A DNA stretch of 64,000 nucleotides, taken from assembly GCA_963760795.1 (NCBI GenBank), contig CAVXEP010000031.1, forward strand, positions 1 to 64,000, given 5' to 3'. Below, one piece after another: positions 1 through 64,000 of the stretch; position 1 is the first letter of the stretch; each line of letters begins with the position of its first letter. The translations under genes and the position numbers were made by a program. The notes below the pieces were generated by a model that was not told the DNA's origin, did not search any database, and was given only the letters and a program-made list of their open reading frames with translations. The DNA is from an uncultured delta proteobacterium (GTDB lineage Bacteria; Desulfobacterota; Binatia; UBA9968).

Positions 1-2
1 CC

Positions 3-521
3 ACTTGGGCGTTTTTGTGGCGCATCAAAGGCGAGGCTTTTCTAGCCAAGCTCGCGGCTCAAGAGATGTTGGTCGGGCGCAATCTACGCCAATTAGGCGA
101 GAATGTTGCTCGCGGCAAGTCGGCGATCTCTCTCGGCCTGTCGTATTATACCTACGTACCGTTCATCAAGGCGGGCTTGCCGGTCAAACCGATCTCGACG
201 ATCAAAGAGGGTTACTACGCCGCATCGGGTAGTGGCAACGTCGTCTTGCTCAAGAACGCGCCCCATCCCAATGCCACGAAAGTATTTTTGAATTGGCTGT
301 TGTCCAAGGAAGGACAGACCGCTCTGACCAAGGCGCTGGGCCAGCCGACGCGACGTTTCGATGTCGACACCAAATGGACCCGAGAGTTCGGCCACACCGC
401 CGCCAAGGAAGTTTTGACGCCGGAAAAATACGATGAGCTGGAGAACGGCTCCGAAGAGGTGGTCATCAAATATCGCAAACCGGCAATGCAGTCAGCCGAG
501 CGGTTGTTCCGGGGCGTCTAG
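3..521 (+). CDS. ABC transporter extracellular solute-binding protein (Fe3+/polyamine-type fold), 5'-truncated by window edge
   Basis: Open frame from window start; KNAPHPNATKVFLNWLLSKEGQ motif; paralogous to 551..1663. Confidence 0.85.
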   Translation, partial: TWAFLWRIKGEAFLAKLAAQEMLVGRNLRQLGENVARGKSAISLGLSYYTYVPFIKAGLPVKPISTIKEGYYAASGSGNVVLLKNAPHPNATKVFLNWLLSKEGQTALTKALGQPTRRFDVDTKWTREFGHTAAKEVLTPEKYDELENGSEEVVIKYRKPAMQSAERLFRGV

Positions 522-550
522 AAAGACCGGGGAGGATTGGCGAGGTACTT

Positions 551-1663
551 ATGAAGAAGCTCTTTTCATTGGCAAGTTTAATGGTCGCACTATGGACTGC
601 CACGACGCTCTTGGCCCAGACGAGTCCGTTTCGCCAGGCCGAGTGGGATAAGATTCTTGAAGCGGCCAAGAAGGAAGGCAAGGTCGTCGCGTCAATTCCG
701 CCGACGCCGGAGTTACGCAAGCTCATGGAGATCGCGTTTACTCGGCGTTACGGCATCGCCACAGAGTTTGTACCGGCACGCGGCGGCGCGGTGGTGCAAC
801 GGTTGGTCAGCGAAGCCAAAGCCGGCGTGCAATATTTCGATCTGCATATTGGCGGCACGGAGTCGGTGATCACCGCCATGTTGCCGGAGAATATTCTCGA
901 CGCCATCGATCCCTATCTGATTTTGCCGGAAGTGCGCGAGCCCAAGCATTGGTGGGGCGGGCATATCTATATCGACAACGCCAAGCGTTACATCTACAAT
1001 TTCGTCGCCTATCAAACGGTCAGTCTGTGGAGTGATCCAAATCAGTACAAACCCAGTGAATTCAAATCCTTCGACGATCTCTTGAGCCCGAAATTGCAAA
1101 GCAAGATCGGTATCAGCGATCCGCGTACGCCGGGTTCCGGTTCGTCGATGTGGTCTTATATGCATTACATCAAGGGTGAGGAGTATCTGCGAAAACTCGT
1201 CGGCCAAAAACTGTTTATCACCCGCGACCTGCGCCTTTTGGCGGAGAATCTCGCGCGTGGCAAGATCGCCGTCACGTCGGGGATCGGTTACTCGGAGTTC
1301 CAACCGTTTATCAAAGCCGATTTGCCGGTGACGCCGTTGCCTGTGCCGAAAGAAGGGGTCTACGTCAGCGGCGGCTACGGTCATCTGACCGTGTTGAAAA
1401 ACAACCCTCATCCCAATGCCACCAAAGTTTTCGTCAACTGGCTGCTCAGCCGCGACGGCCAAGAAGTGTTTGGCCGTGGCATGGGCGTGGGCAGCCGCCG
1501 GCTGGAGGTCGATACCAAGTGGCTCAAAGACTATGGCGTCATTGCGGCCAAAGATTTTCTGACGCCGGACCAGTTTTACAAGTACGAAAATCAATCCGAA
1601 GAAAAGATCAACAAGGTGCGCGAGCCCGCCGCAGCGTTCGCGCGCAAGCTGCTCGGTACGTAG
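551..1663 (+). CDS. ABC transporter extracellular solute-binding protein
   Basis: Signal peptide; AAKKEGKV, DPRTPGSG and PHPNATKVFVNWLLSRDGQ motifs; GAGG RBS. Confidence 0.9.
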   Translation: MKKLFSLASLMVALWTATTLLAQTSPFRQAEWDKILEAAKKEGKVVASIPPTPELRKLMEIAFTRRYGIATEFVPARGGAVVQRLVSEAKAGVQYFDLHIGGTESVITAMLPENILDAIDPYLILPEVREPKHWWGGHIYIDNAKRYIYNFVAYQTVSLWSDPNQYKPSEFKSFDDLLSPKLQSKIGISDPRTPGSGSSMWSYMHYIKGEEYLRKLVGQKLFITRDLRLLAENLARGKIAVTSGIGYSEFQPFIKADLPVTPLPVPKEGVYVSGGYGHLTVLKNNPHPNATKVFVNWLLSRDGQEVFGRGMGVGSRRLEVDTKWLKDYGVIAAKDFLTPDQFYKYENQSEEKINKVREPAAAFARKLLGT

Positions 1664-1690
1664 GCAGAATTGCCGATGGGAGTCGTTTCA

Positions 1691-3160
1691 ATGGCCGGAC
1701 GAGATTTACGCGATTTCATCGACGATCTGGAAGAACGCAACGAGCTCCAGAGAATCAAAGCCGAAGTGGACTGGAACGAGGAGTTGGGCGCGATCACCCG
1801 CGAGGTGTCGAGCCAATATGGCCCGGCGCTGCTGTTCGAGAACATCGCCGGCCATAAAAACACGCTCTGTCGCCGGCTGTTTACCAACGGCACCGGCAGC
1901 AAAAAGCGCATGTGCTGGATCCTCGGCGTGCCGGATACCACGCCGGATGGCGAAATCGTCCGCGTATTCAAAGAACGGTTCGGCAAGCCGGTGGCGCCGG
2001 TGAAGGTGAGCAGCGGGCCGGTAAAAGAAAACATCGTCAAAGGCGATGATGTCGATCTCTATCAACTGCCGGTGCCCAAGTGGAATCCCCTTGACGGCGG
2101 CCGTTACATCATGACGTCCGGCAGCGTCGTCACCCGTGACCCCGACAACGGCACGCTCAATGTCGGCACCTACCGTGGCATGCTCGGCACGAAAAATACC
2201 ATCGGCGTGCTGCTGGCGACGACTCAAGGCTGGGGCGTGCACTTTACCAAACAGCGCAGCCGCAATCAGCCCATGCCGGTGGCGGTGGTGTTGGGTTGGG
2301 ATCAGTCCTTGTTCATCGCGGCATCGACGCCGGTGATTCATCCCGAATATGACATGGCCGGCTCGCTGCGGCGCGCGCCGGTGGAACTGGTCAAATGCGA
2401 GACCAACGATTTGCTGGTGCCGGCCTCGGCTGAGATCGTCCTGGAAGGATTTATTTCGCCGGATCCCAGCACTTTCACACTGGAAGGTCCGTTCAGCGAA
2501 TACCCCGGCTACTACGGCGGCAGCAAGTCGCCCAAGCATACGATCCAAGTGACCTGCATCACCCACCGCAACGATCCGATCTTTCATGGCTGCTTGACGG
2601 GCGCCAGTCCTGGGCGCACCAACGAGTGCAGCACCTGGACGCCGGCGACCTTCTCGGCGATGGCCTGGCATACTCTCGAACAGGCGGGGGTGCCGAACAT
2701 CACCGGCGTCTGGCGCGGTAAATGGCCGGAGCTGTTGCGCATCCAGATCCACAAAACTCACCGCGGCCATGCCCAGCAGGTGGCCGCCGCATTGTGGGGC
2801 AGCCATCTCGGCAACTACGCCGGCAAGCATCTCATCGTCGTCGACGACGATATCGATATTCACGATGGCGAGGCGCTGGAGTGGGCGCTCTGTTATCGGG
2901 TCAACGCCGGCCTGGGCGATATCACGACGTTTGCCGGTTCTTCAGGCTCGATGCTCGATCCCAGCGTGCCCCTCGCCGACCGCAATTCGGTCAAATACGG
3001 CCATGGCCTGTGGACCCGGGTGTTGATCGACGCGACGATCAATTGGGCGTTGGAGCCGCAGGAACAATATGGCGGCAATCGCTATCCGCCGCTAGGAACG
3101 ACCATCTCCGCTGAGATGGCGGCCACCATTAAAAGGAGATGGAGCGAATATGGATTCTAA
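1691..3160 (+). CDS. UbiD family prFMN-dependent decarboxylase
   Basis: DLRDFI start, DGGRYI, NVGTYR, EIVLEG, EGPFSEYPGYY, VVDDDID, LDPS motifs. Confidence 0.93.
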   Translation: MAGRDLRDFIDDLEERNELQRIKAEVDWNEELGAITREVSSQYGPALLFENIAGHKNTLCRRLFTNGTGSKKRMCWILGVPDTTPDGEIVRVFKERFGKPVAPVKVSSGPVKENIVKGDDVDLYQLPVPKWNPLDGGRYIMTSGSVVTRDPDNGTLNVGTYRGMLGTKNTIGVLLATTQGWGVHFTKQRSRNQPMPVAVVLGWDQSLFIAASTPVIHPEYDMAGSLRRAPVELVKCETNDLLVPASAEIVLEGFISPDPSTFTLEGPFSEYPGYYGGSKSPKHTIQVTCITHRNDPIFHGCLTGASPGRTNECSTWTPATFSAMAWHTLEQAGVPNITGVWRGKWPELLRIQIHKTHRGHAQQVAAALWGSHLGNYAGKHLIVVDDDIDIHDGEALEWALCYRVNAGLGDITTFAGSSGSMLDPSVPLADRNSVKYGHGLWTRVLIDATINWALEPQEQYGGNRYPPLGTTISAEMAATIKRRWSEYGF

Positions 3161-4295
3161 CGTTCGAAACATTCAATCGGCGCGGGCGCGGCAGCGAACT
3201 TTTTACGAGCGCTTCATGGAAAAAGAGGGCGTACCGGTGGTCGAAGGGTTTGGCGTCACCGACGTCGGTAATCTCCCGCTCAAGGCTTGGAAACGGTTAG
3301 GCTGCGACGGCGCGTATTTGCAGCTGCGCGGCCTGGAAGGGATTACCGGCGTTTATGTCGGCAAGCTCGCGCCGGGCGCCGCCAGCACGCCCGAGCGCCA
3401 TTTGTACGAGAAGGTGCTCTACATACTGCAAGGCGAAGGGGTGGCGGAGATCCAACAGCGCGACCGAGTGCCGCATTCGATTTCATGGCGAGCCGGCAGC
3501 CTGTTTTCACCGCCGATGAATGCGCTGCATCGACTGATGAACCAGGGCAGGGAGCCGGCGTTGTTTCTCGCCGTCACCACCGCGCCCATGGCGCTCGATC
3601 ATTATCACAACGAAGCTTTTATATTTAACAGCGAATTTGCTTTTAACGATCGCTATGATGGCGAAGCCGGCTACTTCGATCCCGGTGTCGAACGTTATCT
3701 CGCGTCGAACAATCGCCAGTGGATTTGGGAGACTAACTTTATTCCCGATGCGCGGCTGGCCCAACTCGACGCTCAAGAACAGAAGGGCGCCGGGGTCAAT
3801 ATCACCCAGTTTGAGATTGCCAACAATATCCTGATCGGCCATCTCGCCGAATGGCCGGTGGGGCGCTACCACAAGGCGCATTTTCATGGCGGCGGCGCGG
3901 TGTTGCTGATCCTGCGCTCGCAAGGCTATTCGCTCATGTGGCCCAACCATTTGGGCACCAAGCCCTATGAAAACGGTTTCGGCGCTCAAGTCGTGCGCGT
4001 CGACTGGGTGCCGGGCAGCGTTTTCTGCCCGCCGACCAATTGGTTCCATCAACATTTTAATACCGGGCCGGAGCGGGCGTTGCAGCTGGCGCTACGCTGC
4101 GGCAGCCAGAAGTTTCCCCTGGGCATCCGGGTCGCGGCGATACGCGCCGGCGTTTACACCTCGGTCAAACAGGGCGGCACGCTGATCGAGTATGAGGACG
4201 AGGATCCGGCGATCCGGGAAACCTACGAAGCCGAGTTGGCGCGGCGGGGCATCGCGCTGGATATGAATTACGATGCGGCGGCCAATGACGATTGA
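3150..4295 (+). CDS. Bicupin protein (putative dioxygenase/isomerase)
   Basis: Two cupin repeats: ERHLYE...PPMNALH and HKAHFH...PPTNWFHQHFN; overlaps the UbiD stop. Confidence 0.8.
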   Translation: MDSNVRNIQSARARQRTFYERFMEKEGVPVVEGFGVTDVGNLPLKAWKRLGCDGAYLQLRGLEGITGVYVGKLAPGAASTPERHLYEKVLYILQGEGVAEIQQRDRVPHSISWRAGSLFSPPMNALHRLMNQGREPALFLAVTTAPMALDHYHNEAFIFNSEFAFNDRYDGEAGYFDPGVERYLASNNRQWIWETNFIPDARLAQLDAQEQKGAGVNITQFEIANNILIGHLAEWPVGRYHKAHFHGGGAVLLILRSQGYSLMWPNHLGTKPYENGFGAQVVRVDWVPGSVFCPPTNWFHQHFNTGPERALQLALRCGSQKFPLGIRVAAIRAGVYTSVKQGGTLIEYEDEDPAIRETYEAELARRGIALDMNYDAAANDD

Positions 4296-4343
4296 CGATT
4301 TTCGCCAGCCCCCGTATAACAGCGCAAACGCTTAAGCTTTCCC

Positions 4344-6092
4344 ATGAGTGAAAAATCACAATCTATCGACCAGCCCATGGCTTTTGCCGTGGCTCCGGCA
4401 TCTTATAAACGCAGGTTTCAAATGCCGCCGTTGATGATCATCTTGCTGATTTTGATTGTCGGCTTTCTGGTTTTGACGCCGCTGTTTCTGATGATCCTCA
4501 ATAGTTTTCAAACCGCTCGTCCCGGCCAGCCGATTATTTGGGGTATCGACGGCTGGACTAAAGCTTTTACCACGCCCGGCATCGTCAAGGCGATGACCAA
4601 CACGGTCACCTTGGCGTTAACCCGGCAATCGATTGCGTTGCTGATCGGCGCGTTCTTCGCTTGGCTGATCGCGCGCACCGACATTCCCATGAAAGGCCTG
4701 TTGGAGTTTTTTTTCTGGCTGTCGTTTTTTCTGCCGGCTTTGCCGGAAACCATGGGTTGGATACTGCTGCTTGATCCGAAGTACGGGTTGATGAATCAGG
4801 GACTGATCAGCCTCGGCATTCTGAGCCAACCTATTTTCAACATCTATTCTTTTTGGGGCATCGTCTGGGCGCATATGGGCGGCACCGTGAGTGTCAAGGT
4901 GATGCTGTTGGCGCCGGCGTTTCGCAATCTCGATGCGGTGCTCGAGGAGGCGTCGAAGATTTCCGGCGCGAGCGGCGTCCGGACGTTTTTTCGCATCGTC
5001 ATACCGGTGATGATGCCGGCGATCCTGGTGACGACGATCTTGGGTTTGATCCGCTCGTTGGAAGCCTTCGAGATCGAACTCCTGCTCGGCACACCGATCG
5101 GCCTGCAAGTCTACTCGACGAAGATTCACGAGTTGGTGACCTGGGAGCCGCCGCAATTCGCGCCGGCGATGGCGCTCAGCACGGTGTTCCTCGGCGCGCT
5201 GTTGCTGATGGTCGCGCTGCAACGCAAGTATATTGGCAAGCGCAGTTATGAGACGATTACCGGGCGCGGCTTTACCATCCGACCCACTCCCCTCGGCAAG
5301 TGGCGTTGGCCGGCCTTTGCCATGGTGCTGCTGTTCGCGGTGTTCATCACCTTGGTGCCAACCACATTGTTGCTCTTGGGTACGTTCATGAAGTTGTTCG
5401 GCTTCTTCAACATCGCCGATCCCTGGACCTTGGACAACTGGCGCGCCACGCTGAGCGATCCGGTCTTGTCACGCTCGCTGTGGAATACTTTGGCGATCGG
5501 TTTCGGTTCAGGGTTGGTCGGGGTGTTTTTCTATTCTCTGATCGCCTATGTGGTGGTCAAAACCCGTCACGCCGGCCGCGGCCTGCTCGATTTTCTCTCC
5601 TGGCTCCCCTGGTCGGTGCCGGGAATTCTTTTGGGCATCGCGCTGCTCTGGACCTTTCTCCAGACCAGGATATTTCTGCCGATCTACGGCACGATCTATA
5701 TCTTGATGATCGCTATGGTGATCAAAAGCATGCCCTTCGGCGCGCAGATGATTAAAAGTGTGTTGATTCAGCTCGGCAGCGATCTCGAAGAAGCCTCGAA
5801 AGTCTGCGGCGCCACCTGGTTCGATACCTTCCGGCGGGTCATTTTGCCGCTGATCATGCCAGCCATGATTACCGTCGCCCTGGTAGGTTTTATTTCCGCC
5901 GCTCGGGACATCAGCACGGTCGTGTTGCTCGGTTCCGGCAAGTCGCGAACGCTGTCTTTGCTCATGCTCGATTTCGCCGCCGGCGCCGAGTTTGAAAAAG
6001 CCACGGTGGTCGCGGTGATCATCGTCGGCTTGGTCGTCGGCGCGGCTCTCTGTGCCCGGGCTCTCGGCGGTCAGGTTGGGGTGCGGGAATAG
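4344..6092 (+). CDS. ABC transporter permease (FbpB-type, two fused TM domains)
   Basis: About 12 hydrophobic segments; two EAA loops (LEEASKISGA, LEEASKVCGA). Confidence 0.92.
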   Translation: MSEKSQSIDQPMAFAVAPASYKRRFQMPPLMIILLILIVGFLVLTPLFLMILNSFQTARPGQPIIWGIDGWTKAFTTPGIVKAMTNTVTLALTRQSIALLIGAFFAWLIARTDIPMKGLLEFFFWLSFFLPALPETMGWILLLDPKYGLMNQGLISLGILSQPIFNIYSFWGIVWAHMGGTVSVKVMLLAPAFRNLDAVLEEASKISGASGVRTFFRIVIPVMMPAILVTTILGLIRSLEAFEIELLLGTPIGLQVYSTKIHELVTWEPPQFAPAMALSTVFLGALLLMVALQRKYIGKRSYETITGRGFTIRPTPLGKWRWPAFAMVLLFAVFITLVPTTLLLLGTFMKLFGFFNIADPWTLDNWRATLSDPVLSRSLWNTLAIGFGSGLVGVFFYSLIAYVVVKTRHAGRGLLDFLSWLPWSVPGILLGIALLWTFLQTRIFLPIYGTIYILMIAMVIKSMPFGAQMIKSVLIQLGSDLEEASKVCGATWFDTFRRVILPLIMPAMITVALVGFISAARDISTVVLLGSGKSRTLSLLMLDFAAGAEFEKATVVAVIIVGLVVGAALCARALGGQVGVRE

Positions 6093-6296
6093 GCGACGCT
6101 CAGCGGTCGCCAATCAGCAGGTTGTGAATCGAGCGTGCGCTAGCACCTGAGGTCGCGGTCACAGAGCGCACAGACGATCACGAAGAATGGGGCGGTAAAT
6201 CCCTTGCCAAGCAGCGGGGCAAACCGCCACCGCTACGGGATCATGCCGAATTAACCGCTGTCATAGTTTTGCCAGCCCACTAAGATGCCATGCTGC

Positions 6297-6325
6297 TTGA
6301 CCGCGCGATTTCTCTCGTATAGGGT
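6297..6325 (+). promoter_or_regulatory. Possible sigma70-type promoter
   Basis: TTGACC-17 nt-TAGGGT just upstream of ATG 6335. Confidence 0.3.
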
Positions 6326-6334
6326 CTGTCGCGC

Positions 6335-6691
6335 ATGAATTCTTCCGATACAAACCAGCGGTTAAACAAGTTTTCGCGCATGATCCTTCGCAGTCTGCTA
6401 TATTTACTGCCGTTACTGCTCATCTCGCAGCTGGTCGGACAACCGGTACTCGATGATCAATACCCCGTCAAAGGCGCGCGGGTTTTCAGCGCAAAGATCT
6501 TTAAGCTACAACACCATACGCGGAGCGGTTTAGATGTGCCGATTCCACCTGCTCTGGCGGTGGGTAGCGGCATATTTACCGCCTGGTTTTACCTCTGCTT
6601 CATTATTCTTCCTCGGCCATATGAAGTCATTCGTTCGCCCTTAGTGGGTCTGCATTCCAGTCGAGCTCCTCCTCCTCAAGCCGTTGTCTGA
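6335..6691 (+). CDS. Small membrane/secreted protein with C-terminal RAPP motif (candidate translation-arrest leader)
   Basis: Hydrophobic N-terminal segment, second hydrophobic segment, ends ...HSSRAPPPQAVV. Confidence 0.55.
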   Translation: MNSSDTNQRLNKFSRMILRSLLYLLPLLLISQLVGQPVLDDQYPVKGARVFSAKIFKLQHHTRSGLDVPIPPALAVGSGIFTAWFYLCFIILPRPYEVIRSPLVGLHSSRAPPPQAVV

Positions 6692-6792
6692 GCCCGGCTC
6701 GGACCAGCGATTGTCGTCGGCTTCGAATCATTAATACGGGCATGAGAGCAGTTTCACCGATCCTGCGGTGAAGGTGCGCATGAGGAAAAGCA

Positions 6793-7254
6793 ATGAACCA
6801 GTTTGACAGAACGGTGAGCGTCGATCCGATCATCGCCGCGGCATTTTTCGGATCGAGCAGTCATAACGGCCCAGTGAGCGCAGAGCGGGAGCTCATGATT
6901 GCGGTGCTCAGTGACGCGATCGAGTGTTTTTGGAAGTATCGAAATTCGCGGGCGGCACTAGCCATCCGGTTATACCAAGAAGCCAAGGCTTGGCTATTCG
7001 CCGACAACGAAAACCAGCCATTTTCATTCCAGAACATTTGCCAGACCTTGGGTTTGGAATCGAGCTACATTCGGCGCGGCATACTCACCGGTGGGGAGTC
7101 AGCGCCACCGGCCCATAACCAATCATTGGCCGGATCTGAACTGGGCGCCCGGCGTAACATCAAACGCAAATTGAAGAGTGGGCGAGAATGGAAAGGCGGC
7201 GTGCGGCTATCGCGCCAAAGAGTGCGGCCGCTGCGCCTTCGTCCCCGTGGCTAA
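6793..7254 (+). CDS. Conserved hypothetical helical protein
   Basis: GAGGA RBS; ERELMIAVLSDAI...EAKAWLF...PFSFQNICQTLGLE pattern of a recurrent uncharacterised family; basic tail. Confidence 0.7.
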   Translation: MNQFDRTVSVDPIIAAAFFGSSSHNGPVSAERELMIAVLSDAIECFWKYRNSRAALAIRLYQEAKAWLFADNENQPFSFQNICQTLGLESSYIRRGILTGGESAPPAHNQSLAGSELGARRNIKRKLKSGREWKGGVRLSRQRVRPLRLRPRG

Positions 7255-7298
7255 GAGTAAGCGTTCCTCCGGCCGCCGCGGGCTGCCGTTGGACCTGA

Positions 7299-8432
7299 TC
7301 AGGGGGCGCCGCAAAAGCGCACAGTGTTGTCGAACAAGATGCTGCGTTTTTGCCCGTCGGTGAGATCGCTGCGTTGCAAAATTTCGCTGGCGGCGTTGTC
7401 GCGCCCTTCGCCGTGCGGGTAGTCCGATGAGAACAAGATATGCTCGGCGCCGACCAGGGCGATTTCTTGCAGCAGCAGCGGGTCGTCGGCTTCGGGGGCG
7501 ATGAAGAAGCGGCCTGATTTGAGGTACTCCTCAATGGCTTTTTCAGGCAGTCTGCCCATGGCGCGGACGGTGGGGTCGCTGCGGTAACTCGGCAGGTAGT
7601 GGGCCAACCGCCCAACCACGTAGAACAACCACTCGGCGCCAAATTCCAAGAAAGCAACTTTGAGATCTTGATAGCGGTCGAGCATTCCCTGGGCGACTAC
7701 GGCGACGAAGGCTAGCTGTGCCGGCATGCCCATGGCGATGACATGGGCTTCCAACCTGGTTTCCACCAGTTGATCGAAGGGTGGAAAGCTCCGCCCCATA
7801 TGTACGCATAGTGGTAAACCGGTGCGGGCGAATTCATCCCAGATCGGTGTGAAGCTTTTGTGCGATAGCAGCCGCTCGCCGACGGTGCCGAACACCACGG
7901 CGGCGCCGGCGCCGAGTTCCTGCATTTCACGGAGCGCCTCGATGGCTTCGCGGCTATCGCGCAGGGGCAATAGGCCGGCCCATTTCAAACGCTTTGGATT
8001 GGTTTTGCACTGGCGACCGGCATAGCGATTATAAGCGCGAAACATCGCTGCTTCGAAAAACGGATCGGCGCCCATGCAGGCGTAAAGACTCGAAGGGAAG
8101 AGCAGCTGCGCATCGATGCCGAGGGTGTCGAGATCGCGCAGCCGTTTGTCGGGTTCGGATAGATCTAGCGATCCCAACGTGGCTGGCGCCGCACCAAACT
8201 CAGGCATCACCGTGGTCGGCGTATTGGCGCCTTGAGCGCCGGGGCCGAAGGCGTGGGGTTCCATGCGGCCTTCGATGAGCCAACCGGTGCGCCTTTGGCC
8301 CGCGCCCTCAGTGTCGGCGATTTCCAGCGGTCTTGGCCGGCGCGCGCAAAATTCCTTGGGTAGATCTTCCCACATCTTGGGACCCATCATGACATGGGCG
8401 TCGGCATCGTAGATTTTGAAACCGTGAATCAT
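7299..8432 (-). CDS. Amidohydrolase family 2 protein
   Basis: DADAH, LCVH, FLEFGAEW, FSSDYPHGE motifs. Confidence 0.92.
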   Translation of the reverse strand: MIHGFKIYDADAHVMMGPKMWEDLPKEFCARRPRPLEIADTEGAGQRRTGWLIEGRMEPHAFGPGAQGANTPTTVMPEFGAAPATLGSLDLSEPDKRLRDLDTLGIDAQLLFPSSLYACMGADPFFEAAMFRAYNRYAGRQCKTNPKRLKWAGLLPLRDSREAIEALREMQELGAGAAVVFGTVGERLLSHKSFTPIWDEFARTGLPLCVHMGRSFPPFDQLVETRLEAHVIAMGMPAQLAFVAVVAQGMLDRYQDLKVAFLEFGAEWLFYVVGRLAHYLPSYRSDPTVRAMGRLPEKAIEEYLKSGRFFIAPEADDPLLLQEIALVGAEHILFSSDYPHGEGRDNAASEILQRSDLTDGQKRSILFDNTVRFCGAP

Positions 8433-8561
8433 CGAACGCCTCCTAAACTTATCCGCCGGCGCCCGGGAAACAAATGGCGGCGTAGTGGTGGTCGCGGCGC
8501 GGATACTCTTCTTTAAAATGTTGCAGGGTGCAGATGCAAGTCAAATTGGCCGCGGGGCGAG

Positions 8562-9062
8562 TCAGCTGTACTGTTTGCCGCGTTCTCTGAGGTATTTGAC
8601 GATGATCGGTAGTAACGAGAGAAAGATCACGACGACGATGACCTTATCGATATTTTTGTGAATGTTGGGAATGAGTTGACCGAGAAAGTAACCGCCCAAG
8701 ATCATCGACAGGACCCAGCCGATGCCGCCAACGACGTTGTAGGCGACGAAGCGCTTCTTGTTGAACAATAGCGAGTCAGGACGGCTAAAAAGGCGCGGGC
8801 CGGCGCGCGCACCGATATTGTAACCGAGAGTGTCGCCGAGAATCGCAGCGGCGCTCAGACACAGGATGAGCGTCAAGAGCTCCAAGTCGCCGCGCGCGGC
8901 GAACAGTCCAGCGGTGACCAACAGAGAATCGCCCGGTAGAAAAAAGCCGATCAGTAATCCGGTCTCGACAAACACGATGGTCGTCAGGCCGATAATGCCG
9001 CCGACCCGAACCAAAGATTCGACATCGTAAATCCGATGAAATAGCTCCCAAATAAAATCCAT
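8562..9062 (-). CDS. dedA: DedA/VTT-domain membrane protein with apparent internal in-frame deletion
   Basis: FVETGLLIGFFLPGDSLLVTAG and AILGD motifs; only 166 aa and the central ARF(x)P..R segment is absent. Confidence 0.8.
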   Translation of the reverse strand: MDFIWELFHRIYDVESLVRVGGIIGLTTIVFVETGLLIGFFLPGDSLLVTAGLFAARGDLELLTLILCLSAAAILGDTLGYNIGARAGPRLFSRPDSLLFNKKRFVAYNVVGGIGWVLSMILGGYFLGQLIPNIHKNIDKVIVVVIFLSLLPIIVKYLRERGKQYS

Positions 9063-9111
9063 CCTTGCAAAATGTCATGGAAGCGGTGCCGAAACAATTC
9101 TCATGTGAGGC

Positions 9112-10560
9112 TCAGGCCAGTTCTTTATGCCATTTCTCGGTGATCTTTTGTTTGAGCTCGGCGCTGAGCGCGTTGACCGGCGGAAAACGATCGCGCCAGG
9201 CGTAGGGGCGGCAGGCATTGAGAATCGCCCGGCTGTTGACGAAATTGCCGGCATCGCGCTGATCCGGGTGCATCGCCGGATCGAGCGGCGTGCTCCAGCA
9301 GCCGTCGATGATGCTGATGGCGGTCTTGGGATCGCAACGGGTCGACACCGCCCAGATCACATCTTTCATATCGGACGGATCGATGTCGTCGTCGACGACG
9401 ATGACGAAGCGGCCGTGATAGTTGCCGCCGCGTGAGGCGAGCGCCGCGAGTCCTGCCTGTTGCGCATGGCCGTGATAGCGCTGCTTCACCGAGACGATGA
9501 TAAAGGGCGCGCCGCCGGCGGCCGCCGAGCTGCCGATGGCGCACCAAACACCCTTGATATCCGGCACATCAGCCTTCTCCAAATAATTCCAGATCGCCGC
9601 GGCGCCGATGGGCACGCCGAAGGTGACGTAGGGCGGTTTCAGCGGCGGCGCGCCACAGAGGATCGGATCGTTGCGATAGTAGACTCTCTTGACCCGGATC
9701 ACCGGTTCCTTGGCCGCGCCATGGGCGTAGTAGCCGGGCCACTCGCCGAACGGACCTTCCATCTGCATCTGTTCTTGCGGCGGCGGCACCTCGCCTTCGA
9801 TGGCGATCTCGGCGTGGGCGGGAATTGGCAAGCCGGTGAGCTCGCCGCGAATCACGTCGAGCGGCGCGCCGCGCAGGCCGCCGTAATAATCGAACTCGGA
9901 CAAGCCGTAGGGCATTGATTGACCGGCGACTAAAAACAATAGCGGATCTTGACCGAAGGTGACGACGACGGGACAGCTCTTGCCCTGCTCCCAATATTTC
10001 TCGCGCATGATGCGCGCGTGATGGCCAGGCGAGACATAGAGGCCGAGGGTGTTCTTGTCGTGGATCTGCACGCGATAGATGCCGACGTTGACCCAGCCGC
10101 CTTCTTCGGGCTCGCCGGTGATGACGCAATCGGCGGTGCCGATATAGCGCCCGCCGTCGAGCTCATGCCAGTGCGGTGTGGGGAAAATCGTCATGTCAAC
10201 GTCGGCGCCGGTTTTGACGTTTTCTAGAATCGGTCCATTCGCGACCACGCGCGGCGGCACCGGTTTCACACCCTTGAGCAGCTCTTTCCATTTGGCGATG
10301 AGTTCGATGGGTCTGGCATTCGGCGGCATGCCGACCGTGAGACTCGAGCGCGAGGGTGTGTTGATTAAGTTCGAAGCGACGCGAAAGTTCGGCGCATAGC
10401 CGGGCACTTGATCGAAAAGCACCAGGGGCGACGGTTCTTTGAAAGCGAACAACTCGGTGAGCGCACCGATCTCCAATTCCCAATGGGCGCCGTGAATATC
10501 CTTAACCTCGCCGAGCTTGCGCGTAGCGTCGATAAATTCCCGTAGATCGTTGATCGGCAT
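9112..10560 (-). CDS. UbiD family prFMN-dependent decarboxylase
   Basis: DLREFI, DGGRYIGT, NVGIYR, EGPFGEWPGYY, VDDDIDP, LDP motifs. Confidence 0.93.
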   Translation of the reverse strand: MPINDLREFIDATRKLGEVKDIHGAHWELEIGALTELFAFKEPSPLVLFDQVPGYAPNFRVASNLINTPSRSSLTVGMPPNARPIELIAKWKELLKGVKPVPPRVVANGPILENVKTGADVDMTIFPTPHWHELDGGRYIGTADCVITGEPEEGGWVNVGIYRVQIHDKNTLGLYVSPGHHARIMREKYWEQGKSCPVVVTFGQDPLLFLVAGQSMPYGLSEFDYYGGLRGAPLDVIRGELTGLPIPAHAEIAIEGEVPPPQEQMQMEGPFGEWPGYYAHGAAKEPVIRVKRVYYRNDPILCGAPPLKPPYVTFGVPIGAAAIWNYLEKADVPDIKGVWCAIGSSAAAGGAPFIIVSVKQRYHGHAQQAGLAALASRGGNYHGRFVIVVDDDIDPSDMKDVIWAVSTRCDPKTAISIIDGCWSTPLDPAMHPDQRDAGNFVNSRAILNACRPYAWRDRFPPVNALSAELKQKITEKWHKELA

Positions 10561-10586
10561 GGGTATGCTTTCGTGGGAAGGTTATT

Positions 10587-10666
10587 TCGCCACGAAGGCA
10601 CGAAGGACACGAAGGTTTCGGAAAACTATTCTTCCGAACTTCGTGCTCTTCGTGCCTTCGTGGTGA
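10587..10666. repeat. Intergenic inverted array of CACGAAGG-type units
   Basis: cgccacgaaggcacgaaggacacgaaggtttcggaa ... ttccgaacttcgtgctcttcgtgccttcgtggtg. Confidence 0.85.
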
Positions 10667-10678
10667 GAGCGTATTCTC

Positions 10679-11473
10679 TTAAAAGTGTCCTAACTCCTGC
10701 GCATGTTTATAGATACCGTCGTGGAACATGGCGACGCATTCGGCGTTGGTCAGGCAGCAATACTCGGGGCCCCAGCCGGGGCGGTACCAAGTGTTGCCGT
10801 CCTGCAGCAAGCGCTCGAAGATCTGCCGGGCCACTTCGCCGTGGGCCATCAGGCCGTCCAAATGCTCGTGCAGGTCGGCTTCCTCGTGCACCGCAAAATA
10901 ATACAGGTCGGCTTCTTTCACGTGATATTTGCCGAGCAGCGCTTCGCGCCAGCGCTTGGCCCAATGGCCGAACATTTCTTCATTTAACGACCGCGCCCAC
11001 CACTCGATCATGCTGCCTTCATAAACCAGGCCGCGGGCGAACTCAGTCAAGGCTCGGCATTCGGCATAGACTTGGCAGTTGATCATTTCGTCGAGGGACA
11101 CGCCGAATTGTTCTCCCTGTTTGATCAGCACTTCGATATGGCCGGGAATTTTCGGGTTGACCAATTCGTCACTGATCTTGCCGACGTAGGGCGCGAGCAA
11201 GTCACGATGACGCGCGAAGATGCCCTGGTGGCGCTGGTAGATGATCAAGTGAAAATTGTTGACTTCCACCGGGTAGCTGTACCAATTGCGCCAGAACAGC
11301 TTCAGGGTCTCGAAGGGCAGCTTGCCGGCTTCGAGATCGCGCATGAAGGCGCCGCCGAAAATTTTCTCATCCCACAGCGCGTACATGCGCTGTTTGATCG
11401 CGTCGGTGAAAGCTTTCGCCTCGCTGGGCGAAAGCTTTTTGCCGATTTCCAATGGCAGAGGTTGCTGTTCCAT
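10679..11473 (-). CDS. Heme-oxygenase-like diiron (TenA/PqqC/CADD superfamily) protein
   Basis: FMRDLEAGKLP, DE-x-GH, NEE and HEEADLHEH metal-ligand pattern; likely start MEQQ at 11473. Confidence 0.75.
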   Translation of the reverse strand: MEQQPLPLEIGKKLSPSEAKAFTDAIKQRMYALWDEKIFGGAFMRDLEAGKLPFETLKLFWRNWYSYPVEVNNFHLIIYQRHQGIFARHRDLLAPYVGKISDELVNPKIPGHIEVLIKQGEQFGVSLDEMINCQVYAECRALTEFARGLVYEGSMIEWWARSLNEEMFGHWAKRWREALLGKYHVKEADLYYFAVHEEADLHEHLDGLMAHGEVARQIFERLLQDGNTWYRPGWGPEYCCLTNAECVAMFHDGIYKHAQELGHF

Positions 11474-11504
11474 GATTGTCCTAGTCCCGACTCCTTGGTC
11501 TATA

Positions 11505-11626
11505 AAATCCCCCTCAGTCCCCCTTTTCAAAGGGGGTAGTAGATTGCCGCTTCCTTCGCAGGCAATTCGCGTTGCTGCAATACGCTTCCGAAACCCCTCT
11601 TTGTCAAAGAGGGGCCGGCAAGATTT
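11505..11626. repeat. Paired CCCCTTT..AAAGGGG palindromic repeat
   Basis: aaatccccctcagtcccccttttcaaaggggg and cccctctttgtcaaagagggg...agattt; same class as 59886..59978. Confidence 0.75.
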
Positions 11627-12542
11627 ATCCCTTGAAACCGGCTTTCTCCAAGCCTTCTTTCAACTCTGCCCGGTCTTTGTCCGTAAATGGCGGGGTTTCC
11701 CAACGCGGGAAACGTTCCACCGGCAGACCTCTCAAGTTCATTAGCTCGCAGAAGACACCGCGGCCATGACTGCGGAGATATTTGCCGACCACCTGCATGA
11801 GCCGGGTCAATAGATCATGCTCCGTACGCGCGGCCTTAAGATCGTCGACTTTGAGCGCTTCGTACATTTTCACGCAGGCTTCGGGAAACGGTGTCGACGG
11901 CGGATGAATCGCGCCGCGCACGCCGACCGAATAGCCGGTATAGAGAGAAAAAATCCCGCCGGGAAAGACTCCGGTGGTCTTCGGCAATTGATAGACGTAG
12001 CCGAGCAGTTTGTCGTAGGCGATGAACGAAACTTTGATGCCGGCCAATGGATTGGGCGCGATGGCTTCGATGATTTTGTTGGCCTTGGGCGGGGTGATTT
12101 CGACCCAGGTAGTTTCTGTGTTGTCGTAGATAAACATCGGCGTGCCCGGAACTGACCGGGCGATCGCCTTGTAGTGGGCGTAAACTTCCCAGTCGTCATG
12201 AGGATAGTAGTAGGGCGGCACGACGCCGACGGCGTCGACGCCTAAGCCTACGGCATGCTTGGCCAGCTCGATGGAGGAGAGCGTGTTGGCCGTGCCGATA
12301 TGCATGACCACGGGCACGCGCCCTCTGACCCGGTTGACGATCTGCTCGGCGACTTTCTTGCGCTCGTCGATCTCCATGACCATGCCCTGGCCATGGGTGC
12401 CCAGGGGAAAAAATCCATGCACGCCGGCATCCATGTAGAAGTCGATGATCGCATCGGTCGCTTTGTGGTCGATGGCGCCGTCATGCTTGAACGCCACCGG
12501 CATAGGCATCAATATGCCTTCGATTTGTCTATTGCTCGCCAT
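11625..12542 (-). CDS. Dihydrodipicolinate synthase/N-acetylneuraminate lyase family aldolase
   Basis: GTHGQG (GxxGE-like), VVPPYYY, IYD, GIK Schiff-base lysine. Confidence 0.88.
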   Translation of the reverse strand: MASNRQIEGILMPMPVAFKHDGAIDHKATDAIIDFYMDAGVHGFFPLGTHGQGMVMEIDERKKVAEQIVNRVRGRVPVVMHIGTANTLSSIELAKHAVGLGVDAVGVVPPYYYPHDDWEVYAHYKAIARSVPGTPMFIYDNTETTWVEITPPKANKIIEAIAPNPLAGIKVSFIAYDKLLGYVYQLPKTTGVFPGGIFSLYTGYSVGVRGAIHPPSTPFPEACVKMYEALKVDDLKAARTEHDLLTRLMQVVGKYLRSHGRGVFCELMNLRGLPVERFPRWETPPFTDKDRAELKEGLEKAGFKG

Positions 12543-12700
12543 AAATGCTCCTTTCGCTGCGCTTAAAACATATTACTTATGGCTAACCCATAGCGCACCC
12601 TCCGCGAGATTTCCACTGAATCGAGCGGCGCAAAGCGCCAGGGGTGTAAGTCGGTCACGGGAAATGTTAGTGTCGCAAAACATTTCTTTGGGAGGCAATC

Positions 12701-13213
12701 ATGGCTGATAAAAATCCTGTGGTACTGATGTCAACGAGCATGGGCGATATCCGCATCGAACTGGACGCGGCGAACGCGCCGATCACGACCAAGAACTTCG
12801 TCGATTATGTTAACGCCGGCCATTACGACGGACTGATCTTTCATCGAGTCATTCCCGGCTTCATGATCCAAGGCGGCGGCATGGACGCGGCGATGAACGA
12901 AAAATCGAACAAAGCGCCGATCAAAAACGAGGCGGCCAACGGCCTAAAAAACGATTTTGGCACACTCGCCATGGCGCGCACCAACGTCGTCGACAGCGCC
13001 ACGTCGCAGTTTTTCATCAACGTCAAGAATAACGACTTTTTGAATCACCGCAGCACCGCCCCCGCCGAGTTCGGCTATGCCGTCTTCGGCAAGGTTATCG
13101 AAGGGATCGATGTGGTTCGTAACATCGAAAAGGTGCCGACCGGCAACCATGGCCATCACCAAGATGTGCCGAAGCAGCCGGTGACCATCAATTCGGCCAA
13201 GTTAGAGGCCTGA
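12701..13213 (+). CDS. ppiB: Cyclophilin-type peptidyl-prolyl cis-trans isomerase
   Basis: [36 protein letters not shown]; no signal peptide. Confidence 0.93.
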
Positions 13214-13257
13214 GCCTATTTACCGCGGTGGAGTGATGGAATATTGGAGATACGCTG

Positions 13258-14013
13258 CTAGGAAGTCCAAACTTTTTTCGGATCGTACTTCCTGACTGCG
13301 GCGAGTTCGTCTCGGCTCGGCGCCGCGGTTTCGTGAAGCTCGCTTGCAAGGCGCACCGGCCAGCCGGTTTCTTCGCGAATCTGCTCGACGGAAACCCCTG
13401 GGTGATATGAATCAAGGATCATCTCGCGGGTCTCCGCTGCGAAAGACCAAATTCCTAAGGTGGTAATCGCGTGACTGGGTCCGCCGCCGCTCAGACCATG
13501 ACGCGAGCGCCAATCGCCGCCGGCGCCGAAACCCGGCGAGGTGATGTATTGAACCTTGTCGACAAAGCGGCGTTTTTGGTGATTCATGATAATGATGGTG
13601 CGTTTAGCCATCGTCGCGATGTCGGCAGCGCCGCCGCTGCCTGGCAATCGTGTGCGCTTGCCGTTGTCTTCGACCCAATGAGTGTTCAAATTACCGAAGC
13701 GGTCGATCTCGGCGCCGCCGATGAAGCCGAGATCGACCCGGCCGCTCTGTAATAAATACATCACGTCGTTCAAGCCGCCGCAGGACAGTGCGCCGGCGAT
13801 ATTGGGCGGATCGCTCATCGTGAAGATCGATTCCAGCGCCGGCCAATCGCGAATCACGCCGTTCTCGAAAATCCCGAGGGCGTTGGGCGCGTGAGTTTCT
13901 TTCGCCACGGCAAAGCCCAGCAGCGGCAAACGCATGCCGACAAAAACTCTGTCGCCGTCGCAGATCTGCCGCGCCGCGGCGGCGACCATAAGTTCACGCG
14001 GGGTATAATTCAT
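13258..14013 (-). CDS. gctB: CoA-transferase subunit B (glutaconate CoA-transferase type)
   Basis: FENG catalytic Glu, GAEIDRFGNLN, LPGSGGAAD, ITSPG. Confidence 0.85.
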   Translation of the reverse strand: MNYTPRELMVAAAARQICDGDRVFVGMRLPLLGFAVAKETHAPNALGIFENGVIRDWPALESIFTMSDPPNIAGALSCGGLNDVMYLLQSGRVDLGFIGGAEIDRFGNLNTHWVEDNGKRTRLPGSGGAADIATMAKRTIIIMNHQKRRFVDKVQYITSPGFGAGGDWRSRHGLSGGGPSHAITTLGIWSFAAETREMILDSYHPGVSVEQIREETGWPVRLASELHETAAPSRDELAAVRKYDPKKVWTS

Positions 14014-14080
14014 GGCTTGTCGTCCAGCGCCGAGGGGTTGCCCCGGCTTGATTGGGCTAGCCGCGAGACTCTAACGATTC

Positions 14081-14515
14081 CTACGCCTTATTGAACGCGT
14101 CGATTCCCGCCTGGACAATTTGCCGGTCCACCGCGGCGGGAGCACCGCTAAAGCCGACGCCGCCGATGCACTGGCCGTCGACGGTGATCGGTAGACCGCC
14201 TTCGATACTGATGAAATAACCAGGTCCAACGGCGAGGGTTTGCGCCAACACTTGGTGATCGGGGATTTCGCTGCCGTCGCGACCGGTCTTACCGGTGGCC
14301 GCCGTGGTCAGTGCGGCGCAGCGCGCTTTCGCCTGGGCGATTAGCGTGTTGTGGGTGCGGCCATTGGTCATGCGCTTGAACGCCATCAGATGGGCGCCGG
14401 CATCGACGACGCAGATGCTGCCGATCTGTTTGAGCTCCTGAGCTTTTTCGATGGCGGCGTTGACAATAATGTCGCAGCCTTCCTGGGATAATTTCGCAGT
14501 CGGTACGGTTTTCAT
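14081..14515 (-). CDS. GlcG/HbpS family heme-binding protein
   Basis: ICVVDAGAHL, IAQAKA, GGLPITVDGQCIGGVGFSG...D motifs. Confidence 0.85.
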   Translation of the reverse strand: MKTVPTAKLSQEGCDIIVNAAIEKAQELKQIGSICVVDAGAHLMAFKRMTNGRTHNTLIAQAKARCAALTTAATGKTGRDGSEIPDHQVLAQTLAVGPGYFISIEGGLPITVDGQCIGGVGFSGAPAAVDRQIVQAGIDAFNKA

Positions 14516-14544
14516 GACTTGCCTCCTAAAAATTGATTCTTGGA

Positions 14545-15465
14545 CTAGTAATTGAAGCGGACCGCCGGCGCAAATAGTTCGCCCTGCGGTTTGAGACTCT
14601 CCCGCCGTTCTCGACTCAACAGGTCAAGAAACTCCCTGTGGGTTTTTACGCCGTAGACATATTTGTCTAGCCAACTTGTGAAACCCTCGGTGCTCCGAGT
14701 CGCGCTGTGATACTCGAAATAGAAATTATCATCGCGTCTGGCGTAACCTTGGACCGGTGACGGATAGGAACCGTTGGGTTCATGGACGACGCTGCTGACG
14801 GTAAAGCCGGGAATGAGCGTGCGATTGGGATCGCCCAGGATCACTTGATGATCGACCAGCTCTTCACAGGTCAGGATGACCTTGCCGGCGGCCATTGCGG
14901 CCTCGCGGATGACGCCGTAGTTGCCCCAAAGATGAGCGTTGCCTTGATTGTCGGCCCGTTGCACATGAACTATTGCGAGGTCGGGTCGAATCGCGCGCAC
15001 GGCGATGAGCTCTTCGCCGGTAAATGGACAGTGCACGCGCGCGAAATGGGGTTCGTTAGCGATATCGCTGCCCTTGATCGATCGTGTCGGTAGGAAGGGC
15101 AGGCCCATCGCAGCAGCCTGGAGCGCCAGGCCGATGGTAAAATTGGAGTGCTCTTCAATTTCCAGTGGGACTGGGTGTCCATGCTCGGCCGCGCGGCGAA
15201 AATTGTGGCCGAGGCCGGCGGCGACATTGCCCACCCAGGACGCTTGGATTTTCCTGACACACCCCGCGCCGATAAGTTGATCGAATTGAACGTCCGAAAT
15301 CGGCCCGATCAAAGTTAAATCCTTGCGCCCCTGACGGATGATTTCATGGCTCGCGGCAAAGGGGATCAGCGATTCCAAACCGCAACCCATTGCGATCGAC
15401 ATGCCGTCACGAACATGGGTGGCAATGGCCGCTTCCAGGCTCTGAACTTTTGACATCGCCGACAT
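14545..15465 (-). CDS. gctA: CoA-transferase subunit A (glutaconate CoA-transferase type)
   Basis: VRDGMSIA, DQLIGAG, AAAMGLPFLP, HVQRADNQGN, PSPVQGY. Confidence 0.85.
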   Translation of the reverse strand: MSAMSKVQSLEAAIATHVRDGMSIAMGCGLESLIPFAASHEIIRQGRKDLTLIGPISDVQFDQLIGAGCVRKIQASWVGNVAAGLGHNFRRAAEHGHPVPLEIEEHSNFTIGLALQAAAMGLPFLPTRSIKGSDIANEPHFARVHCPFTGEELIAVRAIRPDLAIVHVQRADNQGNAHLWGNYGVIREAAMAAGKVILTCEELVDHQVILGDPNRTLIPGFTVSSVVHEPNGSYPSPVQGYARRDDNFYFEYHSATRSTEGFTSWLDKYVYGVKTHREFLDLLSRERRESLKPQGELFAPAVRFNY

Positions 15466-15536
15466 CTGTACCGCTTCACCGCTTAATCTTCAACGCGATT
15501 TGCTCACGCCGCCATGGAACTGAACGCAGGTTTCTA

Positions 15537-16517
15537 TCAGCGCAATTTCACCAACGTCTGGGCTTCCCGCAGTGGCGTGAAATCGACCACGTCGTTGACC
15601 CCAACGGATTTTGCCGCGCCGCCTTGGCGCGCCACTTCAAGTACACTTTCGATGCCGCGCGCTGAAGCTGTGCCGTCTTTGCTGTAAGCCGGCAGCGACT
15701 GGTCGTAGCCGGCTTCGGCGAGCTCGCGTTCCATCCTGAAGACTTTCTGGATCAAGCCAACGGCATCGCTACGTTGATTGCGCACGAATAACAACCCGCG
15801 CAGCATCGCCGTGAGCACGGCGACCACTTCGGCGCGGTTGGCGCGAATTTTCGCCACCGCAGTCGACAACCCTGCCAATGGAAAGTCCACGGTATCCGCG
15901 GCCGAGGCCAGCACATTCAGTCCGAGCTCCTTAGCTTGCACCGGCGCTGGCGGCCCGGCCAGAGTAGCGTGAATCGCGCCGGACTTTACCGCAGCCAAGC
16001 GCACCGGCAAATCGCCCGATGACACGATGGTAAACTCACTTGCGCTAACACCATAGTTCGCCAACATTCTTCGGGTAATGGTCACAGTGATACCGCCGAT
16101 GGAGCCGAGGCCTACCGTTTTGCCTTTGAGCTCGGCCATGGTGCGAATCTCCGGGCGTGTGATCATGTAGAGGCTGGGCCGCTCGATCATGCTGAAGATG
16201 CCGACAATAGGCGAACCCTGCTGCGCCGCCAGCGTAACCGCACTGCTAAATGAAGTATAATAGTCCACCGAACCGCCGAGTAATCCTGACAGACCGATGT
16301 TCGAGCGAATCTGCACGACCTCGACTTCTTTCCCCGCATCTTTAAAAAATCCTCTGGCTTGAGCGGCAAACAACGGGAAGTTATTCAAATCCCGGGCGGT
16401 ATAGCCGATGACAATTTTTTTCTCCTGGGCAAATGCGCAAGTGGCGCCCACAGTGAGCAGCCAGCCAAAGATTAGCAGCATTGCCAATGGCGAGTAGGAT
16501 TTTCGCAGGACAGTCAT
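15537..16517 (-). CDS. ABC substrate-binding protein, SsuA/NMT1 type
   Basis: Signal peptide, GFFKDAG, ELKGKTVG; start uncertain (16517 or 16565). Confidence 0.85.
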   Translation of the reverse strand: MTVLRKSYSPLAMLLIFGWLLTVGATCAFAQEKKIVIGYTARDLNNFPLFAAQARGFFKDAGKEVEVVQIRSNIGLSGLLGGSVDYYTSFSSAVTLAAQQGSPIVGIFSMIERPSLYMITRPEIRTMAELKGKTVGLGSIGGITVTITRRMLANYGVSASEFTIVSSGDLPVRLAAVKSGAIHATLAGPPAPVQAKELGLNVLASAADTVDFPLAGLSTAVAKIRANRAEVVAVLTAMLRGLLFVRNQRSDAVGLIQKVFRMERELAEAGYDQSLPAYSKDGTASARGIESVLEVARQGGAAKSVGVNDVVDFTPLREAQTLVKLR

Positions 16518-16610
16518 TCGACCACATCTCCTTGGTAGGTTAGGGCTACGAGTGATATAAAACACAAAACCCTTTGCATTGGTACGGTCTTTTGGGGCAC
16601 TTATAAGACC

Positions 16611-17366
16611 ATGACTTTGGTCACCGATAAGAGTTACGGCTGGCGCGGCCGGCTGGGCAATATCTCACCGACCGCCTGCACGGAAATATTTCCTTACGAG
16701 TTCTATCGCGTGGCGCCGGACGGCGTTACTTTGGTTTTGAGCAATTTAGTAATTCGCGACGCTCGCGAGTCGAGCCAGGTTGAAGCTTCTTGGGAGGGAT
16801 TCGCGGATGCCATCGCCGGCCTGCGCGCGACCCATGTCGATCACATTACCCTGGCCGGCGCACCCTTGGTATTGGCGAAAGGCGTGGAGCGCTACCGGGA
16901 ATTGCTGAGCTGGTTGCGCCAGCAATCGCCGGTGCCGGCCACCACCAGCCCGCAGGCGTTCGCCGACGGCTTGAAGCATCTCGGCGCGACTAAGCTCGCG
17001 GTGGCGACTTCTTTCATTCCGGCCCACAATCAATTGGTCAAGGAGTTTCTCAGCGCAGAAGGTTTCACTGTCCTCGCTGTCGAAGGACTCGATACCGGCA
17101 TGACCTCAATTGAAAAAGCCATGTTGTCGCCGCGCCAGGTGTTCGACCATGTGCGCAGCGTTGGACGGCGTAACCCTACAGCCGATGCCGTGCTGATCAC
17201 CTCGTCGGCTTGGCCGACGCTCGCGGTTATCCAGGCCTTGGAAGATGACCTTGGCAGACCGGTGGTGAGCAGTGCGACAGGGCAAATCTGGGCGCCATTT
17301 CGCGACCTCGGTATTAAGACGGAGATTCGCGGCTACGGCAAACTGCTGGGTACCTTAGCTCCCTAG
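16611..17366 (+). CDS. Maleate isomerase/arylmalonate decarboxylase family protein
   Basis: YGWRGRLG, APDGV, IQALEDDLGRPVVSS, GYGKLL. Confidence 0.85.
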   Translation: MTLVTDKSYGWRGRLGNISPTACTEIFPYEFYRVAPDGVTLVLSNLVIRDARESSQVEASWEGFADAIAGLRATHVDHITLAGAPLVLAKGVERYRELLSWLRQQSPVPATTSPQAFADGLKHLGATKLAVATSFIPAHNQLVKEFLSAEGFTVLAVEGLDTGMTSIEKAMLSPRQVFDHVRSVGRRNPTADAVLITSSAWPTLAVIQALEDDLGRPVVSSATGQIWAPFRDLGIKTEIRGYGKLLGTLAP

Positions 17367-17375
17367 GAGAGGGAA

Positions 17376-18380
17376 ATGAAACTGATTTTGCGGATGGCTA
17401 TCCTGATGATCACGGTTCTCGCCTTGCAACGGCACGCGAGCGAGGCGGGGCAGGCCAAGGCATTGATCAAAGTCGTCGCCGGCTATGGCTCCACCGACGG
17501 CGCCATCGCGCCCTTGTGGTTTGCCAAGGAGACCAGGTTATTTGAAAAGCGCGGCTTGGATGTGGTGTTGGTCGGTATGGGCACCGGGGCGGTTTCGTTG
17601 CGCGCGCTGATCGCCAAAGATTTAGAAATCGCTTCGCTGTCCGGTTCCGGGTTGGTTCAAGCGGCCTTGCAGGGCGCGGACACAGTGATTCTCTCGGCCG
17701 CTCTCAATGGGTTTGTTTTCAAGGTATTCGGCGCGCCGGAAATGACTAACCCGGCGCAACTCAAGGGCAAGAAATTAGGCGTCAGCCGCTACGGGGCGAC
17801 GTCCGACTTCGCTATTCGACTGGCGCTCAAGAAATGGGGGCTCAATCCCGAGCGTGACGTGAGCATCCTGCAGATCGGCACGACCCAGGACACGGTCCGT
17901 GCCATGCAAACGAAAATGATCGATGCCGGTGTGCTGAGCGGCACGGCGTCGCTGGTCGCGCGCAAAGCCGGTTTTCGCGAGTTGGGCGATCTGGCCGAGT
18001 TAGGCTTGCACTACCCGATGGCGCCGATTGGCACGACCAAAGCGTATTTGTTAAAAAACGAAGCGGTGGTGAAAGAGTTCATGCTCGCCTACATCGAGGC
18101 GATCCATGATTTCAAGCGCAATAAAGAAACCGCGTTGGCGGTGCTGAAAAAATACAGCCGCAATGACGACCGCGAAATTTTGGAAGATAGCTACAATAAC
18201 TACGCGAATAAATATTTGCCCCTGCCGATGCCGACTTCCGACGGTATTAAGACTATTCTGGCAGAACTCGGCAGCACAATGCCCGCAGCCAAAAACGCCG
18301 ATCCTGAGCAGTTCGTGGCTAATAAAATCGCGCGTGAGATCGAGGCGAGCGGGTTTGTTAAGAAGCTCTACGAAAAGTAG
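17376..18380 (+). CDS. ABC substrate-binding protein, SsuA/NMT1 type
   Basis: Signal peptide, FEKRGLDV, LKGKKLGVSRYG, ADPEQFV...SGFVKKLY. Confidence 0.9.
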   Translation: MKLILRMAILMITVLALQRHASEAGQAKALIKVVAGYGSTDGAIAPLWFAKETRLFEKRGLDVVLVGMGTGAVSLRALIAKDLEIASLSGSGLVQAALQGADTVILSAALNGFVFKVFGAPEMTNPAQLKGKKLGVSRYGATSDFAIRLALKKWGLNPERDVSILQIGTTQDTVRAMQTKMIDAGVLSGTASLVARKAGFRELGDLAELGLHYPMAPIGTTKAYLLKNEAVVKEFMLAYIEAIHDFKRNKETALAVLKKYSRNDDREILEDSYNNYANKYLPLPMPTSDGIKTILAELGSTMPAAKNADPEQFVANKIAREIEASGFVKKLYEK

Positions 18381-18538
18381 GGCAGCCGCGATTATCCCAA
18401 ATCTACGGCGGAAGCTCAGCCAAGATCTGCAACGCAATTCATGAGGATTGGCGATTTTTTATCTGGACACGAACCTATCTAGGAAGTATGTCTGTAGTGA
18501 GTTATAGACTTACAACAGACATTCACCGGAGGTTATTC

Positions 18539-19078
18539 ATGCGGAAACTGCCATGTGCATTGGCTATCGTTGCGTTTCTGTTCGCTGGCAGCGCCTGCAA
18601 AAAGACCACCAAGACCGAAATTACTGATCCCAAAGAGCTTATCGACGTTAGTCAGACTCACCCGTTCGTCATCGTTGACAACACGATGGTTCGCACCGGT
18701 CCTGGGACGCAGTTTCGAACCATCGCGGCAGTCAAGCGAGACTCGAAAGTCTCGGTGGTAGGCCGGGATGGTGATTGGCTCCTGATCGTCTCGAAACGCG
18801 GCAATCCGCCCGGCTACATCGAGATGACATCCGTCAGGGCCGGCACCGGGGAAGAACTAGACTATGCGTCGGCCATTGAAGGTCCCTATGAGCTGGTGAA
18901 GGACACCCAAGTGCGCAGCGGTCCCGGTTCTGATAGCCCGGTAGTCGCCGAGGTAAAAAAAGGCATGAAGATAGATGTGATTGGGGAAGAAAAGGGTTGG
19001 CTGAGAGTTCAATCCAAGTCGGGTAACCCGCCCGGCTATGTCGAAAAGAGCGCTGCCAAGCCGCTGCCAGCGAAGTAA
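18539..19078 (+). CDS. Lipoprotein with two bacterial SH3 domains
   Basis: Lipobox-like GSAC; two repeats VR(T/S)GPG...GxWL...GNPPGY. Confidence 0.85.
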   Translation: MRKLPCALAIVAFLFAGSACKKTTKTEITDPKELIDVSQTHPFVIVDNTMVRTGPGTQFRTIAAVKRDSKVSVVGRDGDWLLIVSKRGNPPGYIEMTSVRAGTGEELDYASAIEGPYELVKDTQVRSGPGSDSPVVAEVKKGMKIDVIGEEKGWLRVQSKSGNPPGYVEKSAAKPLPAK

Positions 19079-19298
19079 CGGGTTTTAAAATTTACATTAC
19101 AAACAGCTCTACCGTGAAGCATTGCTTTCGATAAACGGGCCGGCCCACAGCGAGTCGCGGTTATCACGACATATTGAGGTGAATTTACCCCGAGAGTTCG
19201 CACGGGGTGACCCTCGGGTTTTCCTGGATTCCGGAACGGATAAATCAATGAAATATTGAGCCCTATGAAAAATCGAGCGTCGTCGGTAAACCGAGCCT

Positions 19299-20765
19299 TC
19301 ACCCTGCTTCACTACCGCGACGAAACGAAATCGAGAAATCGCCTCTTTTGATGTAGACCTGCGTCAAATCCTTCTTGTTGCCCAGTTCCTCGACCAACTT
19401 TACCAGCGGTTTTCGCGCATCCAAGTATTCTTTCCTCGGCGGTGCGGTTTTTAGAGCGTCAACGAACTCGGGGCCGGCGTAATAGCGCATGATCAGTTCT
19501 TCGTCGGATATCTTCGCTCCGCCGTACTGGTTTCTGACTTCCTCCAACGGCGTGTTGGGAATTTGAAAACTTTCCATCTCTCTCGCGCGTTTTCGATCCA
19601 AGATCTTGGCTTTAACTTCCTTGTCCATGTACTCGGCGCCTTCCTTGCCCCATAGACCCAGTGCGAATTGAATCACCTGATCGGTAACTTCTTTGTAGCG
19701 CTCGCCGGTCATGATGTTGATCGCCGCTTGGCTGCCGACGAACTGGGCGAAGGGTGTGACCATGATCGGATAGCCGAGCTCGGCACGCACCTGGACGATC
19801 TCTTCGAGCACGTCTGTCATCTTGTCCTCTTTACCGAGCATCTTGAGTTGGTGGCGCAGGTTGGAGATCATGCCGCCGGGCACTTGGTGGCGGTACCAAC
19901 CCTCGTCGTATTCGCGCGGCGCACCGATGGGGAGGCCGGCGTCTCTAGCACAATGGCGCAGATGTGCCTCCACTGGCGCTAAGACCTTTTCATTGACCAA
20001 CGGCTTGTAACCTAGCGCGCGCAAATTATTGACGACATTGAATACTGACGGTTGCGCCGATCCGTTGGCCAGCGGCGGTATCGCCGTGTGGACGATGCGG
20101 ATGCCTGCCTTGACCACTTCTAGAACGTTGAACGGCGCTAACCCGTTGTTGCAGTGGCAGTGAAATTCTACCGGCACGTCGCCAACGTTTTCCAGAATTA
20201 GCTTTGCCAGCGTGTATGCGCGATCCGGTGTGAGCATGCCGGCGACATCTTTGAAGCACAGGCGATAGGGTTTCATCGCCGCTGCCTCGCGGGCTTTGCG
20301 CGCATAGTATTCGTCGGTGTGGCGCGGCGAGATCGAGTAGATCAAGTTGACCACCGAGGTCATACCCATGCCGCGCAGCTCTTCGACTTCGCCTTTGAGT
20401 TCGTCGTAATCGTTCCACGGGTCCGACAGGCGCGTCATGTTGATGCCGTAGCCGATGACCAGCTTCAGCAGCAGGCGCGGGATGCATAGAGGACTCAAAA
20501 TGAAGCCGCCGGTGAGACCGCCGTGATAACGCAGTTGAGTGTTTTTAATTTCTCGCTGGCCGTAGCGCACCCATTCCCAGGGGTTGTCGAGCTGTTCGCG
20601 GATGACTTTTTTGAATCTGCCGGAGACGAAAAACTCCATGGCGTCAAAGCCGGCTTGATCCATGTGGCGCAGCACCGGATGCATCATGCCGGTGGTCATG
20701 TTATGCGCCCACAGGCTGGTGTTGCCGTCGCGCAGTGTGGTGTCGACAATCTTAATCTCGTCCAT
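19299..20765 (-). CDS. Pyruvate carboxylase B/oxaloacetate decarboxylase alpha-like carboxyltransferase, no biotinyl domain
   Basis: DTTLRDG, KDVAG, HCH, HQVPGGMISNL, GYPIMVTPFAQFVG; no AMKM motif. Confidence 0.88.
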   Translation of the reverse strand: MDEIKIVDTTLRDGNTSLWAHNMTTGMMHPVLRHMDQAGFDAMEFFVSGRFKKVIREQLDNPWEWVRYGQREIKNTQLRYHGGLTGGFILSPLCIPRLLLKLVIGYGINMTRLSDPWNDYDELKGEVEELRGMGMTSVVNLIYSISPRHTDEYYARKAREAAAMKPYRLCFKDVAGMLTPDRAYTLAKLILENVGDVPVEFHCHCNNGLAPFNVLEVVKAGIRIVHTAIPPLANGSAQPSVFNVVNNLRALGYKPLVNEKVLAPVEAHLRHCARDAGLPIGAPREYDEGWYRHQVPGGMISNLRHQLKMLGKEDKMTDVLEEIVQVRAELGYPIMVTPFAQFVGSQAAINIMTGERYKEVTDQVIQFALGLWGKEGAEYMDKEVKAKILDRKRAREMESFQIPNTPLEEVRNQYGGAKISDEELIMRYYAGPEFVDALKTAPPRKEYLDARKPLVKLVEELGNKKDLTQVYIKRGDFSISFRRGSEAG

Positions 20766-21024
20766 GGAATCCTCCGACCAGGTAACCGTCAGTATGACTC
20801 TCTTAGCCCACGTCGACTCAAGAAGACAAGCGAGGGGCGCTCCGTGCAGTACTCGCAACGCTTCTGCAGCAGCAGACGATTATGGCAGTTGTGGCTGGCG
20901 TTGGGTTTGTTGAACTTGACGATTGGATATTAGCAACATGATTCCCGCACAACGATTAAGGCCTTCTCAAGTAATTGGAAAGCGAGACCTGACGAGGGGA
21001 TTGTTGATTCGCGATAGGCGTTCG

Positions 21025-22128
21025 CTACACGTTGAACTTGAACAGCATCACATCGCCGTCGGCGACAACGTATTCTTTGCCTTCCATGCGGTAGAGTCCC
21101 TTGGCGCGGGCGGCGGCGACGGAGCCGCATTGGACGAGATCGTCGTAGGCGACGGTTTCGGCTTTGATAAAACCGCGCTCGAAGTCGGAGTGAATGACGC
21201 CGGCTGCTTTGGGCGCGGTGTCGCCGCTATGGATGGTCCAGGCGCGTACTTCTTTTTCGCCGGCGGTTAGAAAGGTCCGCAAACCGAGCAGGTGATAAGT
21301 CGCGCGGATCAGCGCACCGATGCCGCTCTCTTGCACGCCCAGCTCCTTGAGAAAGGCTTCGGCTTCGGCCGGTTCGAGGTCGACGAGATCGCTTTCGATC
21401 TGGGCGCTGATGACGACGGCTTCGCAAGCAAGATGGTTTTTTACGAACTCCCGCACTTTCAGGACGTAGGGGTTTTGGTCGGCGGTGGCGAGGTCGGATT
21501 CTTTGACGTTGCAGGCGAAGATCGTTCGCTTGTCCGACAGCAGAAAAAATTGGCTCGACAATGCGTGTTCCTCCGGCGTGAGGTCGACGGTAAGCGCCGG
21601 TTTGCCGGCGTCGAGGGATGTTTCGATTTTCACCAAGACGGCGTCCTCGGCAGCGGCGCTCTTGTCGCCGCGCTTGATCTCTTTGGCGATGCGCTCGCGG
21701 CGCTTTTTCACCGTTTCGAGATCGGCGAGCATCAGCTCGGTGTTGATCACCTCGATGTCGCGCACCGGATCGATATCGCCGGAGACATGATGGACGTCGG
21801 CATCTTCGAAGCAGCGCACGACTTGAACGATGGCATCGACTTCACGGATGTGGGTGAGAAATTTATTACCCAGCCCTTCGCCCTGGCTCGCGCCCTTGAC
21901 CAAGCCGGCGATGTCGACGAATTCGATCACCGCGGGAATGACAACATTGGTTTTGACCATCTGCTGCAACACTTGGAGCCGGGCATCGGGCACGGTGACC
22001 ATGCCGATGTTGGGGTCGATGGTGCAAAAGGGATAATTCGCCGCCTCTGCTTTGCGGGTGCGCGTGATGGCATTAAACAGGGTCGATTTGCCGACATTGG
22101 GCAAACCGACGATTCCAGCTCTCAGCAT
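21025..22128 (-). CDS. ychF: Redox-regulated ribosome-binding ATPase YchF
   Basis: [52 protein letters not shown]. Confidence 0.98.
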
Positions 22129-22287
22129 GATGATCCAATCCTTGTGGTAGTGTTAGCGAAGTCGAATGCCGCAGGCTTCGAGCACGCTGACTTTGGCTTG
22201 CTTCAGGTATTGCGTAGCTGCCCGAAGCTATACATTTAGCAAGTTATCGGCGCTTCTTAAAGCTTGGGCTCGATGAGCACGGGTGAG

Positions 22288-23076
22288 CTACTTGTTTTTG
22301 CGCTCGATCATCGTCCAGCCAATCTCTCCAGCTGGTTTGAAGTCATTCAGAACCGACTCGAAGATCTTGCGTAAGTTTTTCCACGGGTCGTCGTTGCAGT
22401 AGAAACGGTGCAGGAACAGCATGTCGGTGACCAAGCTGAGCATCCAGTTGACATCGGTGGTGTAACCGAGCACGGCGCGGCAGCCGGAGGCGTCGAGAAA
22501 CTTCTTCGCAAATTGTCGGCCTTTTTGATCGCGCAGAACACTGCACGCGGCGAAGTAGACAAGGTTCGGTTTCACCCCGAAACCTTTGAATGCGGCGCAC
22601 AACTCCTGTTCGCCGATGGAATCCAAGACTGACTTAACTTTGCTGGGCGCGCCATGAAACGCGAGATAAAAAATTGGCGCGTCGGCCGCGCCGGGATCAC
22701 GCCACAATAGACCGTCCGGTGCGGCCGTGTAATGTGCCAGTCCGCGCTGGGACTCGACAAAGCGGTGGGCGAGTTGGAGCGGCGGATCGTGCAGCGGTCC
22801 CATGGCCTCGAAGAAGCCCTTGACGGTCTTGGTTTGGAATAGTCGGCTGTCCCAATAGGACTCCAACACCACCAGCTTCGACGGCACCCGCCGGCCGCGG
22901 TCGACGCTCGGCCAAGTCGGATGGCCGGCCCGAGCACAGGCGGCGAACCATTGTGGCGTCTCCTTTGAGCACAGCTCGACGCAGCAACTGGAACACACCT
23001 TGCTCTTACCGTCGTAGCAAAGGAACGCTTCGCTTGGTTCGATGTCGTGTTTCCAGTAGCAGATGTCGGTAGGCAT
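22288..23076 (-). CDS. Cys-rich N-terminus fused to caspase/CHAT-like domain (DUF6642-like)
   Basis: YLAFHG and VYFAACS His/Cys dyad pattern, AVLGYTTDVNW; N-terminal C..H..C..CSSCC..C. Confidence 0.6.
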   Translation of the reverse strand: MPTDICYWKHDIEPSEAFLCYDGKSKVCSSCCVELCSKETPQWFAACARAGHPTWPSVDRGRRVPSKLVVLESYWDSRLFQTKTVKGFFEAMGPLHDPPLQLAHRFVESQRGLAHYTAAPDGLLWRDPGAADAPIFYLAFHGAPSKVKSVLDSIGEQELCAAFKGFGVKPNLVYFAACSVLRDQKGRQFAKKFLDASGCRAVLGYTTDVNWMLSLVTDMLFLHRFYCNDDPWKNLRKIFESVLNDFKPAGEIGWTMIERKNK

Positions 23077-23101
23077 TGGGATAGAGTGCTTGCGTTGCAA
23101 T

Positions 23102-23992
23102 TTATTCCCACAATAGCGGTTTTAGTAGTTCAGGGATGATGATTTTGATTTGCTTATCGACCGATTTGATCAGCCGCTCAAAGCGTTGGGCTCTGCGCCT
23201 ATTCGACTCGGGAATACCATCTGCGAAGGACGTGCGCCATTCATCATAGTGGTGGATGATTACGGTTTTTGGACGCAGGATTTTAAGTGCATTCGTCCAG
23301 TCGTAATTGCTGTTGTCGGCGAGGATTGCCACATCAGGTTGCAGTCCCTTCAAGTTGTCTTCGATGAAATTGCCGGTGCTTTGATGCAGTACGCGCAAGT
23401 GGCCGAAGGTGAAATAATATACGTAACAACCACCCTCAACGAAAGCATCGCCCATGATCGGGCCGGTCCACGGCCGCAAGACTTCTGCGAATTTGCCTTG
23501 GCGGCGGCGCCCGCCGCGGTTGAGCACGCCATGCTGACTTTCAATCACCTGGACGGAGAAATCTTTGAAGTCGAGCTTCTCACCGCCACTGATCGTAGTC
23601 AGTTGGCTCTTATCGACTCCCGCGCTCAAGGCGATATTGGTCGTGGTTCTGGAGCCGATTACCTTGGCGCCGAAGCGTTTGGCAATTACCGGGATATCGG
23701 CGATGTGGTCGGCGTGGCTGTGACCGGCGAAGATGAAGTCGGCCTTGGTAATGATTCTGGAAACTTCATCGTCATTAGTTTTCCACTCGACGCCGGCGGC
23801 GGCCTCGCGCCTGGTGAGAAATGGGTCGATAAGAATCGTCGAGTCGCTGATCCGCATTTCCCAGCCGGCCGTGCCCAGCCATTTCATCGCGACGGAATCT
23901 GCAGCTTGAGTTTCGTCTAAATCCCAAGCTATTTGGCTGAGCAGAGAGCATACGACCAGGAAAAGCAATGAACGACAACCCCTCATAGTCAT
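23102..23992 (-). CDS. Exported MBL-fold metallo-hydrolase
   Basis: WLGTAG, IDPF, GHSHADH, HHYD; signal peptide. Confidence 0.88.
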   Translation of the reverse strand: MTMRGCRSLLFLVVCSLLSQIAWDLDETQAADSVAMKWLGTAGWEMRISDSTILIDPFLTRREAAAGVEWKTNDDEVSRIITKADFIFAGHSHADHIADIPVIAKRFGAKVIGSRTTTNIALSAGVDKSQLTTISGGEKLDFKDFSVQVIESQHGVLNRGGRRRQGKFAEVLRPWTGPIMGDAFVEGGCYVYYFTFGHLRVLHQSTGNFIEDNLKGLQPDVAILADNSNYDWTNALKILRPKTVIIHHYDEWRTSFADGIPESNRRRAQRFERLIKSVDKQIKIIIPELLKPLLWE

Positions 23993-24014
23993 CTTCTCAC
24001 CGGTCGAAAGTAGA

Positions 24015-24485
24015 CTACTTTGCTCTACCTGCGGTCAGTTCTTGCACCGCCGCCAGGACTTCTTTGTAGGTACCGCAGCGGCACAGATTACCCGACAGAT
24101 AGTCGCGCGCCTGTTCTTCGCTCGGGTGCGGATAGGCGTTAAACAATCCCTTCACCGCCATGATCATACCGGTGGTGCAGAAGCCGCATTGGAAGGCCTG
24201 GTTCTTCAAGAAGGCCTGTTGCACCGGGTCGAGCTCGCCGTTTTGCGAAAGTCCTTCGATGGTGCTGACTGTTTTGCCTTCGATGTTGCTGGCGAGGGTA
24301 AGACAGGAACTCACCGGTTTGCCGTCGATCAATACCGTGCACGAACCGCAGACGCCCACGCTGCAGCCTTCGACGGCGCCTTTGAGTTTCAGCTCGTCGC
24401 GCAGGAATTCCAGAAGAGTCTGATGCGGGTTCACCATGATTTCTTCGCGCTGGCCGTTGATGGTGGCGGCGATGGTCAACTTCAT
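24015..24485 (-). CDS. Mo-hydroxylase (xanthine dehydrogenase family) 2Fe-2S subunit
   Basis: GCSVGVCGSCTV, QCGFC, GNLCRC. Confidence 0.95.
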   Translation of the reverse strand: MKLTIAATINGQREEIMVNPHQTLLEFLRDELKLKGAVEGCSVGVCGSCTVLIDGKPVSSCLTLASNIEGKTVSTIEGLSQNGELDPVQQAFLKNQAFQCGFCTTGMIMAVKGLFNAYPHPSEEQARDYLSGNLCRCGTYKEVLAAVQELTAGRAK

Positions 24486-24486
24486 C

Positions 24487-26803
24487 TTAACGATTCTCCA
24501 TCTTGAGGTTTAACGCGGCGAGGATCTTGTCGGGCCGCACCGGCAAGTCGCGCACACGCACGCCGTTCAGCGCATTGGCGATGGCATTGCCGATCGCCGG
24601 TGCCATCGGCGGCAATGCGGCTTCGCCCATGCCTTTGGCGCCGCACGGGCCTTCGGGATGGGGCGTTTCCACTAGCAACGATTTGAATTCGCCGGGATGG
24701 TCGAGCATGGACGGCAGGAGATAGTCCAGGAAAGTGCCATTGATCGGCTGGCCGTTGTCGTAGCGTAATTCTTCGAACAGCGCCGAGCCCAAGCCGGCGA
24801 GCGCGGAGCCTTCATTTTGCAGACTGCACTGGAGCGGATGGACCGCCTTGCCGACATCGACGGCGCTGGCGACTTGCAAGACGCGCACTTTGCCGGTCTC
24901 GGTGTCGACTTCGACCTCGGCGCCGGCGGCGGAATAGAACCAAAACGACGATCCTTTCCCTTGGCCGGTCACGGCATCGACACCGCCTTCTGTGCGCAGT
25001 GTGTGGCTGCCGAACAAGTTGCCGCTGGCCTCACCGTAGATCGCCTTGAAGAGCTGCGGATAGGTCAGGCTTCGTTCCGGTACGCCCTTCACTTGCATAC
25101 GGCTATCGCGCAGCTCTAAATCCTCGACGCGCGCTTCGAGCGACTTCGCAGCCGCGTGAAATAATTGCTCGCGAATCTGCCCCACGGCGAGCTGTGCCGC
25201 TTTGCCCATGTGAAACGTCGCGCGGCTCGAGCTTGTCGATTTATCGTAGGGAGTAATATCGCTGTCGGGGAATGTCACGGTCACGCGGTCGAAAGGCAGA
25301 GCCAACTCGTCGGCGACGATCTGCGCCAACGCGGTCTGGGCGCCCTGGCCCATGTCGGCGGTGCTGGTCAGCAAGATCGCCGAGCCATCGGCATTCAACC
25401 GCACGCTGGCGGCCGAGGTGCTCGGCGTCGACGTGCTCTTGATCGCCACCGCGAGTCCCTTGCCGCGGACCGTTGCATCGCTGCGCAAGGATTGCTCCGG
25501 AGCTTGCCATTGCATCGCTTCGCAAGGATTGCTCCGCTCCAATTTGCCAATCGATGGATTGAGCCACTTGTTTGAGGCATTCGGAGACACCGACGGAAAT
25601 CATCGGTTCGCCGGTGATGAAATGGTCGTTTTCTTGAAGCAAATTTTTCAGCCGGACTTCGAGCGGGTCGAGATTACAGCGCCGAGCGATGTCGTCGAGG
25701 TCCGATTCGTAGGCCCAGCAGACATGGGAGGCGCCGACGCCACGATAAGGTCCGGCGGGCGGCAGGTTGGTGTAAACCGCGTATGTCGTGAAATCACGAT
25801 GAGGAATGTTGTAGGGACCGCCGGCGATGATGGCGGCGTTCTTGGTGTTCGCCGGACCCGAGAGTGCGTAGGCGCCCATGTCGTACCAGGCGTCGACCTT
25901 GCGCGCCCACAAGCGGCCGTCGCGTTTGAAGCCGGTTTTGATTTTCACTACGGCGCCGAAGCGACGTCCGGTGAAAAAGACTTCGTCGCGGGTGAGAATC
26001 CACTGCACCGGGCGGCGCGCCTTGCGCGCCAGCAGCGCGACCACCGGTTCGATGCGCGCGTGGTTTTTGCCGCCGTAACCGCCGCCGATGAACGGCACGA
26101 CGACGCGCACGCGGTTGAGCGGCATTTTGAATACCTTGGCAATCTGCTCCTGCAGCGGCGACGGCGTCTGGCTCGGCGTATGGACCACCAGCTTACCGCT
26201 CGGCTCCCACAATGCGGTGACCACATGGGGCTCGATGTGGCCATGCTGGACTGGCGGAATTTTATATATATTTTCTATGACTTCGTCTGATTCCTTAAAG
26301 CCTTGCTCGATATTACCGCTGGAGGCCCGATAGACGCCGTGGATGTTGCCGCCGGCGCGTTTGTCGACATGCAGTTCTTGGATGATCGGTGCGCCGGCCT
26401 TGGCCGCTTCGAGGATATCGGTGACTGCCGGCAGTTCTTGGTAATCCGCCTCGATCAGCGCCACCGCCTCCTCGGCGATCTCCCGGCTGTCGGCGGCCAC
26501 CGCGGCAACGATGTCGCCGACGCAGCGCACTTTGTCGATGGTGACCACAGGCTGATCTTCGACACCGGTGCCGAAGTATGGATTCAATCCGGCCAAGTCG
26601 TCCCGTGTCACCACGGCGCGCACGCCGCGCAGCGCGGCGGCTTTGCTGGCATCGATACGAAGCAATTTTGCATGGGGATAGGGGCTGCGCAGCGCCTTGG
26701 CGTAGAGCTGGCCAGTGAACTCCATATCGGCGACGTAGCTCACCGCGCCGCTGACCTTGGCGCGGCCGCCGACCATTTCAACGTTGGTGCCGACCAGGGT
26801 CAT
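24487..26803 (-). CDS. Mo-hydroxylase molybdopterin-binding large subunit, frameshifted near 25470-25540
   Basis: LRSPYPHA, GGGYGGK, PYRGVG in one frame; MGQG, EVEVDTETG, GAKGMGE in another; split at a 37-bp-period duplication. Confidence 0.88.
25473..25536. repeat. Tandem duplication (27-nt core, period 37) inside the large-subunit gene
   Basis: ttgcatcgct(g/t)cgcaaggattgctccg at 25473-25499 and 25510-25536. Confidence 0.9.
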
Positions 26804-27671
26804 GATTTTGTCTCCGTCTTGCCGTTGGCGAGATGTTGCAAAGCGCGGCGGGTTAGCACGCCGACCAGATGGCGCTTGTAGTCCGCCGGCCCCCGCACGT
26901 CGTCGATGGGATCGATAGATCCGAGCGGCCTCGGCGGCGATGGTCACGATTAAGCTCGGCGGAGAGCAGCTTGCCGGTGGCGAGGTTTTCCGCGGCGATG
27001 CGTACTGGCTTCGCCGATACCGCACCCACCGCCACGCGCAGTTCATGGCAAATCCCTTTTTCAATTCTTGCCAACGCGGCAACGCCGGCGCATGGGCGCT
27101 CCTCAGAGGAACCGGTGGTGAATTTAACGTAATGACCGGTCATTCCCACTGGCAGCGGCGGAATCAACACGGCGGCAAGCAATTCGCCCGGCTGAAGCGC
27201 GGTTTCATAACTGCCGAGTTGAAAATCCGTCAGCGCAAGCTGGCGAACCTTGCCAGCATTAATGAGTTCGACTCGGGCATTCAAGGCGGCCAATACGGTC
27301 GGCGGATCGGACTGATAGTCGCCATGGGCGAGATTGCCGCCGATGGTGGCCATGTTGCGGATGCGGATGTTCGCCACCACATGGCAGGCTTCGGCGAGGG
27401 CGGGATAGTGCAGTTGAACGACAGCCGATGATTCGATCTCGTTGATCGTCGCCAGCGCGCCAATGCGCAGGCCCTGGACTGGATCGAACGTGATCGCGGA
27501 AGCGTCGCTGATTTTTTTTAGGTTGACTAGTATCTTCGGCAGCAACAGACCTTGCTTGATGATCGTCAGCAGCGCCGTGCCGCCGGCAACAGCTTTGGCA
27601 TCGGCGCCGTTGGCGAGAATTGAGCAAGCTTCGGACAGCGATCTCGGTTCAACCAAGTCAAAACTACGCAT
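26800..27671 (-). CDS. Mo-hydroxylase FAD-binding subunit, two +1 frameshifts near the 3' end
   Basis: AGGTAL, IRNMATIGGN; removing two bases restores ...DPIDDVRGPADYKRHL..., with the stop overlapping the next ATG. Confidence 0.9.
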
Positions 27672-27677
27672 CCAACG

Positions 27678-27708
27678 CCATCCTCAATCCTCGATTCTCC
27701 ATCGTCGA
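27678..27708. repeat. Solo heptamer array (ATCCTCN-type)
   Basis: ccatcctcaatcctcgattctccatcgtcga; same class as the arms around 40487..40876. Confidence 0.6.
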
Positions 27709-27710
27709 AC

Positions 27711-28419
27711 TCAATTCGCCGCTGGCCGCGGATAAGTTCTGACACTATGCGTCAAGCCCATGCGCACCATCATCTCGGCGGTCTGGATGCTGGTCTTGAG
27801 CGCGTCCATCACCGGCACGCCGAGTTCTTTTTCCATTTCCTGGGGCGAGTATTGCACCGGCACCATGGTCACGCCCATGGGGACGATCACTTCGGCGTCG
27901 CACTGGTCAATTAAATAGCGGGCGACTTCGATGAAGCGGCCGCGCATGGCGTCGCGGTTCTTGGTGCTCTCGGGCAGCGGAATGCCGATGCCGCGGATGC
28001 CGACGACGAAGTCGGCGACGCGCCAGACGTGCATCTGCTTGCGCATGAACGGCACGCTCTTGTCTTCGTAGGCGATCACACCGAGCCGGTTACTCAGCTG
28101 CGCGCCCAGATGCAGCACCGATTGGCCGGCGCCGACTATCGGGTATCTTGACCAGATTGCGCGACAGCTCGACGCCGGCGTCCAAGGTGCCGAAGGGCAC
28201 CACGGCGTCGTAGCCGTTGGCTTCGGCGCGGATGGCGATCTCGGCGACTAGCGGACCGGCCGACAGCGAATTGACCTGCGAGTTGGAGTGGCGAAAGAAA
28301 GTCGCTTTGATCACGTCGAAGCCGATCTCGGTGCCCGGCGAGGCGCATTTGAGCACCGCTTGGCGGCGCCGTTCGCCTTCTTCGGCAGGATATTCGCCCA
28401 TGACGACCATGATTTTCAT
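27711..28419 (-). CDS. Asp/Glu/hydantoin racemase family protein, +1 frameshift near 28141
   Basis: ASPGTEI, AEANGYDAV, ELGVPVMD, LTHS..YP; removing one base joins ORFs 28090..28419 and 27711..28118 (KIPIVGAGQS). Confidence 0.8.
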
Positions 28420-28553
28420 TGTGTTCTCCTCATTGCCGAAATGACTGCGGCGAATATCCCGTATTCGTCAAAGACTTGTCAAACCGCGTCGGACAATTTA
28501 TCGCTTCAGTGATCTTGACAGCTTCGCCAGGGCAAGATTAATTGAGACTTCCT

Positions 28554-29013
28554 ATGAGAATCTCCAACGGCGCTCTCGGTCACATCGTCCTCAATGTCGC
28601 CGACTTGAAGAAGTCCGAGCGATTCTACCAGACGGTTCTCGGCCTCAAGGTCTCGGCGCGCAACTTACAAACCAAGATGACGTTTATGAGCTACGGCCGC
28701 GAGCACCATGACATCGCGCTGCAAGCTCTGCCCAAGGGCGCCAAGCATGTGCGCGGCAAAGGCGTGGCCAAGCTGCACCATTTCTGCTTCTACGTCGATT
28801 CCGAACGAAATCATCGACCAGCTCTATCCGATCTTGAAGCGGCGCAAGATTCCGGTGGTCAGCGGTCCGGAGACTCTGGTGGTGGCGGGCAACCGCTCGG
28901 TGAGCTTTCTCGATCCGGACGGCAACCGCGTCGAAATCGCCTGCAACGCCAACAAATTCAGATTCGACAATCGCATGAAGCCGGCGCCGCCGCGCCGTGA
29001 CCGAAGAAGATGA
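28554..29013 (+). CDS. VOC/glyoxalase family protein, +1 frameshift near 28802
   Basis: LGHIVLNV..SERFY, HHDIAL, LHHF in frame 1; FLDPDGNRVEI in the next frame. Confidence 0.85.
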
Positions 29014-29018
29014 CAGAA

Positions 29019-29088
29019 TTAGCCGCAAGGAACGCAAAGTTCACAAAAAGGAATCGCAACCGATAGGGTCGGGGTTGAAACTCGCTAC
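29019..29088. repeat. CGCAAAG-type repeat plus degenerate REP-like palindrome
   Basis: ttagccgcaaggaacgcaaagttcacaaaaag nearly matches 58804..58835; followed by tagggtcggggttgaaactcgctac. Confidence 0.7.
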
Positions 29089-29110
29089 AAGATTTGTCTT
29101 GAGGTGAATC

Positions 29111-29893
29111 ATGTCGATTGAAGCAGTCCTGAACGGCAAAACCCTGCCGACCAAAGAACTCTGCCAGGTGCTGATGGACGAAGTGAAGAACCGCCACGCC
29201 CGGCTCCATCATCCGTTCTATCGCGATCTGTTCGAGGGCAAGCTGCCCATCGAAGCCGTGCGCATCTGGGCCACGGAAGCCTGGGGCATCTTCGCCTGTA
29301 ATGTCGCGATCAATACCGCCAAGCTGGTGCGCTGCCAGATGTCCGGCATTCACGATCCGGAGATTCACAAGAAGTTTGTCGATGTCATTCATTCCGAGGT
29401 CGGTTACAGCTACTTCGAGGGATCGCCGCGCGCAGTGCTGGGCCACCGGGCGTTGTTTCTGCGCTTCGGCGACGCCATCGGCGTGCCCGCCAAAGAGTTG
29501 GAGCGCTGCGAAATCGAGGAAGACTTTCTGCCCACCACGGTGTTGGCGCGGGTCGGCTGGATGGATATCGCTCTGCGCAGCAACCACATTCTTGAACAAG
29601 TGGCTGCGACCAATTGCTGCAACGAATACTCGAACCATCTCACCGGAGGAAAGTTTTTTCGCGCCTTCAAAGAGCACTATGGTCTGAAGCCCAATGACAT
29701 TGAATTTTTCGCCGAACATGGCGAAGCCGACACCGAACACAGCAACATCGGCTACGAACTGGTCGAACAGTTCGCCACCACCAACGAGATGCAGGTGCGG
29801 GTGGTGAAAGCGTTACGCAAAGGATTGGGTATCTGGTGGGCGATCACCGACGGCGTCGCGCGGGAATGTCAGAAGATTGGAGTGATGGAGTAA
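29111..29893 (+). CDS. Heme-oxygenase-like diiron (PqqC/CADD-like) redox enzyme
   Basis: HPFYRDLFEGKL, SE...GH, NE, FFAEHGEADTEH ligand pattern; GAGGTG RBS. Confidence 0.82.
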   Translation: MSIEAVLNGKTLPTKELCQVLMDEVKNRHARLHHPFYRDLFEGKLPIEAVRIWATEAWGIFACNVAINTAKLVRCQMSGIHDPEIHKKFVDVIHSEVGYSYFEGSPRAVLGHRALFLRFGDAIGVPAKELERCEIEEDFLPTTVLARVGWMDIALRSNHILEQVAATNCCNEYSNHLTGGKFFRAFKEHYGLKPNDIEFFAEHGEADTEHSNIGYELVEQFATTNEMQVRVVKALRKGLGIWWAITDGVARECQKIGVME

Positions 29894-29960
29894 TGGAGTG
29901 TTGGAGTGATGGGCAAACCAGGACTGGAGTGGTGGAGTATTGGAGTAATGGAGTGATGGG
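29878..29960. repeat. Left arm: octamer TGGAGT(A/G)N tandem array in two blocks
   Basis: tggagtgatggagtaatggagtgttggagtgatggg and tggagtggtggagtattggagtaatggagtgatggg. Confidence 0.92.
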
Positions 29961-30397
29961 TGCTCAAGAATAAGAACCGCGGTTATCAGCAGCTCCGAGT
30001 TTGGCACGATGCTATCGAATTTTACCGGCTCACCAGCCAGGTATTTCGGAAGCTACCTTATGAATTGAAACGGGTTGGATCGCAAGCAATAGCGGCAAGC
30101 GATTCCGTTCATCGCAACATTGCCGAGGGATATTGTCGGAAATCGATCAGGGAATATCTCAACTTTCTAAACATAGCTTTGGGTTCGCTCGGAGAGAATG
30201 TCTCCGGGCTTCACGCGTATCGTGAGGCCAGACAAATTACTGATGAGGAGTTCGAGGCTTTAAACGGACTTGCCTTCAAGCTCGAGAATGGGTTACTGAA
30301 ACTTGTTGAAAGTCTCGAAAGAAAGAAACTCGATGGGGATTGGGTCGACAGTCTTATAATCAAGGAAAGCAACGCGAACTACGGGGATTTTAAGTAA
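29960..30397 (+). CDS. Four helix bundle protein (23S rRNA intervening-sequence protein family)
   Basis: YQQLRVW, SVHRNIAEGY, EYLNFLNIALGSLGE motifs. Confidence 0.9.
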   Translation: MLKNKNRGYQQLRVWHDAIEFYRLTSQVFRKLPYELKRVGSQAIAASDSVHRNIAEGYCRKSIREYLNFLNIALGSLGENVSGLHAYREARQITDEEFEALNGLAFKLENGLLKLVESLERKKLDGDWVDSLIIKESNANYGDFK

Positions 30398-30430
30398 AAC
30401 AAAAGTGTCGCGTTGAGGGTTCTCCGAAAC

Positions 30431-30466
30431 CCCATCACTCCAGTACTCCAATACTCCATCACTCCA
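30431..30466. repeat. Right arm: inverted octamer array
   Basis: cccatcactccagtactccaatactccatcactcca is the reverse complement of 29925-29960 at 34/36 positions. Confidence 0.92.
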
Positions 30467-30478
30467 AAAGGGATCGCT

Positions 30479-31036
30479 ATGGACTTCCTGTCTACCTACC
30501 ATCTAAAGAAGTGGGTCAACGAGAATCACCATCTGTTCAATCCACCGTTCAGGACCAATCAGCTTCTCGTTCATCAGAAAGATTTCCTGGTGATGATCCT
30601 GCGCGGGCCGAATACCCGGCTGGATTTTCATATCGAGCCGGGGGATGAGTTCTTTTATCAGGTTGAAGGGGAGATGGAGTTGGTTCTAAAGCCGGAAGGC
30701 GAGCGACGACAAAGTTTCCGGATCAAAGAAGGGGAGATATTCGTCTGTCCCGGCGGCTTGCCCCACTCGCCGCGCCGTTTTGACAACACCTGGGGGCTAG
30801 TGATCGAGCGCAAGCGGCGCCAGGAAGAGAAAGAAGAGTTCGCCTGGTTCTGTGAGCAGTGCGACGAGCTGGTGCTTTCCCGTGTGGTGAACCAGGGGAA
30901 TATCCCGTCGCAAGTGTCGGCGGTTTACACTGAGTTCAATGCCAGCGAAGATATGCGCACGTGCAAGTCATGCGGCTTTGTCTTTCCCGAAACGCCCATG
31001 GCCGAGCGCTTGAGTTTTCTCGATCCGAAGAAATAA
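30479..31036 (+). CDS. nbaC: 3-hydroxyanthranilate 3,4-dioxygenase
   Basis: GPNTRLDFH...EFFYQ, PHSPRR, GLVIER, rubredoxin-like CEQC/CKSC. Confidence 0.88.
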   Translation: MDFLSTYHLKKWVNENHHLFNPPFRTNQLLVHQKDFLVMILRGPNTRLDFHIEPGDEFFYQVEGEMELVLKPEGERRQSFRIKEGEIFVCPGGLPHSPRRFDNTWGLVIERKRRQEEKEEFAWFCEQCDELVLSRVVNQGNIPSQVSAVYTEFNASEDMRTCKSCGFVFPETPMAERLSFLDPKK

Positions 31037-31061
31037 TTCACTTAGCTTTTAGGAGCGATCC

Positions 31062-31607
31062 GTGGACAACAATTATCAAGAAAAATTCGGCTATCCGGCG
31101 GAGCGGACCAGGGGCAAGGTGCGGCCCTATATGGCGGAGTGGATTCAGGATTTTATCCGTCACTCACCGTTCTGCGTCATGGCGACGAGCAGCGCTGAGG
31201 GCAATTGCGATGCGTCGCCAAAGGGCGGCCGGCCGGGATTTGTCAAAATCCTCAACGACAAGCAGTTGTTTCTCCCCGATGTGGCGGGCAACAAGCTGTT
31301 CCATGGCTACGGCAATCTGCAAACCAATGCGAAGATCGGGCTGATCTTTCTTATACCCGGTCACGATAATACCGTTCGGATTAACGGCCGGGTGAAGGTC
31401 GTCGACCGCGCCGAACTGAAAGACGTCCAGCTCGAAGTCTTCAACGCTGACGAGAAGGCCGAGGTTCTACAAGGTTTGCTCATCGACGTCGATGAATCCT
31501 ACAGCCATTGTCCGCGCGCGCTTAAATTCTCCAAACTTTGGGATACCGAGCTGATCGCCAAAAACATCGTCGCGCCGCCTTTGCCTGCCAAAGAACCGGG
31601 AATCTAG
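31062..31607 (+). CDS. Pyridoxamine 5'-phosphate oxidase-like FMN-binding protein
   Basis: FIRHSPF, DASPKGG.PGFV, PDVAGN, HCPRA. Confidence 0.85.
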   Translation: MDNNYQEKFGYPAERTRGKVRPYMAEWIQDFIRHSPFCVMATSSAEGNCDASPKGGRPGFVKILNDKQLFLPDVAGNKLFHGYGNLQTNAKIGLIFLIPGHDNTVRINGRVKVVDRAELKDVQLEVFNADEKAEVLQGLLIDVDESYSHCPRALKFSKLWDTELIAKNIVAPPLPAKEPGI

Positions 31608-31616
31608 ATTCCCCGA

Positions 31617-33054
31617 ATGATGGATCGGGATTTCTGCTTCACCAGCGCCCGTGAACTGGTGGCTTCGATACGCCGCCGATCGATTTCGGCGCGCGAAGTC
31701 ATGGTGGCGTTCCTCGGGCAGATCGCCCGGCTCAATCCCAAGATCAACGCCATCGTCGCCAAGCTGCCTGACGAAGAATGTCTCGCATTGGCGGATGAAG
31801 CAGATCGGCGAATTGCCCGCGGCGCCGCTGTCGGGCCGCTGCACGGTTTGCCTTTCGCTTTCAAAGAACTCGACCCGGTCGTTGGTTTTCCGATGACGCG
31901 GGGGTCGTTGATCTTCAAAGATTTCATGCCCACTGAAGACTCGGTTCTTGCCGAACGGCTGCGCCTTGCCGGCGTGGTGCCGATCGGCAAAACCAACATC
32001 TCCGAGTTCGGCATGGGCTCGCATAGTTACAACGAAGTGTACGGGACCACCCTCAATCCCTACGATTTGACCAAGAGCGCCGGTGGATCGAGCGGCGGCG
32101 CCGGTGCAGCATTGGCGGCGGGTCTGCTGCCGCTAGCCAGCGGCAGCGACCTCGGCGGTTCGCTGCGCAATCCGGCTAACTTCAACAACATCGTCGCGCT
32201 GCGCCCGAGTGTCGGACTGGTGCCGTCCGCGCCTGTGGCGCTGCCGTTTCTGGGCTTTACCGTCAAAGGTCCGATGGCGCGATCGGTGGCGGACACGGCA
32301 TTCTTGTTAAGCGTCATGGCCGGTGCCGATCCACGCGATCCAGCTTGTTATCCGTCCGACCCGCGAATGTTTGCCGAACCATTGGAGTCGCGACTTCAAA
32401 GACGTTCGAATTGCTTGGAGCCCGGATCTCGGCGGCTTGCCGCTCGACCAGCGGGTGCGCGCGGTAATGGCCTCTCAGCGTCAGACATTCGTCGATCTAG
32501 GTTGTGCCGTGGAAGACGCCGTGCCGGATCTTGACCGGCGCCGATGAAGTATTTTTGACGCTGCGGGCCTGGCATTACTGGCACACGCTTGGACCGCTGC
32601 TTGAACGACATCGAGACCGGATGAAAGCGGAAGCTGTGTGGCAGATTGAATTGGGGCGCAATCTTGACTGGCGACGATATCGCGCGAGTGATGCAGCAAC
32701 ATGGTGAGCTCATGCAACGCATGCGCCGCTTTCATGAAAAATATGATTTTCTTATCTGCGCTGTGAACCAGGTGCCGCCCTTCGACGCAACGCTCGACTG
32801 GCCCCACGAGATCGACGGCGTGAAGATGGCAACCTATCTCGATTGGATGAAGTCTGCGTACTGGATTACGCTCGACATTCTGTCCGGCGATTTCCGTCCC
32901 CGCCGGATTTACTCCGGAAGGTTTGCCCGTGGGCATCCAGATTGTCGGGCGCTACCGCGACGATTTCGGCGTGTTGCAGATTGCCCATGCGTTCGAACAG
33001 GCGACACAGTTTGGCAAAGGCAGACCGGCTATCGATAGCTCTGGAGGAATGTAG
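31617..33054 (+). CDS. Amidase (amidase-signature family), several frameshifts in the 3' half
   Basis: GPLHGLP..K, GKTN, GGSSGG, GSDLGGSLRNPA; C-terminal GLPVGIQIVG...AFEQAT found in a shifted frame ending at TAG 33054. Confidence 0.88.
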
Positions 33055-33055
33055 G

Positions 33056-34006
33056 ATGATCTATTTCAGCATCATGTTGGTTTTAGGCATTCTCGCAACT
33101 TCAGCTCAGGCGGTGGACAAGATTCGCATCGGCATGCCGGCTGACGCGGGCCACTTCACGCTTTCGCTCGCGCAAAAGCGCGGTTTCCTGCGCGAAGAGG
33201 GCTTCGATGCCGAGATCATCACGATCACCGGGCCGGTGGCGAATGTCGCATTGGCAAGCGGCGACATTGACTATTACACCGGTTTTGGCTCAGCCCTGCG
33301 CGCAATGCTGCAGGGGCAGCTGCCGACCAGGATCGTGGCTTGCTTTCGGCCGGTGGCGCATTTCGTCTTGCTCAGCCGACCGGAGCTAAAAACCGTCAAA
33401 GATCTCAAGGGCAAAACCATTGGCGCAGCGCCGGGCAGCGCGCCTGATTTGGTCGCTCGCTTGATAATAAAACATTTTGGCATGGACCCGGACAAAGATC
33501 TCAAGTTTATCGCTAGTCCCGGCGGCGAGACCGCACTGATGAGGATGAGTCAGGGACAGCTCGATGCCCAGGTGATGCCGGTTCCTTGGGATTATCGCAG
33601 CAGGAAGTTGGGCTTGACCATCCTGGCGCGAGCCGAAGATCTATTTAGCTATCCGATCAGCGGCCTGATCGCTCATAGCCGCAAGATCAAGGAGCGGCCG
33701 GACGAGATTCGCCGGGCGATCAGGGCCGGCATCAAAGCCAACCGCTACATGCGCGCCAATCGCGACGGGACTATCGAGGTCATGATGAGCACCTACCGGC
33801 TCGACAAAGAGACCGCCACCGCGCTCTACGGCTCGCTGCTGAAGGGCTTTAACGACGACGGCAATCTGCCGGAGGACGGACTGCGCCGACTCATCGAGGA
33901 CACCAAGACGGTGACGAAAGTCGATCGCGAAGTCGTCTTGAACGACGTCGCCGATCTGTCAATCCTGCGCGAAGCCCAGCGAGAGCTGGGTATTAAGGCG
34001 AAATAA
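33056..34006 (+). CDS. ABC substrate-binding protein, SsuA/NMT1 type
   Basis: Signal peptide, GFLREEG, DLKGKTIG, LREAQRELG. Confidence 0.88.
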   Translation: MIYFSIMLVLGILATSAQAVDKIRIGMPADAGHFTLSLAQKRGFLREEGFDAEIITITGPVANVALASGDIDYYTGFGSALRAMLQGQLPTRIVACFRPVAHFVLLSRPELKTVKDLKGKTIGAAPGSAPDLVARLIIKHFGMDPDKDLKFIASPGGETALMRMSQGQLDAQVMPVPWDYRSRKLGLTILARAEDLFSYPISGLIAHSRKIKERPDEIRRAIRAGIKANRYMRANRDGTIEVMMSTYRLDKETATALYGSLLKGFNDDGNLPEDGLRRLIEDTKTVTKVDREVVLNDVADLSILREAQRELGIKAK

Positions 34007-34050
34007 GCCTGGCAAACAGTGACTCGCCAACTCACTAACGATTCATTCGC

Positions 34051-35055
34051 TTACCTCTGGTACAGCTTGGCCACAAAGCCGCTTTTTTCGATCTCGCGCA
34101 TAATCGTGCCGTCGATGAACTGTTCCGGTTTGGCCACCTTGGCGCGGGGATCTTTTTCCGCCATCCAGGTGAGCTGGGTTTGGATCGCCGCGGGCGAGGG
34201 ATGGGGAATCTGCGGATAGAGTTCCTTGTAGAGCTTGTAAACTTCTTCGAGCGTTTCGCGGTCATCTATCTTCAGATACTTGCTCAGCGCCCGGATTGAC
34301 GGCTCCGGGTTCTGTTTGACCATGTAGATACCTTCGACGATGGCGCGCATGTAGCGGGTGATCACCTCGGGTTGGGCTTTCAGATAGGCGCGGCTGGTGA
34401 TCACTTCGAGTTGCGGGAAGGGGATATCGTACTGGGTGGGGTCGACGAGGATGGTGAAGCCGGCTTTCTTGCCGATATTGAAAAATTCCGGCGTCAACAC
34501 CGTGCAGTCGACGCTGCGCTTGCTTAACGCCGATAGCCGCGTGCTCGTGCCGCCGGTTTGCAGCAGGGTGACATCCTTGTCGGGCGCCAATCCGTAGCGC
34601 TGCAGGATTAACCGCGCCGCGAGATCGGATGCGCTGCCAAAGCGTGACACCGCCAAGCGCTTGCCCTTGAGCTGGTCGATGGTCTTTATTTCTTTTTGCG
34701 CCAGCAGCGCGTAGGGCATGCGGCTTTCGATGCTCGAGATCGACACGATATCGCTGCCCGCCAGATTGCTACTGACTGCAACGGTGCCGCCGCCCATGGC
34801 GATTTGCGTCTCTCCGGCGGTGAGCGCCTGCACCGTGGTGACGCCGCTCTCGATCAAAACGACGTCGACGCTGAGCCCATGCTTCTCGAATATCTTGGCT
34901 TCCTTGGCGAGCCAGTAAGCCGCCATATTAGCCGTAAGCGCGCTGTAGGAAGTCTTGAGGCGGGTAACCTGGGCGTGGGCGTCCACCGAAGCCAGCACGC
35001 TCGCCAAAAGGATCAGGCCGATGGGTCTGATCCGCCGGATCCGGCTGATCTTCAT
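34051..35055 (-). CDS. ABC substrate-binding protein, SsuA/NMT1 type
   Basis: Signal peptide, FEKHGL, LKGKRLAVSRFGS, KPEQFID. Confidence 0.9.
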   Translation of the reverse strand: MKISRIRRIRPIGLILLASVLASVDAHAQVTRLKTSYSALTANMAAYWLAKEAKIFEKHGLSVDVVLIESGVTTVQALTAGETQIAMGGGTVAVSSNLAGSDIVSISSIESRMPYALLAQKEIKTIDQLKGKRLAVSRFGSASDLAARLILQRYGLAPDKDVTLLQTGGTSTRLSALSKRSVDCTVLTPEFFNIGKKAGFTILVDPTQYDIPFPQLEVITSRAYLKAQPEVITRYMRAIVEGIYMVKQNPEPSIRALSKYLKIDDRETLEEVYKLYKELYPQIPHPSPAAIQTQLTWMAEKDPRAKVAKPEQFIDGTIMREIEKSGFVAKLYQR

Positions 35056-35888
35056 GATGCCTCATCCTCGCTCATTAGAAATTCCGTCAGCGCGCGGTTA
35101 AACTCTTCAGTCTCTTCAATCTGCGGTTCATGGGCCGAATGTTTGAAGCGATAAACCTTGGAGCCGGGAACGATTTTTTGAAAATTGACATCCCAATCGC
35201 TCTGGTTGAGCGGATCATGTTCGCAGGACATGAGCAGCAGCGGGATGGTCAGCTGCGACAGTTGCTTGACAAACTCATCGGTGGTCGAGCGCACTTGATG
35301 CGCCGGGCTGCGCAAGCGCGCCGCTGAAAGCGTTTCCCAGGCGCCCGGCAGGATCGAGCTCTCGTAACGCTCGCGAATGTTGTCATCGCTCTGCCATTTT
35401 GCATCGTGATAGAGCAGCGCAATAAGCTTTTTCATGTTCTCCAATGACGGCGTATAGTTTTCCAGGTCGGCTTGAGAGTTGGTCTTGAACACGCTGGCGT
35501 TGCCGCAGATGGTGACCATCTTACGGATCTGCAGCGGCGCCGGTTGGCGCACGGATGCGCGCAAGACCAAGCCGCCGCCGGCGGAATTGCCGACGAAGAA
35601 CGCCTTGGCGATGCCCAATGATTCGAGAAAACGCTGGAGGTGCTTGATGCGCAGGCCGGCGGGATCGCTAAAGCTGTAAAGTTTGTCGGTTTGTCCCCAG
35701 CCCAAGGTGTCCGGTGCGACAACGTGAAAAGTCTTTGCCAGTGCGTCGATGTTATAGCGCCAGGTTATCTCTGCCGACGCGCCGTACTCGCCGCCATGAA
35801 GTAACACCAGATCGGGGCCGCTGCCGCCTTCGAGGAAATGAGTCTTGATGTCGCCGACGACAATGGTCCGGTGCTGATAAGCGGCCAT
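35052..35888 (-). CDS. Alpha/beta hydrolase (meta-cleavage product hydrolase-like)
   Basis: LLHGG, GNSAGG nucleophile elbow, HD, SAHEPQIE. Confidence 0.88.
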   Translation of the reverse strand: MAAYQHRTIVVGDIKTHFLEGGSGPDLVLLHGGEYGASAEITWRYNIDALAKTFHVVAPDTLGWGQTDKLYSFSDPAGLRIKHLQRFLESLGIAKAFFVGNSAGGGLVLRASVRQPAPLQIRKMVTICGNASVFKTNSQADLENYTPSLENMKKLIALLYHDAKWQSDDNIRERYESSILPGAWETLSAARLRSPAHQVRSTTDEFVKQLSQLTIPLLLMSCEHDPLNQSDWDVNFQKIVPGSKVYRFKHSAHEPQIEETEEFNRALTEFLMSEDEAS

Positions 35889-35970
35889 CGATCTAGTTCC
35901 TTAAATAATTGCCCGTGGGAGCCAAGCGTCGGCAGGGCAAACCCGGGGGTTGCGCGTACAATTCCGATTC

Positions 35971-35993
35971 CTCTTTGCGTTCTTTGCGGCCAA
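35971..35993. repeat. CGCAAAG-type repeat half
   Basis: ctctttgcgttctttgcggccaa, reverse complement of the 58804/29019 unit. Confidence 0.65.
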
Positions 35994-36010
35994 CCGTCTC
36001 TTTCCCTAAA

Positions 36011-36781
36011 TTACAGAAAACAAACCCCGCCGTCGACGGCGACGGTCTGGCCGGTCATGAAATCGCTCAGCGGGGAAGCGAGAAACAGCATAGTGCCGAC
36101 GAGATCTTTCGGTAGCTGGACGCGCTTGAGTGCACGGTCGGACAATCTTGCGCCGCGCATTTTGAGAACTTCTTCGGTGGGGTTCTCTTCGGACAAGGTC
36201 GAGCCGGGGGCGATGGCGTTGACGTTGATGTTATCTTCGCCGACTTCGCGGGCTAAAGTGCGGGTGAAGCCGATGACGCCAGCCTTGGAAGTGACGTAGT
36301 GAATCCGCCCGGCGCTGCCATTGAGCGCCGTGCCGGAAGAGATATTGATGATCTTGCCCGACTTTTGTTGGCGCATGGTTGGCAGCACTGCACGAGAACA
36401 AAAAAATAAACCCTTGAGATTGACCGTCATCATGCGGTCCCACTCCGCCGGATCGATGGTGTCGATACCGCCGCGGTTCATCGGAATCGTCGAAAATATC
36501 GCCGCGTTGTTGACCAGCACGTCGATCCGGCTGAATTTATCCAACGTCAGTTTGGCCATATCTTTGGTCGACTGCTCGTTGGCGACGTCGACTTTCGCCG
36601 CCAGCGCTTTGCCATCGAATTGCTGGACCACCTCGCCGGCGACTTTTTCCGCCGCCGGCGCGTCGATGTCCGCGACTATTACCTTCGCCCCCGCTTCAGC
36701 GAAACCGTGACAATAAGCCCGGCCGATGCCGTGGCCGCCGCCGGTGACGATAACCACTTTGTCTTTTAGTCCTTGAATCAT
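36011..36781 (-). CDS. SDR family oxidoreductase
   Basis: TGGGHGIG, NNA, YVTSK, VDGG. Confidence 0.93.
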   Translation of the reverse strand: MIQGLKDKVVIVTGGGHGIGRAYCHGFAEAGAKVIVADIDAPAAEKVAGEVVQQFDGKALAAKVDVANEQSTKDMAKLTLDKFSRIDVLVNNAAIFSTIPMNRGGIDTIDPAEWDRMMTVNLKGLFFCSRAVLPTMRQQKSGKIINISSGTALNGSAGRIHYVTSKAGVIGFTRTLAREVGEDNINVNAIAPGSTLSEENPTEEVLKMRGARLSDRALKRVQLPKDLVGTMLFLASPLSDFMTGQTVAVDGGVCFL

Positions 36782-36905
36782 AAAATAGCTCCATTAATTT
36801 GCTTTGCCGTCAAAATAGCCTTAGATGTTTTTAACTGTCAAGGCGAGTTATTGCGTCTAACGAAAAAAGCGGGGATTATGCGTCAGCAAAAAGGCGGTCG
36901 TTTGA

Positions 36906-37628
36906 ATGAGAACGTGGTTCAGTCTTAAAGCGGTTGCGCTCGTGCTTAGCATTTTAGTCAATTGCGGCTTGGTTGGTGCCGCGGCGCAAACGCCCGTGAA
37001 TCCCGACACATTGCCGATGTTCGGCCAGCCGAAGGTAGTCCGATCGGACAGCCAGAAGCAAGCCGATGAAGCGTTTATGCGCGACAACACGCTGCGCTAT
37101 AAAACTCGTCAAGCCGCTAGCAGTGCTTTCGTTTCCCAAGGTTGGAGTGCGGTGCGAGCGAAGCAGCTCGATGCGGCGATGCTGCGCTTCAATCATGCCT
37201 GGCTGCTCAATCCCAAAAACTACAGCGCCTTCTGGGGCTTCGGTGCGGTATTGAGCGAGCGCGGCAAGTTGATGGAAGCGATCGAGCAGTTAGAGACGGC
37301 GCGGGAACTGATCGACGACCCGACGCAGAGACCGGCGTTGCTCGCCGATCTCGGCAATGTCCACTCTGAATACGCTGCTCGCCTCGGCACCGACAAGCAG
37401 TTGGAGCGGGCTCATCATTTCGTTGTGGCCAATAGCCGCTTTACCGAAAGCCTGGAGAACGATCCCAAGTTCGCCTCGGGTTGGCGCGAGTGGGCAATCT
37501 CGTTATACGAGCAGGAGCGCTACTCGGAAGCGTGGATCAAAGCCAAGCGTGCCCGCGAACTCAAGGCCGAGCCGTTTTCTCCGGAGTTTTTGAAAAAACT
37601 CTCGGCCAAGATGCCGGAACCTAAATAA
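36906..37628 (+). CDS. Exported TPR-repeat protein
   Basis: Signal peptide, LPMFG, AMLRFNHAWLLNP, helical TPR pattern. Confidence 0.75.
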   Translation: MRTWFSLKAVALVLSILVNCGLVGAAAQTPVNPDTLPMFGQPKVVRSDSQKQADEAFMRDNTLRYKTRQAASSAFVSQGWSAVRAKQLDAAMLRFNHAWLLNPKNYSAFWGFGAVLSERGKLMEAIEQLETARELIDDPTQRPALLADLGNVHSEYAARLGTDKQLERAHHFVVANSRFTESLENDPKFASGWREWAISLYEQERYSEAWIKAKRARELKAEPFSPEFLKKLSAKMPEPK

Positions 37629-37649
37629 CTCTAGCGAAGTAGCCATCGC

Positions 37650-38492
37650 ATGTCGCGCTTCACCATCGCGCAGACCATCGAGCAGCTTGATCCGGAGAAG
37701 GATAACCAACGGATTGTTTTTCTCTCATCGCGCTATGACTTTCCCTTCGATACCACTCGAGCGCTGGAGTTCGCCTTGTTTCGGACGTTTTGCGTGCCGA
37801 GCATATCCGCCTTGCTGGAGCGCACCGGCGAATTTGTGCAGCGGCCGCAAAAACGCTACGACGACACCGACATCATCGTCAGCGAGTTGATGGAATGGGG
37901 TTATGACGGCGAGCGGGGGCAGAGGGCGCTGCGCCGCTTGAATCAGCTCCACGGCAGGTTTGCCATTGCCAACGAGGATTTTCTTTACGTATTATCGACG
38001 TTTATTTATGAACCGATTCGTTGGAACCAGCGCTTCGGTTGGCGCGCCATGAGCGAGGTGGAACGACGCGGCTATTTTTATTTTTGGCGCGAAGTCGGCC
38101 AGCGCATGAATATAAAAGACATTCCGCTGGACTATGCCCGCTTTGAGCAGTTCAATCTAGACTACGAGGCGCGCCATTGCCGTTACAGCGAGGCGAATCA
38201 ACGTGTCGGAAGCGCGACCAGAGAATTGATGGTGAGTTGGTTTCCGCGATTCTTGGCGCCGCTGGTCAGATTGGCAATCTATTCATTGCTCGATCCCCGC
38301 GCGCTCGCCGCCTTTGGCTTTCCGCAGCCGGCCGGCGCGGTGCGTTGGTTAATGATCAGGGCGTTGAGGCTGCGCGGCTGGTTCGCTAGTTATTTTCCCG
38401 GACGCCTGCGTCCGCGCTTGAGAACTGAGATGGTTCATCGTAGCTACCCCGCCGGATACCGGATCGAAGATGTGGGTCCGCCGAGAAAGTAG
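37650..38492 (+). CDS. Oxygenase MpaB/DUF2236 family protein
   Basis: LFRTF.VPSI, KRYDDT, NQLH, DFLYVLSTF. Confidence 0.82.
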   Translation: MSRFTIAQTIEQLDPEKDNQRIVFLSSRYDFPFDTTRALEFALFRTFCVPSISALLERTGEFVQRPQKRYDDTDIIVSELMEWGYDGERGQRALRRLNQLHGRFAIANEDFLYVLSTFIYEPIRWNQRFGWRAMSEVERRGYFYFWREVGQRMNIKDIPLDYARFEQFNLDYEARHCRYSEANQRVGSATRELMVSWFPRFLAPLVRLAIYSLLDPRALAAFGFPQPAGAVRWLMIRALRLRGWFASYFPGRLRPRLRTEMVHRSYPAGYRIEDVGPPRK

Positions 38493-38500
38493 CGGCGCAC

Positions 38501-39400
38501 ATGTTGAAGCGGTGGGCCCGAGGGGAGACAAAGTCAATGGCCATGTTTCGACGGTTGGCATATCTCCACCGACCCGGCCGGCGTGGCGTGGTTCTCACTG
38601 TGGCGATATGGCTCTGGGCGATCGACTGTTCGGCGCAATCTAGCAGGGATAAGGAGCAACTATTGACGTTTTGGGCCGGTACTCTGCCGATCATTCTCGC
38701 GGCGCCCCATGGTGGCCGTGAGCCGATCCCTGGTATCGCCCCGCGCCGGGGTATCGGCGTGTCGCAATTCGTCGCTGAGCGCGACAGCAATACCGCCGAA
38801 CTGGCTGAAGCCGTCGCGCTTAAGCTGCGGGAACGATTGGGCGCAACGCCGTTTCTCGTCATCGCCCGTTTTGAACGCAAATTTATCGACGCCAACCGCG
38901 AGCCGGCGGCGGCCTATGAAATGCCCCAAGCCAAACTCCATTACGATGCCTACCACCGAGCTATTGGCGATGCGGTCGAGGCGATCCGCCAGAAGTGGGG
39001 CAGCGGTCTGTTGCTCGACATTCACGCCCAACGGGCGCAGGCGGACACGATTTTCCGCGGTACCGATAACGGCAGGAGTGTAAGCCAATTACAAAGGCAA
39101 TTTGGCCAAGCTGCACTGTCAGGACCGAATAGCGTTCTCGGCCATCTGGCTGCGAACGGTTATAAAATCCTGCCGAATTTGACCGGCCAAGATCGAGAGA
39201 CTCGTTACACCGGCGGTTATACGACCCGTACCTACGGCAGCCATCGAGGGACAAAGATCGACGCCATCCAGTTGGAACTGGGTAGCGATCTGCGCGCCAA
39301 GGCAAACCTGGAGCGCACCGCCAACGATTTTGCCCTTGCCGTCGCAGTGTTCGCCCGCGAGTATCTGCTCCGCAGCGACGGATTCGATCCACCACGTTGA
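38501..39400 (+). CDS. N-formylglutamate amidohydrolase-like protein, probably exported
   Basis: APHGG, DANR, YH, LLDIH, GGYTT, AIQLE; start uncertain. Confidence 0.78.
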   Translation: MLKRWARGETKSMAMFRRLAYLHRPGRRGVVLTVAIWLWAIDCSAQSSRDKEQLLTFWAGTLPIILAAPHGGREPIPGIAPRRGIGVSQFVAERDSNTAELAEAVALKLRERLGATPFLVIARFERKFIDANREPAAAYEMPQAKLHYDAYHRAIGDAVEAIRQKWGSGLLLDIHAQRAQADTIFRGTDNGRSVSQLQRQFGQAALSGPNSVLGHLAANGYKILPNLTGQDRETRYTGGYTTRTYGSHRGTKIDAIQLELGSDLRAKANLERTANDFALAVAVFAREYLLRSDGFDPPR

Positions 39401-39493
39401 GGCGGAAAAGCTGATTTACGCCGCAAGCCTCATCAGCGCCCGTTGGCTTAGCGATAGTTCGTGAAATCTGTCGATTCCGCCGAGTTGGCCACC

Positions 39494-40327
39494 CTACACC
39501 GCGATAGTTTGTCCACCGTCGACAACCAGAGCATGACCGGTAACGAAGGTTGCTTCATCGGAAACTAGGAAGAGCACGCCGTAGGCGATCTCTTCCGGGC
39601 GGCCCATGCGGAGCAGGGCTTTGTTGCTGGCGCTCATCCGCTTTCTTTGCTCGTCGGTGGTGCCTTCACCGAGCGTCGGTCTGGGCGGAAAACCTCTGAA
39701 GCGCGGCGTCTCGATGGCGCCGGGACAGACGCAGTTGACGCGTATCCCAAGCGGGCCGTAGTCGATGGCCATCTCACGGGTGAGATTGACGATCGCGGCT
39801 TTGGTGGCGCAGTAGCCGGGATATTCCGCCGAGGCGAGCAGACCAAAGGTCGACGCGGTTGTCACCATGTTGCCGCTGCCTTGTTTGATGAAAGCTGGCA
39901 TCACCGCCTTGGCGCCGCGGTACATGGCATTCAAGTTGGTGTTCAGGACAAAGTTCCATTCCTCGTCGGTATGCTCATGGATTTTTTTGCGAATGCCGGC
40001 ACCGGCATTGTTATAAAGGATATCGATCTTGCCAAAGGTATCGACCGCGGTCTTCACGGCGCGGTCCAAGTCTTCCTGCTTGGTGACATCGCAATGGGCA
40101 AACACCGCGTCTCCGCCTTCTTTCTCCTTGATCAAGGTGTCGATGCGCGGCGAAATGGTTTCTTGGATATCGCAGCATACGACTTTCGCGCCCTCGCGAG
40201 CGAACAGCCGTGAGGTGGCGCGGCCGATACCGCTGTTGGCTCCAGTAATAATCGCAACTTTACCTTTGAGCCGTCCCAGTCCGGGACGTAGCATATCGTG
40301 TTCGTCTTTGAGAATAATTTCCGCCAT
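39494..40327 (-). CDS. SDR family oxidoreductase
   Basis: TGANSGIG, NNAG, YCATK, VDGG. Confidence 0.93.
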   Translation of the reverse strand: MAEIILKDEHDMLRPGLGRLKGKVAIITGANSGIGRATSRLFAREGAKVVCCDIQETISPRIDTLIKEKEGGDAVFAHCDVTKQEDLDRAVKTAVDTFGKIDILYNNAGAGIRKKIHEHTDEEWNFVLNTNLNAMYRGAKAVMPAFIKQGSGNMVTTASTFGLLASAEYPGYCATKAAIVNLTREMAIDYGPLGIRVNCVCPGAIETPRFRGFPPRPTLGEGTTDEQRKRMSASNKALLRMGRPEEIAYGVLFLVSDEATFVTGHALVVDGGQTIAV

Positions 40328-40415
40328 TGCTTGTGCCTCCTGGATTTTAATGTGAAGTTCTTCGCTTCACTTATCCCAGTGCGGCGCGGGATTTCAACCG
40401 TGGGGGGAACGAATC

Positions 40416-40445
40416 GATGATGGAGGATCGATGATTGAGGATGGA
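40416..40445. repeat. Left arm: heptamer GA(G/T)GATN array
   Basis: gatgatggaggatcgatgattgaggatgga. Confidence 0.8.
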
Positions 40446-40486
40446 CTTTCAGAGTAGTATAGGGACGATTGCGAGCTGGAGGGTTT

Positions 40487-40876
40487 ATGGCAAGTATTCG
40501 AAGCTTCCGTGACTTGGACGTCTATACGCAAGCGCGCCAGCAGGCAAAGAACGTCTTTGTGATATCAAAGCGATTCCCAAGGGAAGAGAGATATTCTCTG
40601 ACCGACCAAATTCGGCGATCGTCTCGGGCTGTCAACGCGATGATCGCGGAAGCTTGGGCACGGCGAGTCTACCCAGCGGCGTTCGTGAACAAGATCGATG
40701 AAGCTCTGGGGGAGGCGATGGAAACCCAGGCATGGCTGGATCATGCTCTTGACTGCGGTTACCTCGATGGAAAAGAGCATGAAGCGCTTGACGACGCTTG
40801 GCAGCGCATTGGCGCGATGTTAAATCGGATGATCCAACGCGCAGATGATTTCTGTAAAACGGCCAGTCGTCAATAG
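40487..40876 (+). CDS. Four helix bundle protein (23S rRNA intervening-sequence protein family)
   Basis: SFRDLDVY, FPREERYSLTDQIRRSSRAV...IAEAW, EAMETQAWL..A..CGY; GGAGG RBS. Confidence 0.93.
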   Translation: MASIRSFRDLDVYTQARQQAKNVFVISKRFPREERYSLTDQIRRSSRAVNAMIAEAWARRVYPAAFVNKIDEALGEAMETQAWLDHALDCGYLDGKEHEALDDAWQRIGAMLNRMIQRADDFCKTASRQ

Positions 40877-40892
40877 CAATCCGGCCCCATTC

Positions 40893-40915
40893 TCTATCCT
40901 CAATCATCCATCCTC
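40893..40915. repeat. Right arm: inverted heptamer array
   Basis: tctatcctcaatcatccatcctc is the reverse complement of 40423-40445 at 21/23 positions. Confidence 0.8.
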
Positions 40916-40927
40916 GACCCGCATCCC

Positions 40928-41914
40928 TCATCTACGGTACAGCTGCTTGATAAATCCCGACTTCTCCAGTTCAGCGACCAGGCTCATGTCGACAAAGGTT
41001 TTCGCGTCGGCGCTTGCCGCTTTGGGGTTTTTTAGCGCGAGGTCGTCGAGCATGGTTTTAACACCATCCGGCGTCGGGTAGGGGACTTCGGGAAAAGCAT
41101 TCGAATAGGCGATGTAGGCTCGCTCCAGTCCCTCGGCATCGCCGATGCCGAGATTTTTCTTGAATAGTCCCTTGGCGTATTCTTTCTCGGTTTTAATGAT
41201 GTGAATCGCTTCGACCATGGCGCGCGTGAGTTTCTGCATCAAGGGCCGTTTGGTTCGGACAATCGCTTCGCGCGTGAGGATGCCGTTCCACCAGAAGGGA
41301 ATTTTTAAGTCGGTGATATTGTATAGATTGCGAAAACCGAGCTTCTCGGCTTGGGTCAAAAAAGGTTCCGGCATGATCGTGAATTGCGTCAGCCCCTTAG
41401 CCAGCGCGGCGAACCGTTCAGCGCCGCCCCCGGCGGGAATGATCTGCACGTCCTTTTCGGGATCGATGCCGAGCTTGCGCAGGGCCAGGCGCAAGCCCAA
41501 GTCCGAGGTGCTGCCGAGTCGGTTCACGCCCCCGGTTTGGCCCTTCAGCTGTTCGATACGGGTGATTTTAGCGACGGAAACGATATGATCGACGAAGGTC
41601 GGCACGACACCGACGATCATCACCGCGTCGGCGCCGGCGAGACGCGAGCTGGTTAGAGTCGTGACCGAAATACTGGCGGCGTCGATTTCGTTCGCGAGAA
41701 GCGCTTGTAGCACCGTTGGGCTCGCGCTGATCGCGATAATCTCCGGCGTGACGCCTTGTTTCTGCATGAGCTTGCGGTCTTCGATCACCCAGATCGGGCT
41801 GTTGGTCGGACTGAAGCCGGCCCATGCCAAACGCAATTTCTCCTGGGCGACGGCAAACGGCGATTGCCCAGCCATGACCAGAATGACGGCGAGGGTATAG
41901 ATTATTTTTATCAT
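40928..41914 (-). CDS. ABC substrate-binding protein, SsuA/NMT1 type
   Basis: AGGAGG RBS, signal peptide, LKGQTGGVNRLGS, SGFIKQLY. Confidence 0.9.
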   Translation of the reverse strand: MIKIIYTLAVILVMAGQSPFAVAQEKLRLAWAGFSPTNSPIWVIEDRKLMQKQGVTPEIIAISASPTVLQALLANEIDAASISVTTLTSSRLAGADAVMIVGVVPTFVDHIVSVAKITRIEQLKGQTGGVNRLGSTSDLGLRLALRKLGIDPEKDVQIIPAGGGAERFAALAKGLTQFTIMPEPFLTQAEKLGFRNLYNITDLKIPFWWNGILTREAIVRTKRPLMQKLTRAMVEAIHIIKTEKEYAKGLFKKNLGIGDAEGLERAYIAYSNAFPEVPYPTPDGVKTMLDDLALKNPKAASADAKTFVDMSLVAELEKSGFIKQLYRR

Positions 41915-42097
41915 CACAGCTTCCTCCTGAACGATTAGACGGCAGAAGTTATCCCTTACTCGCCTCGAGATCAACAAAAAGGTCCAGCCTAGGAATAATA
42001 CTAATCCCATAGGCCCGATCCCCGGGGAAGCCATTACGTTGACTCGATATATCAATTGGTATACCTAGGAGCGGGCTTCAAAAGGAGGCGCAAGTTT

Positions 42098-43069
42098 ATG
42101 GCCAATAAAGGAATTCTAATCACCGGCGGTTCCGGTCTGGTGGGCGCCTATGCGGTGCAGATGTTGCTGGAGCGCGGCGAGCGTCCGGTGATCTTCGATG
42201 TCGCCGTCAACGAGCGGCTGCTCGGCGCCGTCGGTGTCGACACCAGCAAGGTGACGATGATCCGCGGCGACATGGCCGACATGCCGGCGCTGATCTCGGC
42301 GCTCCGCGATAACGATTGCGATCAGATCATCCACTTAGCGGCCTTCCTGGGCGAGGAAGTGCAGCGCCGGCCCTATAGCGGCGTGCGGTTGAACTTCATG
42401 GGCACCATCAATGTCTTCGAAGCCGCGCGCTTGGAAAACGTCAAGCGCGTCGTATTCCCCAGTTCCGGCACCGTCTACCTCGGTTCATTAGGCGAAGGGG
42501 TCAAACAAATCGACGAAAATATCCCGATGAATCCGCCGTCAGTCTACGCCGCGACCAAAGCGAGCTGCGAGTTCATGGGCCGGGCGTATGCGAAGCGCTA
42601 CGGCTTCGAATTTATCTGCTTGCGTTATACCGGCGGACTCTACGGTCCGTCGCCGGCGGCGCTCAAAGCGACCCGCGAGATCGCCATCCAGCAAATGATC
42701 CGCGCCGCCGTCAAAGGCGAGGCGGCGAAAATCAATTGGCCCTACGGTCCGGCGGAGATTCTCTACGGCAAGGACGCCGCCAAGGGAACGGTACTGGCGG
42801 TCATGAAGGACAAGTTCAAGGATACGCTCTTTCACATCGGCAATGCCGATATGGTCAGCGGCGAGGATATCGTTCAGGCGATCCGCAAGAAATTCCCCGG
42901 CGCCAATATCGAGATCGTCAAAACTACCAATCCGATGCCCTATCCCGACTCGCGCTTGTCGAGCGACTTCTCCAGGGCCAAGGAGCAGCTGGGCTATGAG
43001 CCGGACTATCCGATCGACAAGGCGGTCGCGGATTACGGCGCGACTTTGAAGAAGCTCGAGAATCTTTAG
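42098..43069 (+). CDS. NAD-dependent epimerase/dehydratase
   Basis: TGGSGLVG, HLAA, SS, YAATK; AGGAGG RBS. Confidence 0.9.
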   Translation: MANKGILITGGSGLVGAYAVQMLLERGERPVIFDVAVNERLLGAVGVDTSKVTMIRGDMADMPALISALRDNDCDQIIHLAAFLGEEVQRRPYSGVRLNFMGTINVFEAARLENVKRVVFPSSGTVYLGSLGEGVKQIDENIPMNPPSVYAATKASCEFMGRAYAKRYGFEFICLRYTGGLYGPSPAALKATREIAIQQMIRAAVKGEAAKINWPYGPAEILYGKDAAKGTVLAVMKDKFKDTLFHIGNADMVSGEDIVQAIRKKFPGANIEIVKTTNPMPYPDSRLSSDFSRAKEQLGYEPDYPIDKAVADYGATLKKLENL

Positions 43070-43125
43070 TCGATCTGAAGCCCAGGTTCCCACCAGCGTC
43101 TAAGAAACGGAGTACGAATAACATC

Positions 43126-44208
43126 ATGCATCTGAGAAACGGACTGTTTCTGTTGCTGGCTGGGGTGGCTCTGATCGCGCCAAAGGTCTTCGCCGCTCAA
43201 CCGGCGCCAGCGAAGGCGGCCTTCGACGAAAAAGCGCTGGCTGACTTCTACCGCGGCAAGACTGTGCGCATCGTTGTCGGATTCTCCGCCGGCGGCGGTT
43301 ACGACCAATACTCCCGGCTCATCGCTCGCCACTTGTCGCGTCATATTCCAGGGAACCCGAATGTCTTGGTCGACAACATGGCCGGCGCCGGCAGCATGAT
43401 CGCGGCCAATCATATGTATAACGCCGCGCCCAAGGACGGCACGGTCATCGGCAATCTTTCCGGTCCCATCGTCTTAGAGCAGCTCTTCGGCAATCCGGCG
43501 GTGCAGTACGATATGGGCAAGTTCCGCTATCTTGCCGTGCCGGTAAGCGAGAGCTATCTGATGATCGCCCATAAGCGCACCGGCATTACCAAGTTTGACG
43601 ACGTCAGAGGCGAGAAGGGCAAACAGCTGACCGTGGGGGCGATCCCCGGCTCGACGGTCGAGCACGCTCCCATCATGGTCAGAGAAGTGCTCAACACCAA
43701 TCTCAAAGTCGTTTCCGGCTACAAAGGCACCGCCGACGTGCGCTTGGCCTTGGACAGCGGCGAGGTCGACGGGTTTTTCAACACTTGGACATCGTCGAAA
43801 GTGACCTCCATGGACAAAGTGAAGAGCGGCGAGTGGGTGGTCTTGGCGCAGCTTACGGAAACCCCGATGAAGGATTTGATCGTCCCCAATGTGCCGACGA
43901 TCCAGAAGATCACCCGCTCCGAGGAGCAGCGGTTGCTGCTCAAGTACGGCACCAGCACGCCCAACGACTTCGGCAAAGTTTATGTGATACCGGCCGGGGT
44001 GCCGGCGGACCGCGCCGCAGCTCTCGAAAGTGCCTTCGCCAAAGTGTTCAAAGACAAGGAACTGCTCGCCGACGCCGACAAAGGCCGCTTGGAGATCGAT
44101 CCGCTGATCGGCAGTACGATCACTAAACTGGTCACCGAGTTTCTCGCCATGCCCAGCGACCTGAAGAACAAGTTACAGACAGTTTTGAAGACTCCCGTTA
44201 AAAAATAA
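43126..44208 (+). CDS. Tripartite tricarboxylate transporter substrate-binding protein (Bug/TctC)
   Basis: VGFSAGGGYD, NMAGAG, PKDG, GYKGT, PAGVP. Confidence 0.88.
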   Translation: MHLRNGLFLLLAGVALIAPKVFAAQPAPAKAAFDEKALADFYRGKTVRIVVGFSAGGGYDQYSRLIARHLSRHIPGNPNVLVDNMAGAGSMIAANHMYNAAPKDGTVIGNLSGPIVLEQLFGNPAVQYDMGKFRYLAVPVSESYLMIAHKRTGITKFDDVRGEKGKQLTVGAIPGSTVEHAPIMVREVLNTNLKVVSGYKGTADVRLALDSGEVDGFFNTWTSSKVTSMDKVKSGEWVVLAQLTETPMKDLIVPNVPTIQKITRSEEQRLLLKYGTSTPNDFGKVYVIPAGVPADRAAALESAFAKVFKDKELLADADKGRLEIDPLIGSTITKLVTEFLAMPSDLKNKLQTVLKTPVKK

Positions 44209-44254
44209 GATCGAGTGATTTTGGTAATTAGGATACCCAAACAGGAGGTTCCAA

Positions 44255-45268
44255 ATGTTGAGAAAAATTTCCCGGTTGTTGGCAATGTTAGTCATCCTGG
44301 TGAATTTCAGCTCGTCAATAGTGGCCGCACAGACCGAAACCATCGAAGAACTGTACAAAAAGGCGTTGAAAGAAGCGGGCGCACTTAACTGTTACTGTTC
44401 TCTCGCACAGATCAACGCCGAGAAGATTTACCCCGTATTCGAGAAGCGCTTTCCAGGCATCAAAATCAATCATGTCGATGCCACCTCCGACAAGCTGTCG
44501 GCTCGCGCGATCACGGAAGCGCGCGGCGGCAAAACATTGGCGGACGTGATTGAGTTCGGTTTGGAAGATATCAACAAAATTCATGAACAGGGGCTCTTGT
44601 TGGATCGGGCTCCGCCCGAAGCGGCGGCGTATCCGGCTACTTTGAAAGGAACATACTGGACCGCCAATAATTTGATTTTCTTCGTCGGCGCCTGGAATAC
44701 GGATAAGGTGAAGAAAGAAGAAGAGCCGAAGTTTCTGGACGATTTCGGCGATCCGCGCTGGAAAGGACGCTTGATCGCGGAACCGAGGGATTACGAAATC
44801 CTGATCGCATTGACGCACAAGCACAAGAGCATCGAAAAGGCGCGCGAAGTGCTCGCCAGGATTGCCGCCAACAACGTGGAATTTCATAAAGGCCATTCGC
44901 AGCTCGCGGAATTTCTCGTTGCCGGCCAAGCGGCGGCATGTTTCACCTGCTATTCGCATCATTATCCCGAACGCAAAAGAAAGGGCGCGCCGGTCGATTA
45001 CATGCTCAGCGAAGGTGCCGCCGGCATTATCGCCGTCGCCGTGATGAAAAACGCGCCGCATCCTAACACGGCGTGGCTGTTTAACCGTTGGGCAGCGTCG
45101 GAAGAGGGACAAAAGGTTTATTCGGAGGGAGGTCGCACTCCTGCTCATCCAAAGGTTGAGCCCACAGAAAAGATTCGGCCCAAGGTGATTTACCCCGTTG
45201 GTGTAGAGGATCTAAAACAATACTCCAAATACGAAAAAATTTGGAAAGAAGTGTTCAAATTACGCTAA
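44255..45268 (+). CDS. ABC extracellular solute-binding protein (paralog 1 of 3)
   Basis: Signal peptide, FEKRFPGIK, DPRWKG, APHPN. Confidence 0.9.
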   Translation: MLRKISRLLAMLVILVNFSSSIVAAQTETIEELYKKALKEAGALNCYCSLAQINAEKIYPVFEKRFPGIKINHVDATSDKLSARAITEARGGKTLADVIEFGLEDINKIHEQGLLLDRAPPEAAAYPATLKGTYWTANNLIFFVGAWNTDKVKKEEEPKFLDDFGDPRWKGRLIAEPRDYEILIALTHKHKSIEKAREVLARIAANNVEFHKGHSQLAEFLVAGQAAACFTCYSHHYPERKRKGAPVDYMLSEGAAGIIAVAVMKNAPHPNTAWLFNRWAASEEGQKVYSEGGRTPAHPKVEPTEKIRPKVIYPVGVEDLKQYSKYEKIWKEVFKLR

Positions 45269-45299
45269 TCCCAATGCCCGAAAATCCAATGGAGGTCCT

Positions 45300-46298
45300 A
45301 TGAAATTGTTTGGAATAACAGTACTGGCCTGGATATGTATGCTGGTTTCCAGCGCCGGCGCTCAGTCACTTGACGAGTTACACAAGTTGGCGCTCAAGGA
45401 GGGCGGCGTGGTGAATTTTTACGCCACCTTAGCGCAGCTCAATGCCGAGAAAATCTTGCCGGTGTTCGAGAAACGCTTTCCCGGCATCAAGGTGAACCAT
45501 GTCGACGCGACCGCTGACAAGCTGGCGGCGCGGGCGATCACCGAAGCGCGCGGCGGCCGGGTGTTTTCCGATGTTTTTCAAATGGCGCTTGAAAACGTCC
45601 TCCAGGTGATCGATCAGAAGCTGACGCTTGAGTGGCTCCCGCCTGAAGCCGCGGCTTATCCGGCCAATTTCAAGGGAACGAATTGGTTGGCCGCGGATAT
45701 GGTGATCATTACCGCCTCGTGGAATACCAGTTTGGTGAAGAAAGAGGACGAGCCCAAGCAGTTCGATGACTTCGCCGATGCCAAATGGAAGGGTAAGCTG
45801 ATTGCCGAAGCAAGGGACGTCGAATTGTTGATCGGGTTAGCTCGCCACAAATATAAGAACGACGAAAAAGCCGTTGATTTTATCCGTCGGCTGGCGGCCA
45901 ATAATATCGAATTTCACAAAGGTCATTCGGAGCTCGCTGAATTCCTCGTGGCCGGCCAAGCTGCCGCCTGCGTGACCTGCTACGCGCACCACTATCCACC
46001 GCGTATCAAAAAGGGCGCGCCGCTGGGTTATATGCTCACCGAAGGCATCGCCACGATCACCGCCAACGCCTTGGCTAAGGACGCTCCGCATCCCAACGCG
46101 GCACGGCTTTTTTACCGCTGGTCCGCCAGCGAGGAAGGGCAGAAAGCCTACGCGGCGGGAGGCCGTCTGCCGCCGCATCCGAAAGTGGAACCGGTGGAGA
46201 AGATTCGCCCGGCAGTTCTCTATCCGATCGGCACGGAAGAAATAAAGGAATGGCGCCGCTACGAAAAAGTCTGGAAGGAAGTGTTCAAAATACGCTAG
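45300..46298 (+). CDS. ABC extracellular solute-binding protein (paralog 2 of 3)
   Basis: Same motifs as paralog 1; GGAGG RBS. Confidence 0.9.
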   Translation: MKLFGITVLAWICMLVSSAGAQSLDELHKLALKEGGVVNFYATLAQLNAEKILPVFEKRFPGIKVNHVDATADKLAARAITEARGGRVFSDVFQMALENVLQVIDQKLTLEWLPPEAAAYPANFKGTNWLAADMVIITASWNTSLVKKEDEPKQFDDFADAKWKGKLIAEARDVELLIGLARHKYKNDEKAVDFIRRLAANNIEFHKGHSELAEFLVAGQAAACVTCYAHHYPPRIKKGAPLGYMLTEGIATITANALAKDAPHPNAARLFYRWSASEEGQKAYAAGGRLPPHPKVEPVEKIRPAVLYPIGTEEIKEWRRYEKVWKEVFKIR

Positions 46299-46501
46299 AG
46301 CTTCGGTCCACTATCGCGTCGTAAATTGATTGCGCTTGCGAATCTACCTGCGGACGACCAACCCGGGTCGGCCTGCAGAGGTTTTGCCACATCGACAACA
46401 GCGTATGGGGATTGTTGACTCAAGAAAAGATTGTAGTATTAGGTTATCCCTGCGCTTAAAAAGCGCAGAATCACTTAATATTGACGTTAGAGGTAGTTTC
46501 A

Positions 46502-47524
46502 ATGGGTTTTATTCAAAATATTCGACAAGTCTACAAAGTTAGCGCGCTTGCTCTTATCGTGGCCCTGAATCCTGGTTTTGTGCTGGCTCAGAGTCTCGAT
46601 GACCTGCACAAATTGGCCGTCAAGGAAGGCGGGACGCTCAATTTCTATGCGACCTTGGCCCAGATCAATGCCGAAAAAATTATTCCGGTGTTCGAAAAAC
46701 GATTTCCTGGAATCAAGGTCAACCACGTCGATGCGACCTCGGATAAACTGGTTGCTCGTGCGGTCACCGAAGCGCGTGGCGGTAAGACTTTGGGCGATGT
46801 TTTGCAGGTGCCGCTGGAGAATGTGAGTCAGGCTCACGATCAAAAATTGCTGTTGGAAGTCACCCTTCCTGAATCGGCTGAATATCCGCAAGGAATGAAG
46901 GGAAGTTTTTGGTTGGCCTCGGATCTTCAATTTATCATTGCGGCCTGGAACACCGGCCTGGTGAAGAAAGAAGAAGAGCCCAAGCAGTATGAGGACTTTG
47001 CCGATCCCCGCTGGAAAAACCGCTTGATCGCGGAACCGCGCGATCTCGAAATGCTGATGGGCTTTGCAAAATACAAATATAAGAGTGACGAGAAGGCGAT
47101 CGACTTGTGGCGCAAGATCGCCGCCAACAACGTCGAATTTCATGCCGGTCATTCTCAGCTCGCTGAGTTGCTGGTCGCCGGTCAGGCGGCGGTTTGTTTG
47201 ACCTGTTACTCCCATCACTATCCCAGCCGGATCAAGAAGGGCGCGCCCGTCAACTACATGCTGAGCGAGGGCGTGGCTTCGATCAATGGCACCGCCGTTT
47301 TCAAGAACGCTCCCCATCCGAATACCGCGCTGTTGTATGCTCGCTGGGTGGCCAGCCAGGAGGGGCAAAAAGCGATGGCGCAAGGCGGGCGCACGCCAGC
47401 TCATCCCAAGGTCGAGCCGGTGGATAAGACTCGAACCGAGAAGATTTATCCCATCAGCGTTGCAGACATTAAAGAGTTCCCGCGATACGAGAAGATCTGG
47501 AAGGAGATTTTCAAACTGAGATAG
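46502..47524 (+). CDS. ABC extracellular solute-binding protein (paralog 3 of 3)
   Basis: Same motifs as paralog 1; start at 46502 after GAGGT. Confidence 0.9.
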   Translation: MGFIQNIRQVYKVSALALIVALNPGFVLAQSLDDLHKLAVKEGGTLNFYATLAQINAEKIIPVFEKRFPGIKVNHVDATSDKLVARAVTEARGGKTLGDVLQVPLENVSQAHDQKLLLEVTLPESAEYPQGMKGSFWLASDLQFIIAAWNTGLVKKEEEPKQYEDFADPRWKNRLIAEPRDLEMLMGFAKYKYKSDEKAIDLWRKIAANNVEFHAGHSQLAELLVAGQAAVCLTCYSHHYPSRIKKGAPVNYMLSEGVASINGTAVFKNAPHPNTALLYARWVASQEGQKAMAQGGRTPAHPKVEPVDKTRTEKIYPISVADIKEFPRYEKIWKEIFKLR

Positions 47525-47564
47525 CTCGGCGATATCTCACTGCGCCACTTTTCGAGGCTCATTT

Positions 47565-49289
47565 ATGGCGACTGCTGCAATTCCACGTACCGGAAAAATG
47601 AGTATGAGTTTGGATCCGGCGCTGCTGATCCCGGTGGTCGGCGCCGGCGTCCTGGTTTATCTAGCGGTTCTGCCGCTGCTGATGCTGTTTGTCGGCAGCT
47701 TCCAGGCGGAAGTGGCGCCGCGGGAGTTCGTCTACACGCTCAAGAACTACCATGCCGCCTACGCCAGCGAACACACCTACTCGACTTTTCTCAATTCATT
47801 GATCTTTGCCTCGGGTTCCGCCGGGCTCAGTTTCATGCTCGGCACCATGCTCGCCTGGCTCACCGAGCGGACCAATACGCCATTGCGAAATATTTTCGTG
47901 CCTATCGCCGTGGTGCCGTTGATTCTTCCCGGCGTTTTGGAATCGATCGCGTGGATTTTTCTGTTGAGTCCAAAGTTCGGTTACATGAACGTCTGGCTGA
48001 TGAATTTGTTCGGCCTGCAATCGGCGCCGTTCAACGTCTTTTCCTTGCCGGGCATGATCTGGGTCCATTCGGTGGGGCAGGTGCCATTGGCCTTCTTATT
48101 AATGGTCGCCGCGTTCAAATCAATGGACCCCTCCTTGGAAGAATCGGCGATGATGTCCGGCGCCAACACCTGGCAGACGTTTAGGCGGGTCACGTTAAGG
48201 CTGCTGATGCCGACAGCGGGCTCGGTGATGCTTATCCTGTTCGTGCGCACCCTGGAATCCTTCGAGACCCCGGCGTTGATCGGCATTCCGGCGCGCATCT
48301 ATGTTTATACCAGCGAGATTTACCTGGCGTTCAACGAGTATCCACCGGATTATGGGCGCGGCGGCGCGCTGGCAGTGGGCTTGCTGCTGCTAAGCGCGAT
48401 CGGCGTGTGGTTGTACACGCGCGCGACCAAAGAAGGAAAGAAATTCCAGACCGTCACCGGCAAAGCGTTTCGGCCGCGGCAGTTCGATCTCGGGGCCTGG
48501 CGCTGGGCCGGTTTCGCATTTCTTACAGGCTACTTTTTATTCGTCGTGCTGCTGCCGTTTTTAGTCTTGTTCTGGGCCTCCTTCCTGCCGTTCTTCGCGG
48601 CACCGAGTTGGGATGCCGTCAGCAAGCTCAGTCTCGACAACTATCGTTATCTCGGCGGTTTTCGACCCTTTTGGGATGCGATGCAAAACAGCATCATCCT
48701 CTCGACGTTGACCGCGACGGTGGCGATGGTGCTGACTTCGCTGGTCGCGTGGATCGTTTACAAGAGCCGGTTGCCGGGCTCGTGGATCCTCGATTTTCTC
48801 GCCTTCGTGCCGATTACGATCCCCGGTATCGTCATGGGCATGGCATTGATCCTGCTCTATGTCGCTTTTCCTATTCCGATTTACGGCACGATCTGGGTTT
48901 TGCTGATCGCCTATGTCACCCGCTTTATTCCGTACGGCATGCGCGCGGCCTCGGGGTCGATTTTGCAAATTCACAGCGAATTGGAGGAGGCCGCGGCGGC
49001 CTCCGGCGCTTCCTGGTGGGAATCGTTCAAACGGGTTACGTTGCCGCTCTTGCGGCCCGGCTTGGCGGCGGGTTGGATTTACATCTGCATCGTGTCGTTT
49101 CGGGAATTTTCCACGTCAGTGTTGCTCGCCACCGGCGAAAGCCGGGTGCTGTCAATTCTGCTCTTCACCATGTTCGAGCAAGGACAGGTCACCGTGGTCG
49201 CGGCCATCGGGGTTTTGATGATCGTTACCTTGCTTTCGATCGTGGGGATCTTCTACAAGCTCACCGGCAAAGTAGGCATCCAAACATAA
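47565..49289 (+). CDS. ABC transporter permease (FbpB-type)
   Basis: Two EAA loops (LEESAMMSGA, LEEAAAASGA); many TM segments. Confidence 0.92.
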   Translation: MATAAIPRTGKMSMSLDPALLIPVVGAGVLVYLAVLPLLMLFVGSFQAEVAPREFVYTLKNYHAAYASEHTYSTFLNSLIFASGSAGLSFMLGTMLAWLTERTNTPLRNIFVPIAVVPLILPGVLESIAWIFLLSPKFGYMNVWLMNLFGLQSAPFNVFSLPGMIWVHSVGQVPLAFLLMVAAFKSMDPSLEESAMMSGANTWQTFRRVTLRLLMPTAGSVMLILFVRTLESFETPALIGIPARIYVYTSEIYLAFNEYPPDYGRGGALAVGLLLLSAIGVWLYTRATKEGKKFQTVTGKAFRPRQFDLGAWRWAGFAFLTGYFLFVVLLPFLVLFWASFLPFFAAPSWDAVSKLSLDNYRYLGGFRPFWDAMQNSIILSTLTATVAMVLTSLVAWIVYKSRLPGSWILDFLAFVPITIPGIVMGMALILLYVAFPIPIYGTIWVLLIAYVTRFIPYGMRAASGSILQIHSELEEAAAASGASWWESFKRVTLPLLRPGLAAGWIYICIVSFREFSTSVLLATGESRVLSILLFTMFEQGQVTVVAAIGVLMIVTLLSIVGIFYKLTGKVGIQT

Positions 49290-49296
49290 GAGAAGG

Positions 49297-49379
49297 GTTC
49301 AAGTCGTTCAAACAGTTCAAGCCGTTTGAATGGAGCGCAGCGTTTTTGAATCGGAGCGAAGCGGTTGAACGGTTGAACC
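49297..49379. repeat. Nonamer GTTCAANNN array with inverted TTGAAC copies
   Basis: gttcaagtc gttcaaaca gttcaagcc ... ttgaacggttgaacc. Confidence 0.8.
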
Positions 49380-49389
49380 AAGAGAAAAT

Positions 49390-50493
49390 ATGATCGAAAT
49401 AAAGTCTCTGGTTAAAATCTACGAAGACGGCGAGCACGCGGGTGTCAAGGCCGTCAACGACATATCGTTCACGGTCGAAGAAGGGCGTTTTTATACTTTG
49501 CTCGGACCCTCGGGCTGCGGCAAGACCACCACCTTGCGCTGCATCGCCGGTTTGGAAAAGGCCAATGGCGGCGAGATCCTGGTCGCCGGCAAAAAGGTTT
49601 TTTCGGCCACCGACGGCACGTTCGTGCCCGCCTACCGTCGCCCCATCGGTATGGTTTTTCAGAGCTACGCCATCTGGCCGCATATGACGGTATTCGAAAA
49701 CGTCGCGTTTCCTCTGCGCGTGGGAAAACAGAAAGTCAGTAACGCTGACGTGCAAAAGAAGGTTCGCACCGCTCTGGAGCAGGTGGAATTGGACGGCTAC
49801 GGAGATCGCATGGCCACGCAGCTCTCCGGCGGGCAGCAGCAGCGCCTCGCGCTGGCCCGCGCCTTGGTGCGCGAGCCGCTGGTGCTGCTCTTGGACGAGC
49901 CGCTCAGTAATCTCGATGCCAAACTGCGCGAGCGCATGCGCTTTGAGCTGCGCGAGTTGCAGCGCCGCCTGCGCATCACGACCCTCTACGTAACCCATGA
50001 CCAGATCGAAGCCTTGTCGATGTCCAATGTCATCGCGGTGATGAACTCCGGCGTCATCGTCCAGGAGGGCGGGCCGCGGGATATCTATCTGCAACCAAAA
50101 ACCAAATTCGTCGCCAACTTTATCGGTTCGACCAATCAGATGACCGGCCAGGTGACCAGACTGGAAGGAAACGGCACGGCGACGGTTCGCACCGACGACG
50201 GCGAGATCTCTTGCGGCATCCTCGATGGCTTGGCTGCGGGCAGCAAGGTGGTTGTCGTGGTGCGGCCTGAGAGCATTAACCTGCACCTGCAGCAGCCAAC
50301 CAACGGTTCGAACATTATCGCGGGTAAAATCGGCGCTGCCATGTTTTTGGGTGAATACGTCGACTGCACCATCGAGCTCGGCAAGAATGTTTTGCAAACT
50401 CATCAGCGCTACACCTTGCAAGTCCGCCGCGGCGATCCGGTCTGGGTCGAGTTGCCGGCGGGTGAGTGCATGGCGCTGCCCACCGATCGGTGA
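49390..50493 (+). CDS. ABC transporter ATP-binding protein (FbpC/PotA type)
   Basis: GPSGCGKT, LSGGQQQR, LLLDEPLSNLD, VTHDQ, TOBE-like tail. Confidence 0.95.
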   Translation: MIEIKSLVKIYEDGEHAGVKAVNDISFTVEEGRFYTLLGPSGCGKTTTLRCIAGLEKANGGEILVAGKKVFSATDGTFVPAYRRPIGMVFQSYAIWPHMTVFENVAFPLRVGKQKVSNADVQKKVRTALEQVELDGYGDRMATQLSGGQQQRLALARALVREPLVLLLDEPLSNLDAKLRERMRFELRELQRRLRITTLYVTHDQIEALSMSNVIAVMNSGVIVQEGGPRDIYLQPKTKFVANFIGSTNQMTGQVTRLEGNGTATVRTDDGEISCGILDGLAAGSKVVVVVRPESINLHLQQPTNGSNIIAGKIGAAMFLGEYVDCTIELGKNVLQTHQRYTLQVRRGDPVWVELPAGECMALPTDR

Positions 50494-50609
50494 GCGTGAC
50501 TGGCAAACTTTCGAGATCTTTTGCCCTCTCTTGTACCGTTGCCCCTAAGCGTTAAATCCACTAGAAATATTCTTCGAGTCAAAGGACGACTCAGGAAGGT
50601 TGCCTATCG

Positions 50610-51602
50610 ATGCTTGCGAAATCGTTAACCGTCATCGCGCTCACGGCGTCAGTTTTTGCTGGAACAACCGCAATCCTGCCGGCGCAGGAAAAGCTCAAGG
50701 TCGTTTATAGCTCGGCGGATGCCACCAACTTCGTCTGGTACGCCGCCCAGGATGGCGGCTTCTACAGAAAACATGGACTGGAAGTCGAGCTGATCTTCGT
50801 GCCCAGTTCGACCACAGCGGTGTCGAGCATGATCGCCGGCGACATCCAGATCGGTAACAACTCCGGCGGCACCGTGGCCAGCGCGGTGGTCAGCGGCGCC
50901 AACCTGGTGCTCACCGGTTGCTATATCAACACGCTGCCCTATGAGCTGGTGGTGCATGAGTCGATCAAAACCGCCGACGATCTGCGCGGCAAAAGCGTCG
51001 GCATCAGCCGCGTCGGCAGCGCGTCGGACTCGGCGGCGCGGGTTTTGGTCAAAGGACTTGGATTGGAACCGGTAAAGGACGTGCCGATCTTGCAAGTCGG
51101 CGGCACCGCCGAGCGCGCGGCGGCGTTTCGCGGCGGACGGATCGTCGGTTTTCCGTCGCCTCCTGGCGTAATACACCTGGCTCAGGGCATGCCCCATCGT
51201 ATCCTCATCAGCACGGCGGATTTTCAGAAGCGCTACGAGTTTCCGTTCATCTGCTCATCGACAACCAAGACTTTTCTCAGCGCTAGGCGCGACACCGTGC
51301 GCCGGGTCACTATGGCGCTCATCGAAGCGACCCATTTTTTGAAAACGCGCAAAGAGGAGAGCAAAAGATTCATCGGCAAGTTTGCCCGCCAGAACAATCC
51401 GAGATATTTGGAAGATTCCTATAATGCCATGGCCAAGCTGCACGACCGCGTGCCCTTGGTCGGACGGGCCGGCGCCGAAGAGCAGCTTAAAGAGTCCCTC
51501 AGCCGCAAACCCGGCGCGACGATGAAATTTGAAGATTGGGTCGACGACAGCATTGTCCGCGACCTCGACAAGAGCGGCTTCATCGACAAGGTCTACAAGT
51601 GA
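50610..51602 (+). CDS. ABC substrate-binding protein, SsuA/NMT1 type
   Basis: Signal peptide, GFYRKHGLEV, LRGKSVGISRVGS, SGFIDKVY. Confidence 0.9.
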   Translation: MLAKSLTVIALTASVFAGTTAILPAQEKLKVVYSSADATNFVWYAAQDGGFYRKHGLEVELIFVPSSTTAVSSMIAGDIQIGNNSGGTVASAVVSGANLVLTGCYINTLPYELVVHESIKTADDLRGKSVGISRVGSASDSAARVLVKGLGLEPVKDVPILQVGGTAERAAAFRGGRIVGFPSPPGVIHLAQGMPHRILISTADFQKRYEFPFICSSTTKTFLSARRDTVRRVTMALIEATHFLKTRKEESKRFIGKFARQNNPRYLEDSYNAMAKLHDRVPLVGRAGAEEQLKESLSRKPGATMKFEDWVDDSIVRDLDKSGFIDKVYK

Positions 51603-51615
51603 TTCGCGAGAAATT

Positions 51616-51690
51616 GAGGTCAGATGCCAGAAGTCAGAAATCAGATCATCAGACGGACCTCGACTTGGTCCTCTGACCTCTGATTTCTCG
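51616..51690. repeat. Empty inverted heptamer array (GA.RTCA)
   Basis: gaggtca gatgcca gaagtca gaaatca ga ... tctgacctctgatttct. Confidence 0.75.
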
Positions 51691-51708
51691 ACCATCTGGT
51701 GAATCAAC

Positions 51709-52299
51709 ATGATCGTCGCTGTAGTCCTTTCCGCCGGCGAATCGAGCCGCATGGGCCGCGCCAAAGCGTTGTTGCCGATCGACGGGCAGACATTTATCGA
51801 GCGGATCGTCGGCGCGCTCAAGCAGGGCGGCATTGAGCGCATCGTCGTGGTTCTGGGTTTTGAGGCCGAAGAGCTGGGGCGGCAAATCGCCCATCTGCCG
51901 GTGGAGATACTCGTCAATCCCGACTATCGACTTGGACAGCTATCATCGCTTCAGGTTGCCCTGCGCCATTTAGAATCGGACAAGAGTTGCGCCGGTATGA
52001 TGGTTCATTTGGTCGATCATCCTTACATCGATCCTAAGCTCGTGCGCCTCATGCTCCAGCGCTTTGACGAGTCGACGCACTCGATCGTTGTCCCGCGCCA
52101 CCACGGCAAACGCGGCCACCCGGTGATTTTCTCGCGCAAGTTGTTCGATGAATTGCTGAGGGCGCCCATGGACCAGGGCGCCAAGGCGGTGGTCAATGCC
52201 CACCGCGACGACACCTTGGAGATTGACACGGAGGATGCCGGCATCACCCTCGATATCGATACGCCGGAGCTTTACCGGCAACATGTGAAAGGTGAGTAA
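51709..52299 (+). CDS. mocA: Molybdenum cofactor cytidylyltransferase-like nucleotidyltransferase
   Basis: LSAGESSRMG..K, NPDY..G..SS, DHP, GHPVIF, DIDTP. Confidence 0.8.
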   Translation: MIVAVVLSAGESSRMGRAKALLPIDGQTFIERIVGALKQGGIERIVVVLGFEAEELGRQIAHLPVEILVNPDYRLGQLSSLQVALRHLESDKSCAGMMVHLVDHPYIDPKLVRLMLQRFDESTHSIVVPRHHGKRGHPVIFSRKLFDELLRAPMDQGAKAVVNAHRDDTLEIDTEDAGITLDIDTPELYRQHVKGE

Positions 52300-53271
52300 A
52301 TGGCAAAACTGAAATTGACCCTGGCTTGTGGCGACTACGATTTTCTCCGTCCGCTCATCAACGGCGAGATTCAGCCACAGGGGATCGAGCTGAATGTGCT
52401 GACCATGGCTTCGCCGGAGCGCCATGGCCGCATGTTGAAACATGAAGAGTTCGATGTCTGTGAGCTATCGTTGGTGGGCTATCTGGTGTCCCGCGACAAG
52501 GGTTGCGGCTACAACGCCATCCCAGTGTTCCCACACCGCCGCTTCCGCCATCAGTACATGGTCAAGCGCACCGGTTGCGGCATCGAGAAACCATCTGACC
52601 TAAACGGTAAAAGAATTGCGCTCGATACTTTGCAAAATTCCGCCGGACTGTGGATGCGCGGTATCTTGCAGGATCATTACAACGTCGATTTGAAGACCAT
52701 CGAGTGGTGGTGCCAGGAGGCGGAAGACATTCCGTTCGAACCGGCCGCCTGGATGAACGTCAAGCGCGTGCCCCAAGGCAAAAACATCGACCAGATGCTT
52801 ATCGACGGCGAGCTCGAAGCGTCGCTCTATCCCGAAACCCTGCCGTCGATGCGCGCCGGCAATGCGAAAGTTGCGCTGCTTTTCCCCGACCCGAAGAAAG
52901 CCGAGATCGAGTATTATCAAAACGGCGGCCACTTCCCGATCATGCACACGGTGGTGGTGAAGAATCATATTCTCCAAAAACATCCCTGGGTCGGCATCAG
53001 CCTGGTGCAAGCCTTCGAGCGCGCCAAGCAGATCTGCTACAGCCGCAACAGCGACCCGCGCAGTTTCGCCCTGGTCTGGGTGCAAGATCTCATGCGCGAG
53101 CAAAAGGAGATCTTCGGCGCCGACCCCTGGCCGTACAATCTGGACGACAACCGCAAGGCGTTGGAAGCGGTGATCCGCTACGAGTTCGAGCAGGGTATGA
53201 TTAAGAAGAATGCGCAGGTCGAGGAATTGTTTTTTGCGCCGAGTTTGGAGCGGATCCAGCATTACGTGTGA
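52300..53271 (+). CDS. 4,5-dihydroxyphthalate decarboxylase-like protein
   Basis: LTLACGDYD, FDVCELSL, IPVFP.RRFRH, FPIMHTVV, DPWPY. Confidence 0.8.
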   Translation: MAKLKLTLACGDYDFLRPLINGEIQPQGIELNVLTMASPERHGRMLKHEEFDVCELSLVGYLVSRDKGCGYNAIPVFPHRRFRHQYMVKRTGCGIEKPSDLNGKRIALDTLQNSAGLWMRGILQDHYNVDLKTIEWWCQEAEDIPFEPAAWMNVKRVPQGKNIDQMLIDGELEASLYPETLPSMRAGNAKVALLFPDPKKAEIEYYQNGGHFPIMHTVVVKNHILQKHPWVGISLVQAFERAKQICYSRNSDPRSFALVWVQDLMREQKEIFGADPWPYNLDDNRKALEAVIRYEFEQGMIKKNAQVEELFFAPSLERIQHYV

Positions 53272-53295
53272 CCGCTTCGCGGTTTTTTTCGGGAG

Positions 53296-53334
53296 GTTCA
53301 AAACGTTCCAATCGTTCAAGCCGTTCCAAACGTT
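53296..53334. repeat. Nonamer GTTC(A/C)ANNC tandem array
   Basis: gttcaaaac gttccaatc gttcaagcc gttccaaac gtt. Confidence 0.8.
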
Positions 53335-53511
53335 TTCGGACTTTCCTAGTCAGACGCACAGTCGCTGCGTGTCGGTCTTAGCTCTTGCCAGATCCTTGTT
53401 AGTTGTTGGGCGGCGTGCTAGAAATCCGTCAAATTGAATATTTGGCCGCTCGCGGGCCGAGCAACGCGACGATCTGTTTTGACAATTTAAAACAATAAGG
53501 GGAGTTTGATT

Positions 53512-54018
53512 ATGGCGATTAAAGTCGGCGATCATTTACCGGGTGGGACGCTTAATGAATTCATCGAAGTTGAGCGCGAGGGTTGCAGCATCGGCCCTAA
53601 CACCTTCAAGGTGGAGGATTTGGCCAAAGGAAAGAAGATCGTTATTTTCGGCTTACCCGGCGCTTTCACACCGACTTGTTCCGCCAAGCATGTGCCCAGT
53701 TATGTCGCCAATTTCGCTGCCTTGAAGGCCAAGGGCGTGGACGAGATCTGGTGCTTGTCGGTCAACGACGCCTTCGTCATGGGAGCATGGGGCAGAGATC
53801 AGCAGACCGCCGGCAAGGTCCGGATGATGGCCGATGGCAGCGCCGAATACGTCAAAAAACTCGGCCTCGAAAATGACATGACGGCGCGTGGCATGGGCGT
53901 TCGCTCCCAGCGTTTTTCCTTGCTGGCGGATGACGGCGTAGTGAAGTCGCTGAATATCGAGGGCCCCGGCAAATTCGAGGTCAGCGACGCCGGCACAATG
54001 TTAAAAGTTTTGGCTTAA
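53512..54018 (+). CDS. Peroxiredoxin, Prx5/type II
   Basis: PGAFTPTCS, SVNDAFVM.AW, RSQR. Confidence 0.94.
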   Translation: MAIKVGDHLPGGTLNEFIEVEREGCSIGPNTFKVEDLAKGKKIVIFGLPGAFTPTCSAKHVPSYVANFAALKAKGVDEIWCLSVNDAFVMGAWGRDQQTAGKVRMMADGSAEYVKKLGLENDMTARGMGVRSQRFSLLADDGVVKSLNIEGPGKFEVSDAGTMLKVLA

Positions 54019-54142
54019 GCGCGCACCTAACGCTCGACCGCGGAGCGGCCCATCCGTTTCAGGAGTTCGACATCAGTACTCGATCATTTCTCGGTAGATC
54101 AAAACGTTCAAAATGTTTTCGGATGTGCGAGGTTTTGGCTTC

Positions 54143-54227
54143 CGTCATACCGGCGCTGGCTAGTATCGAGTATTTTCCGCGGCCAGAATTGAGCGCAAGC
54201 CTGGATGCCGGCCTACGCCGGCATGAC
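54143..54227. repeat. REP-like palindrome pair (GTCATGCCGG class)
   Basis: ctggatgccggcctacgccggcatgac at 54201-54227 and a degenerate inverted copy at 54143; 26/27 identical to 61328-61354. Confidence 0.8.
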
Positions 54228-54252
54228 AAGTGGTCGGTGTCTACAGTGCCCT

Positions 54253-55452
54253 TTAAGTGATCGGCCTTGCTTTTTCAACGGTGCCAATTGGCGTGGGAAA
54301 CACAAATTCCTCGTCGCTCGCATTGTCCAACCCATAGCGGACTAATTCGTTAACATCCAACTTCGCCTCGTCCGCCGTCACTTCATCCAATCTTGCCTTG
54401 GTCGCGGGATGTTTGGGGACGAACAGCTGGCAGCAGTCCTGGTCGGGGACTGACGAAATATCGAAGGTACCGATGCGGCGCGACTGGTCGACGATCTCTT
54501 GCTTATCCATGCCCACCAACGGGCGCAGGATCGGCATGGCTATCGCTTGTTGAATCACCGTCATGTTTTCTAACGTCTGCGATGCCACTTGGCCTAAGCT
54601 CTCGCCGGTGATGAGCGCTTTGGTTTTTTCTTTTCTGGCGATTTTCTCAGCGATGCGCAGCATCATGCGCCGGTACAGCACCACGCGCAGCGGACGCGCG
54701 ACCGCGGCGACGATCTGCCGTTGAATCTCGCCGAAGGGAACCATATAGAGCCGCGATTGAAACTGATGGCGCGTCAACAGCGTGACCAGGTCGCGCACTT
54801 TGTCCTGGGAAGTCCTGTCCTGGTAAGGCGCGCTGTGAAAGTGCACGAAGATCACCCGGCAGCCGCGCTGCATCATGCGGTACGCTGCCACCGGCGAGTC
54901 GAATCCGCCGGAGATCAGTGACATCAGCCTTCCGCTGGCGCCCACCGGCAGGCCGCCGGGGCCGAGCAGTTTGTTGAAACCGAAGAACGCATCCTTGGGC
55001 AAGACTTCGACGAAAACGGTGAACTCGGGGTTAGTCAGGTCGACTCGCGCGCCGGATTTCTCTTGCACCGCCGCGCCTAATTGGCGATTGATCTCCACGG
55101 AGTTTAGCGCAAAATTTTTGTCGCCACGCTGGGTGTCGATACGGAAGCTGGTGAATTGGCTGCCATTAATCCCGGTGAGGATTTGCCTGCGCAATTCGTC
55201 GATATCGCGCTCGGTGCGCCGGACTAAAGAGAAATTGGCAATACCGAACACACTGGAAATCCGTTTGATGATAATTTCGGGCGCGATTTCGTTCCTGAAG
55301 TTCAAAAGCAAGCGGGCATGGAGACTGCGGATTTCCTTGGCGCCCAAGTCTTTGACCGAGGCGAGGATGTTGCGCTTGAGCATCTCGGTGAAGTAAGCCC
55401 GGTTGCCCTTTTTGAGGGCGATTTCGTGATAGCGGATCAGAACGGAATCCAT
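54253..55452 (-). CDS. thiI: tRNA 4-thiouridine(8) synthase ThiI, short form without rhodanese domain
   Basis: RYHEIALKKGNR, THUMP domain, GGLPVG, SGGFDS, GESLGQVASQT, DCC. Confidence 0.96.
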   Translation of the reverse strand: MDSVLIRYHEIALKKGNRAYFTEMLKRNILASVKDLGAKEIRSLHARLLLNFRNEIAPEIIIKRISSVFGIANFSLVRRTERDIDELRRQILTGINGSQFTSFRIDTQRGDKNFALNSVEINRQLGAAVQEKSGARVDLTNPEFTVFVEVLPKDAFFGFNKLLGPGGLPVGASGRLMSLISGGFDSPVAAYRMMQRGCRVIFVHFHSAPYQDRTSQDKVRDLVTLLTRHQFQSRLYMVPFGEIQRQIVAAVARPLRVVLYRRMMLRIAEKIARKEKTKALITGESLGQVASQTLENMTVIQQAIAMPILRPLVGMDKQEIVDQSRRIGTFDISSVPDQDCCQLFVPKHPATKARLDEVTADEAKLDVNELVRYGLDNASDEEFVFPTPIGTVEKARPIT

Positions 55453-55537
55453 GCACGAGAACTAACAGATTCAAGCGGCTTTTGCATGCAACCGGCGCTA
55501 TGGTAGTATCCCCGACAACAATCAAGAGGAGTGAGCG

Positions 55538-55864
55538 ATGAGCAACTTCAAGAAGCTAGCCGATGCCATGAGTTTTTCAGCGGAGAAGATGAAAAAGAAT
55601 GGCGTCTTCGAGACCGAGCGATTCTTCTGCGACACCTACTGTTTCGAGCCAGGCCAAGAGCAGAAAGCGCACAGCCACACCCATGAAGACAAGATCTACT
55701 ACGTCCTCGAAGGGCGCGGATCCTTCACCGTCGGTGCTGAAGAACGAGAGTTGGGAGCAGGGGAGATCGCCTTGGCGCCCGCCGGCCAGAGCCACGGTGT
55801 CGCCAATCGCAGCCAGGCGCGCCTGGTGACCCTGGTCTTCGTGACGCCCAAACCGCACCATTAA
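55538..55864 (+). CDS. Cupin domain protein
   Basis: HSH...K.YYVLEG.G, PAG..HGV.N. Confidence 0.85.
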   Translation: MSNFKKLADAMSFSAEKMKKNGVFETERFFCDTYCFEPGQEQKAHSHTHEDKIYYVLEGRGSFTVGAEERELGAGEIALAPAGQSHGVANRSQARLVTLVFVTPKPHH

Positions 55865-55890
55865 ATTCTAGCGAAACGAACCAAGAACTG

Positions 55891-56059
55891 GAAATTCGAA
55901 GCTCAAATCCGAGACTCGAAACAAATTCAAATGATGAAAACCTAAACATCTACAAATGCTCCAAACGGTAAGGATCTCATTTACTGTTTTGGATTTTCTG
56001 ATTGTGAATTTACTTTGGTTGCGGTTTGTTTCGGATTTAGATATTCGAAATTCGGATTT
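55891..56059. repeat. Empty inverted repeat cassette (AAATTCG/CGAAAC class)
   Basis: gaaattcgaagctcaaatccgagactcgaaacaaa ... tttgtttcggatttagatattcgaaattcggattt. Confidence 0.7.
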
Positions 56060-56086
56060 GCCTAAGTTAACCAAACACAAGAAACT

Positions 56087-56509
56087 ATGACACCTGAACA
56101 AGAAGCGGTGGCGCAAGCCAACCAGAGTTTTTATCGCGCCTTCGAAACTCTCAAGATCGAAGCCATGGAAGCAGTGTGGTCAAAAGACGCCGACATTCAA
56201 TGCGGTCATCCAGGCTGGCGCATTCTGCGCGGCTGGGGCCCGGTGATGGAGAGCTGGAAAAGGATTTTTGAAAATACCCCGGCAGTGCAGTTCACTTTGA
56301 CCGACGTGAAGATCGAAGTGCGCGGCGGGCTCGCCTGGGTGACGCTCTATGAAAACTTGAACAGTTCGATCGAAGGTCAGACTTTCTCCGCCGCCATTCT
56401 GACAATCAACATGTTTCAAAAGAGCGCGGACGGCTGGCACATGATCCTGCATCACGGCTCGTCAGTGTCGCAGCCGCCGGATCAGGACGAGAGTAATACG
56501 GTTCACTAG
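56087..56509 (+). CDS. SnoaL/NTF2-like protein
   Basis: ANQSFYRAFE, HPGW..L.G, W.MILHHGS. Confidence 0.85.
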   Translation: MTPEQEAVAQANQSFYRAFETLKIEAMEAVWSKDADIQCGHPGWRILRGWGPVMESWKRIFENTPAVQFTLTDVKIEVRGGLAWVTLYENLNSSIEGQTFSAAILTINMFQKSADGWHMILHHGSSVSQPPDQDESNTVH

Positions 56510-56543
56510 AGTTCTCCGTCAGATTCGCCTTAGGCAATTAAAT

Positions 56544-56720
56544 ATGAAAGCTTGGGTCCGACGCACTGCGGGGATTCTCTTCATATTGGCGCTTTTGGTT
56601 GTATTCATGTTCTCGTATCCAAGTCTCTATGACCTGCTCGGCAAGGTCGCGACAATTTCATTGTGGTTCGTGCTGATCTTCGCATGCGAAATGTTTTGGA
56701 ATTATCTCATCGATGAATAG
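56544..56720 (+). CDS. Small two-TM membrane protein (58 aa, below the ORF-track cutoff)
   Basis: MKAWVRRTAGILFILALLVVFMFSYPSLYDLLGKVATISLWFVLIFACEMFWNYLIDE; fills the gap between co-oriented genes. Confidence 0.55.
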   Translation: MKAWVRRTAGILFILALLVVFMFSYPSLYDLLGKVATISLWFVLIFACEMFWNYLIDE

Positions 56721-56737
56721 ATACGAGGCGAATCGAG

Positions 56738-57461
56738 TTGACATCCAAGCCTCTCGATAAAAAAGTTGCAGTTGTCACCGGTGCGGGCCGGGGCATTGGC
56801 CGCGCCATCGCCATCGCCCTGGGCAAAGCCGGCTGTACGGTCTACCTAACGGCGCGTACGGCGCCGGAACTGATTTCTGTACAGCAAGAGATCCTTGCGG
56901 CAAAAGGCCAAGCTCGAATCATCCAAGCCGACCTCACCCGCGACGATGATCTGCACTCGTTGGTTCAGGCCTGCGGCTCGGTAGATTTTCTCGTCAACAA
57001 TGCCGGCTGGGGCAAGCGCGCGTCGGTGCGTGCGCTCGCGCATCGACGACTGGGATCAAACATTCCGCGTCAATCTGCGCGCGCCGATGATCCTCGCCAA
57101 AGAGTTTTTGCCGGCGATGATCAAGAAAGGCGAGGGCGCGGTCGTCAATATCGGCTCGGTGTCGGGCAAAAGCGGCGAAGCCAATAGCGCCGCCTACTCA
57201 GCCTCGAAGTTCGGCCTGATCGGTTTTACCCAATCGCTCTTCGAAGAAGTCCGAGAGCATGGCATCAAAGTCGCGGTGATTTTGCCGGGTTTCGTCGACA
57301 CACCGATGATTCCGCCGGTGAAACATCTGGACCGCAGCAAGATGATTCAAGCCGACGACATCGCTCAAGCAGTGCTCTATGTGCTCAACGCGCCAGCGAC
57401 GGCTTGTCCCGTCGAGATTACAATTCGACCGCAGCGCACGCCTGGAGGTAACTCTAATTAG
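56738..57461 (+). CDS. SDR family oxidoreductase, +1 frameshift near 57028
   Basis: TGAGRGIG and NNAG in one frame; YSASK in the next. Confidence 0.88.
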
Positions 57462-57509
57462 CCGGCGGATTGGTTAGTTAATTGAATCGAACGAAGCGTC
57501 TTACAGTTC

Positions 57510-57643
57510 AATCCTGAGGTCGGGACTAGGATGTCGGCTCGCCACAACTCCTGAACAATTCTTTAATCTAGAGGCGCAGATTAAACTGTTTTTTTATCAG
57601 TTATCTCTCCTGCTACCGAGCCGCTCGGACTCCCCTCAGGATT
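57510..57643. other. Nested inverted repeats forming a rod-like structure (candidate ncRNA or MITE)
   Basis: AATCCTGAGG/CCTCAGGATT, CGGCTCG/CGAGCCG, CTGA/TCAG and TTTAATCT/AGATTAAA nested in order. Confidence 0.5.
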
Positions 57644-57712
57644 TGACAGCAAAAACCATAAACTGTAACCCTATAGGAAAGAAATTCTAAAGTTGTTTGT
57701 GGAGGAGATCCG

Positions 57713-58778
57713 ATGTCCATGATCGATGCCGATACTCATGTCGACGAGTGCGAAGAAACCTGGAAAAAGTTAGAGGGGACGCAATACGCCAAGTACATTC
57801 CGGTGACGACGACGATGCCGCCGGACGAGGCTACACGGGCCGGCTACAATCCGACCAACAGCCGCTGTTGGGTGGTCGAAGGGAGGCTGCAAAATCGGGC
57901 GATCCGCGATGATATCAACCATCCTCCCCGGGTATTTCGCGAGCTTCAGGACGTGGCGGGCCGGGTCGCGCACATGGACAAGATGGGCGTCGCCGTGCAG
58001 GTGATCTTCCCGACGTTTTTCATCCGTTACAATACCAGCAACGCCGAGGCGGAATTGGCGTTGACCACGACCTACAACCGTTGGATTGCCGAGAAATGCG
58101 CGGCGACCAATGGGCGGCTGCGCTGGGCGGCGGTGCTGCCGTTCCTTAGTCCCGACAAAGCCGTTGCCGAGGTGCGTTGGGCGAAAGAGCATGGCGCCTG
58201 CGGCATTTTCAAGCGCGGCTTCGACCTTGACCGGTATGTGACCGATCCGCACTTCTTTCCAGTTTATGAGGAGGCCAGCGCCCTCGACCTGCCGCTGTGC
58301 ATTCACACCGGCCATCCGCTCCCGGGCCATGAATGGGACCGCGGCTTTCCGATCATGTATTCCTGTTACGCCGTGGTCAGTTCCGGGGTCGCCAAGAAGT
58401 TTCCCAAACTAAGATTTGGTTTCATCGAGTCGGGAGCGTCCTGGATTCCCTATACCATCTCCCAGTTGGGCGCGGTGAAACGCCAATCGCTGCGCGGTCA
58501 AGGGGACGCGCTTGCCCAATCTTTATGAATTGGAACCCGAGATGTTCCGCGCCAACCGGTTGTTCGTCACCATCGACCCGATCGACGACATCGAGTCGAT
58601 TCTCAAGTTCGGCACGGAGGACAACCTGATGATCGGCACCGACTATAGCCACACCGACATCTCCGCCAACCTGAGCGCTTTGGACGAGGTGCGCGGCTGG
58701 GTCGACGAAGGCCGGATCAACAGCACCCAGGCGCACAAGATTCTCGAGAGCAACTCCAAGGAGTTCTACCGGCTGTAA
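57713..58778 (+). CDS. Amidohydrolase family 2 protein, +1 frameshift near 58505
   Basis: DADTH, CIH, FIESGASW; GTDYSH in the next frame; GGAGG RBS. Confidence 0.88.
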
Positions 58779-58803
58779 AGAATTCGGACTCCGAATCGGA
58801 TTG

Positions 58804-59011
58804 TTAGCCGCAAAGAACGCAAAGGGCACAAAAAAGAATTCGGAATATCTCCCGCAAAGGCGCCCAGGCCGCAAAGTTCAGAGCAGAAAGGGAAACCTAT
58901 CCTCTCGAACCTTTATCATTCTCCTCCGAACTTGGCGTCTTTGCGCCTTGGCGGGAGAAAGATCGTAATCCAACGGTTCGACGTAGGCGCGGGTTTGAAT
59001 CCCACCCATAC
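58804..59011. repeat. Composite repeat region: CGCAAAG-type units, an inverted pair and a REP-like palindrome
   Basis: ttagccgcaaagaacgcaaag; tctcccgcaaaggcgc...gcgccttggcgggaga; gtaggcgcgggtttgaatcccacccatac. Confidence 0.75.
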
Positions 59012-59082
59012 TTTTTTGTTGAACAACTTCCTAAAGAATTCCATGTTTGCGCCGATGGATGCTTAAAGGCATATCTGCGCGC

Positions 59083-59838
59083 ATGGCTAAAAACCTTCCC
59101 AACTACTACATTATTCTTCGAGTTCAGCACAACGCATCGGTGGATACGATCAAAGCGAGTTATCGCACGCTAATGGTGACGATGAAGATGCACCCGGATC
59201 TGGGCGGCGATCACGAAGTCGCGGCACAGATCAACGAAGCCTACGCGGTGCTCAAGGATGTGGCGAAACGGGCTAAATACGACCGCATGTATTTGCTGCA
59301 ACGGCTTCAGGCGGCACAGATGGCCGCACGCGAGCGGGAGCAAAGAACCGCAAACGCCGCCCGCCCGACTGCCGGATCGGCAAGACGGGAGAATCCTGCG
59401 CCGCATGACGGTGATCGGAAAGCCGGTCATTGTCCTTTCTGCGATTCCGTGCTGCCCAATCGGATCACATCGGCGAGCCGCTGTGAGCGCTGCCGAAGCC
59501 CATTATTTACGCCGCCAAAGGCGGGATCGTTCGGTCGTGAAATTTTTGGCCGGCGTGGCACACCGCGCATACCGAAGAGCCACTTCGCCACTGTCCACCC
59601 GAAGGGGCAGGCGCAAGCCATGACCGTCAAGATGCGCGACCTATCTTTGACCGGGATAAGTTTTTACTCGGAAATCGCCCTTGAGCGTGAACAGATTTTT
59701 AAGTTTCGCGATGCGTCCCTGGAAGCCCTCGCTGTGGTGGTGTCGAGCGGCAAGCGCGGCCAGTGGTATTCAGTACACGCGAGACTGCTAACGGTTTCCT
59801 TTCACCAGGTTGGTGTCTTTGTGTCGGCCAGTCGATAG
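59083..59838 (+). CDS. J-domain protein with Zn-ribbon and PilZ-like domain
   Basis: NYY..L, HPD, INEAY.VL; CPFC...CERC; RRGTPR and DLSLTG. Confidence 0.8.
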   Translation: MAKNLPNYYIILRVQHNASVDTIKASYRTLMVTMKMHPDLGGDHEVAAQINEAYAVLKDVAKRAKYDRMYLLQRLQAAQMAAREREQRTANAARPTAGSARRENPAPHDGDRKAGHCPFCDSVLPNRITSASRCERCRSPLFTPPKAGSFGREIFGRRGTPRIPKSHFATVHPKGQAQAMTVKMRDLSLTGISFYSEIALEREQIFKFRDASLEALAVVVSSGKRGQWYSVHARLLTVSFHQVGVFVSASR

Positions 59839-59885
59839 AGTTCAGCGCCAATAGTTCAATGAAAAATTCGCCGCGTTGATCGAGT

Positions 59886-59978
59886 GAATCTCCCCCTTTT
59901 GAAAAAGGGGCAAGGGGAATTTTCTCGAGGGTACAATCCCAAATCCCCTTAGTCCGCCTTTTTTCAAAGGGGAGATTC
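59886..59978. repeat. Paired CCCCTTT..AAAGGGG palindromic repeat between convergent genes
   Basis: gaatctcccccttttgaaaaagggg...aaatccccttagtccgccttttttcaaaggggagattc. Confidence 0.8.
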
Positions 59979-60012
59979 CCAACATTTTACTAAACGTGGC
60001 TCAGAATTCTGG

Positions 60013-60690
60013 CTATGCACAAAGCTCAGCTAGTCGGGCCAGCCCCACTTCTTCGAGACTTTTCACGATCAGATTAGCCTCTCCGAGCAGTTCAGCTGCA
60101 TGGGAGTTGGTGACCGCCAGACACTTCATGCCGGCGCTACGGGCGCCTTTGATGCCTTCTTTGGAATCTTCGATGACGACGCATTCACTGGCTTGGATGG
60201 TGTCACTGTCCTGCGCATTCAACGCTGCCAGCGCTTGCAAAAAAATATCCGGTTCCGGCTTGCCCCGTTCGACGTCCTCGGCGCTGACGACGGCTTTGAA
60301 GTGATGGATTAAGTTTGCGGCAGTGAGGATGGTTTCGATCTCGTTGCGCAGGGCACCGGATGCCACGGCCAGCGGCAGACTTTGCGCCAAATCGGCGACC
60401 AGTTTCTTGACGCCAGGAAAGATCGCCACATGATTGCGGATCGCTTCCTGGTAGTAGACGGCTTTGCGCGCGATTAATTCCGCCAGCTTCTCTTGGCTCA
60501 AGGGCCGGTTGTGCTCGCGATAACCGAAGCTGAAGGCGCCACGGTCGTCGAAGCCCAGATAGCGGGCATAGTAGGCGTCATTAGTTAACTCAATGCCTTC
60601 TTCGGCAAGAACCTTTTGGAACAGTTCGAAGTGAATCGGCTCGTCGTCGACGATGATGCCATTGAAATCGAAAATGACCGCGCGCAGCAT
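60013..60690 (-). CDS. HAD family phosphatase (subfamily IA)
   Basis: FDFNG, VASG, GKPEPD, IEDS. Confidence 0.9.
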   Translation of the reverse strand: MLRAVIFDFNGIIVDDEPIHFELFQKVLAEEGIELTNDAYYARYLGFDDRGAFSFGYREHNRPLSQEKLAELIARKAVYYQEAIRNHVAIFPGVKKLVADLAQSLPLAVASGALRNEIETILTAANLIHHFKAVVSAEDVERGKPEPDIFLQALAALNAQDSDTIQASECVVIEDSKEGIKGARSAGMKCLAVTNSHAAELLGEANLIVKSLEEVGLARLAELCA

Positions 60691-60749
60691 GCCGTTAACT
60701 TACAGGATTCGTCTTTTGTTTCAACGCGATCTGCGCTAGATAGGAATCC

Positions 60750-61301
60750 ATGGCAGCAGATCATCATGAGGCGCACCACGCCGGCCATGGGCATGGCCAT
60801 ATCGAGTACCGGTTTTGTCCGAAGTGTGGCGGTGGGTTGGATAAGAAGATAGTCAAAGCGAGCGAGCCGAGACGGTTGGTTTGCCAAGCCTGTGCATTTA
60901 TTTTCTACCAGGATCCCAAAGTCGTCGCCGGCACGGTGTTCACGCTGAACGGCGGCATTGTCCTGCTCAAGCGTGGCGTCGAGCCGGCGCTGGGCAAGTG
61001 GGTGTTTCCCGGCGGTTACGTCGACCGCGGCGAGAGCGTGCAAGACGCGGCGGTGCGTGAGACCAAGGAAGAATGCTTGCTCGACGTCAAGCTCGGGCCG
61101 CTGCTTAATGTTTACTCCTATCCGCGGTCGCCCAATGTCATCGTCGTCTACACGGCGGAAGTGGTCGGCGGCACGCTGACGGCCGCCGATGAGTCGACCG
61201 ATGCCGCAATCTTTGCGCCCAAAGAAATGCCCTGGCATGAGCTCGCCTTCGACAGCACCAGGGACGCGCTTAACGACTACATTCGCGCTTATCTAAAGTA
61301 G
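60750..61301 (+). CDS. NUDIX hydrolase with N-terminal Zn-ribbon
   Basis: FCPKCG...C..C; GGYVDRGES...AVRETKEE Nudix box; His-rich start. Confidence 0.9.
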   Translation: MAADHHEAHHAGHGHGHIEYRFCPKCGGGLDKKIVKASEPRRLVCQACAFIFYQDPKVVAGTVFTLNGGIVLLKRGVEPALGKWVFPGGYVDRGESVQDAAVRETKEECLLDVKLGPLLNVYSYPRSPNVIVVYTAEVVGGTLTAADESTDAAIFAPKEMPWHELAFDSTRDALNDYIRAYLK

Positions 61302-61327
61302 CGGATCGTTTGAAAGTTTCTGAGGCT

Positions 61328-61354
61328 CTGGATGCCGGCCTGCGCCGGCATGAC
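61328..61354. repeat. REP-like palindrome (GTCATGCCGG class)
   Basis: ctggatgccggcctgcgccggcatgac. Confidence 0.8.
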
Positions 61355-61410
61355 GGATTTGGGTTGATACATCACTGACATTTGGGTCAGTGGATTTGCT
61401 CGCCAAACAA

Positions 61411-61446
61411 CAAAAGGCCCGCGAGCTTGAATCAAGCTGCGGGCCT
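61411..61446 (-). terminator. Intrinsic terminator after the ferredoxin gene
   Basis: Minus strand aggcccgcagcttgattcaagctcgcgggccttttg: hairpin plus U-tract. Confidence 0.7.
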
Positions 61447-61468
61447 CACTGCTTTATTGCGGATCAGG

Positions 61469-61777
61469 CTAACCTAAATCGACCAGTACGTCATCGCCTT
61501 CGACTTGGACGTCATACTTTTCCGTGGGCAGGGCCGGTATCAATTCGTTTTCGCCGGTGGTGACGTTGTAGCGCCAGCCATGCCAGGGACAGATCACGGT
61601 GGTACCATCCAGCTCACCTTCGGCGAGCGGGCCGCCGCGGTGGCCGCAGACATCGTTGATCGCGTAGAACTTGCCGTCGACATTGAACACACCCACGGCT
61701 TTGCCGTCGATCTCTAAGCTTTTGCCGCAACCGCCTTTGACTTCATCGGTTTTGCAGACTTTTACGAAATTGGCCAT
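61469..61777 (-). CDS. Rieske 2Fe-2S ferredoxin
   Basis: CGH and CPWHG motifs. Confidence 0.93.
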   Translation of the reverse strand: MANFVKVCKTDEVKGGCGKSLEIDGKAVGVFNVDGKFYAINDVCGHRGGPLAEGELDGTTVICPWHGWRYNVTTGENELIPALPTEKYDVQVEGDDVLVDLG

Positions 61778-61840
61778 TGCCGAAGTTCCTTTCTGAGCTG
61801 GAGCAAATTTCCGCCTAATATACGGAGTTGAGACATGGAT

Positions 61841-62932
61841 TCAAGGGCCGGGGTATGCGGCGGGGACGATCGGTCTTGTGGTTAGGGTCGCGGCGAATTC
61901 ACTGCCGCCATGGCTTACGGTCAACTTGGTGCCCGGCGTCCAGCAGTCTTTGTTGACGTAAGCCCAAGGCAATTGGCCGGTGCAGTGCGAAGGAGACGAC
62001 GGAGCTGGTGATCTGGCCGACCTCTTTGTTGCCGGCGCTGATCTTGTCGCCAGGGCTTGCCGGCGTGTCACCATCGAGCAAGAGCCCGCAGAGTTTCTTG
62101 TTGACATGGCCGCGCGAGCGGATGCGCTCGACCACTTCCTGGCCCAAATAACAGCCCTTGGTGAAACTCACGGCGTCATCCAAGGCAACTTCAAGTAGCA
62201 GATTATCTTCGGAGAAATCAATACCGTACCGAGGAATACCGGCTTCGATGCGCAAGATATTCTGTGCCTGTTCGCCGACCCAGGCGGCGCCCAGTTCGGT
62301 TAACCGTTGAGCAAAGCCCGCGAGCTGAGAAGTTTGCACGATCAGATCGAAGCCGTCATGGCCCGTACGATCGGCGCGCACGACGCAGACCGGAGTGGCG
62401 TCGAATTGCACCATGCCATGGTGATTAGGTTGCAGCCGGCAGCTCGGCGTTGGCAAACAGCTTGGTCAAGCATCACTTGCGCCCGTGGCCCCTGCAGCGA
62501 CAGCATTTTCCATTGCTCATTGGGATCGTGGATCTCCACGTCGTCGGCGACTAGATAGCGATTGAGATGGGTGAGAATCTTTTCTTTCAGCGGCTCCCAA
62601 AAGTCCAGGTAGAAAGAGTTCAGCGAACACAACACGCGCAGGTCGGCGACCACCTTGCCTTGTTGGGTAAGAATCGTGGCCTGCTGGCCGTCGAACATTT
62701 TTAGCGGTCGCAGATCGTTGGATAGCATGCCTTGCAGATAAGGCAGCCGGTCCTCGCCGGTGAATTGCAGCATGGCGCGATTGGCTAGGTCGAACAGGCC
62801 GGCGGATTCACGAACCGATTTGTATTCGCTCGCCGGATCGCCGAAATGGTCGGGCAATCGCCAGCCATCCCGTTCGATGAAAGTCGCCCCCTGGCGTTCG
62901 TGCAAATCCGCTAGTGTCGATCGCTTTGCCAT
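61841..62932 (-). CDS. ygfZ: YgfZ/GcvT family folate-binding protein, frameshifted
   Basis: KGCYLGQE signature, LSLQGP, DRTG.DGF, LRIEAG; spread over three frames. Confidence 0.82.
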
Positions 62933-63051
62933 AGCTGGGAAAATATACCGTCATGCGTTGCCATTGACAATGCCAATGGCCGCTTCTCGATCATTGATAG
63001 ATAGTTCACCGGTGTGATAGACAGATAATATCTTAAGATGGAGGTGTCTTC

Positions 63052-63520
63052 ATGGCAGGACTTGAAGGGCAAAAAGCGCCGGCGTTCACCTTGGCGGGGA
63101 GCGACGGCAAACAACATTCGCTAGCTGAGTACGCTGGCAAAAACGTCATTCTGTGGTTTTATCCGAAAGACGATACACCTGGCTGAACCAAAGAAGCGTG
63201 CGGGTTCCGCGACGCTATCGATACCGTTACGCAAAGCCAATACCGTGGTTGTGGGTGTCAGCCCGGATGGCATCGATTCGCATAATCAGTTCATTAGCAA
63301 GTTTAACCTGCCGTTTATGCTGCTCGCCGACCAGCAGAAAGATACCATGAAGGCCTATGGCGCCTGGGGACCGCGCAAAAATGCCGCGGGCGAAGTCTCG
63401 GAAGGGACGATTCGCTCGACCGCTTTGATCGGCCCCGATGGCACGGTAAAGAAGCATTGGATTCCTGTCACTGATCCCGGCGCGCATCCGGCTGAAGTTT
63501 TGGAATTCCTCGGTAAGTAA
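63052..63520 (+). CDS. bcp: Selenocysteine-containing peroxiredoxin (BCP/PrxQ); TGA at 63184; +1 frameshift near 63224
   Basis: GGAGGT RBS; MAGLEGQKAPAFTL...LWFYPKDDTPG-TGA-TKEACGFRD; C-terminal half VVGVSPD...RST.LI in the next frame. Confidence 0.9.
63195..63216 (+). promoter_or_regulatory. Putative bacterial SECIS hairpin
   Basis: AGCGT-GCGG-GTT-CCGC-G-ACGCT; G-starting apical loop 17 nt after the UGA. Confidence 0.65.
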
Positions 63521-63536
63521 GTAATCGAAAACCGTA

Positions 63537-63582
63537 GCTGAGGGAGCGCTGCCGATTTTTCATGATGGCGCGCTCCCTCAGC
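63537..63582. repeat. Intergenic 13-bp inverted repeat (terminator or REP-like)
   Basis: GCTGAGGGAGCGC ... GCGCTCCCTCAGC. Confidence 0.7.
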
Positions 63583-63602
63583 GGCGAACCTCTCGGCATT
63601 CC

Positions 63603-64000
63603 ATGGCGAAAATCAAAGCCGACCTCGATCTCCACAAATTAGAAATTTTCTACTGGGTCGCTGAACATAAGAGTTTTTCTCAGGCTGCCGAGCTGCTCTC
63701 ACTGCGCCAGCCCACTATCAGCGCGCATGTCCAAGAGCTCGAAAAAGCGGTTGGCGGCAAACTGCTCTACCGCATGCCGGGCAAGATCAGTCTGACGCCA
63801 TTGGGCCTCATGCTCGCCGAACGGGCGAAGAATCTGCTCGCCTTCAAACGCGAAACCGTTGCCGCTGTGGAGCAGTTTCACGGCACCCTCAGCGGCGAGC
63901 TTTGGGTCGGCGGCAGCAGTGTTCCCGGCGAATATCTCCTGCCGCAAAAGCTCGGCGAGTTCACCAAAAAATTCCCCCAGGTAAAACCGATCCTGCGCAT
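63603..64000 (+). CDS. LysR family regulator (CysL-like), 3'-truncated by window edge
   Basis: LEIFYWVAEHKSFSQAAELL...QPTIS.HVQELE HTH; GGSSVPGEYLLP. Confidence 0.9.
   Translation, partial: MAKIKADLDLHKLEIFYWVAEHKSFSQAAELLSLRQPTISAHVQELEKAVGGKLLYRMPGKISLTPLGLMLAERAKNLLAFKRETVAAVEQFHGTLSGELWVGGSSVPGEYLLPQKLGEFTKKFPQVKPILR

Follow-up and report, generated by a model that had tools for sequence, protein, structure and literature searches.

The window analyzed here, a stretch of 64,000 nucleotides from an uncultured delta proteobacterium, carries a small cassette between two genes of a metabolic operon. The cassette consists of a gene for a four-helix-bundle protein enclosed by inverted tandem arrays of the octamer TGGAGTNN, and its parts are arranged as follows:

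29111..29893, plus strand: upstream host gene HDO, with a heme-oxygenase-like/TenA-PqqC-CADD fold (PF14518, 61.8 bits; PF03070, 31.6 bits)
29878..29912, plus strand: left arm, outer block of four TGGAGTNN units plus TGG
29913..29924, plus strand: purine-rich linker of 12 nt separating the two left blocks (similar linkers occur in loci L010, L015, and L021)
29925..29960, plus strand: left arm, inner block, with four TGGAGTNN units plus TGG at 29925-29959
29960..30397, plus strand: four-helix-bundle ORF of 145 amino acids with a GTG start (PF05635/TIGR02436)
30398..30430, plus strand: inner right spacer, with a TCCGA core at 30423-30427
30431..30466, minus strand: right arm, four units plus TGG, inverted
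30479..31036, plus strand: downstream host gene nbaC, 3-hydroxyanthranilate 3,4-dioxygenase (TIGR03037, 181.7 bits against a cut-off of 145.95; PF06052)

The arrangement described in the earlier note was confirmed in its details. Over 34 of 36 positions, the right arm (30431-30466) matches the reverse complement of 29925-29960. The outer left block contains the TAA stop codon of HDO (29891-29893), so that the arm now supplies the last codons of this gene, the 3' end of which differs in relatives with an empty site. The inner left block provides a GGAG ribosome-binding site (29950-29953) located 6 nt before the GTG start, and the first base of this start codon is also the last base (29960) of the inner arm segment. 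The GC content of the ORF is 0.47, compared to 0.57 genome-wide, and the TCCGA core of the right spacer also marks the loops of hairpins that carry no gene (hereafter, empty hairpins).

Profile matches identified the neighbors of the cassette as metabolic genes, and no transposase was found in the cassette or among the neighbors scanned, as the earlier note had stated. The cassette lies between HDO and nbaC and not in an rRNA gene, and there was no Rfam match, at E-values up to 1, in positions 28500-42000. Additionally, no long direct repeat pair occurred within 29000-31500, and a search for a promoter or terminator belonging to the cassette returned 2 promoter-like sites versus 1.8 expected, neither of them at the cassette. 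Elsewhere in the window (24487-29013 and 31617-33038), host genes for molybdopterin dehydrogenase subunits, a racemase-like protein, a glyoxalase-like protein, and an amidase appear in pieces in different frames, possibly because of indels in the assembly.

Protein family and predicted structure

The ORF product scored above the cut-offs of TIGR02436 (70.3 bits; cut-off 24) and PF05635 (66.4 bits; cut-off 33.8), and its profile matches were limited to PF05635 and TIGR02436/PRK12275, which agrees with its previous assignment to the family of 23S rRNA intervening-sequence (IVS) proteins. The predicted model consists of four long helices (pLDDT 88.9). The best Foldseek matches were XCC0516 (PDB 2GSC, rmsd 0.8-1.0), followed by BT_0352 (PDB 2RLD) and then, weakly, by Avd. 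The first two are also the sequence relatives with solved structures (E-values of 6e-7 and 8e-4, respectively) and are thus the closest in both sequence and fold, but the cassette subfamily differs from them in an invariant NxNRG motif at the N-terminus and in a WxD-L-xKESN tail at the C-terminus. Weak matches to YadA and to ankyrin designs were discarded as coiled-coil noise.

The structural kinship with Avd suggested in the earlier note was recovered as a shared fold with the Avd of diversity-generating retroelements (DGR; PDB 4DWL and 8UB7; TM 0.81-0.87 by target length, E-values of 0.08-0.13). Sequence identity to Avd is around 10%, and in contrast to the DGR setting, no reverse transcriptase was found near the cassette or in the genome, and no diversifying target is evident. 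XCC0516 is a homopentamer (PMC4990558), and the 2GSC entry has five chains, from which a homopentameric ring can be predicted for the cassette protein. Every one of the five protomers of the Avd pentamer takes part in binding an RNA stem-loop (11-bp stem, UNCG loop), and flipped-out bases are accommodated in crevices between the protomers (bioRxiv 10.1101/2023.10.23.563531; see also PMC10053308).

Genome-wide repeats and further cassettes

Arrays of the TGGAGTNN type numbered 121 in the genome, compared to none in either of two genomes simulated from it with an order-5 Markov model; given these counts and the predicted fold of the region (z = -5.2, see below), the arrays at the locus are not due to chance. 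They group into 82 clusters, two of which are the arms of the HDO-nbaC cassette, and almost all clusters are intergenic according to heuristic gene calls. Among 40 inverted array pairs, 36 are gene-less hairpins with spacers of 6-31 nt. With 121 arrays present, these repeats are not special to the four-helix-bundle gene; the earlier note had overlooked the genome-wide family of empty hairpins. Of the other family genomes searched, 35 of 36 had the repeat pattern, as opposed to 0 of 24 from two other families, and a reversed-pattern control gave 0 matches in all genomes searched.

The loops of the empty hairpins also share a signature. TCCG or CGGA occurred in 36 of the 61 distinct spacers collected from four relatives (7.4 after shuffling) and in 11 of 17 spacers of this genome (2.5 after shuffling), and a TCCGA core was located just inside the right arm at all 7 filled HDO-nbaC sites. 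The core showed no orientation bias relative to transcription in the empty hairpins (14 vs. 13, with heuristic gene calls), which argues against a simple model of scars left by sense insertions, as such a model predicts a defined orientation. The median hairpin density was 28.5 per Mb in 7 genomes harboring the cognate gene versus 11.9 in 24 genomes lacking it (p = 0.025, with kin not being independent). Three genomes (G011, G018, and G019; 91-94% complete) had hairpins as dense as those of gene carriers, with no cognate gene detected, and the densest hairpins were found in G023 (97% complete).

Other families of inverted tandem hairpins are also spread through this genome (G000), with units based on GTTCAA (7/8-mer, 100 clusters), GTTCCA (9-mer), AGGCA, and GAGTA (7-mers). 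Many of these hairpins carry a TCCGA or TCGGA loop core, which may be a host-wide signal.

Five further PF05635 paralogues were found in G000, each flanked by inverted arrays with a unit of its own; some of these units, at the least, also occur as dispersed arrays:

40411..40932 of the window: second intact four-helix-bundle cassette, with the ORF at 40487..40876 (PF05635, 98.8 bits) and inverted heptamer arms
C32:416198: paralogue with its own inverted tandem unit, apparently intact
C25:182751, C19:326276, and C4:214404: paralogues, each with its own inverted tandem unit, apparently broken or partial

In the relative G019, the junction corresponding to the second cassette of the window is occupied by an empty TGGAGT hairpin. 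Besides, genes of the GxxExxY family (PF13366, PD-(D/E)xK-like) lie inside inverted 9-mer arrays on three contigs of G000 (L259 on C7, L260 on C23, and L261 on C4), and one of these 9-mers has around 25 empty hairpin matches genome-wide. The first two loci are nearly identical stretches encoding a kinase, the GxxExxY protein, and a regulator, due to duplication or assembly redundancy. These genes indicate that more than one protein family uses the inverted-arm architecture, and the arms may be a host-made vehicle, since unrelated genes share them.

Distribution of the cassette and pairing of repeats and proteins

A protein search recovered 4,435 homologues with E-values of 1e-20 or better. Both arms were present at 69 of the best 80 genomic loci, compared to 0 of 236 control windows. 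The 11 loci missed by the scan include four from Lentisphaerota, with a TGGATG unit outside the scan pattern, and two cut by contig ends. Likewise, among 80 metagenomic loci compared, 70 of the 71 with enough flanking sequence carried both arms. The homologues are therefore highly enriched in flanking arrays, and the discrete unit of gene plus arms proposed in the earlier note recurs at many other operon junctions. Neighbor clustering divided the 80 genomic loci into up to 46 groups, which is an upper bound because ORF picking was heuristic, and the neighbors include murG-murC, ftsA-ftsZ, pyrH-frr, dehydrogenase E2-lpd, cobT-cobS, and hydrogenase subunits (identities based on Pfam matches for 47 of 101 neighbor representatives). 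The cassette was co-oriented with the genes on both sides at 54 of 73 genomic loci. In 78 of 80 loci, of which one is an edge artefact, the ORF had a lower GC content than its flanks. Some arms in other phyla comprise as many as 16 units. Viral carriage was limited to one distant match among 207 pattern matches.

A tree of 67 intact proteins, from which 14 loci flagged as broken by a frame rule (some probably wrongly) were omitted, indicated that the unit type tracks the protein clade and not the host. One clade is associated with TGGAGT, TGGATG, or TGGGGT units (42 rows) and the other with TGGAAT or TGGAAA units (25 rows, one without a call), both with support of 100/100. The second clade is found mainly in Bacteroidota, and five Thermodesulfobacteriota or Myxococcota hosts are nested inside it. 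Both unit types also coexist in one assembly (L090 and L128). Protein positions 38, 42, 45, 48, 51, and 105 separate the two clades, although the independent contrasts between repeat and protein are few, corresponding to two deep clades and two small ones.

The HDO-nbaC junction in related genomes

Thirty nbaC loci were compared, and 17 genomes of the genus had an orthologous HDO directly upstream; the remaining 13 were set aside due to a different gene order or genus. Seven of the 17 junctions are filled (four intact ORFs, two with a stop at the Trp15 codon, and one with a frameshift that could be an assembly error), one has only degenerate arms, seven hold other sequence, mostly of other repeat families, and two are empty, with HDO and nbaC only 10 bp apart. 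The comparison of orthologous operons suggested in the earlier note thus revealed empty sites, and the absence of the cassette from many orthologous junctions is at odds with universal synteny and vertical inheritance. Among the loci set aside, L011 has arms with an ORF remnant, L026 only a left arm, L032 degenerate arms, and L033 an empty hairpin, so that one junction shows filled, remnant, arms-only, and empty states. The premature stops of L010 and L021 are independent, even though both affect the Trp15 codon. In L009, L011, and L024 a distant second HDO paralogue (29% identity) either separates HDO from nbaC or immediately precedes nbaC.

Filled sites are scattered on the recA tree, and the nearest relative, G019, lacks the cassette. 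The cognate gene was detected in 11 of 90 family genomes as a single close homologue each, nine at HDO-nbaC and two at another junction, and arms were seen at these loci. A filled metagenomic cassette (L290) lies at the 3' end of an SDR gene; the corresponding site of G019 (80.6% identity over 883 nt) carries an empty hairpin, and that of G000 is free of repeats. No target-site duplication was visible, and the empty-site relatives are too diverged at the junction for one to be read. Of 34 hairpins of G019 that were tried, 26 could be placed in G000; the hairpin or its remains occurred at 21, often rewritten, and the other five sites held two GTTCAA-type arrays, one REP-like palindrome, the 40.4-40.9 kb cassette, and one plain spacer.

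Besides, 25 of 26 metagenomic homologues with at least 79% identity adjoin HDO or nbaC, with L290 as the exception; mobility is real but slow. The element is thus far less mobile than the word selfish in the earlier note implied, and it is likely a slow-moving selfish cassette.

The ORF is under purifying selection (dN/dS of 0.04-0.16 where dS is finite), yet it is often broken or lost, and its tree roughly follows the recA tree. Third-position differences between G000 and G023 were 34 of 142 in the ORF and 192 of 435 in the flanks (p = 2e-5), and those between G000 and G022 were 8 of 142 and 79 of 435, respectively. Moreover, quartet patterns favored the pair G000 and G023 for the ORF and the pair G023 and G006 for recA. 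An AU test did not reject the species-tree topology for the ORF, so the case for transfer is based on distances and site patterns only. We read these data as an old insertion that has been lost many times and has probably been exchanged between species at the same site.

RNA stem or row of binding sites

The earlier note regarded the cassette as a unit defined by a stem in mRNA. According to this explanation, the arms pair in the transcript, RNase III cuts out the ORF loop, and the excised RNA is the mobile intermediate. In agreement with it, the two arms pair as a long stem in the predicted fold of the 631-nt region (z = -5.2 versus 20 shuffles), most cassettes are co-oriented with their operon, and the 23S rRNA IVS of Coxiella burnetii, which encodes a protein of the same family (S23p) and lies in helix 45, combines a 28-bp terminal stem, tandem heptamers before the ORF, and cutting by RNase III (PMC4990558). 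A looser count across 71 filled genomic loci also placed facing G·U slightly above A·C combinations (100:75, p = 0.07).

However, the variable bases of the arms do not behave as paired bases. In 27 orthologous cassettes, facing variable bases matched in 48 cases versus 46.3 expected and in 41 versus 43.6 expected, out of 97; hence, the complementarity of 34/36 is largely the outcome of a consensus fixed at six of eight positions and placed in inverted orientation. An excess of G·U over A·C was absent from these cassettes (22:22), from 46 other cassettes (39:40), and from the empty hairpins (42:40). With neither covariation nor more G·U than A·C, a stem specific to RNA is not supported, and the definition of the unit by its mRNA stem was not upheld. 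Furthermore, no reverse transcriptase (PF00078) was found in G000 (89% complete), G018, or G023 (97% complete), and the enzyme occurred in only 8 of 24 genus relatives. The near-silence assumed for such an element would also not be expected in mRNA, since a cut would separate two cistrons, unlike the fragments of an rRNA, which are held in the ribosome. Overall, an intervening sequence of the mRNA seems an unlikely account of this locus.

Eight public sequencing runs were compared with the region. Four RNA runs, consisting of assembled contigs only, contained 0.06-0.10 of its words. One of them included two contigs of 151 nt that match the interior of the ORF with 0 and 2 differences, and none of the contigs spanned the cassette. 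Arm-to-arm joints in RNA contigs come from other hairpins, since they have other letters between the arms and the same joints occur in four DNA runs.

Within the arms, the hexamer core is conserved and the two spacer bases vary freely, with 3-5 copies per arm and usually 4-5 at HDO-nbaC, where 38 of 54 arms have four full units plus TGG. Judging from the sequence, this combination of conserved cores and free spacers looks like a row of recognition sites. A DGR-like adenine mutagenesis was discarded as the source of the variable bases, considering that the A of the core is nearly invariant and that purines occupy the first variable position almost without exception.

The spacer dinucleotides also avoid repetition in the empty hairpins of G000, G011, G018, G019, and G023. 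Facing identical dinucleotides were fewer than expected by chance in empty hairpins (9 of 110 vs. 16.0), as they were in 38 empty hairpins of four other genomes (7 of 113 vs. 16.9). The same dinucleotide in adjacent units was also rare, both in empty hairpins (6 of 177 vs. 24.6 and 7 of 177 vs. 25.8 expected) and at the HDO-nbaC junction (3 of 147 vs. 17.9); in cassettes of other lineages this avoidance was absent (41 of 262 vs. 37.3). The simplest cause would be that DNA tends to lose palindromes and tandem copies when they are perfect, and it is also possible that periodic mismatches are read by the protein.

Discussion

The cassette shares features with two known systems. RAYT/REPIN systems (Bertels and Rainey 2011, PMC3116915) tie a single cognate gene to repeats that form extragenic inverted doublets predicted as hairpins, and the cassette family resembles them in its abundant extragenic inverted doublets with short spacers and in its several repeat groups, each with its own gene. 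Unlike RAYT, the cassette protein is a non-catalytic-looking four-helix bundle and not a tyrosine transposase; its arms are tandem, non-palindromic TGGAGTNN 8-mers with free spacer bases, and no transposition intermediate was seen. The ORF-bearing rRNA intervening sequences, such as that of Coxiella burnetii, share the PF05635 protein, terminal inverted repeats, short tandem repeats just before the ORF, and decay of the ORF in some strains. In contrast to them, the cassette occurs between protein-coding genes at many operon junctions, both of its arms are tandem octamer arrays, and its repeats have dozens of gene-less copies genome-wide. The cassette therefore resembles RAYT/REPIN in layout and the ORF-bearing rRNA IVS in content and is a member of neither, since it has no transposase and no palindromic REP units and is not located in rRNA. 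The tandem heptamers before the Coxiella ORF suggest that ORF-bearing rRNA intervening sequences could be the same cassette landed in rRNA. No description of an intergenic cassette with a four-helix-bundle gene and arms outside rRNA was found in the literature covered, to which subscription journals and supplements did not belong.

The best reading of these data is a transposase-free, REPIN-like cassette, in which a predicted pentamer would bind its own 4-5 cores. It is very probable that the cassette behaves as a unit, with gains, losses, and occasional moves, and rather likely that the encoded protein recognizes its own repeats. On balance, we favor the fuller account in which the HDO-nbaC locus harbors a long-resident copy of a widespread cassette, and the predicted pentamer would bind the repeat cores specific to its lineage and help rare moves that host enzymes may carry out. 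A catalytic partner did not emerge, given that no reverse transcriptase was found in G000 or in G023, which weighs against this account.

Some ring proteins wrap repeats of single-stranded nucleic acid. By the same principle, each protomer of the putative ring may hold one core, although arms of up to 16 units in other phyla fit a strict five-site rule poorly. The lineage-specific arms and the four-helix-bundle gene would move as one unit into new gene junctions, where read-through could express the ORF, with the GGAG in the cassette's arm as ribosome-binding site. Empty hairpins may be scars of lost ORFs, and they may also serve as landing pads that a filled copy enters by recombination through the arms. 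At an occupied site, the ORF may be exchanged between species.

An alternative is that the cassette is a domesticated host module, with hairpins selected as mRNA-stability or termination signals and homogenized by gene conversion, and with a dispensable RNA-binding regulator that is inherited mostly vertically. The strength of purifying selection, which is similar to that of housekeeping genes, the long residence at one site across genera, and the rough agreement of the ORF and recA trees are all consistent with this idea, as is the persistence of hairpins in genomes with no gene detected. Moreover, four of the five G000 sites without the G019 hairpin hold another repeat or cassette, as if these junctions favored some hairpin. 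Nevertheless, 3 of the 7 copies of the gene in the genus are broken, the gene was not found in 79 of 90 family genomes, its neighbors are unrelated between lineages, several paralogues with different units coexist in one genome, and the low GC content of the ORF relative to its flanks is almost universal. Considering both sides, we regard domestication as improbable, to the same degree as excision from mRNA. Finally, the chance capture of an unrelated small gene by one hairpin of a host repeat family, which would fit the abundance of the repeat in the family and the origin of most close homologues from one insertion, is largely refuted and highly improbable, given that homologues in other phyla occupy dozens of other sites with the same arms and that unit type tracks protein clade across hosts.

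The favored reading of a self-recognizing, transposase-free cassette can be extended to a bolder proposal, which we consider tentative and rather doubtful. The cassette could represent an undescribed class of mobile elements without a catalytic enzyme of its own, in which a pentameric ring would read 4-5 cores by a lineage-specific residue-to-base code (with positions 38, 42, 45, 48, 51, and 105 as candidates), pair the ends, and recruit host machinery. Empty hairpins would then be its non-autonomous progeny as well as its landing pads, Avd and the intervening sequences of rRNA would have arisen as captured offshoots, and the unrelated, nuclease-like GxxExxY family would be served by the same arm architecture.

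The PF05635 family is very large (4,435 matches for this subfamily alone) and has solved structures and no known function. The locus provides a concrete candidate ligand (TGGAGT cores), natural specificity variants (TGGAAT and TGGATG), and candidate specificity residues, making the function of the family directly testable. If the interpretation as a cassette is true, it would explain the origin of ORF-bearing rRNA intervening sequences and of Avd, and it would account for abundant intergenic tandem hairpins of unassigned origin. Besides, a small ring with a readable short-repeat code could serve as a programmable nucleic-acid binder.
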